A stretch of 36,758 bases of DNA from a virus (Duplodnaviria; Caudoviricetes), in IMG/VR virus record IMGVR_UViG_3300037423_001684, positions 1 through 36,758 of that record. One strand, 5' to 3'. The notes beneath the pieces are model-generated. The model was not told the DNA's origin. It saw only the letters and a program-made list of their open reading frames with translations, and did no database searches. How positions within the stretch are numbered: the first letter of the stretch is position 1; the number at the start of each line of letters is the position of its first letter. Positions 1 through 36,758 of the stretch are shown here, piece after piece. Both the position numbers and the translations under genes were made by a program.

Positions 1-742
1 CGTCCGGCGCGTCCGGCAGTTCCTTTAGTGTCGGCGCGTTGTCGTCGTAGGCGCCCTGGAGCCGCTCGAACGTGGCCTCGTCCTTGATGCAGTCGCGATC
101 AACGGGGCACGCAGCGATGCCAGGCACACGGATCTGCGAGCCCTCGGCGCTGTACTGCCAAGCCGCCCAGTTCGTCCACGGCGGTGGAACAGGAGGCGCA
201 CCATTCTCTGGGACGCCAGCCCATGAGTGTGTGTAGCTCGCCATCCAGAGCGGGTAACGCGCGGCCCACGACACATCAGCGCTCTTGCTCACGGTCTGCC
301 ACCACCACGGGTAGGTGTAGATCACCGGAAGGCGCCCCCAGAGAAGCGCCATTGCTTCGGCGCACTCCCGGCCCCAGTCGCTGATCTGCTGCGCGGTGCA
401 GCCCCATTTCATCCAGTCGACCGGCGACGGCCACTCGAGGTCAAGCGCCGGCGACAGCTCACCTGGCTGTGAGCCGAGCCCTCCGCATGCCTCGAAGAAC
501 AGCTTGGCTTGCTCGAGCGGGAGCCGTGCTTTATGCCAGTCGTCCGGCAGCGGGTAGGCGAAGTGGTAGGCGCCGACCACAATGCCCGCATCGCGAGCCC
601 GCTGGACGTTGCGCACGTAGGCCTCATCTCGGCGATCGTTGCCGACCTGACAACGGATCCAGGCGAAACGGACGCCGCTCGACGCGACGAGGTTCCAGTC
701 GATGGCCCCGTACCCTTCGTAGACGTCGATTCCCGGAATCAT
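1..742 (-). CDS. GH25-family lysozyme endolysin (3' end outside window)
   Basis: Translated by hand from ATG at 742: MIPGIDVYEGYGAIDWNLVASSGVRFAWIRC...VGAYHFAY...PALDLEW...VIYTY...YPLWMASY...WAAWQYS...VDRD. This has the GH25 GIDV, DxE, LWxAxY and WQY motifs. The frame stays open to base 1. Confidence 0.93.
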   Translation of the reverse strand, partial: MIPGIDVYEGYGAIDWNLVASSGVRFAWIRCQVGNDRRDEAYVRNVQRARDAGIVVGAYHFAYPLPDDWHKARLPLEQAKLFFEACGGLGSQPGELSPALDLEWPSPVDWMKWGCTAQQISDWGRECAEAMALLWGRLPVIYTYPWWWQTVSKSADVSWAARYPLWMASYTHSWAGVPENGAPPVPPPWTNWAAWQYSAEGSQIRVPGIAACPVDRDCIKDEATFERLQGAYDDNAPTLKELPDAPD

Positions 743-837
743 TGGCAGCACCTCACCAAAACGAACGCGTACACCGCGAGCGCGAACAACACGGCGAGGC
801 CGAACAGGACCCGCCCGATCGACCAGCCGGAGAACAT
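739..837 (-). CDS. 32-aa single-TM peptide (holin/antiholin candidate)
   Basis: MFSGWSIGRVLFGLAVLFALAVYAFVLVRCCQ. TGATG overlap with the upstream protease and ATGA overlap with the endolysin. Confidence 0.6.
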   Translation of the reverse strand: MFSGWSIGRVLFGLAVLFALAVYAFVLVRCCQ

Positions 838-1520
838 CAGGGCAGCGGCACGACGATGTCGCCGCGCTCTCCCAAGATCCGCTCGAGCGTGGTGAACGAC
901 ATGGTGAAGTACCCCTTGTCGCCCCACCCGATGCCCCATGAATTGACGCCGCGGACAACCCTCGCTTCGACGTCGACACCAAGAAGCTCGACCTCGTGAC
1001 CGCCGCGAACCTCGCCGCTGATGAGGAGCTCGGCGTGGTCGCCCACCGGCGAGTCGAAGCCCTCGTACCATGGTGTCCCGAGGATGACGGGGCCGACGAG
1101 CGATAGTGCCGCGAGCGTGCCCTGGAGCGAGAAAGCGTGGTGATAGGCGTGGATCAGGCCCATGCGCGAGGCCGCCTTGGCGACCGCGAGACCCGACGAG
1201 CCGGTGTCCTCGGGCGGGTAGTGGCCGGCGATGTAGTCGAGGCGCGTGGCAGCCGAGTAGATCTGCACGGCCAGTTCCTCATTCACGAGACGCCCCGGCT
1301 GGTAGTGCGGGCCCGTCGCGAGACAGCCCGCCATCGCGTTGCCGGTGCAGCTCCCGAGGTCTTTTTGATCGAACGGCTCCACATGGCGCTCCCAGAAGTG
1401 CGTTCGCACGGGGCTCTTCCGCGTCGTCGCCTCGAAGGCACGCGAGCGCGGGTCGTGCTCCACGTGGCGCCCGAGACGGCCTCGGCCCGGCTTCTCCGGG
1501 ATGACCTCCAGGCGCCTCAC
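837..1520 (-). CDS. Papain-like (C1 family) cysteine peptidase
   Basis: DQKDLGSCTGNA (oxyanion Gln and catalytic Cys), GGHEV (His), NSWG (Asn), WGDKGYF. Start placed at GTG 1520 (GTGA overlap). Confidence 0.88.
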   Translation of the reverse strand: MRRLEVIPEKPGRGRLGRHVEHDPRSRAFEATTRKSPVRTHFWERHVEPFDQKDLGSCTGNAMAGCLATGPHYQPGRLVNEELAVQIYSAATRLDYIAGHYPPEDTGSSGLAVAKAASRMGLIHAYHHAFSLQGTLAALSLVGPVILGTPWYEGFDSPVGDHAELLISGEVRGGHEVELLGVDVEARVVRGVNSWGIGWGDKGYFTMSFTTLERILGERGDIVVPLP

Positions 1521-1837
1521 TTGACGGCCGCCTTGTGCGCCTTGATCGCGATGGCGAGCTCGACATCGGTGGCGCACACGTCGCCGACGATCTTGCACTG
1601 GCCCGACTTGCGCCCGAGCTTTCCCGGCCCGGCGTCCGACCGCTCAGCGCGGACCGTCATCGCGAGGTCGATCAGGTCGTCAGCGGTCGCGCAGATCGCC
1701 TCCTCCTCCGGGCTCTCGGCGAATGCCTGGAGCAGCGTGCACGAGGCTTCCGCGACGGCGCCCACCTGCTTGGAGGTCGGGGGCTTGGCGCAGGCGACGA
1801 GGACGACGAGACCGAGGCCGATAGAACAGGACTTCAT
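1517..1837 (-). CDS. Lipoprotein (o-spanin-like candidate)
   Basis: MKSCSIGLGLVVLVAC lipobox; 106 aa; in the lysis cassette; ATGA overlap with the upstream gene. Confidence 0.7.
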   Translation of the reverse strand: MKSCSIGLGLVVLVACAKPPTSKQVGAVAEASCTLLQAFAESPEEEAICATADDLIDLAMTVRAERSDAGPGKLGRKSGQCKIVGDVCATDVELAIAIKAHKAAVK

Positions 1838-2256
1838 TTGACCAACCAACCTTTCGCGGCGAGGAAAGCGAGCACTGCGGTTCCGATCGCGTAGGCCACG
1901 CGGCGGACCATCGGGTTTGCCGCCACGGCGTCGAGACGCTTCAGGATCGCGAGCTGCGTCTCCTGCGTGACCTTGAGGTCGGCGACGTCGGCCTTGACCG
2001 CGATGATCTGCCCAGCCATCTCGGCGAGCTCTCCTTCGCTGTGCGTGATGCGAGTCAGCACCGGCGAGGACGGGGACACGGGCGGCGGCGGGTCACTGCC
2101 GAACACCTGCTTCTCGAGCCGCTCGACGCGCGAGCCGATCTGGCGCACCTCGTTGACCGTCTGCTTTTGGAGCGCGTTGTTCGCCGAGACGTCGCCCGCG
2201 ATGGTGCTCATCTGCGCCGACAGAGTCGCGAATGCCTTTCTCAGCTCGTCATCCAT
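1834..2256 (-). CDS. Coiled-coil protein with C-terminal TM helix (holin/spanin-like lysis protein)
   Basis: Heptad-rich body and C-terminal VAYAIGTAVLAFLAAKGWLVK; first gene of the lysis cassette. Confidence 0.65.
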   Translation of the reverse strand: MDDELRKAFATLSAQMSTIAGDVSANNALQKQTVNEVRQIGSRVERLEKQVFGSDPPPPVSPSSPVLTRITHSEGELAEMAGQIIAVKADVADLKVTQETQLAILKRLDAVAANPMVRRVAYAIGTAVLAFLAAKGWLVK

Positions 2257-2289
2257 GGCTCATTCCTCTGTGCTCTGCGCAGGCGTTGG

Positions 2290-4761
2290 TTACGCGCCAC
2301 CGTTCGGGCATCCGAGTGGCAAGTAATCGGTGCCGTTGTGCCAGTACATTCCGGACTTGCCCGCGCCGACGTTAATCGTCGTCGACGAGCTGCCGACGTG
2401 GCGGACGCCGATCGTTGTGGAGGTCTGGTTAGACACCCAGTAAACGGCGTCAGCGGTGTTCGGAAGCTCCAAGAACCCGCTGCCGACAATTGTCGTGCCG
2501 GTGAGGACAACGATCGGGCAACCCACGTCAGGCGGATTGACCGCGCCGGTAGCGATGGCGACCGACGTGGATCGAACCTTCATTGGTGCGCTGTAAGCAG
2601 AGTCTCCACCGATGGCCGCATTGAACTTGATCGCGCTACCTGTGATGGTGAGCGCATCATTCGCGGTCGGTCGGAAGTATATGGTTCCGCCGCTGTCCGT
2701 CTTGATGATGAGAGCTGCGAAGCCGCTATTGCCAATGATGCATTGGTCCGAGTTGTTGACCGTGAGCGCTTCGAGGTTCCCGCTATTCGCCGCGTTGCGC
2801 CACTGCAGCGATGTATTGTTGGAGAAGCGTCCAGCGCCGGCCGTCGCCGGTGCCGAGCCTTGCCGATAGCCGCCCGTCACCGTCAGGAGGTTGTTCGTCT
2901 TGTCCCAGGTGAAGTCAGCGTCGTCGCCGATGCTCGTGCTGTCGAAGAACGCGACGCGCGTGTCCGTGCCCGATGGGCCGGCGCTGGGCGTGTACCATTC
3001 GAAGGAGGTTCCGGCTCCGTCAACGCGGATCGAGTCGCCAGGGGATCCAAACGAGGTCAGGTTGCCGAGGGTGATCGTGACGAGGTCGGACGAGACGCTT
3101 GGAACAAGCGGAGGCTCGACGTCGAGCGTCTTGAACGGCAGGTCCACGCCGCTCTTTGCATTTGCCCACTCGATGCCGCCACCCACGTTGCTTGACGTGT
3201 TGGCCTCGCCCCCTCCGCCGCCGCCCGACGCGTCGCCGTGCTCGAGCTTCTCGGCGTTCGTATTGTCGCCGCCGATGAGCGCCCACTCGCCCGTCGCGAT
3301 CGTAACGGCCGTGCCGCTCGACCACTTGAAGGTGACGTCGTGCGAGTTGTTGTTGACGATGCGGATCTTCCTGCCTGCGCCGGGCCCGAAGTAGCTCGTG
3401 AGTTGGCGTGTCGCGGTGATCGTCCCATCCGCGATGACGAGCGTTTCGGCGACGCTCTGCTGCGCCGTCAGGGTCTGGTTCGCGTCCGCCGCGAACGTGA
3501 AAGGCACTCGGACGGCGTTTCGGACGTACGCCGGGAGGTTCCCGTCTACGCCGCGAGGGTTGACGAGCTCCACCCAGCCGTTGCCGCTGCCGCCGGTTGT
3601 CGCGAGGTCGGTGATGCCGTAGTCCGCATCGAACTCGCAGTCGTTGAACCGCATCATGCCGTCTGTGCACACGATGGCGGTGGGCGAGACGCGGCAACCC
3701 GTGAAGTCCGGGAGGCTCGTGCTGCTAACCGAGCGAATGTCGCTCGCGAACATGTCGCACGACACGAACGTGTGGCCGTTGTCGATTGCGCCGATGTAGA
3801 CGTTCGCCTGCGAGTTGTGATTGATGGTCGCGCCGACGACGGAGCCATGCCCGGCGTTCGTGCCCGGCGCGACGTACACGCCGTACGTGTTGTTCGAGAA
3901 GTTGCCGCCGTTGATCGCGCTGTTGCCGGCCGCGAGATAGATGCCGTACGTGCACCCGGTCGCTTGGCAGCCGATGAACTGCGCGTATTCGCCTTCTTCG
4001 GCGACGCGGAAGCCCCAGTTCCCGCAGTTCTTGGCGACGCACCGAACGAAGCATGGGCCCTGGTGGTCGACTTTCGGAGAACGGTAGTAGACGAATCCGT
4101 CGCTCCAGCAGTTCTCGGCGTGGATGTTGATGAGCGCGACGCGCTGCGGACCGCTGTTTGCGATTCCGCTCACGCCCATCTTCACGCCGTAGGCTTCGGA
4201 GGTCGCCGTCCCGTCTCCCAAGATCTTGAAGTCCCGCAGGACGATGTCGTTGACGGCGCCGATGAGGAGGACCGCGGCGGCCGCGCCCGTCTGCTTCAGG
4301 ACGCTCGACTGCCCCTGGCCGATGATGGCGCACCCGGCGGGGACTGACATGCCCCACGTCCCGAGGTACGTCTTGGCGCCGAGGACGAGCGTGTTGTAGG
4401 TGCCAGCGGCAAGCGCTGCGAACGCTGCAGCGATCGCGGTCTGGTCGCTGGTGACGCCATCGCCGACCGCGCCGAACTGCTCGAGCGAGCACGTGCCGCG
4501 TACGCCGTGGACGTAGAGGTGCGTGCTGTCGCTCGTGACGCGAACACCGTCGCCTGCCGTCAGGGTCTTGCCGGCGAGAGCAGTGCCGTTCTTGACCTGG
4601 ACGTCACCATCGGAGCCGCCAGGCGTTGCACTCGGGACGAGCGCAGCGATTTGGGCGACGGTCGCTTTCTTCGTAGCTCCGGCGGAGACGTCGACGATCG
4701 GGACCAGGTCATTGGTTGCGACGTCGGAAGCGGCCGGGAGCTGGGTGATCTTCTTCGACAT
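2290..4761 (-). CDS. Tailspike/tail fibre with right-handed beta-helix (putative depolymerase)
   Basis: N-terminal KKITQLPAA anchor; FGAVGDGVTSDQTAIAAAF pectate-lyase-3-like start motif; Asn/Gly/Cys ladder repeats; further fibre modules toward the C-terminus. Confidence 0.85.
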   Translation of the reverse strand: MSKKITQLPAASDVATNDLVPIVDVSAGATKKATVAQIAALVPSATPGGSDGDVQVKNGTALAGKTLTAGDGVRVTSDSTHLYVHGVRGTCSLEQFGAVGDGVTSDQTAIAAAFAALAAGTYNTLVLGAKTYLGTWGMSVPAGCAIIGQGQSSVLKQTGAAAAVLLIGAVNDIVLRDFKILGDGTATSEAYGVKMGVSGIANSGPQRVALINIHAENCWSDGFVYYRSPKVDHQGPCFVRCVAKNCGNWGFRVAEEGEYAQFIGCQATGCTYGIYLAAGNSAINGGNFSNNTYGVYVAPGTNAGHGSVVGATINHNSQANVYIGAIDNGHTFVSCDMFASDIRSVSSTSLPDFTGCRVSPTAIVCTDGMMRFNDCEFDADYGITDLATTGGSGNGWVELVNPRGVDGNLPAYVRNAVRVPFTFAADANQTLTAQQSVAETLVIADGTITATRQLTSYFGPGAGRKIRIVNNNSHDVTFKWSSGTAVTIATGEWALIGGDNTNAEKLEHGDASGGGGGGEANTSSNVGGGIEWANAKSGVDLPFKTLDVEPPLVPSVSSDLVTITLGNLTSFGSPGDSIRVDGAGTSFEWYTPSAGPSGTDTRVAFFDSTSIGDDADFTWDKTNNLLTVTGGYRQGSAPATAGAGRFSNNTSLQWRNAANSGNLEALTVNNSDQCIIGNSGFAALIIKTDSGGTIYFRPTANDALTITGSAIKFNAAIGGDSAYSAPMKVRSTSVAIATGAVNPPDVGCPIVVLTGTTIVGSGFLELPNTADAVYWVSNQTSTTIGVRHVGSSSTTINVGAGKSGMYWHNGTDYLPLGCPNGGA

Positions 4762-4762
4762 G

Positions 4763-4933
4763 TCAGCTCTCCGTCGTCACGAATTCGCTCTGTTCGGACA
4801 GAAGCGGCTCGCCACTCTCGGTGAGGATGTTCAGGTCCACGCACTCGCAGTCGTCGGACGGATCTCCGGCAGGCACTCGAAGCGTCTGCAGCTTCTTGCG
4901 CCAAGCAATCCAGCTCCGTCCGCGACCGAACAT
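4763..4933 (-). CDS. 56-aa small virion/tail-associated protein
   Basis: Hand translation MFGRGRSWIAWRKKLQTLRVPAGDPSDDCECVDLNILTESGEPLLSEQSEFVTTES. Fills the gap exactly: TGATG overlap upstream, ends 1 nt before the tailspike ATG. Confidence 0.6.
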   Translation of the reverse strand: MFGRGRSWIAWRKKLQTLRVPAGDPSDDCECVDLNILTESGEPLLSEQSEFVTTES

Positions 4934-5328
4934 CAGCGCGACCTCGCCTGAGACGACGCGTAGACGATGAGCTTCGAGCTAGAGGCGTTGGCCTGCCAGC
5001 TCACTTGCGCGTGTAGCTTCGGATCGATCCGAACGCGCAGGCTCGAGCCGTCCGCGAGCGGGACGCCGTTCGCGATGTCGGTGCCTGCTGCGAAGGTGGC
5101 ACCCCCCGCCTTGCTCTTGTCGACGTTGACCGTCCCAGCGGGCCCGAGCGCGATCCAGATCTCGTCGCCCTTCGCTCGGAAGGTGACGTACCGATAATGC
5201 ATATCGTCCGGCAGGCGCGCATTCGCCGCGGTCGTCGTCGCGGCAAGGATCGCGATGCCCTCTCCGGCGGTCGCCGACTGAGTCGGCGGCGTCTGATTGG
5301 CAAACTGGCGCTCAACCTCGGTCGTCAT
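4933..5328 (-). CDS. Hypothetical virion protein (131 aa, beta-rich)
   Basis: Protein-like composition; lies between the ejection proteins and the tailspike. Confidence 0.7.
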   Translation of the reverse strand: MTTEVERQFANQTPPTQSATAGEGIAILAATTTAANARLPDDMHYRYVTFRAKGDEIWIALGPAGTVNVDKSKAGGATFAAGTDIANGVPLADGSSLRVRIDPKLHAQVSWQANASSSKLIVYASSQARSR

Positions 5329-5378
5329 GGCCGCGCCTCAGCGCAACCATGCGCGGCACGACCTCAACGCTCATTTGC

Positions 5379-7754
5379 TCACAGTGCATCACTCGCCTCC
5401 ATTCGGTCGGTTGGCGACGCGAGAGACTGCGCCGCCTTGCTATTTCCGCTGCCGATCGGTGTCAGCTGCGGACCGCCTGCCTGCGTCGGTGTCGACGGGG
5501 CCCCCTGGGCGAATGCTTGCTGGAACCCTCGGATGGTAGCACCTTGCGTGTACTTCGACACGGGCTGGTTGAACATGATCGCGAGGGCCATCTCCTGCTG
5601 GATCGAGATGTTCGGATCGTTCGCCATCCCATAGTCGCGCATGGCCTTTGCCATCGCCGCAAAGAGCGGCGGATTCACGAACTTGACGGCCTCGATCTGC
5701 TCACGGCTCAGCCGACGATGCGCCAGATCGTCGAGCGTCTTGTCTACGTCGAGCGCCGAGAGTCCCCGCTCCATCTCCGCCTGCGCGCGGGGCCCGATGG
5801 CCCTTGGTACTTTCGGGCCGAACGAAACACCGACGGGAGCCGGCTCGCGCGGCAGCTTCTGCTGCGCCCAGGTCGCCGCCCGCATGACGGACTGCGAGAC
5901 CTGCGCAGCGATATTCGGCGCTGCCTGCTGCATGCCGGTCTGGGCGAGCTGGTTCGCCACATGGTTCGTCAGCACCGCCGAGTTGTTGACCGCCGCTCGA
6001 AGGGCCGCGCGCTGCGCCGGAGAGACCTTCAGGGGCTTGGCGCTCGAGGCCGGCGGCGTTCCCGCGCCATAAAACGCCTTGACCGAGCTCGCGAGCTTCG
6101 TGTCGAAGGCTGCCGCCGCGCGTTGGATGGCTTCGAGCTTCGCGATGCGATTGATCGTAAATGCCGCCGCCTGATTGCCGTAGGTGCGGACGACCTTGTT
6201 GATCGCTGGGAGCGCCAGACTCGCCACTGCGGCAATCGGATGCCCGGCCATGAGCGACGTGGCGGCCGTCGAAAGGCCGCCGGCGCCAGCGATGGTATCC
6301 GTGAGACTGATCGCGCGATTGGCGACCTCCCGAGCGGTCTCCTTGCTGAGGATCCGCTCGGCCGTCTTCAGATCTGCGTAGCGCTGCTTGGCGAAGTCGT
6401 ACTTGGACGAGAACTCGATGCCGAGATCATTCGCAGCGCGCTCGGCCGCCGTCTCGTACTCGCCCTCAAGAATTCGCTCAATCTTCTGCAGGTGCTCAAA
6501 GCCGGCTGGCGGCGACGGTGGCGCGGCCCCCTTCACCGACTTTGGGTAGATGCGATCCGCAAGGTCACGACGGAGCGACTGCAACTCCTCAAAGCTGCCG
6601 AAAGCCTGCTTTCCAGCCGTCCGGCTCTCGATCTCCTGCAAATATGGCTCGATGGCGCGGAGCTCGCCTTGCGCGAAGGCCTTGTTCTGTAGCGGGACGA
6701 CGACCTCGGTCTCGATCCGTTTGAGGATCGGATCGACCTCGGGGCGGATCACCGAGCGATCGAGTTCTTTCCGCAGCGTCCCGATCTCCTCCCCATATTT
6801 CTCGACCTTCTGCGCCACGCGTTCGGCCATGTCCGTCTTGCTCGCGGCAGCAGTGACGATGTCCTCGTCGAGCAATGTTCGGCCGATTCGGTTGATGCCT
6901 GCTTCCTGCTCCGCCGCAGTCTTCCCGAGCTTCTCGACGGCGGCGATCTTCGCCCCGGTTGCCTTGAATGCCTGACCCGCGGCCGCATCTTCGATCTTCT
7001 CGATGGTCGACTTGGCCGCTGTCGACGCTGCTCCACCTTTGCTGGCGACCGTGGCGAGCTTGTCGGCAAGCGCTCCGCCGCCGGCAACAAGCCCCGCGCC
7101 CAGAAGTAGGTTGAGCACGCCGCCCTCGAGACCAGCGGCGAGATACTTCCCAGCAACGAGTTCATGGTCGCCCAGCGTGTCTTCGCTGAGCTGCTGGCCA
7201 AGACCCATCCCGACGCCTTCGGCCAGGAGTGTTGGGGCAGCCTGAACCGCGCGCGCCGCCGCGCGAACGAGTAGTCCATCACCGAGAGATCCTGCGGCCG
7301 TCGCGGGAGGTGCTCCGAAGGCCAGTGGAGCGAGCGAGCCGGCAATTTCGCCAACGGTCGAAGCCGTCGGGTGACCTTCCTTCAGGAGCCGCAGCGTGTG
7401 CCGCATCTCCTCGGCACCCTGGTCGCCTTCGATCAGGCGATCGGCCGCGACCGCGAGCGGATCGAAGGTGCCGAAGGAAAGGCCGCGGCCAACGCCAGCG
7501 AGCCCGGCGGCGACGGTGCCCGCGGTGCCGGTTTTGGCGGTGTAATACTCGGTGTCGGTCGACGGTCGATAGCCGTACTGCCGGACAGCGGTCTCCGCAT
7601 TCTCGATCGGAACGCTCTGGACGGTGCCGTCGGGATCGGTGAGTGCAACGTGGCCAGGATCATCCGTCGGGATGGCCCGATCGGGAATGTCAGGAGCCGG
7701 CGCAGCCTCAGCCGCCGGCGCCCCATCGACGGTGATCGGCGCGATCTCCGCCAT
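5379..7754 (-). CDS. Internal virion/DNA ejection protein (791 aa)
   Basis: Ala/Gly-rich helical protein with hydrophobic stretches (GVLNLLLGAGLVAGGGAL); third of three large genes after the nozzle, as in podoviruses. Confidence 0.7.
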   Translation of the reverse strand: MAEIAPITVDGAPAAEAAPAPDIPDRAIPTDDPGHVALTDPDGTVQSVPIENAETAVRQYGYRPSTDTEYYTAKTGTAGTVAAGLAGVGRGLSFGTFDPLAVAADRLIEGDQGAEEMRHTLRLLKEGHPTASTVGEIAGSLAPLAFGAPPATAAGSLGDGLLVRAAARAVQAAPTLLAEGVGMGLGQQLSEDTLGDHELVAGKYLAAGLEGGVLNLLLGAGLVAGGGALADKLATVASKGGAASTAAKSTIEKIEDAAAGQAFKATGAKIAAVEKLGKTAAEQEAGINRIGRTLLDEDIVTAAASKTDMAERVAQKVEKYGEEIGTLRKELDRSVIRPEVDPILKRIETEVVVPLQNKAFAQGELRAIEPYLQEIESRTAGKQAFGSFEELQSLRRDLADRIYPKSVKGAAPPSPPAGFEHLQKIERILEGEYETAAERAANDLGIEFSSKYDFAKQRYADLKTAERILSKETAREVANRAISLTDTIAGAGGLSTAATSLMAGHPIAAVASLALPAINKVVRTYGNQAAAFTINRIAKLEAIQRAAAAFDTKLASSVKAFYGAGTPPASSAKPLKVSPAQRAALRAAVNNSAVLTNHVANQLAQTGMQQAAPNIAAQVSQSVMRAATWAQQKLPREPAPVGVSFGPKVPRAIGPRAQAEMERGLSALDVDKTLDDLAHRRLSREQIEAVKFVNPPLFAAMAKAMRDYGMANDPNISIQQEMALAIMFNQPVSKYTQGATIRGFQQAFAQGAPSTPTQAGGPQLTPIGSGNSKAAQSLASPTDRMEASDAL

Positions 7755-9592
7755 CAGCGCACCGGCTTGGCTCCGAGCTGGTTGGCGATCATCTGTTGCG
7801 CGAACGGCTTTGGCGCTCCCGTAGCCCCCTGCTGTCGCGCGAGCGCATTGACCGTATTGCGCACGCCCTCCAGCTTCTGCATCGCCATCGCTTCGGTATC
7901 GCTAGGTTCGATCTGGTAGCGGTCTTCGATGACCTTCAGCATGGCTTGCGAGGGCTTGCCGTCGGCGTCCTTAGCCACCTTGCCGACCGCTTGGAGCATC
8001 ATCGTGTTGAGGAAATCGATGTCCTTGGCCGTCTTCGTGGCGTCTGGCGCAAGTCGCTGCCCCAAGTGCGATGCTGCGCCAGTCTCAAGGCCGAGGTCCT
8101 TGAGCGCGGGCAGCTTCTTCATTGCGTCGATCTGCGAGTTGAACTCATCGGAAGCCAACTGCGCTTCTGCGTGCTCCGCGGCGATCTTTCCACGCTGCTC
8201 GCGCGTCATGAGCGGGGCGCCTCCCGTGCCTGCAGGACGATCCGCGACACTGCCAGGGTAGTAGATGACGCCAACCGCGCGACGTGCTTCGGCCTCCGCC
8301 GTCGCCGGGTCGCCGGTCTGTGTAAGGAGTTCCTTGTAGACCTCCTTGTATGTATCCTGCACCTGCTTGGTGCGCGCATAGGCCTGGTTCGCCGCCGCGA
8401 TAGCCTGCTGCTGCTTCTTCAGACCGATCTGTTCCTGCAGCATCGCTTGCTGCTGGCCCACCTGCGCAATCGCATCATCTGCTCGAGCGCGCGCGGCGGG
8501 CGTCCCATCGCGATCGGCCTCGGCGTTGATCTCGTTCTTCGCCGCCTCGTAGGAGAGGTTTCGAAGCTGCATCTTTGCAAGCTGGTCGTCCTTCTGTGCT
8601 GCGCGCTGCTGCTGCAGCATGTTCATCCCCTGGCCGATCGCGAACTTCTGGTCTTGGATCTGCCGTTCCTGCTCGGCGATCCCTCGGTCGATGTGCCGAT
8701 TGAGATCGTCGATGAACTGGTTGGACTTGCCGCCGCTGATTCCCTGGTAGAAGCCGCCCACCGCTCCGCCGACAACGGCGAGAATGCCGAGCGCGGGCTG
8801 CTCCTTGAAATCCTTCAGTGGGTCGACCTTGCGCGTCTTGACGTCATCCAGCTGCCGTCCCAACTCCGCCATCTGCTCGTCGAAGTGCTGAGAGGCGTAG
8901 TCCTGCTCGGCGCGCGCGATCGCGGCGTCCTCCTCCTGCATGCGGCCGAGGTTCGCCATGTTGTCGGCGAGCTTCACGGCGCGTGTCTCGTCGGCAGCGG
9001 CCGCGCGATCCATCGCATGCATGCGCGTGTCGAAGGCACCCAACTGCGCCTTTTGAGCGGCGAGGATGCCGTATGGATCGGGGTTTGCCGGCGCACCAGC
9101 ACCGCTCGGCTTCGGCTTCGGCGCCTCAAGCTTCGCATTGAGCTTGGCCAGCGCCGCATCGTCAGCCGCAGTGGGGCCGATCCCGGCGAGATTCACATCT
9201 TTCTTCGGTGCTGGTCCAGCTGGCGGCGGGGACGGCGCAAGACCACCCGCGAGCTTCGGCGGCTCTGCCAGTGACACGGTCGGAGCGCCCGCGATCGATG
9301 CGCCGCTGGATCCGGGCTGGATGAAGTCGTTGTAGACGCGCTCCTGAGGCGGAGCGATTCCCATCTTCGCAGCACCCGCCGCAAACGGGTCGGCTGGAGA
9401 TGGTGCGGCCGCCTCGGCCGGCGTCGGCGCGGGGGCGATCCCTGCAGCGGCAGCGCCGGCGGCAAATGGATCCGTCGGCACGGCGGCGTCCGCACCCCAA
9501 TACTGGTTGATCGCGGCGTCGTCGGCGGGCGCGGGCCCAGGGTCGACGCCCCAGTAGGACGCGTTCGGATCAGGGTTCGGCGGAAGAGCCAT
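7754..9592 (-). CDS. Internal virion/DNA ejection protein (612 aa)
   Basis: Pro/Ala-rich N-terminus, Gln-rich coiled coils, one hydrophobic segment (ALGILAVVGGAVGGFY); position in the ejection cluster. Confidence 0.7.
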   Translation of the reverse strand: MALPPNPDPNASYWGVDPGPAPADDAAINQYWGADAAVPTDPFAAGAAAAGIAPAPTPAEAAAPSPADPFAAGAAKMGIAPPQERVYNDFIQPGSSGASIAGAPTVSLAEPPKLAGGLAPSPPPAGPAPKKDVNLAGIGPTAADDAALAKLNAKLEAPKPKPSGAGAPANPDPYGILAAQKAQLGAFDTRMHAMDRAAAADETRAVKLADNMANLGRMQEEDAAIARAEQDYASQHFDEQMAELGRQLDDVKTRKVDPLKDFKEQPALGILAVVGGAVGGFYQGISGGKSNQFIDDLNRHIDRGIAEQERQIQDQKFAIGQGMNMLQQQRAAQKDDQLAKMQLRNLSYEAAKNEINAEADRDGTPAARARADDAIAQVGQQQAMLQEQIGLKKQQQAIAAANQAYARTKQVQDTYKEVYKELLTQTGDPATAEAEARRAVGVIYYPGSVADRPAGTGGAPLMTREQRGKIAAEHAEAQLASDEFNSQIDAMKKLPALKDLGLETGAASHLGQRLAPDATKTAKDIDFLNTMMLQAVGKVAKDADGKPSQAMLKVIEDRYQIEPSDTEAMAMQKLEGVRNTVNALARQQGATGAPKPFAQQMIANQLGAKPVR

Positions 9593-12158
9593 CGCGACGC
9601 GCCTTCTTCGCGCGCACAGCGCGAGGCACGTCGTCTTCGAGGCGGTCTACCTGGTCTTGGAGGCTGGCCAACGAACCCATCACTACCTTGAGGCCCTTGT
9701 CCTTGTCGATGGCGAGGAGCCCGGTCTCAGGATCGCGCACGATCGCCGTTCGCGCCACCGGATCATGCGCCATTCGGTCGGCCATCGGCCCCACATTCAC
9801 CTCACCAGGAGCCTGACCAGGCGGTCGGAGCCCAGGCTTGTAGGCGTAGGGGCTCGCCTCCATCGAGCGCATCGCACCGGCCATGGCCTGATCGGACATG
9901 TCCCCGAACTGCTTCGAATCGCGATCGGCAACGGCCGGCCCCTGCTTCAGCGACGCCTGCATGCTGGCCATGAGGTCGTCGGCCTGCTTCCCAACGTTGT
10001 CGAGGTAGGCCTTTCTCACCTGCGCTTGCTTCGCGGGCGTGTCGCGCCTGAAGGTCTGCGGGTCACGCAGGCGGCTAGGCTCCTTGTTCGCCTCGTAGTC
10101 GAACGGGACCGGATCCTTTGCGTCCTCCGAGCTCGTGGAGGTATCGCGCTTCCTTGCTGGCGGCGCCGACATGCGCGACAGGGTCTGGTCCGGCGTCAGG
10201 AACGCTCGCGCCATCGAGTCGGCGTCACGGCCATGGAGAATGTCCAGCGCGCGCGGCGACGTCGTCTCGGCGGTACGTGGGGCGGTCTTTTCCTCAGCCT
10301 CGATCACGAACGGCCGCGATTCGCCAGCCGGCAGCCGCGCAGACGTGATCTCGAGCGCCTTGGCCCCCGAGGTCTCCGCCTTTCGCGGCTGTCGGGCTCC
10401 AATGCGGGCACGCTCGGCGTCATCGCGCGCTCGCGCGGTCTCGAGCGCATCGAGCCCGGCGGTAGCGCCCAGGCCAGCGTCAATCGCACCGATCGGAGCG
10501 GATGCGAGCCCGAGAGGCAGATACTTCAGCGCCGCTGCCGCGTTCTCGTTGCGGCTGCTCTTCGCGTCATCGGCCACTTGCTTACTCGCTGCGACGGCCC
10601 CCGTGCGGACGCCGGCCTGGAAGGCCTCTTCCTTCGCGGCAGGGTCGCTCGTGATCGTGTCGCGCTCGGCGACCTGGGCCGGTCGAGGGGTTGCCCAATC
10701 GCGCAAGCCGCCGAGGCCGCCGCCGAGGATCTTCGCCCAGCCAGACTGGCCCTTCTCCGTTGGCCTGGTTGCCCCGCCGCGCTTCCAGTCCGGATCGCCA
10801 TCCGTCTTGGCGGACTCGCCGTAGCGCTTCCAGTCGTTGGTGCCTGGTGCTCCGCTCTCGTCCTTCGACAGGCCGGGGATGGACGCGTCCGCCTCCGGCG
10901 ACTCGCCGAACATCGAGCCCGGTTTACCCGCGCGGGAGGCTGCGTAGCCACGCGGAGCGCCCGCGACGCCTCGCGCCCCTTCCTCGCTGCGATCGTAGGG
11001 GCTGGCGTCACGCGTATCGTCCTCGATCGCCTTCGTCAGCGCCGAGCTGTCGCCGCTGCGCGGGTCGGCGTTCAGGTTGGCGTAGCCCCCGCGCTTGCGA
11101 CGCGCGGCCACGTCCTTCTCGGCGTCACCAGAGACATACCCGCGATGCAGGAGAGACGTCTTCTCCCTTGGATCGCTCGGCATGACGGCCATGCCGTGCG
11201 CCTTCACCGCACCCCCAGTGAAGCCGGTGCCGCCGACCGAGCCGGGCATCGTGGCGCTTCCGAGCCCCGTGGAGGCTGCGTTGACCGAGCTACCGGTCAT
11301 GCCGCCGCTGTCCCCGACGTCGGTGGTTCCTCCGAGGCCGAGCGAAGCAAGCGAGCCCATGACGGGCATCTTGCTCTGCGGATCAGAGAAGACAGACAGT
11401 GCGCCTTGCACTACGCCGCCGGCCGCGCCTGTGGCGGCCTTGAAGAGGTCGAAGTCTCTGTCGGCGTTGTGCTGCTGCGTATTGACGTTCAGCTGGTTGG
11501 CGTTGTTCTGCGATTGCGCGCCGATCTGCTGCTGCGTAAGGCCCGCCTGCAGCTGGTCTTCTGCCACCCTGTTCTGCAGGTTCTCGTACTGCTCCGCGCG
11601 CTGGTCGTTCAGCGCCGTCTGCTGCTGGTTGATTCGCGCCTGATCTGTCGCCAGGCCGATGTCCTGGCCGCGCGCCGCCGTCGATGCCTGCGCAAGCTGG
11701 CCGCGGGCGTTTGCGATCTCGTTCGCGCGCTGCGCCTGAATCCCCTGGTTCATGTCGGCGCGCTGGGTCATCGCGTTCTGGCTCGCCGACCGGTAGGCCG
11801 CGGCCTGTGCGCCTGGTCCTCCGCGCACCGTCCCCGCTGCCGCTACCTGCGAGTTCAGCGCGCGATCGCTCATCTGCTGACCAAGCGTCTCGGCGGCGGA
11901 CGGTCCCTTGCCGGCAGCAGCGTCTTGGAGCGACGCCAGCGAGCCCATCTGGATGCCGCGCGTCTGGTTTTGTGCGGTCTGGTCGATCTGCGGGCCAGTG
12001 CGATTCTCGGCCTGCTGCTGTCGGTAAGCGAGGTTCGCGCGCTCGTCCGCAGCGCCGCCTGCATAGCCGCCATACTGGTACTTGCTCTCGTCGTATCCGC
12101 GTGCGGTGTCCCCGATCCACCCGCCGGCTCGTGCGCTGTTGTTTCCTACGAAGGGCAT
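9570..12158 (-). CDS. Internal virion/ejection protein with C-terminal peptidase S74-like (intramolecular chaperone) domain
   Basis: Gln/Ala-rich N-terminal ~255 aa. The C-terminal PYAYK...VGPMADRM...AIVRD...GLLAIDKDK...LASLQDQVDRLE fits the S74 body pattern (YxYK, GxMAQ, VDY, coiled coil). Several SDPxxK motifs upstream. Confidence 0.7.
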   Translation of the reverse strand: MPFVGNNSARAGGWIGDTARGYDESKYQYGGYAGGAADERANLAYRQQQAENRTGPQIDQTAQNQTRGIQMGSLASLQDAAAGKGPSAAETLGQQMSDRALNSQVAAAGTVRGGPGAQAAAYRSASQNAMTQRADMNQGIQAQRANEIANARGQLAQASTAARGQDIGLATDQARINQQQTALNDQRAEQYENLQNRVAEDQLQAGLTQQQIGAQSQNNANQLNVNTQQHNADRDFDLFKAATGAAGGVVQGALSVFSDPQSKMPVMGSLASLGLGGTTDVGDSGGMTGSSVNAASTGLGSATMPGSVGGTGFTGGAVKAHGMAVMPSDPREKTSLLHRGYVSGDAEKDVAARRKRGGYANLNADPRSGDSSALTKAIEDDTRDASPYDRSEEGARGVAGAPRGYAASRAGKPGSMFGESPEADASIPGLSKDESGAPGTNDWKRYGESAKTDGDPDWKRGGATRPTEKGQSGWAKILGGGLGGLRDWATPRPAQVAERDTITSDPAAKEEAFQAGVRTGAVAASKQVADDAKSSRNENAAAALKYLPLGLASAPIGAIDAGLGATAGLDALETARARDDAERARIGARQPRKAETSGAKALEITSARLPAGESRPFVIEAEEKTAPRTAETTSPRALDILHGRDADSMARAFLTPDQTLSRMSAPPARKRDTSTSSEDAKDPVPFDYEANKEPSRLRDPQTFRRDTPAKQAQVRKAYLDNVGKQADDLMASMQASLKQGPAVADRDSKQFGDMSDQAMAGAMRSMEASPYAYKPGLRPPGQAPGEVNVGPMADRMAHDPVARTAIVRDPETGLLAIDKDKGLKVVMGSLASLQDQVDRLEDDVPRAVRAKKARRDGSSAEP

Positions 12159-12161
12159 CGG

Positions 12162-15100
12162 TCAACCTCGTCTGCTGGGTGTAATGCGCGGGAGCCCGCT
12201 CTTTGGCGAAACGAGAAGGGCGACGCCGTCCAGTGTGAAGCCGCCACCGTTCCCGAGAGGGTAAGCATTCGCATTCGCTGGCGCCGCGTCGGAGATCTGG
12301 ATCTCCACGGCCTGTACCTTCTGCACGGACAGATCGATCTGCGCGCGCTCGAGCGGCCCCACCGTCGTCGTGTCGCTGCCGGCAGCGAAGGTCCTTGTCT
12401 GCTGCGTCGACTCCGAGAAGTCGCGGCGGATGAGGATGGTCAGTTGATGGTTCGAGAGGCTCGTCCCGAGCAGCTGCGCGCGCCGCACGCGGTGCCAGGA
12501 GACCGGTCCGGCCGGCGAGATGGGGGAGAGGCGGACCGTTGATGGGACGAAGGCCCCGCTGTCGAGGTGATCGGCGGTCTGCTCAGCGTAGACCGTGCTC
12601 GCGGTGGCGAAGTAGTAGGTGGTCCCGAGGAGGCAGGCGTCCACGATGGCCGCGCCGCCGGGATAGGCGCGCGTCATCCACGTCTTTCGCTCGTAGTCGA
12701 AGACCAGGATGAGGCCGGCGCTGCCGTCGGCTTTGTTGCAGGTGAACCGCACCTCGTTTTCCGACGAGACGAGGACGGCGCTCGTGATCTTCGGGTAGGT
12801 CGCGAGCGTGTCTTGGACGTCGCGGCCGATCCAGCCCACCGTCAGGCCCCGATCCAGCAGGTAGATCGCGCCGTCATGCTCGAAGAGGACGCCGAGGGGC
12901 ATGGAGACGACGCTTCGCGGGTTCGTGCAGCCGATGTCCGATTGGATGACCTGAGGCACCTGGAAGCGATTGTCCGTCCCAGCGACCGTGGGACCGTCGC
13001 CGACGACGAACCAGATCCGCGGCTTCGCGAACATGATCCGCTTCTCGTCCATCGTCGTCGCGGCAACGAGGTCCTCTTCGTAGACTTCCACCTGCGCCGA
13101 GTTGAAGCCTGGTGCGATGCCGGGATTCTCGTTCGCGTCCTTCGAGAACCAGTATTCGCGGCGGTTGCCGGTGATGATGCCGATGCGCCGCCCGTGGACG
13201 TGCACAGTGTACTGGCCGGGCGGCTGGACGTCCTCGAGCTCGCTCGTGGCCGTGTATGGCTCGGGGCGCGTGTTGAGCGGGATCGGCGGCTTCTCGGGCG
13301 AGTCCGCGTCGATGGCGACTCCGTTGATCGCATTGTCCGGCCGCTTGTCGGTGAACGTGATCAAGTAGTCGTCCGGATGGTTCGGGACGACGTTGTACCG
13401 CGGCTCGTAGGTCAGCTTGTGAAGGGCAGAGCCACCCGCCTCGGTGCGGTAGGCGTCGAAATAGGACGCGCCCACGCCCTCGATCGAGAATTCGGTGGCC
13501 AGCGTCTGCTTGCAGTCGATGCTGTTCGGCATCAGCACGATCTTCGCGCTGCCATTCGCGTTCGAGCCGGAGGAAACGTGTACGGTGGTCTCGACCGACA
13601 TCGGGCCACGGTGCAGAACACCGACCGAGCTCCGGTAACCAGGCTCGAACTGGTAGATGTAGTTGCCGTTCGGCATCTCGCCATCAAGCGTGGCCTCATA
13701 GACGAGGACGAACGGCTGACGCATGCCGTAATCGAAGAGCGTGCGGCCGTCCCACGCGCCAAGGCGACCACCGGCGATGTACGTCTCGGGCCCGATGCTG
13801 ACCGAGCGCCACGGATCGTCAATGAGGTCGGGGTCGACCGTCACGCGCGCGCAGCGGAGGCCGGCGCGCAGGTTGAAGGAGATCGGAGAGGCGTTCCCCT
13901 GGAACGGCGTCAGCCCAAGAATCGTGTTGCCGTCGACGATGGCGACCTGCGGAAGCAAGCCCATGCGCCACGGCGCGGCAATGTCGTGGTCGATCTTGCC
14001 GACGAACCGGTGGGGTGGCGCGATGAAGGGGATTTTCTCTTCGTCGACCTCGTAGGGCTCGACTGAGAGTTCGATCACGTAGCTGGATAGGCTCGGCGTC
14101 TTGGAATCCTCGGCCCTCGCCTGTTCGGTGCGCTCGTTGTCCTCCTCGGTGCGCTCGCCGTACCGCGCATCGGCCGCGAGCGCGTAGTATTTCGCGCCGA
14201 GCTTGAAGATCCGCGAGAGGAGGACCATCGCTGCCGACATTCGGCGCACGGAAGTCGTTCCGAGGCCCGCTTCTGCGCCCGTGTTGTCGAGGATCGTCGA
14301 TTGCAGCGACGGGAAGCCCACCTCCGCGGTGACGCCCGTGTCCGTTTGGTCGGTTCCGGACCATGCGCAGAGCAGCGAGGTCGTACCGAGTGGGTAGATC
14401 GCGACCTGGCGCGCGACGTAGTTCGTCCCCGCGTCCGGGTGCGCGACCACCGTGACCGGTGCAAGTGCGCTCGCCATCGTCGAGCTGTTGATCGCCCGGT
14501 ACCGGATGCGATGCTCGACCGTCACCGCCGTTCCGCCGTCGTCGCTCTCCTGGCAGTAAAGGATGTAGATCCTGCTCGAGCCCGTCACCTCGCAGATGCT
14601 GATCGACTTGACCGACGAATCGGTGAGAGTGACGGCTGCGGCCGACGTGAAGGTCGCAAGCGAGCGCGTGAAGCGGGCCGCGCGCAGGCTGGTGCCATGC
14701 TTTTCGTAGACGACGACCAGATCGCCGTCCGCCTTGAAGATGGCGTCGAAGCGCCCGCGCAGGGTGGAATTGGACTGCAGGTCGGTGATGAGCGCCTGCG
14801 TCCCGAGCACGTCGAATTCGCCACTCAGGCGCAGGGTCAGCTGCGAGATGTGCTGCTCGTCGAATGAGAACAGGACGAACGCGAGGCCGCCGGCGATGAG
14901 CACGCGCACGTGGTAGATGCGATCGCCCAGGCCGGTGACAGGCAGCTTGACCGGGCGGCGCACGAGCTCGCGCGTCCGCCAGTTGAAGACCTGCACCCAG
15001 CCGAGGCCCTGCGACGCGGGCGGCGAGTCCTCCGGGCGCAACGTCGGGTCACCCGTAACCCAGGCGTGCACGAGCATGTCGCCGCTGATCGCCACATCGC

Positions 15101-15479
15101 TCGTAGCGACGCCGACGTAATCGTCGAGCAGCGTGTACCACTCGAGGCCGATCTCCGAGCCGTTCGGAAGGCCGTGGCCGAGCCCGTCGCCGCGCCAGAT
15201 CTGGGTGACCGGATCGTACGTGAAGAGCCCCTGGCCGTCGGTGACCGAGAGCTCGGATCCGCGCGTCACGAAGCGGCGGAGGTTCGCCAGAATGCCGTCT
15301 TGGTCGACGTCCACCGTCGTCGGGAGCGCCGTCGTGCCCCAGCGCTTGCCGATCTGACCGTCCTTTGGCCAGCGGATGTTCGCGCCCGACCGGAGCGCGC
15401 TCATCGGCTGCGCCTTCGGGTTCGAGTCCTCGGCCAAGCCGAGGCGGAGCGGAAACTGGATGACCTGCCCGCTCATCAA
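12162..15479 (-). CDS. Tail nozzle/head-closure protein (P22 gp10/T7 gp12-like, 1105 aa)
   Basis: Large beta-propeller-like protein with IGCTNPRSVV and GKRWG motifs typical of podoviral nozzles; follows the adaptor. Confidence 0.7.
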   Translation of the reverse strand: MMSGQVIQFPLRLGLAEDSNPKAQPMSALRSGANIRWPKDGQIGKRWGTTALPTTVDVDQDGILANLRRFVTRGSELSVTDGQGLFTYDPVTQIWRGDGLGHGLPNGSEIGLEWYTLLDDYVGVATSDVAISGDMLVHAWVTGDPTLRPEDSPPASQGLGWVQVFNWRTRELVRRPVKLPVTGLGDRIYHVRVLIAGGLAFVLFSFDEQHISQLTLRLSGEFDVLGTQALITDLQSNSTLRGRFDAIFKADGDLVVVYEKHGTSLRAARFTRSLATFTSAAAVTLTDSSVKSISICEVTGSSRIYILYCQESDDGGTAVTVEHRIRYRAINSSTMASALAPVTVVAHPDAGTNYVARQVAIYPLGTTSLLCAWSGTDQTDTGVTAEVGFPSLQSTILDNTGAEAGLGTTSVRRMSAAMVLLSRIFKLGAKYYALAADARYGERTEEDNERTEQARAEDSKTPSLSSYVIELSVEPYEVDEEKIPFIAPPHRFVGKIDHDIAAPWRMGLLPQVAIVDGNTILGLTPFQGNASPISFNLRAGLRCARVTVDPDLIDDPWRSVSIGPETYIAGGRLGAWDGRTLFDYGMRQPFVLVYEATLDGEMPNGNYIYQFEPGYRSSVGVLHRGPMSVETTVHVSSGSNANGSAKIVLMPNSIDCKQTLATEFSIEGVGASYFDAYRTEAGGSALHKLTYEPRYNVVPNHPDDYLITFTDKRPDNAINGVAIDADSPEKPPIPLNTRPEPYTATSELEDVQPPGQYTVHVHGRRIGIITGNRREYWFSKDANENPGIAPGFNSAQVEVYEEDLVAATTMDEKRIMFAKPRIWFVVGDGPTVAGTDNRFQVPQVIQSDIGCTNPRSVVSMPLGVLFEHDGAIYLLDRGLTVGWIGRDVQDTLATYPKITSAVLVSSENEVRFTCNKADGSAGLILVFDYERKTWMTRAYPGGAAIVDACLLGTTYYFATASTVYAEQTADHLDSGAFVPSTVRLSPISPAGPVSWHRVRRAQLLGTSLSNHQLTILIRRDFSESTQQTRTFAAGSDTTTVGPLERAQIDLSVQKVQAVEIQISDAAPANANAYPLGNGGGFTLDGVALLVSPKSGLPRITPSRRG

Positions 15480-15838
15480 AGCACCAGCAGATAACAGGTC
15501 CCTGTGTTCGTCGGCGTGACCGTGACGTAGTCCGAGCTCGTCTTGCCGTTCGGGTGTTTCGTCGCGCGCAGGCCGACCTGGGCGACGCTCGGCGCGTCGT
15601 TGCTCTGCACCTCGATGAACCCCTTGGCGCGTCGTCCGAGACCGTGCGGAATGCTCCGGGCGATGCCGGAGGTGAATGAGAGGCCCGAGCCGCGTACCGC
15701 ACCGTCCTCCTCGGTGAGCAGGCGCCCGCTCGGGATGGCGTTGATGGTGTCGGCGAGCTCGCGGATGCGCCGCCAGATGGCGTCGACCGTCGGATCGCCG
15801 GTCTGCACGCGCTCAACGGCCACGCCGGTGCGGCTCAT
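15476..15838 (-). CDS. Hypothetical structural protein (120 aa)
   Basis: ATGA overlaps on both sides; IPHGLGRR fibre-type motif. Confidence 0.7.
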   Translation of the reverse strand: MSRTGVAVERVQTGDPTVDAIWRRIRELADTINAIPSGRLLTEEDGAVRGSGLSFTSGIARSIPHGLGRRAKGFIEVQSNDAPSVAQVGLRATKHPNGKTSSDYVTVTPTNTGTCYLLVL

Positions 15839-16548
15839 CGGAGGCGCCCCAGGCCAGGGATGTAGCCCATGCGCGGGCCGCGCACGTCCTGCACGCGTCG
15901 CGGGCGGAAGGCGTCTCGGTTCTTCGCCATGCGCTTGATCCGCTGCTTCAACCGCTCCATCTCGCGCAGGCAGTCGGCGATGAGGCCGTCCTCCTCATCC
16001 TTTCGCCCGATGCACATGGCGGCGTATTCGACGACGTACTCGTCCCAGCCGTTCACCCCGTCGGCGTTGGTCGTGGAGGTGTCGTCCGCCAAATCTTGGC
16101 AGGCAGGGATCCACTCCACCGTCACGCGCAGGTTGGCCTGGTGCTCGGGGTAGACCGCGATCCCGTTCGGCCGAAGGTCGTAATGCGTCGGCCAGCCCGA
16201 TGGACAAGGGTCGAGGAACCACGGCTCTTCCATCGGCTGGATCGGGACGAGCGGCGTCGCGCCGTGCCCGCAGCAGTCGGAGACGCGCACGCCGATCAGC
16301 CGGTAGAACGTCGGCGGAAAGTCGTCGGTATAGAGGGTCGTGTTCTCCGCGGTCGTGATGACCCACGGGTCGGGCGAGCGGAAGTAGCTGCGCCCGTACT
16401 CGTCGACAAGGATGTCGTAGAGCTCGGTACGCCCCTGGTTGACGTACCCGAGCACCTCCGAGCGTGGATGGCGGTCCGTCGCATCTTGGACGTCGGCTCG
16501 CCCGAGCGCGGCGTCGATGAGAGCGGCGCCCGAACGATACTTCGCCAT
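15835..16548 (-). CDS. Head-tail adaptor (237 aa)
   Basis: Helical N-terminus (LIDAALGRAD...EVLGYVNQG...ELYD), IAVYP motif, WDEYVVEYAA helix; lies between capsid and nozzle. Confidence 0.7.
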   Translation of the reverse strand: MAKYRSGAALIDAALGRADVQDATDRHPRSEVLGYVNQGRTELYDILVDEYGRSYFRSPDPWVITTAENTTLYTDDFPPTFYRLIGVRVSDCCGHGATPLVPIQPMEEPWFLDPCPSGWPTHYDLRPNGIAVYPEHQANLRVTVEWIPACQDLADDTSTTNADGVNGWDEYVVEYAAMCIGRKDEEDGLIADCLREMERLKQRIKRMAKNRDAFRPRRVQDVRGPRMGYIPGLGRLR

Positions 16549-16551
16549 GCG

Positions 16552-16764
16552 TCAGCCCTCCTCGTACCCGTCGTCCTCGTCCGGCTCCTCGTCGGATTCC
16601 TTGGCCTGGCAGGCCTCGTAGTGGCGGGTGAGCGCCAGGCTCACGGCCCTGGCGTCACCCGCCTTTACGGCGGAGATCAGGTCCTTGGCTGCATCGAGCT
16701 CCGAGGAGCCCCCGCCGCCAGCCTCATCGCCGCCGCCGAGCAGTTTCGCGAGCGGATCAGCCAC
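16552..16764 (-). CDS. Small acidic hypothetical protein (70 aa)
   Basis: Tiles between neighbours; acidic tail. Confidence 0.65.
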   Translation of the reverse strand: MADPLAKLLGGGDEAGGGGSSELDAAKDLISAVKAGDARAVSLALTRHYEACQAKESDEEPDEDDGYEEG

Positions 16765-17152
16765 GCGCCCTCCGCGTCGTGCTCTTCACGAGCAGGAAGC
16801 CGCCGATCAGCGTGTTGTCTGCCGGGTCGGTCTCGACCGCGCCCGTCATCGTGCGCACCACGAAGGTGCCCGCGCTGACGACACTCGACCAGTCGACCTT
16901 GCCATAGAGATCCACGTCATCCGGCACATTGGAGGGATCGGCCGTTCCGTAGAAGCACGCCGGTGGAACGTCGCGGAGCGTGCAGAGGAATTCCCCCGCC
17001 TCGCTCCGGACAACCGACTTGAGCGTGTCCCCGATGAGCCCGTCGGGGTTCGACGTGCCGTTGATGGTGAAGCCGAACGGGAGGATCAGCAGCCCTTCAT
17101 CGGGCGACTGCACCGCCGGCTGGAGCCGCTGGAGGCGACGCTTGGCAGTCAT
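16757..17152 (-). CDS. Hypothetical structural protein (131 aa)
   Basis: Protein-like, downstream of the capsid gene. Confidence 0.7.
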   Translation of the reverse strand: MTAKRRLQRLQPAVQSPDEGLLILPFGFTINGTSNPDGLIGDTLKSVVRSEAGEFLCTLRDVPPACFYGTADPSNVPDDVDLYGKVDWSSVVSAGTFVVRTMTGAVETDPADNTLIGGFLLVKSTTRRARG

Positions 17153-17160
17153 GCATCACC

Positions 17161-17721
17161 TCAGATCGGGTAGCCGTCGGCCGGCCCCTCGAGCTCGATG
17201 TCGACCTGAAGGGTGCCGACCGGAAGGGCGACGCCGGACGCGTTCTGCGCGAAGAGCGGCGCCAAGACGGTGCCCCTCGTGAAGCGGGCGTCTGCACCAT
17301 GGTTGCCGTTCGCCACCGTGAGGGAGGCTCCGACGCCCATCGTGATGTTGCCCGTGCCGCCGTTGGCGGAGGTGTTCGTGTTCGCAGAGGCGAGTGCGGT
17401 GGCGACGGTGGCGCCGTTCGCATCGAGCTTGGCGACGCCGATGTTGGCGTTGTTGCCGCCCGCTGCGACGACGTTCGCCGTCGGGAGGAACTTCGCCCCG
17501 AGGACGCGGCCGTTCGCGAGCATGCTCACCTGGCTCGCCGAGGCGTTCGGCGCGACCAGGTTGGAGGCGTTCGCGTTGAGGGCCGCCGTGGAGAACGTGA
17601 TCGTGCGACGAATGAGCGTCACCGCCGCCTTGCCGGGCGTGGACGTGTAGGCCGTGCTCGAGTTCTCGAGGTTCGTGAGGGCATCCGCGATGCGCCGCAT
17701 GTCGTTGTGTCGCGTGGTCAT
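17161..17721 (-). CDS. Putative capsid decoration/minor head protein (186 aa)
   Basis: Asn/Ala/Thr-rich beta protein directly after the capsid gene, with an AGGAG RBS. Confidence 0.55.
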   Translation of the reverse strand: MTTRHNDMRRIADALTNLENSSTAYTSTPGKAAVTLIRRTITFSTAALNANASNLVAPNASASQVSMLANGRVLGAKFLPTANVVAAGGNNANIGVAKLDANGATVATALASANTNTSANGGTGNITMGVGASLTVANGNHGADARFTRGTVLAPLFAQNASGVALPVGTLQVDIELEGPADGYPI

Positions 17722-17734
17722 GTCAGCGCTCCTT

Positions 17735-18979
17735 TCAGCCGAGCAGCATCACGGCCTGATCGCCGGGACGCCGCGTGTAGGGGTTGCCGTAGCCGCCGAG
17801 ACGACCCTCTCGGGCGTTGGCGTTCTCCTCGGTCATGAACTTCTTGGCGCCGTCGGCGGTGAGCCACATGCCCCACTCCTCCGCCGTGTGGAACTTCCAC
17901 TTGTCCATGTTGAGGAAGAAGACGAGCTCTTCGCCGTTCGGTCCCAGCGGGATGTCCGAATCGGCGTACATCTTGACCGTCTTGCCGGTCTGGCTCGTGA
18001 AGGCGAGGCCCTCGAAGCCGACCTTGCCGACCTTCTGCTCAGTGCGACGGACGCTCGAATCGAGCGACATCTCCACCTCGTTGATGATCTCCGGCGAGAC
18101 CCAGATGTGCGTCGTGTTCACCGAGCGACGGAAGAGCTTCGTGAGGCCCTCCTTGACCGCTTCGATGACCGTCAGGTTCGCCGACGGCGTCAGGCGGTGG
18201 CCGCCGAGGCGCGTCGGGAAGACCGAGCGGTCCATGCCCCAGATCGAGACCGGGTCGCTGCCGACGCCGGGCCCCTCGAGCAGGGTGTATGCGGTGACGC
18301 CCTTGATGACGTGGTCGTCGTCGCCGTAGTCGCCCTCCTGGAAGAGGTAGTACCCGGTGGCGATGCCCGGAATCGTCGAGACGTCCGAGTCGAAGGTGAG
18401 AACGCCCTCGTCCTCGTCGATGTCGGTGATCGTCCGGACCTGATCGAGCACGCCCGCGCCGCCGCGGCCGTCGTCAGCGGCGAACTCGATGATGTCGCCG
18501 ATGTCGAAGTTGCGCACGCTGTGCGGGTTGACGAGCGCCACGTCGACCGTGGTGATCGTGAGGATCTTCGCCGCCGCGCCGCCGCCATTGCCCCAGAGCT
18601 GCCACGCCGAGCGACGACGGAACTTCTCCGCCGCGTCGGTCGTCGCCTCGTCGAGGTACCGGACCAGCGAGCCCTTTTGGTCACGCGAGAGCGTGATGAG
18701 CTTGTTGTCGACGGACCAGAGCGCGAACAGGTCCGCGGTCTCGATCTCCATCGCCGCGTACTTGTTGATGCGCTTGTTCTTCTTCGCGATGTCGAACTTG
18801 GACGCGACGGACGAGCCGTTTGCGTACTTGCAGGTCACGTGCAGTCGGAGACCCGACCACGACGTGTCCTTCTCCATCATGGCGAAGAGGGGCCGATCCT
18901 CGTAGAGGTAATCCTCCACGCCGTCGACCCACAGATCCTTGAGGATGAGCGGGACATTGGTGGTGTTTGCAGCAGACAT
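17735..18979 (-). CDS. Major capsid protein (414 aa)
   Basis: Size, strong codon bias and position after portal and scaffold; N-terminal LILKDLW...YEDRPLFAMMEK pattern. Confidence 0.82.
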   Translation of the reverse strand: MSAANTTNVPLILKDLWVDGVEDYLYEDRPLFAMMEKDTSWSGLRLHVTCKYANGSSVASKFDIAKKNKRINKYAAMEIETADLFALWSVDNKLITLSRDQKGSLVRYLDEATTDAAEKFRRRSAWQLWGNGGGAAAKILTITTVDVALVNPHSVRNFDIGDIIEFAADDGRGGAGVLDQVRTITDIDEDEGVLTFDSDVSTIPGIATGYYLFQEGDYGDDDHVIKGVTAYTLLEGPGVGSDPVSIWGMDRSVFPTRLGGHRLTPSANLTVIEAVKEGLTKLFRRSVNTTHIWVSPEIINEVEMSLDSSVRRTEQKVGKVGFEGLAFTSQTGKTVKMYADSDIPLGPNGEELVFFLNMDKWKFHTAEEWGMWLTADGAKKFMTEENANAREGRLGGYGNPYTRRPGDQAVMLLG

Positions 18980-19039
18980 CGAAGCCCTTTCGGGCTCGTC
19001 GAGTCATCCCCCTGCAAAGCGCGCGAGACTGGCGAGCGT

Positions 19040-20077
19040 TCAGCTGCCTGGGTACTTCTTCGCCAGGTACGCGACTCGTTGCTGGCGGGTCATCCCGGCC
19101 AGCTTCTCGCGTTCTGACGCCGAAGCGGCAGCGAGGTCATTTCCAATCGTGGTTGGTGCGGCGTTACGCTCTACGGTGCCGTTGACCGGGGCCTTCGCTT
19201 GGGGCGGCTGCTGTTGGCCTGCCTCACTCACTTGCGGCGCTGCGCTCTGGGTTCGCCGCTGCATCCTCTGTTGGTGCGCCGCCTGGGTGGCACGCATCAC
19301 GTTGAAGATGTCCAACATCGTGAATGAGCCGTCGTCGCTCGTCAAGGGAACGTTGTGTTGCTTCGCCGCCATGAAGATGCGGGATGGGTCGTTCTTCAGC
19401 CCGTGGACGAGATGAAAGAGCGTCTGCGGCTCGTATTCATCGAGCAGTGGCTTGAATCGCTCCTCGCCCAGCGCTCGCTGGAAGTCGTTCACGAACCCCT
19501 GGTGATCGGCGCGCGCGTTCGCCTCGTCGCGCTCCTTGGTGATCTGCTCGATCGTCTTCTTGAGTGGGTTGACGTGCTCCTCGAGCGCCGCGGCCAGCTT
19601 CGCATCGAAGGCCTTTCCCATCGCCTCAAGCTGCGCCTCGGGCGTGCCAGCCTTGCGCGCCTCCGCCTGCATTTCCTCGAAGGCCTTACGCGGGTCGTAT
19701 CCTAGCTCCTTGACCGTCTCCAGCCACGTCTTGTCCTTGCCGACGCCGGACCACTTCGCCTTCGCCGCCTCGGCCTCCTTCCGGGCTGCCTCCGCCGCCT
19801 CGCGCTCCTCGCGCGCGCGCTTCCGCTCCTGCTTCGAGCGACGCGCATTGCGATCGTGCGTCAGCTTCGCCTGAAGCACGTCGTGGTCGATAGTGGCCTC
19901 CGGCGACGCGGGCGACCCGCTCGGCTGCTCACCGGCGGGCGCCTCCACATCCGCGGAGGCCGAGCCCGCCCCCGATGCCCCAGCAGGGGGGGCGCCAGAG
20001 GTATCAGGGGCAGGCTCCACACCCGCGGGTGCTTCGTGCTTGGCGATGACGGCGTTGACGATCTCAGCTCGGCTCAT
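19040..20077 (-). CDS. Capsid scaffolding protein (345 aa)
   Basis: Disordered N-terminus, charged coiled coils, short C-terminal helix; between portal and capsid. Confidence 0.7.
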   Translation of the reverse strand: MSRAEIVNAVIAKHEAPAGVEPAPDTSGAPPAGASGAGSASADVEAPAGEQPSGSPASPEATIDHDVLQAKLTHDRNARRSKQERKRAREEREAAEAARKEAEAAKAKWSGVGKDKTWLETVKELGYDPRKAFEEMQAEARKAGTPEAQLEAMGKAFDAKLAAALEEHVNPLKKTIEQITKERDEANARADHQGFVNDFQRALGEERFKPLLDEYEPQTLFHLVHGLKNDPSRIFMAAKQHNVPLTSDDGSFTMLDIFNVMRATQAAHQQRMQRRTQSAAPQVSEAGQQQPPQAKAPVNGTVERNAAPTTIGNDLAAASASEREKLAGMTRQQRVAYLAKKYPGS

Positions 20078-20080
20078 GGG

Positions 20081-22126
20081 TCACATCGCTGGAAGTTGGG
20101 GAACTGCCGCCGGCGGCGCTGCGCCTTCGGGCAAGATCGGGCCTTGCGGTTCGGCGTAGAGGGACGGGTCGACCGGGCCGCCGCCACCGGGCCCCGGTCC
20201 GGGCTGGCCCTGATCGCCGGCCATCTCATCGGGTGACGGCTCCTGCGAGCCTTCGATTTCGGTCTCCGCGTCCAGCGCGAACTGGAGCACCCAGCGAAGA
20301 TTTTCCTCGGGCTGCTCGTCGGTGAACGCGTCGGCGTACACCTGCAGCGCGAGCGCGCGGCAGAGCTCCAGGTTGAACGCGGGCTCGGGGTAGACGTAGA
20401 CCGATGCCGGATCCTCTGCACGGAGAATCTTCTCGAGCACCTTCATGATCAGGCGGCGCGTCGACGTTTCGAGACGCAGGACGCGCTGAACGTCCGGGAT
20501 CTGGAGCAAGTCGAGAACTGCATCGCGAGAGATGAGGCCGTCGGCGGCGATCTCCTTGGCGCTCTGGTACTGCTCCGCCGGCGTGCCGTTGAGTAGCGAC
20601 GTGGGGAAGACGCGCAACTTGAAGTCGTCGCGGTCCATCCGGACGTCTTTGTACGAGAGCTTCTGGATGAGGGTCTTGCCGTAGTTCTTCCGCTCGGTCG
20701 CGACGACGAGCCCCTCGGACTTATCGCCCTTCTTCTTCGGCGCGTTCTTGTCCTCCTCGTAGATCTCTTCGCAGAGGTCGAAGAACTGCCAGCAGGTGTC
20801 GATCGCGTCGCGCTCGTCCTCCTGGCCGTGCGAGAGGAAGGCCTGATCATCGAGCTGGTTCCACGAGCGGATCGCCTTGCCGCTCTCGAGGCCGGGCGGA
20901 AGCTCGCCGCGCGTCGCCATCTCTGACAGGCGCGTCTCTTCCGCCGCCGCCTGCCCGCGCAGGAAGCGGTAGTAGTCGAAGAACGCCGGGTGCCACGGGC
21001 TCGGTTGGAAGAATACGGGCTGCACCTCCGACTGGATGTGCGTCATCGTCCCGTTGTCGATGTGATCGACCTCGAGGCCGGCGTCGGTCGGCGTCCAGAC
21101 GTACGTGCCGGTCATCCACCCCTGTTCCTGCAGGCGGAGACCGATACTGTTCACCTCGTACTGCAGTCCGCGGAGCTGTCCCGCCATGCCCTCGCCACGC
21201 CAGCCAGCGAGGCCCTTGGAGAAGGACGTGTGCGAGAACGGGAAGTAGTCGCGCTTGTAGACGCGGTTCGAGAGCGTCTTGGACGAGATGCAGATGCAGT
21301 GCGCGCCGTCCTTCGGGTCGTCGTCCGTCGGCTCGCCGTTCGGCAGGTGCCAGATCTCGAGGAAGAAGACCATGTCGCAGGTCTCGTCCTTGCCGAACGA
21401 GTATTCGAACGCCGCGTCCGCCGACGACGAGCCATACTCGTCGTTCATGATCTCCTCGGCGGCGTCCGGGAAGCGCTCCGCGAGCACGAGCCGGTCGATC
21501 CAGCGCTGCCGGATCAGCGTCCGCGGCTTGCCGTATCGGGCCTCGAACGGATTCGCCAGCAGTTCGATGCTGAAGCACCGGTCATGGAAAAGCTTCGTCC
21601 CGATGCGATAGTTGTGCGCGAAGCCGTCGCCCCAGATCGCTCGGTCGCGCCGGCGCATCGAGAGCGTCGGGAAGTAGTCGACCATGTCGAGCACGCCGCC
21701 GAAGAACTCGGAAAGGAGCTCGGCGCGGGCCTGCTGCGAGGCTCGCGCGTCGATGGGCTGCGCCATCGGTACGGGGCGGTTCTTGTCCTGTCGCGAGACG
21801 TAGGTGTCGACCTGGCGCTTGACGACGTTGGAAATCATCGTCTGCGGCGTGAACTCGCCCTGCGCCTGCATGCCCTGAAAGAGCGCCGCGAACTCGGCGT
21901 CTTCGTAGAGGCAGGCGTTGTAGAGGTCCTGCGCGCGACGCCCCGCGGTCAGCCGGCTGATCTTCTCGTAGAGGGAGAAGACCATCTCGTGCGGCTCGTC
22001 CTCGCGGAACCAGCGCAGATCCTTCGGCGGCTGCCGATCGCTCTTGTCGTACTTCGCCGAGACGCGCTTGACCGCGTCGGAGCGGGACTCACGAAGCTCG
22101 CTTCGATACCTTCGCCTTGCTGCCAC
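20081..22126 (-). CDS. Portal protein (681 aa)
   Basis: Size and position; ISNVVK, YFPF, LQYEVN and ESGKAIR motifs of P22-like portals; Pro/Gly-rich tail. Confidence 0.82.
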   Translation of the reverse strand: MAARRRYRSELRESRSDAVKRVSAKYDKSDRQPPKDLRWFREDEPHEMVFSLYEKISRLTAGRRAQDLYNACLYEDAEFAALFQGMQAQGEFTPQTMISNVVKRQVDTYVSRQDKNRPVPMAQPIDARASQQARAELLSEFFGGVLDMVDYFPTLSMRRRDRAIWGDGFAHNYRIGTKLFHDRCFSIELLANPFEARYGKPRTLIRQRWIDRLVLAERFPDAAEEIMNDEYGSSSADAAFEYSFGKDETCDMVFFLEIWHLPNGEPTDDDPKDGAHCICISSKTLSNRVYKRDYFPFSHTSFSKGLAGWRGEGMAGQLRGLQYEVNSIGLRLQEQGWMTGTYVWTPTDAGLEVDHIDNGTMTHIQSEVQPVFFQPSPWHPAFFDYYRFLRGQAAAEETRLSEMATRGELPPGLESGKAIRSWNQLDDQAFLSHGQEDERDAIDTCWQFFDLCEEIYEEDKNAPKKKGDKSEGLVVATERKNYGKTLIQKLSYKDVRMDRDDFKLRVFPTSLLNGTPAEQYQSAKEIAADGLISRDAVLDLLQIPDVQRVLRLETSTRRLIMKVLEKILRAEDPASVYVYPEPAFNLELCRALALQVYADAFTDEQPEENLRWVLQFALDAETEIEGSQEPSPDEMAGDQGQPGPGPGGGGPVDPSLYAEPQGPILPEGAAPPAAVPQLPAM

Positions 22127-22424
22127 GCGACGCTCCCTGCTTCGCGCTCACGGCGCGAGGAACGTCACTCTGAGCAGAGCCCGGAAGCTTCAACGGCGGC
22201 TTGACCGTCGAATGGGCGAACTGGATCTCGTGCTGGCGCATCAGCCGTGCGGCGACGCCCTTCAGCGGGTCGGGCTTGGCCTCGGTGGCGGCCGTCTTGG
22301 TCACGGGCGGGGGTCCGAGCACGAGCTTGATGAGCACCATGCCAGCTGGATCCCATTCGGCATGCACGGCGTTGGTCGCGCGCATGAATGCCGCTTGCTC
22401 TTCCCAGGTCTTGCGCTCAGTCAT
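22089..22424 (-). CDS. Hypothetical protein (111 aa)
   Basis: Tiles in the operon; GAGG RBS. Confidence 0.6.
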   Translation of the reverse strand: MTERKTWEEQAAFMRATNAVHAEWDPAGMVLIKLVLGPPPVTKTAATEAKPDPLKGVAARLMRQHEIQFAHSTVKPPLKLPGSAQSDVPRAVSAKQGASRGSKAKVSKRAS

Positions 22425-22851
22425 CGCTCACCTCGTCGGCCAGCGGCTCGTCGTCCTCGTCGTCGATGACCTGGATGTCCTTTCGAGCAGCCTGCTTCTC
22501 GGCGGCGAGCTTCCGTAGCCGCTCGGCGCGCTCCTTCATGCGCCCGGTGCGCGACAGCTTCTGCGAGATCAGCGCGCCGACCTGCATCGCGCTCGTGACG
22601 TTCTCGAGGGGGAACTCGACGCCGCCCGGATCGACTCGGAAGTGCGGGAACGGCTCCTTCAGGAAGGTCACGGTCTGCGTGTCGGTCGCCTCGATGAGCT
22701 TCGAGCTGTGCGAGAAGCGGAGCTTGTGCCCGATCTCTTTGATGCGGACCGACGCGTAGGCAACGCCGCCCTCGATGCCAACCGCCGCCTGGGCGGATGC
22801 CACCATGCTGTCGGGAATCGCTCCGGTTGCGGTCTTCTTACGAGCGGCCAT
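22417..22851 (-). CDS. Hypothetical protein (144 aa)
   Basis: Tiles in the operon; basic/acidic C-terminus. Confidence 0.65.
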   Translation of the reverse strand: MAARKKTATGAIPDSMVASAQAAVGIEGGVAYASVRIKEIGHKLRFSHSSKLIEATDTQTVTFLKEPFPHFRVDPGGVEFPLENVTSAMQVGALISQKLSRTGRMKERAERLRKLAAEKQAARKDIQVIDDEDDEPLADEVSDD

Positions 22852-23242
22852 CGATTGTGAACCTCGGCTTGTAGGCCCAGCCCTTTGGCAGGCGGGCCGT
22901 GGTGGACAAGAACGTGACCGCGTTGACCTTCAAGTCGGCGAGCAGTTTGCGAGCAATGCCCATCTTGCGAAAGTCCTGCTTCACGTAGACGTAGTGCAGC
23001 TCGGCGCCGTCGTCGGTCGTCGTGAACGCGGCGAACCCGAGCAGGTGATCGTCGTCATCCGGCGCGGTCGCGATGCGGATTTGCGCGCGGTCGCAGAGCC
23101 GACGGATCGCGAGGGTCATCTCACGGCGGTAGTGCTCGCGATCGCAGCCGCGCACCGCTGGCGCCCCCTCGAAGGAGCGCTTCCAGGCATCGATGACGAA
23201 GGCCATATCGCCCTCTCGAGCGGAGCGGATGGGGAAGGTCAC
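22838..23242 (-). CDS. GNAT-family N-acetyltransferase
   Basis: IRSAREGD, LLGFAAF, and LHYVYVKQDFRKMGIARKLL (acetyl-CoA motif A, RxxGxA). Confidence 0.82.
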   Translation of the reverse strand: MTFPIRSAREGDMAFVIDAWKRSFEGAPAVRGCDREHYRREMTLAIRRLCDRAQIRIATAPDDDDHLLGFAAFTTTDDGAELHYVYVKQDFRKMGIARKLLADLKVNAVTFLSTTARLPKGWAYKPRFTIDGRS

Positions 23243-23499
23243 TTCTTCCCGAACTCCGGACGTTGGATGTAAACGACCGCCCCGCCGTTCAGACGAGCCC
23301 GATCGACCCCTAGGCGCTTGTGCTTCTCCGCTTCCGCAGGCTGCACAGTGGCCTGGTCTTCGGCCATCGTGTCCTGGCCCTCAAAGAGCATTCGGGAGCC
23401 GCATTCGGCGCAATGCTTCACATAGTTTTTGCCAGTCGGGTTGTCGACGACCTCGACTTTGCCCGTTGCGTAAACGAGTACGCCCTTGAATGGGATCAT
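23239..23499 (-). CDS. Small CxxC protein (86 aa)
   Basis: MIPFKGVLVYATG...HCAECGSR; ATGA/GTGA overlaps with neighbours. Confidence 0.6.
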   Translation of the reverse strand: MIPFKGVLVYATGKVEVVDNPTGKNYVKHCAECGSRMLFEGQDTMAEDQATVQPAEAEKHKRLGVDRARLNGGAVVYIQRPEFGKK

Positions 23500-24293
23500 G
23501 CTCTCACCTCGCCAATCTTCCAGGCCCGCACGCAGTGCCCCGCGTGCCCGGTCTTGCCCCAGTGCCGGAACTCCGGCGGGTAGTAGATGCAGACCTCGTA
23601 GCCGTCTTGCCGCGCGAGCGTGCAGAAGCGCCAGTCCTCGGACGCGTAGCGCTTGCGCCCGCGCTCGTTCGTCTCGAGCGCCACGTCGAACAGCGCCCAC
23701 ATGGGATGGCCTCGGTAGGCCTCCATGTCCGCCTCGTAGAGCAGTTCGGGGTGCTTCCGCTGCATGTCGATGAAGACGTCGCGGTGCACCATCAGGAAGC
23801 CGGTCCCGACCTCGCTGACGGGGATCGTGTTGTCCGGCCGGATGTCGACCGACTGCGCCGCGATGTTCGCCGGCAGCAGGTTGGCCACCACTCCGCCCGA
23901 GCCATCTCGGTAGGGGTAGGCTCCGCCGATGATGGGACGGCCGCTCTCGACCATGTGCCGGACGGCGGTGACGTCGAGACACTCAATGTCTGCGTCCCAC
24001 TGCAGTAGGTGCGTGGCGCTCGAGCAGAGGAAGATGTGCTGCAGGACGTGTCGCCCGCGCGTGACGAGACTATCGCCGCCGGTGAGGAAGTGCGTCGCGT
24101 CGATGCCGTGCGCGCGCAGGTCCTCGACGGTGCGCGCCACCGAGTCCAGGTAGCCGAGTTCGGGCGCCTGGTAGGCCGGCGTGGCGATCAGCACGTGCGG
24201 CTTCTCGCTCACGGGCTCGCCGCCGCGCTGGAGCTGGTAGGCCGCCTCGAGCGTGGTCAGGTCGCCGGCGAAGATGTCGTCCCAATGGCTCAC
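23496..24293 (-). CDS. GT-A fold glycosyltransferase-like protein
   Basis: VLIATPAY, DSLVTRGR, LLQWDADI (DxD), GTGFLMVHRDVF, SEDWRFC and HWG motifs. Confidence 0.82.
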   Translation of the reverse strand: MSHWDDIFAGDLTTLEAAYQLQRGGEPVSEKPHVLIATPAYQAPELGYLDSVARTVEDLRAHGIDATHFLTGGDSLVTRGRHVLQHIFLCSSATHLLQWDADIECLDVTAVRHMVESGRPIIGGAYPYRDGSGGVVANLLPANIAAQSVDIRPDNTIPVSEVGTGFLMVHRDVFIDMQRKHPELLYEADMEAYRGHPMWALFDVALETNERGRKRYASEDWRFCTLARQDGYEVCIYYPPEFRHWGKTGHAGHCVRAWKIGEVRA

Positions 24294-24475
24294 TCGCCAC
24301 CTCCGTTGACCGGGCCGACGATCATCGGGCCCGTGTAAGCCGTCGTCAGCTTCCCCTCAGCCTGGCGGCGACGGAGCGCACGAATGGCGCGCCTCAGCGT
24401 GCACGCATGCGGCTTGCCGACGACGAAGACCGTTTCGCAACGGTCGCAGATGTCCTGCTCGAGGTAGTCGATCAT
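24290..24475 (-). CDS. Small Cys/His protein (61 aa)
   Basis: CDRC...HAC; overlaps with both neighbours. Confidence 0.55.
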   Translation of the reverse strand: MIDYLEQDICDRCETVFVVGKPHACTLRRAIRALRRRQAEGKLTTAYTGPMIVGPVNGGGE

Positions 24476-24684
24476 CGGGCGTCCTTTCGGATCTCATCCT
24501 CGAGCTCGTCGACCCGCGAGCGCTGCCGGCGCTTGCGTCGCGCCTGCTCGCTGCCGGCGAACTGGCGCCATTCGTCTGCGGTCATCGCGCGGTTGGCCAT
24601 CGTGACGGTGATGCCGTCCTCCGGTTCGAAGAGGAACCAGAGCGCGCCTTGGCCAAGCGGCGTGGTCGGAACGCAGGCCCTCAC
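24472..24684 (-). CDS. Hypothetical protein (70 aa)
   Basis: GTG start overlaps the GroES-like stop (GTGA); ATGA overlap downstream. Confidence 0.55.
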   Translation of the reverse strand: MRACVPTTPLGQGALWFLFEPEDGITVTMANRAMTADEWRQFAGSEQARRKRRQRSRVDELEDEIRKDAR

Positions 24685-25055
24685 TGCAGCACCATCTTGG
24701 CCCACGAGCCCGGTGCCTGCGTGAACAGCGGAAGGTGCTGGACACCATCGACTACCGCCATGACGTCGCCTTCCTCGACGATGAGCCCGAAGGGCGTGTC
24801 CCAGCCGACGAGCACACGGCCATGGCCCTCGCGAGAGTAGGTGTAGACGATCACCTCGTCGCCCTCGCTGACCTCGCGCACCTTCGAACCAACGGCGAGC
24901 ACGCGCGCGCGGAAGTAGTCGGCGACGTGCGCCGTCTTCCCGCGCTTCCACTCGACGGCAGGAAGCACAATGCCGCCCGGCGACTTGGTCTCCAAGCCGT
25001 GACCATCGAGCTTCTCGAGCAGAATGCGATCGCCGTACGGTCGAATCATCTCCAC
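24681..25055 (-). CDS. Phage GroES/Cpn10-like co-chaperonin
   Basis: IRPYGDRILLE, mobile loop ETKSPGGIVLP, RARVLAVG, VSEGDEVIV, LIVEEGDVMAVV. Confidence 0.88.
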   Translation of the reverse strand: MEMIRPYGDRILLEKLDGHGLETKSPGGIVLPAVEWKRGKTAHVADYFRARVLAVGSKVREVSEGDEVIVYTYSREGHGRVLVGWDTPFGLIVEEGDVMAVVDGVQHLPLFTQAPGSWAKMVLQ

Positions 25056-25059
25056 CCCT

Positions 25060-25116
25060 GCTCCAACAGATTGGAGCGCGTGTCAGTTTATTGTCAGGTT
25101 TCGATTTCTGTGTCAA
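25060..25116 (-). promoter_or_regulatory. AT-rich intergenic with three TGTCA repeats and a 7-bp hairpin over the GroES-like RBS
   Basis: TGTCA at 25081, 25092 and 25111; GCTCCAA-N4-TTGGAGC at 25060-25077. Confidence 0.45.
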
Positions 25117-26519
25117 GCGCGCCGCATCTGGTGCGTCACCGGCCGCGCACCGTACTTGCCCGCGCGCTCGCGCTCCCTCTGGCGCTCGAGCAGCAGCTTT
25201 TCCTTCGCCGCCTTGGCGACCTTCCGGATCGCCTCTGGCGTCGTCGTCGGCTCCGCGTTCTCGACCTCCGGCTGCGTGTATGCCGAAGTCGAGCGCCACG
25301 CATAGAGGCACGCGTCCGCGCAGTGATTGTCGAAGCCCGAGGCTTCCTTCTCGCGGTCCTCATGCCACGGGAGCTCGAGCCACTCGGTGATCAGCGGCGC
25401 GCATTCGGACTCGACGACCTTGATCCGCGAGCGTTCGAGTTCGCCGTTTAGGAGCTTGATGTAGCCCAGCTTGTCCTGCTTCTGAGCGGCCTCGATGGGC
25501 AGCTTGAATCGGCGCTGCGCCTCGAGCTCATAGCCGGCACCGAGGCCGCCCGTGTCGCCGATGATGCGCGTGAACGGGTACTGCTCCTTGAGCTTCCGCG
25601 TCTCGATAGCCGCGTCGCTAGGCGACATGTCCTTTCGCTTGTAGGCCTTGAGCACGTACGCAGTTGGGTCGCCATAGCGCCAGCCGACGACGACGAACGC
25701 TGTTGGCGAACGCGCGCCGTAGTCGATGCCGAGCACATACCGCTGGCACTCCGGCGCCTTCGCGATGACGTTTCGCTTCTCGCTGAAGCGGTACACGAGG
25801 CCCTCGGCATCACGCACCCACAGGCCTTCCTCGAGCTGCCGACGCGTCGTCTCGTCGAGCACGCCGAGCGCCTCCCGGTACTCGACCGCGTCGAGGCTCG
25901 GGTTGTCGTCGAGCTTCGCCGAGATGAACGGCCGCTGAGAATCAGGCTTCGCCAGGAAGCGACGGCGCACCCATTCATGACCGACGCCGCCGGGGTTCGT
26001 CGCTGCGCGCACGCGCACCGGAATGTCGACCCCCTTCAGCCGGCGCAGACGAGAGAATAGGTAGCGGTACCAGGCCTCCGGGAACTGCGTGAGCTCGTCG
26101 AACGCGATGAACTGGTAAGCGCCGCCCTGATATCGGTATTTGTCCTTCTCGGTGTCGAGGTAGCCGAACTGCAGGATCGCGCCGGATGGAAAGACGAACC
26201 TGCGCTTCTGCTCGTTCCACACCGCATCGGAGCCCGCTAGCCACTCTTGCGCGCGCGCCATGATCGCATCGGGCAGAGCGAGGTCGGCGAACGTCCTGCG
26301 CAGGATGAGCGCCGTGTAGCCGGGCACATTGACGTGCTGCAGCGCCGCCATGAGAAGCGCGTCGCTCTTGCCGCCGCCGGCCGCGCCGCCGTAGAGCGCC
26401 TCACGACAGGTCAGCGCAAGAAACTCGGCCTGCTTGGGGTGTGGCTTATGCGGGACGTAGCTCGTCGCGCGCCGACGCGACAGAACCGCATCAACCTCGA
26501 GAAGGGTGGCAGCGTTCAG
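25113..26519 (-). CDS. terL: Terminase large subunit
   Basis: Walker A YGGAAGGGKS, LILRRT, Walker B FIAFDELTQF, ATNPGG, nuclease GIDYG...NHCADA. Start uncertain (CTG at 26519 proposed). Confidence 0.93.
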   Translation of the reverse strand: MNAATLLEVDAVLSRRRATSYVPHKPHPKQAEFLALTCREALYGGAAGGGKSDALLMAALQHVNVPGYTALILRRTFADLALPDAIMARAQEWLAGSDAVWNEQKRRFVFPSGAILQFGYLDTEKDKYRYQGGAYQFIAFDELTQFPEAWYRYLFSRLRRLKGVDIPVRVRAATNPGGVGHEWVRRRFLAKPDSQRPFISAKLDDNPSLDAVEYREALGVLDETTRRQLEEGLWVRDAEGLVYRFSEKRNVIAKAPECQRYVLGIDYGARSPTAFVVVGWRYGDPTAYVLKAYKRKDMSPSDAAIETRKLKEQYPFTRIIGDTGGLGAGYELEAQRRFKLPIEAAQKQDKLGYIKLLNGELERSRIKVVESECAPLITEWLELPWHEDREKEASGFDNHCADACLYAWRSTSAYTQPEVENAEPTTTPEAIRKVAKAAKEKLLLERQRERERAGKYGARPVTHQMRRA

Positions 26520-27052
26520 GCATCGTCGCTCGCGTCCGCCTGGACGCGCACGACACCATCGAGCCGGTCGGCTTCCTCGAGCAGTTCGGCCGCTTTCGAG
26601 CGCAGCCACTTCGCTTTGTCGGCGGAAGGCATGGCCTCGTAGCTCGCGACCACGTGTGCGTGCTCATGCTTCTGGACCATGAGGCCCATCAGCTCCGCCA
26701 TCGTCTTGACGGCGTTCGTCGCAGCCTTCACGTCGGGATTGGCGTACTCCACGCCGCCCATGCTCACGGCCGTCCGGCTCATCGCCACGCGCTCGTGGCG
26801 CTCGAGCATCATCGCGAGCCGCGCGCGGAGCTCCTCGCCGTCGCCGATCGCCATTCGGATTGCGCGCGACGCCATCGATGCCCAAGTCTCAACGGTGCGC
26901 ACGGACACGCCGAACTCGGCGGCGACCAGCGCGGCACTCGCGCCCGTCTCCCAGGCCCCGTCGGTCATGAGCTGGGCGCACCGCTTCACGCCAGCGTCCG
27001 CCTGGCCGGTCTCACGCCCCGTGCGCGCGCGTGTGATCCGCGTCTCGTTCAC
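26516..27052 (-). CDS. Putative terminase small subunit (178 aa)
   Basis: HTH VAAEFGVSVRTVETW, helical oligomerisation part, immediately upstream of TerL; GTGA overlap start. Confidence 0.7.
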   Translation of the reverse strand: MNETRITRARTGRETGQADAGVKRCAQLMTDGAWETGASAALVAAEFGVSVRTVETWASMASRAIRMAIGDGEELRARLAMMLERHERVAMSRTAVSMGGVEYANPDVKAATNAVKTMAELMGLMVQKHEHAHVVASYEAMPSADKAKWLRSKAAELLEEADRLDGVVRVQADASDDA

Positions 27053-27477
27053 TTGACCTCGGTGCACGTCCCTCGGGTCTGGCCCTTCGGGATCAAGCAG
27101 ACCTGCTTGTTGTAGCAATCCGAACGCGTGCTGCAGGTGCCGCCGCTGTTCATACCCTCGCTGAAGCCCTTGAGGCCGCCTGCGATGCCCGCTCCGATGA
27201 CTTCGCCGACGGACGGGCCGGTGCTCGGTGCCTCGGGCGCCGGCGGGGGCGCATCTCGCTGACATCGGAAGGTCAGGTGGTGCGGTCCGGTCGTGGCCTG
27301 GGTCTCCTCGATGGTCCCGAAGCTGTCGGGGCAATGCTCGCGGGCAAGCGCCGCGCATTTCGCACCGTCGCCGTCGCAGTCGGCAATGAAGACCTTCTCG
27401 CCGCTCGGAAGTTGCGATTCACGAACCGAGCCGCCACCACACGCAGTCAGCAGGATCACCAGGTGCCACATCCGCAT
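27049..27477 (-). CDS. Cys-rich lipoprotein (142 aa)
   Basis: MWHLVILLTAC|GGGS lipobox; eight further Cys; GGAGG RBS. Confidence 0.78.
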   Translation of the reverse strand: MRMWHLVILLTACGGGSVRESQLPSGEKVFIADCDGDGAKCAALAREHCPDSFGTIEETQATTGPHHLTFRCQRDAPPPAPEAPSTGPSVGEVIGAGIAGGLKGFSEGMNSGGTCSTRSDCYNKQVCLIPKGQTRGTCTEVK

Positions 27478-27564
27478 CCCTCCAGATTAGCGAATTCCGC
27501 CATGACTGTCCTTGCGGCCTCCCCGAACCCTGATCTCGATCCCCCACACCGCCGGCTTGTCTGG

Positions 27565-27804
27565 CTAGGTCCTGCGGCCTGGCAGACCCTTCACGCAGAA
27601 TACGTTCCAAGCCCCGTCGCTCGATCGCTCGACGCATCCCTGTCCGGGCTCTAACGGTCTGCCGCAGAACCAGCACTCGGCTCGATAGGCGTTTCGCTTC
27701 CTCGGCGCTCCGTCCTTCCGGAGAGACGAGACTCCGTGTCCGTACGGAGATTCGCAACACCAAAGCCCCTTCTCCCGCAGCATCGAATCGCCCATGCGCC
27801 TCAT
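27565..27804 (-). CDS. Small Zn-binding hypothetical protein
   Basis: KRNAYRAECWFCGRPLEPGQG...WNVFC pattern; start uncertain. Confidence 0.5.
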   Translation of the reverse strand: MRRMGDSMLREKGLWCCESPYGHGVSSLRKDGAPRKRNAYRAECWFCGRPLEPGQGCVERSSDGAWNVFCVKGLPGRRT

Positions 27805-27846
27805 CCCTTCCGTATCCGTTCCCGCCCGCGTGCGGGGTGTATCCAT

Positions 27847-27936
27847 ATCCGTACCCCCTAAGAGGGGGGGTACGGATGATGGGGGTCCACACCCAATGCG
27901 TACCGGATCCAGACCGCATCCGTACCCGGTACGGAT
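27847..27936. repeat. Two inverted-repeat pairs of ATCCGTACC (candidate replication origin)
   Basis: ATCCGTACCCCC-N7-GGGGGTACGGAT (27847-27877) and ATCCGTACC-C-GGTACGGAT (27918-27936), directly after the primase-helicase stop. Confidence 0.7.
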
Positions 27937-29819
27937 TAGCCCGCAAGGTGCCACTCCGGCTTGTGGTAGGTGCCTTCCTGGTTCACGACGCCTCGGTTGA
28001 CGAGATCGGCGAGAGCGGCGACGAAGTCGTTTCGACGAACCGCGCACGTTGCCCGGAACGCCTCGCTGCTGCCGCGGAACACGCCCGCCGAGCGCCGAAG
28101 CACCTCGACGATGGCCGAGCTCGCCCGTTCGATGGTGGCCTGTTCCTTCGCCTTCTGGGCGCTCTCGGCGGCCTGCTCCATCTGCTCGCCCTCCATGTGC
28201 ACCACTCGAAGGCCCCAACGCGGGTTGCCGTCGAAGGCGATGTCCTCGATCTGAAGTCCAAAGTCGGCGAGGGGGCGTCCGATCGGCGAGCGCTCGTGCT
28301 GAACGAGAATCGGGCCGCCCTTCTCCGTCGAGGTCATGACGAACGCGCATTCGGCGCCGCCAAGGATCGAGCTCGAGCCGGAGATCGCCATCTTCGCTCC
28401 GCCGATGTCGTCCTTCGACGGCTTGCGGTTGTGATGGAGCACCACGATCGTCGCACCGGTTCGGTTGCTCACCCGCGCCAGCTTGAAGAGCGCGACGCCG
28501 ATCTCCTTCGCGTTCTCGTCGAGGGCGCCCGAGAACGCACGCAGCGAGTCGATGACGACGAGCGCGAACCCCTCACATACCTGCGCGAGCTTCTCCTCGA
28601 AATCCTTGTCGTCGAGACGCGTCTCTGGGTAGTTCGAGAGCACCAAATTGCCGGAGGCGACGAGCGCCGCACCGTCGATGGCCGAGCCCCGAGCCAGGCG
28701 CTGGTAGCGCTCCCTCGCGATGTAGCTCCCAAGCTCTCCGTTGAGGTGCAGCACCCTTCCGGCTCGCGCAGGCTTGAAGACGCCCCACACCGGGGTCCCA
28801 CTCGCCACCGCCAGCGCAACGGTCATCGCGATGACGGTCTTCCCGACGTCGGCGTAGCCGTTCAGCAGCGTGATGCGTCCCGGCGCGAGGTGAAGGCCTT
28901 GGACCAGCCAAGGGTACGGCGGCAGCTCGGCGAAGATTTGCTCGGTGCTCATCAGGTTCCACGGGTCCTGCCCCTTGATGGGCTCCTGCGGGTCCCACTT
29001 CGCCGAGTAGGCGATCTTCTTGAGCTCATGCTCGTCGAGCGGCGGCTTGCAGCGCGTCTCGTTCACGGCCTTCATCGTTGGCAGCATCTCGGCGCCCGAG
29101 AGCCCACGCCGGCGCATGACGCCCGCCAGGCTCACCATGGCATCGTGGCGCCCGCCCTCGATGAAGGCGTCGGCTGCGCCAACCTCGGCGCGCGGTTTCA
29201 CCTCGGGAGGGTCGGCAAGCACGACGAGCCAGCTCGGGGCATCGGCAATGGGCGTGTCGCTGATGTCCGCACCAGCGTCGCGCATGTACCGACGCCCGGA
29301 AGCATGGATGCTCGGCGGCGCGAGCACGTAGCCGCCCATGCACTTCACGTCGACGCCAGGGCCGAGCGAGTTCGAGCGGCTCTTCACGCGCCCGCCCGAG
29401 CGGAGGAAGATGTGCTGCCCTCCGCCGCCGGTGACGTTGCGCGCGGTCTCGGGGAGCGTGCCGTGCTTCTGCTCAAGCAGCGCGAGGTTCATGTCCCCGT
29501 CGTGCCGAGGGTCGACGTCGACGACGAGCAGGTACCCGCCGCCAGGGAGATCGTTGCCGGTCGCGATGCCGATGTTCGCGTTCGGCCACCGAGCCCACCA
29601 TTCACGGATCTGCTTCTCCTCGACCGTCGCAAGAATCAGATTCCGAGCGATGCGCGGATGCTTCCCTGCAGTCTCGGCTTGCACGCAGGCATCAGTCGGC
29701 CCGCAGGCGCACTTCCCTTCGACCATCTCGAAGACAGGAAAGACCGGCATGCCCTGCGCGGCCCACCAGAGCGCAGCCTCGAGCATGGAGGAAACGCGAT
29801 TCGTTGCGACAGCCATCAT
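27936..29819 (-). CDS. Bifunctional Prim-Pol primase + PriCT + RecA-like AAA helicase
   Basis: ALWWAAQGMPVFPV, GKHP, NANIGIATG, VVDVDPRH, TGGGGQHIF, GGYVLAPPSIH; PriCT EGGRHDAM...PPL; Walker A GYADVGKT; Walker B LVVIDSL; HHNRK. Confidence 0.92.
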   Translation of the reverse strand: MMAVATNRVSSMLEAALWWAAQGMPVFPVFEMVEGKCACGPTDACVQAETAGKHPRIARNLILATVEEKQIREWWARWPNANIGIATGNDLPGGGYLLVVDVDPRHDGDMNLALLEQKHGTLPETARNVTGGGGQHIFLRSGGRVKSRSNSLGPGVDVKCMGGYVLAPPSIHASGRRYMRDAGADISDTPIADAPSWLVVLADPPEVKPRAEVGAADAFIEGGRHDAMVSLAGVMRRRGLSGAEMLPTMKAVNETRCKPPLDEHELKKIAYSAKWDPQEPIKGQDPWNLMSTEQIFAELPPYPWLVQGLHLAPGRITLLNGYADVGKTVIAMTVALAVASGTPVWGVFKPARAGRVLHLNGELGSYIARERYQRLARGSAIDGAALVASGNLVLSNYPETRLDDKDFEEKLAQVCEGFALVVIDSLRAFSGALDENAKEIGVALFKLARVSNRTGATIVVLHHNRKPSKDDIGGAKMAISGSSSILGGAECAFVMTSTEKGGPILVQHERSPIGRPLADFGLQIEDIAFDGNPRWGLRVVHMEGEQMEQAAESAQKAKEQATIERASSAIVEVLRRSAGVFRGSSEAFRATCAVRRNDFVAALADLVNRGVVNQEGTYHKPEWHLAG

Positions 29820-30223
29820 GCCCCCCGAACCTCGGCGTAAAAAGCGAGCGCGTCCTCCACAGAGAGCACGACGCGCGCAGGCACCTTCCAGCGGGCCATC
29901 ATGTCGATGAACGACTTCTGCTCTTCCGAGATCAGGCCGAACTTTGCGCGCTTGATCTCGACGAAGAACGGGCGACCGTTCGGCGTGAAGCAGAGGAGAT
30001 CGGAGCTTCCCTTGCCGAGGCCGTAGCGAATGAATCGCTGGCCCTTTCTGATTGCGCCCACGTTGTTGCGCAGCACGAGCGCGCCGGCCGTCGCGAGCGC
30101 GATCATCGTGCGCTTCTGCAGCGCGCCTTCCTTCTCGACGAGCACACGCGCGGGGAGATGATCCATCGCGAGCTGCCCCTTCCAATCCTCTCGCGGCGCC
30201 GTGGCGCGTTTTCGCTGTTGCAT
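29816..30223 (-). CDS. VRR-NUC domain nuclease
   Basis: GSSDLL...FVEIK...SEEQKSF...VVLSVEDA; start at ATG 30223 after a GAGG RBS. Confidence 0.85.
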   Translation of the reverse strand: MQQRKRATAPREDWKGQLAMDHLPARVLVEKEGALQKRTMIALATAGALVLRNNVGAIRKGQRFIRYGLGKGSSDLLCFTPNGRPFFVEIKRAKFGLISEEQKSFIDMMARWKVPARVVLSVEDALAFYAEVRGA

Positions 30224-30311
30224 TCGATCACCTCTGCGTGTCATTAACTGTCGCGGTTACGGGTACTTGCCTGAACGAACGCCATTCCACGGGCGTTCAG
30301 TACGAAGGCCG

Positions 30312-30347
30312 AAAAAAAGACCCGCCGAGGCTCGAGGCCAGGGCGGG
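30312..30347 (-). terminator. Intrinsic terminator of the cro-recombinase transcript
   Basis: CCCGCC...GGCGGG stem followed by TCTTTTTTT on the minus strand. Confidence 0.75.
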
Positions 30348-30354
30348 CAGAAGG

Positions 30355-30528
30355 TCAGATCTCGGGCGTGTCGACGATGCCGAAGCCGGCGGCGAAGAGC
30401 GCCCACAGACACGACTCGCTCAAGCCGTCGTGCGGGTAATGCTCACGCAGATGCGAACGAGCCTCCTCCAGCCACGTTGGCAAAACAGGTTGTTCCTCAG
30501 AACAAGTGTCAGGAAACAAAGTGTTCAC
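30355..30528 (-). CDS. Possible 57-aa ORF coupled to the recombinase
   Basis: GTGA overlap with the recombinase stop; MNTLFPDTCSEEQPVLPTWLEEARSHLREHYPHDGLSESCLWALFAAGFGIVDTPEI; ends just before the terminator. Confidence 0.45.
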   Translation of the reverse strand: MNTLFPDTCSEEQPVLPTWLEEARSHLREHYPHDGLSESCLWALFAAGFGIVDTPEI

Positions 30529-31955
30529 TCGTAAACTCCCGCGGAAATAGCCTCGATCGACTTCCAGACAGGGATCGGGGGCTGGTGGTTGGCGATCTTC
30601 ACCCGCTCACAGAGCAGGTTGACGAGCTGGCGTCGGATCTTCGGCGGCGCACAGCGCCAAGCCTTCTCAAGACGCTTGATCTCCCGCAGGTGCTCCCGCC
30701 GCGTCTCTGGATTGAGCGGTTTGGGTCGCCGGGCCTCTTCGGCCGCAAGCTTGAGCATCTCCGCGTCGACCTTCGCGAGCGCCGCTCGGAGTTCGTCTCG
30801 CGTCATGAGATCGTCGGCGTGAGCCTCGAGGTGACGCTCTCGCTTCCGCTGAAGCTTCTTGCGCCGCTCATCAAGGTTCGACGGCTTTGCAGACGTCATC
30901 TCGGGCTCCTTCGAGATCTCGTCTCGAAGCTCCGCGAGCCGCGTGACGACCATCGGCGCGAAGAGCGGCTCGATGTAGTCCACCCGCACGAACGCACCAG
31001 TATTGGCCTGAGGTCCGCGAGCCTGACAGGAGGCGCGGCACTTGTAGTAGTGATCGGTCTCGCGCGTTCCATATGCGGCGCCCATTCGTCCGCCACAGTG
31101 GGCGCAAATGGCGACATCGCGCAGGATCCAAGGGTCTGTACGTGCAGGACGTCCCGGCGGACGAGGGCCTCCGTAACGTCGGTTGACGACGATTTCGTTC
31201 GCCCGCGCGAACACGTCCGCATCGACGATTGGCTTATGGTGCCCCTTGATCCAGCCGGCCTTCGTCTTCACCTCACCGAGGTAGGAGCGACAATGGATCG
31301 AGCTCCAGACTCGCTTGATGCTGAGCCCGAGAGAGTCCGACACCTGGTGGAGGCTCTTGCCGGCGATCACCATCCGGAACATCTTCCGCACCTGTTCGGC
31401 CTCCTCTGGCTCGATAATGAGGATGTTCTTCTCGAGGCTCTTGGTCCCCGGCGGAAGAGCGCGGCGGTAGCCGTAGGGAGGCGTCCCCTCGACGTAGTAC
31501 CCGCGCGCGCGAAGCAGGTTGCGCGTGCCCACCATGCGCTCTTTGATCCGCTTGTGCTCCTCGCGGGCAAAAAGGACACGAAAGCCGAGCATCGTGTCGC
31601 CTTCGGGCGTGCTCGGGTCGCAGCGCTCCGACACCGAGTAGAAGCTCGCGCCCATCTCGAGCAGCTTCTTGACGCTCGTGTGGGTGAAGGCCGGATCGCG
31701 GCTCCAGCGATCGAGCTTGTCGCAGAGTACGAGATCGCCCGAGCGCACGTCGCGCATGAGCGATTGCATCTGCTCGCGGCGTTCGAACTTCTCGTGGATC
31801 GCGCTCTCGGCCTCGACGTACATCCGAGTGACGGCTAAGCCGCGGGCTTTCGCGTACGCGGTGATCGCTTCCTGTTGGTCGTGGAGGCTCGTGCCAAGGG
31901 CTTGCTCGGCTGAGGAGACGCGGGCGTATCCGAGGACTCGTTTGGGTCGGGACAT
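30525..31955 (-). CDS. Large serine recombinase (integrase)
   Basis: Catalytic YARVS (Ser14), KLDRWSRD, recombinase domain PPYGY, Zn ribbon CAHCG...YYKC, coiled coil; 476 aa. Confidence 0.93.
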   Translation of the reverse strand: MSRPKRVLGYARVSSAEQALGTSLHDQQEAITAYAKARGLAVTRMYVEAESAIHEKFERREQMQSLMRDVRSGDLVLCDKLDRWSRDPAFTHTSVKKLLEMGASFYSVSERCDPSTPEGDTMLGFRVLFAREEHKRIKERMVGTRNLLRARGYYVEGTPPYGYRRALPPGTKSLEKNILIIEPEEAEQVRKMFRMVIAGKSLHQVSDSLGLSIKRVWSSIHCRSYLGEVKTKAGWIKGHHKPIVDADVFARANEIVVNRRYGGPRPPGRPARTDPWILRDVAICAHCGGRMGAAYGTRETDHYYKCRASCQARGPQANTGAFVRVDYIEPLFAPMVVTRLAELRDEISKEPEMTSAKPSNLDERRKKLQRKRERHLEAHADDLMTRDELRAALAKVDAEMLKLAAEEARRPKPLNPETRREHLREIKRLEKAWRCAPPKIRRQLVNLLCERVKIANHQPPIPVWKSIEAISAGVYE

Positions 31956-32005
31956 TGAAGGGCCTCGAGCAGGAGCTCCGCGATCAGATCAAAACCGTTC
32001 TTCAC
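31835..32005 (-). CDS. Possible 56-aa ORF overlapping the recombinase 5' end
   Basis: GGAGG-N6-GTG; MKNGFDLIAELLLEALQCPDP...KPAA. Confidence 0.35.
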   Translation of the reverse strand: MKNGFDLIAELLLEALQCPDPNESSDTPASPQPSKPLARASTTNRKRSPRTRKPAA

Positions 32006-32174
32006 GACACACCTCCACAAACGAAGGAGAATTAAATGGTTGCACTCTGCACCTGAACGCCTTGGATGGCACAATCAGGTGAACGTCTGTGCGGGTCGTG
32101 GCACACGTCGAGATCGGAAATCGGCGCGTGTTCATCTTGGCGAGGTGAGCGCGACCGTTCATGGTGGCGCTCAT
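31989..32174 (-). CDS. Hypothetical 61-aa ORF after cro
   Basis: ATGA overlap with the cro stop; composition only weakly protein-like. Confidence 0.35.
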   Translation of the reverse strand: MSATMNGRAHLAKMNTRRFPISTCATTRTDVHLIVPSKAFRCRVQPFNSPSFVEVCREERF

Positions 32175-32446
32175 GCCGCTCGCTTCCACGGCTGCCAGTT
32201 CTTCGGCACGGGCTCTTCCCAGAGGGCGAGCGCGATCGAAAATCGTTCGAGCAGCTTCGCCGCAAGCTTTCGTCCGGGGCGCCGGTCCCCGTACAGCAGC
32301 TTGGAGATCTTCCCGGGGTCTTCCTCGAGCTCGGCAGCGAGCTTCGCGTGCGTCCACTCGCGCTTGTCGAGTTCCTTCCAGAGGACGGGAAGGGCGGCCG
32401 AAGCCGCCTCTCCGACGTCCTGCCTACGTCGTTGGGTCGCGACCAT
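32171..32446 (-). CDS. Cro-like XRE HTH regulator (91 aa)
   Basis: WTHAKLAAELEEDPGKISKLLYGDRRPG HTH; divergent from the cI-like gene. Confidence 0.85.
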   Translation of the reverse strand: MVATQRRRQDVGEAASAALPVLWKELDKREWTHAKLAAELEEDPGKISKLLYGDRRPGRKLAAKLLERFSIALALWEEPVPKNWQPWKRAA

Positions 32447-32453
32447 GAAGGAT

Positions 32454-32482
32454 ATACTACTTCCAAACGGCAATATTGGCAA
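32454..32482 (-). promoter_or_regulatory. Sigma70-type promoter of the cro operon
   Basis: TTGCCA-N17-TAGTAT, then 7 nt to the ATG. Confidence 0.75.
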
Positions 32483-32512
32483 GCGGCAAGCTATGCCGAC
32501 TGCCAATAGTGC
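32469..32512. promoter_or_regulatory. Operator sites GGCAATATTGGC (32469-32480) and GCCAATAGTGC (32502-32512)
   Basis: Palindromic core CAATATTG; matching copies at 33155-33181. Confidence 0.7.
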
Positions 32513-32528
32513 GCTACCTTTTGTCAGT

Positions 32529-33104
32529 ATGAGAGCGTCAAGAGAGCGAAAGCTGTCACCTTTGGGTGAGCGAATCGTCGCGGCGCTCGAGGCCGAGGGA
32601 CGAACGCAGACGTCGGTCGAGCGTCAGGTCTGGCGGTCCCAGGGCCAGCTCACTCGGCTCATGCACGGCGAGCGGGGGACGTCGACGCTCGACGTCGACA
32701 AGATGCGCGCGCTCGCGGACGTGCTGCACGTGCAATTCGAATGGCTTGTGCTTGGCCGCGGTCCGATGCGCCGAGACGGGCGCGAGGAACCCACGCCGGC
32801 AGAGGAAGCCATGCGCTTAGCGCGGCTTTCTGGGTGTCGCGAAGACGCGCTCCAGGAGACGTGGGAGCGCCTCAAGGAGAAGTCCAAGGAGATGACCGCC
32901 ATGGACTGGGCGCTCGCGTTTCACGCGTCAGCCCTCGTCCTAGACCGCGCAGGCGTCCCGCGACCTGAGGAGATCTCCCGCAGACAGAGCAGCATCGAGC
33001 GAACGAAACGCCAGCTCGTGAAGAAGCAAGCCGCGATTCAGGAAGCAAAGGAGTCGGCCCCCGACGAGCCCATGCGCCCACTGCGCAGACGCACGAGCGC
33101 CTAG
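32529..33104 (+). CDS. CI-like repressor (XRE HTH, no S24 peptidase domain)
   Basis: LGERIVAALEAEGRTQTSVERQV...QGQLTRLMHGE...LADVLHVQFEWLVLGRGPM; own terminator; flanked by operators. Confidence 0.85.
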   Translation: MRASRERKLSPLGERIVAALEAEGRTQTSVERQVWRSQGQLTRLMHGERGTSTLDVDKMRALADVLHVQFEWLVLGRGPMRRDGREEPTPAEEAMRLARLSGCREDALQETWERLKEKSKEMTAMDWALAFHASALVLDRAGVPRPEEISRRQSSIERTKRQLVKKQAAIQEAKESAPDEPMRPLRRRTSA

Positions 33105-33120
33105 ACTTTTTTTCGCATGT

Positions 33121-33150
33121 AACCCGGTGTCCTCAGCCGGGTTTTTCTTT
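33121..33150 (+). terminator. Intrinsic terminator after cI
   Basis: AACCCGG-N9-CCGGGTT followed by TTTCTTT. Confidence 0.8.
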
Positions 33151-33154
33151 GTCT

Positions 33155-33196
33155 GCACTATTGGCGTTTGACAATATTGGCGTTCGGAAGTATCTT
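33155..33196 (+). promoter_or_regulatory. Sigma70-type early promoter with two operators
   Basis: TTGACA(33168)-N17-TATCTT(33191), then 6 nt to the ATG; GCACTATTGGC (33155-33165) and GACAATATTGGC (33170-33181). Confidence 0.8.
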
Positions 33197-33202
33197 CCGG
33201 TC

Positions 33203-33586
33203 ATGGCTGCTGCGGGGACTCACGGCTTCCAGCGCATCTGGTTGGTGCTCTGCGACCACTCGGTGGTGGGTGTCTGGAAGACGCGACTGGAGGCCGAGCG
33301 CGCGGTCCGCCTGCGTCAGCGGCAAACGATCTCCAACGTCGTGCACTTCCTGCTCGGCCCGTTCGTGCTCCGACATGGAGCCTCTGCGGAGAAGCGCGCG
33401 CCGGAGTGGATCTCGCGCTGCTCCTGCGGCGCAACGTACCGGCGGGAGTCCGAGTGGGTCGGGCTCGCTTACGTCGGCGTCATGGACTTCGACGACGGCC
33501 TGGTGCTCGAGCTGCGCAACTGCGTTGCCTGCGGATCGACGATCTCTCGCCGCGTAAGCCTCAAGAAAGGAAGCAAGCGTCAATGA
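33203..33586 (+). CDS. Zn-binding hypothetical protein (127 aa)
   Basis: CSCG...LELRNCVACGST; first gene after the promoter. Confidence 0.7.
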   Translation: MAAAGTHGFQRIWLVLCDHSVVGVWKTRLEAERAVRLRQRQTISNVVHFLLGPFVLRHGASAEKRAPEWISRCSCGATYRRESEWVGLAYVGVMDFDDGLVLELRNCVACGSTISRRVSLKKGSKRQ

Positions 33587-33882
33587 GCTACGACAACTGG
33601 AAGGCGACAGCGCCGGAAGGCGATGACCCATACCCCCACGAATGCCCCGTCTGCACGGGCCACGAAGATGCGCTCCCGTGCTCGGAAGAGTGTGCCGATC
33701 TGATCGAGCGCTGCCGACGCGAGCGCTTGATCGAGACCTGCCGCATGGCGGCGAAGCTCGTGATCAAGGTCGCGAAGTCCTACCAGCGTGAGGGCTTCCC
33801 GAACGACCACCGCGTCAGCGCGTGCATCGATCGCGTGAACTACTACCGCGGGCGCATCCGCGATCTGCGGAGGGCGGCGTGA
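33583..33882 (+). CDS. Cys-rich hypothetical protein (99 aa)
   Basis: MSYDNWK...CPVC...CSEEC; ATGA overlap. Confidence 0.7.
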   Translation: MSYDNWKATAPEGDDPYPHECPVCTGHEDALPCSEECADLIERCRRERLIETCRMAAKLVIKVAKSYQREGFPNDHRVSACIDRVNYYRGRIRDLRRAA

Positions 33883-33913
33883 GCGACGTGATCACAAACG
33901 TTCGAGGTGGAGC

Positions 33914-34117
33914 ATGAACGAGAGGAAGACGGCTGAAGACGCGCTCAGTGAAGCGCTTCGCATCTTCATCGCGCAGGACCGAGAGCTTGTCGAGAAGGAG
34001 CGAATCATCAAGCGGCTCGGGGCGCAGCTCGACGACGCGCTAGACGAGGTTCACGCGCTGCGGGCGCAGCTGGCCGATCGCGAAGCCGCGATGGCTCGCG
34101 GGGGGATCACTGGATGA
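33914..34117 (+). CDS. Small coiled-coil protein (67 aa)
   Basis: GAGG RBS; heptad pattern; ATGA overlap with the exonuclease. Confidence 0.65.
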   Translation: MNERKTAEDALSEALRIFIAQDRELVEKERIIKRLGAQLDDALDEVHALRAQLADREAAMARGGITG

Positions 34118-35034
34118 AGACCATCAGCCACTCCGGGCTCGTGCTCGTTCGCAACTGCCTTCGGCAGTACCGGCACAGCTACATCCAGCTCCGAAAGCCG
34201 CGCTCGATCGCGCCCGCGCTGTCCTTCGGGTCGATCTGGGACAAGGCACTGACCGCCTGGCACCACGGCAAGAATCCGTTCGACCGCCTCGTGCGCGGGG
34301 ATGGCGTTCTCGCTCAGCATCCGAACGCCGTCCAGCGCGAGACGGCCCGAGCCATGCTTACCGGTTACACCACGATGTGGGCCGAGCATCCTGTCGAGAC
34401 CGTAGCGACGCAGGTCTCGTTCGACGTTCCGATCCTCCACCCCGAGACGGGTGAGGCGCATCCGGAGTACCAGTTCAACGGCGTTCTGGACGGCATCGTC
34501 CGCGTCGGTGGTCGCCTTCTCGGACTCGAGTCGAAGACGTCGAGCGAGGACATCAACCCGGGCTCGCCCTACTGGCAGCGCATCGTCACGCTCGATCCGC
34601 AGGTTTCGCTCTACGACCTGGGAGCTCGTCAGGCGGGGTTTGAGATCGAGGGCATCCTCTACGACGTCGCGCGAAAGCCCGCGCTGAAGCTCGGCAAGAC
34701 GGAGACGCCCGAGGCCTTCGGCGAGCGCTGCGCGCGCGATATCCAGGGCCGGCCCGACTACTACTACCAGCGCCAGGAGGTCGTGCGCCTCGAGTCGGAG
34801 GCCCGCGCATACCAGCAAGACCTCTGGGACTACGCCTGCATCCTGAGCGACGCCGAGCGCCTTGGCCGATGGCCGCGCAATCCAGATCGCTGCCGCCAGT
34901 TCGGTCGCGCTTGCGACTTCCTTCCCGTCTGCGTGGGGGAAGCCAGCGTCGACGACGAGATTCTCTACATGACCAGAGAGAGAGGAAAGACCGATGGGAC
35001 TACTCGACAAGATCCAGAGCGGCCGGCAGCGTAA
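34114..35034 (+). CDS. PD-(D/E)xK exonuclease, Cas4/AddB-like
   Basis: SHS...CLRQY, GVLDGI...ESKT, QVSLY, C-terminal CRQFGRACDFLPVC (1+3 Cys Fe-S staple pattern). Confidence 0.87.
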   Translation: MKTISHSGLVLVRNCLRQYRHSYIQLRKPRSIAPALSFGSIWDKALTAWHHGKNPFDRLVRGDGVLAQHPNAVQRETARAMLTGYTTMWAEHPVETVATQVSFDVPILHPETGEAHPEYQFNGVLDGIVRVGGRLLGLESKTSSEDINPGSPYWQRIVTLDPQVSLYDLGARQAGFEIEGILYDVARKPALKLGKTETPEAFGERCARDIQGRPDYYYQRQEVVRLESEARAYQQDLWDYACILSDAERLGRWPRNPDRCRQFGRACDFLPVCVGEASVDDEILYMTRERGKTDGTTRQDPERPAA

Positions 35035-35884
35035 GCCGATCACCGCATGCGTTTACGGCGTGCCTGGCGTGGGGAAAACCACGTTCGGCGCGAGCGCACC
35101 AAACCCCCTTGTCTGCTGTCTCGAGCGCGGCGCGGACGGCCTCGACGTCGCCAAGCTTCCCGCTCCCGAATCCTGGGAGAGCTTCGTCGGAGACCTGCGC
35201 GAGCTCGCGAACACCGACCACGGTTTCAAGACGCTCGTCGTCGACACCCTCGACGCACTCGAGGTTCTGGCCGTCCAGTACGTTTGCCAGAAGGGCGGCA
35301 AGCCCACGCTGGCGGACTTCTCGTGGGGCGCGGGATACGCGCTGCTCACGCAGGAGTGGCGCCTCTTCCTGAAGGCGCTCGAATTCCTTCGCGACAAGCG
35401 CGGGATGAACATCGTCCTCATCGCGCACGAGCACCGGAAGGCGTTCGCCGATCCCGAGCTCGGCTCGTTCGAGATGTACCGTCCGAAGCTGCAAGACAAG
35501 GTCTGGGCGCTGACGAACGAGTGGTGCGACGCCGTGCTGTTCGCGCAGTTCGATCAGGCGCTGCTCGAGAAGGACGGCCAGAAAGCCCGCGCGATCGTAA
35601 GCGGCCGTCGCATCCTCCGCACCCAGCGCGGCACCGGCTACGTCGCCAAGAACCGCTTCGGTCTTCCCGACGTGATCGATCTCGACTGGAAGACGTTCGA
35701 GGCTGCCGCGCAGCCGGTTCCCGTCGACGTCCTCAAGACGAAGCTGGGTGACCTGCTCGCGAAGGCAAATCCGGACGTGCAGGCGAAAGCCAAGGCCTAC
35801 CTCGCGGAGCGCGGCGAGACCCCCGAAACACTGCGTGCTCTGACCGAGCGCGTGCAAACGATTCTGGCTGAGAAGGCAGCCTGA
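34994..35884 (+). CDS. Sak4-like (AAA_24) ATPase/annealase
   Basis: YGVPGVGKTTF, TLVVDTLD, WGAGY, VLIAHE, AKNRFGLP. Confidence 0.88.
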   Translation: MGLLDKIQSGRQRKPITACVYGVPGVGKTTFGASAPNPLVCCLERGADGLDVAKLPAPESWESFVGDLRELANTDHGFKTLVVDTLDALEVLAVQYVCQKGGKPTLADFSWGAGYALLTQEWRLFLKALEFLRDKRGMNIVLIAHEHRKAFADPELGSFEMYRPKLQDKVWALTNEWCDAVLFAQFDQALLEKDGQKARAIVSGRRILRTQRGTGYVAKNRFGLPDVIDLDWKTFEAAAQPVPVDVLKTKLGDLLAKANPDVQAKAKAYLAERGETPETLRALTERVQTILAEKAA

Positions 35885-35898
35885 ACAAGGAGACAGAG

Positions 35899-36414
35899 AT
35901 GATCAACAAGGCAGGAACGTACAAGGCGAAGGCGACGGACGAGGTGACGCTCGGTCAGTCGAGGACGAAGGGGACGCCGTTCGTCGGCCTCTACTTCAAG
36001 GTCACCGAGGGCGAGTTCGCGGGCCAGCTCATCAAGTGGGAGGGCTGGATGACCGCGAACACCGCCGAGCGTGTGCTCCAGTCGCTGCAGTACTGCGGTT
36101 GGCGCGGCGACGACATCAGCGAGCTGCCTCGCAACCCGAATGGGCTTTGCGACAACGAGGTGGAGATCGTCGTCGAGATGGAGCCGTACACCGGCGACGA
36201 TCCCGACAAGCAGGGCAAGTCCTACCCGAAGGTGCAGTGGGTGAACCGCGCAGGCGGGAAACCGAAGTTCGCGGGTGACGCCATGGACGTCGCGCAGGCC
36301 GCTGCGTTCGGTCAGAAGTTCCGCGGCCTCGCGATGGCGCTGAAGGCGAAGGCCGGCGCGGTGCCGTCGAACACGACGAGCAAGTCCACCGGCACCGACG
36401 ACATTCCGTTCTGA
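35899..36414 (+). CDS. Phage single-stranded DNA-binding protein
   Basis: AGTYKAK...GTPFVGLYFKV OB-like pattern; C-terminal DDIPF tail; follows Sak4. Confidence 0.82.
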   Translation: MINKAGTYKAKATDEVTLGQSRTKGTPFVGLYFKVTEGEFAGQLIKWEGWMTANTAERVLQSLQYCGWRGDDISELPRNPNGLCDNEVEIVVEMEPYTGDDPDKQGKSYPKVQWVNRAGGKPKFAGDAMDVAQAAAFGQKFRGLAMALKAKAGAVPSNTTSKSTGTDDIPF

Positions 36415-36547
36415 CCCCCTTCGCGGCTGGCCCCCCCGAGCCGCGAACGTCCTGAGTCACGACGCGAAACTGACTCACTTCTCGCCGGCAGGCGCAGCGC
36501 GAACGCGCTCCTCGTTCAACTCGAGGCGACGGGACCAGGAGACGACG

Positions 36548-36673
36548 ATGACGAACGAAGAGAAAGCCGCGCTCGTGCGCTGGTACCTGCAGGTTGTCTT
36601 GCCCGCCGTGCGCAGGCTCCGTGAGAGGAAGGCAACGGAGGTTCGAAGCACAGACCGAGAGGTAGGGAGATGA
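36548..36673 (+). CDS. 41-aa hypothetical protein
   Basis: AGGAG RBS; MTNEEKAALVRWYLQVVLPAVRRLRERKATEVRSTDREVGR; ATGA overlap with the next ORF. Confidence 0.5.
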   Translation: MTNEEKAALVRWYLQVVLPAVRRLRERKATEVRSTDREVGR

Positions 36674-36758
36674 GATTCAAGCGCACTAGTGACGACCCGA
36701 TGGATCCGCGATGCGCGATCTCGGTCGAGGACGAGTTCCTCGATGAGAACGGCAACGG
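36670..36758 (+). CDS. Hypothetical protein, 5' fragment
   Basis: MRFKRTSDDPMDPRCAISVEDEFLDENGN..., open to the window end. Confidence 0.5.
   Translation, partial: MRFKRTSDDPMDPRCAISVEDEFLDENGN

What the first reader, a model, noticed from the sequence alone, without database searches (positions are those of the whole stretch)
9570..11387. Ejection protein with one S74-like autoprotease body but several dispersed SDPxxK cleavage motifs: candidate self-processing polyprotein
Seen: the 862-aa ORF has SDPQSK (aa 258, nt 11370-11387), SDPREK (aa 328, 11160-11177) and SDPAAK (aa 504, 10632-10649), plus degenerate SGDAEK (aa 343) and SSEDAK (aa 676). Low-complexity segments separate them, and an S74-like body sits only at aa ~766-845. 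Established: S74 intramolecular chaperones begin with a single S-D-x-x-x-K motif that is both the scissile site and the Ser-Lys dyad, normally a few tens of residues before the YxYK/GxMAQ core. Here the nearest SD (MSDQAM) lacks the Lys. Inference: one chaperone body may engage several upstream S..K strands in turn, cutting the protein into a ~258-aa ejection pilot and several cargo peptides. That would be a split, multi-site S74 system that could deliver peptides with the DNA.
Basis: partly seen in the sequence, partly recalled or inferred. Interest (0 to 1): 0.78.

Follow-up and report, generated by a model that had tools for sequence, protein, structure and literature searches.

The report
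Split, multi-site self-cutting phage ejection protein
A soil phage protein that is likely injected with the viral DNA carries one body of a known self-cutting domain but three to four copies of its cutting motif, a pattern kept in about 150 relatives, so the domain likely acts as a reusable cutter of several sites, and even of a sister protein, instead of cutting itself once.

Summary
Observation confirmed. The 862-aa ORF (9570-12158, minus strand) sits at the first ejection-protein position of a podovirus-type temperate phage; its relatives occur in Myxococcota. Its C-terminal ~90 aa fold as an S74/ICA body: the four best of 48,161 PDB representatives are MyRF, endoNF, T5 fibre and 3GUD chaperones. 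The body lacks the Ser-Lys head. Heads lie upstream: SDxxxK at aa 258, 328 and 504, and a probable variant at 676. In the family, 148 of 157 proteins carry two or more heads, and upstream heads number 408 against 16.5 expected. Ser and Lys are almost never replaced by Thr or Arg. Site 258 is the ancestral head, split from its body by a ~490-aa insert. Separately, sister genes with no S74 body keep a 20-28-aa head stub (43 of 53 proteins; 7 of 7 loci). The best reading is that a trimeric body cuts heads supplied from far away or from another protein, with turnover (about 0.6). Cleavage itself is not shown. Delivery of the fragments as cargo is untested, SGDAEK is not a conserved site, and MSDQAM is a helix cap. 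I found no such system in nine literature searches.

The parts
9570..12158 (-). 862-aa gene: ejection-type N-domain, multi-head insert and headless S74 body
   Evidence: one run's contig spans it unchanged
11388..12158 (-). aa 1-257: long-helix N-domain (predicted 27 kDa product), ending in a Gly/Ala-rich hydrophobic stretch; likely gp7/gp14-class ejection protein
   Evidence: AF2 helices aa 24-243, pLDDT mostly 77-97; Atlas leads P22_gp7 0.91 and T7_gp14 0.90; single-site homologue hits phrog_4287 DNA ejection protein, E 2e-5; hydropathy
11334..11387 (-). Head 1 (S258/K263) with the ancestral head tail PVMGSL; the ancestral S74 head
   Evidence: S258, D259, K263 at least 90% invariant in 150 aligned proteins; 17 of 17 close proteins; same tail as the bodiless stubs
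11160..11177 (-). Head 2 (S328/K333)
   Evidence: SDxxxK in the same column in 10 of 17 close proteins, S-x-x-x-x-K variants in 3 more
10719..10988 (-). aa 391-480: most conserved insert module (GVAGAPRGYAAS..., then two Trp-containing blocks); candidate functional fragment
   Evidence: aa 391-420 matched in 70 of 163 homologues, aa 436-480 in 20-29
10599..10649 (-). Head 3 (S504/K509) with following helix
   Evidence: 17 of 17 close proteins; D505 at least 90% invariant in alignment A2
10116..10133 (-). Probable head 4, Asp-to-Ser variant (S676/K681)
   Evidence: canonical SDxxxK at the same place in 10 of 14 other TFxRDT-bearing proteins
9909..10088 (-). aa 691-750: helical TFxRDT module found in a minority of relatives
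   Evidence: 14-22 of 163 homologues; helix 708-738
9624..9896 (-). aa 755-845: S74/ICA body without its own head; invariant Y771/Y773 likely match MyRF Y615/Y617
   Evidence: MyRF residues from PMC8326128 section 7
12162..15479 (-). Upstream 1105-aa gene, likely tail nozzle; no SDxxxK
   Evidence: position and strand-rich sequence (inference); syntenic genes of L017 and L018 hit phrog_511
7754..9592 (-). Likely second ejection protein (612 aa); no SDxxxK
   Evidence: conserved synteny
5379..7754 (-). Likely third ejection protein (791 aa); no SDxxxK
   Evidence: conserved synteny

Best explanation
This is a likely podovirus ejection protein whose S74 autoprotease is split into one headless body and several distant Ser-Lys heads, and the body, predicted to trimerise, likely clamps and cuts these heads one after another, releasing a ~257-aa ejection protein and 6-20 kDa pieces. 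Shown: S74 fold of the body (model), absence of an adjacent head, and repeated heads under selection for Ser and Lys at exact spacing. From the literature: in MyRF the scissile strand of one subunit threads a ring of the neighbouring subunit, so the active site is already built between chains. Inferred: each head supplies its own nucleophile and base, the body supplies the ring and the two tyrosines, and heads exchange, by threading from a free C-terminus through disordered linkers or by ring opening. In related phages the same body would trim a 20-28-aa stub off a sister ejection protein in trans. The first cut likely exposes the hydrophobic C-terminal helix of the ejection protein. The fate of the pieces is open; the conserved 328-503 piece is the best cargo candidate.
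For: Body matches MyRF 598-702 (Z 6.3, rmsd 3.1, 92 aligned), endoNF 921-1063 (Z 6.2), T5 fibre chaperone (Z 5.8) and 3GUD (Z 5.1), the top four of 48,161, each match starting about 10 residues after the catalytic Ser where that residue is known; Foldseek ranks MyRF first, prob 1.00, TM 0.68, E 0.018. 536 heads against 25 expected in 161 proteins. Upstream only: 408 against 16.5, while SD..K 23, SD....K 35, SD...R 27 vs 21, TD...K 15 vs 12 and SE...K 10 vs 14 stay near background. Ser in 179 of 182 and Lys in 179 of 184 conditioned contexts, with no Thr or Arg. Heads use both Ser codon families, 45 AGY and 36 TCN. 51 headless bodies keep YxY[KR] in 50 cases, with the nearest head 61-406 aa from the core against about 45 normally. 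Bodiless paralogues keep a stub in 7 of 7 loci and 43 of 53 proteins, have their own stop with no read-through frame in two of the three junctions read, and fall in two clades. Inter-subunit threading and S587/K592/Y615/Y617 roles: PMC8326128 sections 5 and 7.
Against: No cleavage, virion or expression data exist. The MyRF ring is about 9 A wide with the strand threaded through it, which makes exchange of an internal head topologically demanding. 45 of 357 head-to-head spacings are 15 aa or less, so some copies are redundant duplicates. The conditioned counts are partly circular, since contexts are defined by the motif. Z scores of 5-6 are modest alone, and the window protein has no direct Pfam hit. 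The ejection role rests on synteny, a homologue's PHROG hit at E 2e-5 and Atlas leads carried by 16-17% of cluster members. Ten of 53 bodiless proteins lack the stub, so it is dispensable in some lineages.
Confidence: 0.6

Rival explanations
1. Single turnover with a choice of site: each body folds around whichever head it traps and cuts once, giving a ladder of N-terminal products with tails of different length.
For: Known S74s are single-turnover, and the head is threaded through a ring. It explains selection on each dyad without exchange. Stubs could be cut inside mixed complexes.
Against: Head 1 and the N-domain boundary are the most conserved features, yet head 1 is the farthest from the body and would rarely win. 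Bodies with a normal adjacent head (101 of 157) still keep upstream heads. A stub on another protein competes with the body's own heads.
Confidence: 0.17
2. Only head 1 (and the stub) is cut; the other heads are binding handles that hold the insert or partner proteins on the body trimer during assembly or packaging.
For: Later heads have a different downstream context (a short helix, not the VxP[ML]GSL tail). Variants such as SPGEAK and SAMxxK exist.
Against: Handles should tolerate Ser-to-Thr or Lys-to-Arg, which are essentially absent; the variants lose Asp and keep Ser and Lys.
Confidence: 0.12
3. The heads are cut without this body: by self-cleavage of the bare motif, or by another phage or host protease that reads SDxxxK.
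For: The window encodes a papain-like peptidase at 837-1598 (phrog_16701). The motif survives on proteins with no body.
Against: The body stays conserved in headless proteins. All 7 stub genes with context lie directly upstream of a body gene. The window's other virion ORFs carry no SDxxxK. MyRF cutting at its site needs Y615/Y617 and trimerisation.
Confidence: 0.05
4. Extra heads are neutral leftovers of repeated local duplication in a fast-evolving low-complexity insert.
For: Close doublets and triplets occur (45 spacings of 15 aa or less); copy number varies from 1 to 6.
Against: Flanks diverge while S, D and K stay fixed; both Ser codon families are used; no DNA repeat family joins the window's three heads among the 20 of 24 families shown.
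Confidence: 0.06

Closest known systems
Peptidase S74 / CIMCD / ICA domain (PF13884): K1F endoNF (3GW6), T5 L-shaped fibre (4UW8), 3GUD, Bdellovibrio MAT Bd3182
   Same: Fold of the body; SDxxxK Ser-Lys head (PMC10769870 passages); C-terminal position and terminal coiled-coil helix.
   Different: Head separated from body by up to ~490 aa; several heads per chain; heads on a bodiless sister protein; upstream client is helical and not a triple beta-helix or fibre.
MyRF ICA domain (7DC3)
   Same: Best structural match; compact body without long tentacles; YxY pair; cleavage reported as independent of the upstream stalk, with the strand supplied by the neighbouring subunit (PMC8326128).
   Different: One head per chain, contiguous with the body; eukaryotic transcription factor.
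Single-site S74-bearing phage ejection-type proteins (phrog_4287 'DNA ejection protein'; Atlas clusters of 350-390 aa with PF13884)
   Same: N-domain + head + body; the compact homologue L018 gene B matches both ends of the window protein. Likely the ancestral form.
   Different: No insert, one head.
P22 gp7 / T7 gp14 / epsilon15 gp11 first ejection proteins
   Same: Gene position after the nozzle; 196-240 aa (PMC8954989 Table 1) against 257 aa for the predicted product; Atlas leads.
   Different: No S74 is mentioned for them in the passages read; no direct HMM hit for the window protein.
Multi-site processing of head-internal proteins by a prohead protease (phiKZ; T4 recalled)
   Same: Internal virion proteins cut at several sites.
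   Different: There a separate protease carries the catalytic residues; here each substrate site would carry them. phiKZ paper seen only as a reference title.

Membership tests
Peptidase S74 / ICA | ICA fold (helix 1, strand pair, short helices, hairpin, C-terminal coiled-coil helix) | tested here: met
   top four of 48,161 are the S74 structures, Z 5.1-6.3
Peptidase S74 / ICA | PF13884 score above the curated cut-off | tested here: inconclusive
   no hit for the window protein, whose head is missing from the modelled span; 17 of 99 family members scanned pass the cut-off
Peptidase S74 / ICA | Ser and Lys at i, i+5 (SDxxxK) | tested here: met
   three canonical copies and one variant
Peptidase S74 / ICA | A single head contiguous with the body | tested here: not met
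   nearest canonical head 286 aa before the core, variant 114 aa; about 45 in 97 of 157 relatives
Peptidase S74 / ICA | Aromatic YxY pair at the cutting ring | tested here: met
   Y771, Y773 invariant in 150 proteins; correspondence to MyRF Y615/Y617 inferred from motif and structural range
Peptidase S74 / ICA | Upstream triple beta-helix client | tested here: not met
   N-domain modelled as long helices, insert largely under pLDDT 50
Peptidase S74 / ICA | Trimerisation and autocleavage before the Ser | not testable with these tools
   needs expression and mass spectrometry
gp7/gp14-class ejection proteins | First of three genes after the nozzle in a podovirus virion module | tested here: met
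   portal, capsid and terminase hits in the window; same order in the loci listed
gp7/gp14-class ejection proteins | Sequence or profile homology to a characterised member | tested here: inconclusive
   only via a homologue (phrog_4287, E 2e-5) and Atlas leads; no tblastn match among 50,697 phage records
gp7/gp14-class ejection proteins | Packaged in the head and ejected into the host envelope | not testable with these tools
   needs virion proteomics or cryo-EM

The most novel reading that the evidence does not exclude
An S74 autoprotease has become a reusable, trans-acting cutter in which each substrate carries the catalytic Ser-Lys dyad in a six-residue tag. It turns an ejection protein into a polyprotein of swappable peptides that are packaged and delivered into myxobacterial hosts, and it matures sister proteins through a 20-aa stub.
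Probability: 0.3. Interest if true: 0.92.

Novelty: new variant of a known kind. Interest (0 to 1): 0.8.

Why it matters
In the papers I read, S74/ICA domains cut once, at a head joined to their own body. A natural split form with many heads and trans stubs would show that the fold can turn over and that the substrate can bring the catalytic residues. It gives direct tests of how the threaded strand is loaded, which also bears on human MYRF. It suggests how short-tailed phages can mature ejection proteins without a separate prohead protease, and it could yield a minimal tag-plus-90-aa cleavage tool. A cultured, non-pathogenic strain (Labilithrix luteola DSM 27648) carries the stub/body gene pair, so the test is within reach.

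Tried and rejected
Complex prediction of the body (aa 750-848, three copies) with the head-3 peptide (aa 494-527, three copies) gave no verdict: 0.83 against a control at 0.69; not used. Pfam, PHROGs and NCBIfam gave no hit for the window protein. PDB sequence-profile searches found nothing useful, apart from MyRF at E 0.64. Whole-protein fold searches were filled by generic long helices and did not show which head docks. tblastn in the phage collection found no match. A first genome scan with the single body found nothing. No RNA holder was listed; laid contigs gave one substitution, too little for a selection test. SGDAEK was rejected as a site and MSDQAM as a decayed head. A DNA-repeat origin of the window's heads was not seen. 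Read-through fusion of stub and body genes: frames differ in L017 and L018; L012 is in frame but has a stop followed by a purine-rich site and ATG. No Pfam cargo domain in 99 proteins scanned. The body tree was the quick version with 76 of 149 forks open: 16 changes of the headless state, only 2 forced, 5 rows dropped for bad anchors or fragments. Literature searches returned no paper; others listed none on multi-site or trans S74 by title or abstract start.

Full report
Context. The window is a 36,758-base virus record with terminase, portal, major head protein, tail spike, serine integrase and primase hits. The gene lies on the minus strand between a 1105-aa gene and two genes of 612 and 791 aa. 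The same order, with a ~1000-1100-aa gene before and two long genes after, recurs in the loci listed. I read it as nozzle followed by three ejection proteins (inference from P22/T7 gene order; sizes in PMC8954989 Table 1). Named relatives lie in Labilithrix luteola DSM 27648, a Polyangiaceae MAG, a Myxococcales MAG and one contig binned as Bdellovibrionota (4 loci). The window's own host is not shown. Runs holding the gene are soil or rhizosphere DNA.

Observation. Searches returned 33 and 818 relatives; I analysed the 164 retrieved. 161 have the body and carry 536 SDxxxK against 25 expected. Of 157 with a located core, 148 have two or more heads after residue 150 and 126 have three or more. 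Leaving out the normal adjacent heads, there are 408 against 16.5, and controls with shifted spacing or with Arg, Thr or Glu stay near background. Given D.R[ATSM]K, position 0 is Ser in 179 of 182; given SD.R[ATSM], position +5 is Lys in 179 of 184; where the motif degenerates it is the Asp that goes (28 of 169). These counts are partly circular, but they show no drift to Thr or Arg. Ser codons split 45 AGY to 36 TCN over 35 distinct ORFs, pointing to selection on the protein. Among the 17 closest proteins, heads 258 and 504 are kept in all, head 328 in 10 (variants in 3 more), and SGDAEK is not kept. SSEDAK matches a canonical head in 10 of 14 comparable proteins.

The body. The model of aa 751-848 has pLDDT 90. 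Foldseek ranks MyRF ICA first. The wide search puts MyRF, endoNF, T5 and 3GUD in the first four of 48,161, at Z 6.3-5.1, with the next row at 4.7 over only 50 residues. The match starts at MyRF 598 and endoNF 921, whose dyads are S587/K592 and S911/K916 (PMC8326128 section 7). So what is missing is just the head. Y771 and Y773 are invariant.

How it arose. Compact homologues (L018 gene B, P0063, P0107) run N-domain, head, body without a gap. L018 gene B hits phrog_4287 'DNA ejection protein' over aa 64-352, resembles S74-bearing viral clusters and matches both ends of the window protein. First heads keep the ancestral tail ([VI] at +8, P at +10), adjacent heads mostly do not. The insert therefore lies inside the S74 domain, between head and helix 1, and later heads were added within it (inference). 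101 of 157 have a head next to the body and 56 do not; after dropping 5 doubtful rows, 50 of 51 headless bodies keep YxY[KR]. The headless state is scattered on a weakly resolved tree (16 changes, 2 forced).

Heads without a body. In 7 distinct loci among about 28 (some too short to show the upstream gene) a paralogue with the N-domain and no body lies directly upstream of a body gene, and all 7 end in a head stub. In the three junctions read, it has its own stop and the next gene its own start. A search with one such gene gave 55 new proteins; 53 have no body and 43 of these end 20-28 aa after SDxRxK-type heads with the tail x[NH][VI]xP[ML]GSL; 10 lack it. These 53 have no genomic context. 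Bodiless genes fall in two clades, forced by supported branches. An earlier AI note (e1-3442746) describes this pairing in another genome; I saw it, after finding it, and do not count it as support. The window itself has no such paralogue.

Mechanism. In MyRF the strand bearing the cut site comes from the neighbouring subunit and threads a ring about 9 A wide; cutting needs S587, K592, the two tyrosines and the trimer, but not the upstream stalk (PMC8326128 sections 5, 7, 8). That geometry lets head and body be uncoupled. A short stub with a free end can thread directly. After any cut, the upstream piece has a new free C-terminus, and the linkers are predicted disordered (333 residues under pLDDT 50), so successive heads could be drawn through; ring opening is the alternative. 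All of this is inferred. The 45 residues before head 1 are more hydrophobic than those before later heads (median best 19-mer 0.63 against 0.18; window 1.13), so the first cut likely unmasks a membrane-seeking helix. Predicted pieces are 257, 70, 176, 172 and 187 aa. Only the 328-503 piece holds a widely shared module (70 of 163); aa 526-660 matched no homologue. No Pfam cargo domain was found in 99 proteins. Delivery of pieces is therefore open.

Against. There are no cleavage data; the threaded ring is a real obstacle to turnover; 45 of 357 spacings are too short to hold cargo; 10 of 53 bodiless proteins do without the stub; the ejection role is indirect.

Prior art. Nine searches showed no paper on repeated or trans S74 heads, or on S74 in ejection proteins; the library lacks most subscription papers. 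Seen: PMC8326128 passages and sections 5-8; passages of PMC10769870, PMC8954989, PMC10386132, PMC7824862 and PMC3909814. Schwarzer 2007 and Schulz 2010 were seen only as references. No supplements were read. The canonical S74 tail pattern, the labels 'nozzle' and 'tape-measure-like', and T4 processing are recalled, not from a call.

Verdict. A real, family-wide feature. It works like an S74 and has its fold and dyad, but fails the contiguous single-head feature, so I file it as a new split variant. Multi-site cutting with turnover 0.6; interest 0.8.

Noticed in passing
window 9603-9632 and 22137-22166 (minus strand): A 30-nt stretch, 26 of 30 identical, ends both this gene and the 111-aa ORF before the portal, giving a shared DVPRAVxAK tail; it is kept in 13 close relatives among P0002-P0033. 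It could be a shared C-terminal signal or a translation element before the next gene.
   Followed up: partly
L004/L049, L014/L015, L006, gene after the body gene: Second ejection genes hold 5 SDxxxK in 23 ORFs against 2.15 expected, and all five have Ala at +4 (about three independent cases): possible further trans sites. None in the window.
   Followed up: partly
window 9654-9681, 11340-11360, 11922-11949: MGSLASL occurs three times in the protein (N-domain, after head 1, terminal helix), with DNA 79-90% alike. Unexplained.
   Followed up: no
P0031, P0118; P0016, P0120, P0137, L017:10798-12501: Mobile insert modules: a VGExGxEL block (recalled as tape-measure-like) and a PDT[FY]KKPNHxTFS block, suggesting exchange of cargo-like segments.
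   Followed up: no
P0010, P0043, P0049, P0083, P0092, P0097 (residues 4-30): SDxxxK near the N-terminus: 8 seen against 1.5 expected in residues 1-150, two of them in truncated proteins; possible N-terminal trimming.
   Followed up: no
window 837-1598, 22838-23242, 23496-24293 (minus strand): Papain-like peptidase (phrog_16701), GNAT acetyltransferase, and a phrog_1574 protein of unknown function in the virion region.
   Followed up: no
L033 (NZ_CP012333.1, 3746006-3763658): Labilithrix luteola DSM 27648 carries a related virion module with the stub/body gene pair; whether the prophage is intact was not checked.
   Followed up: partly
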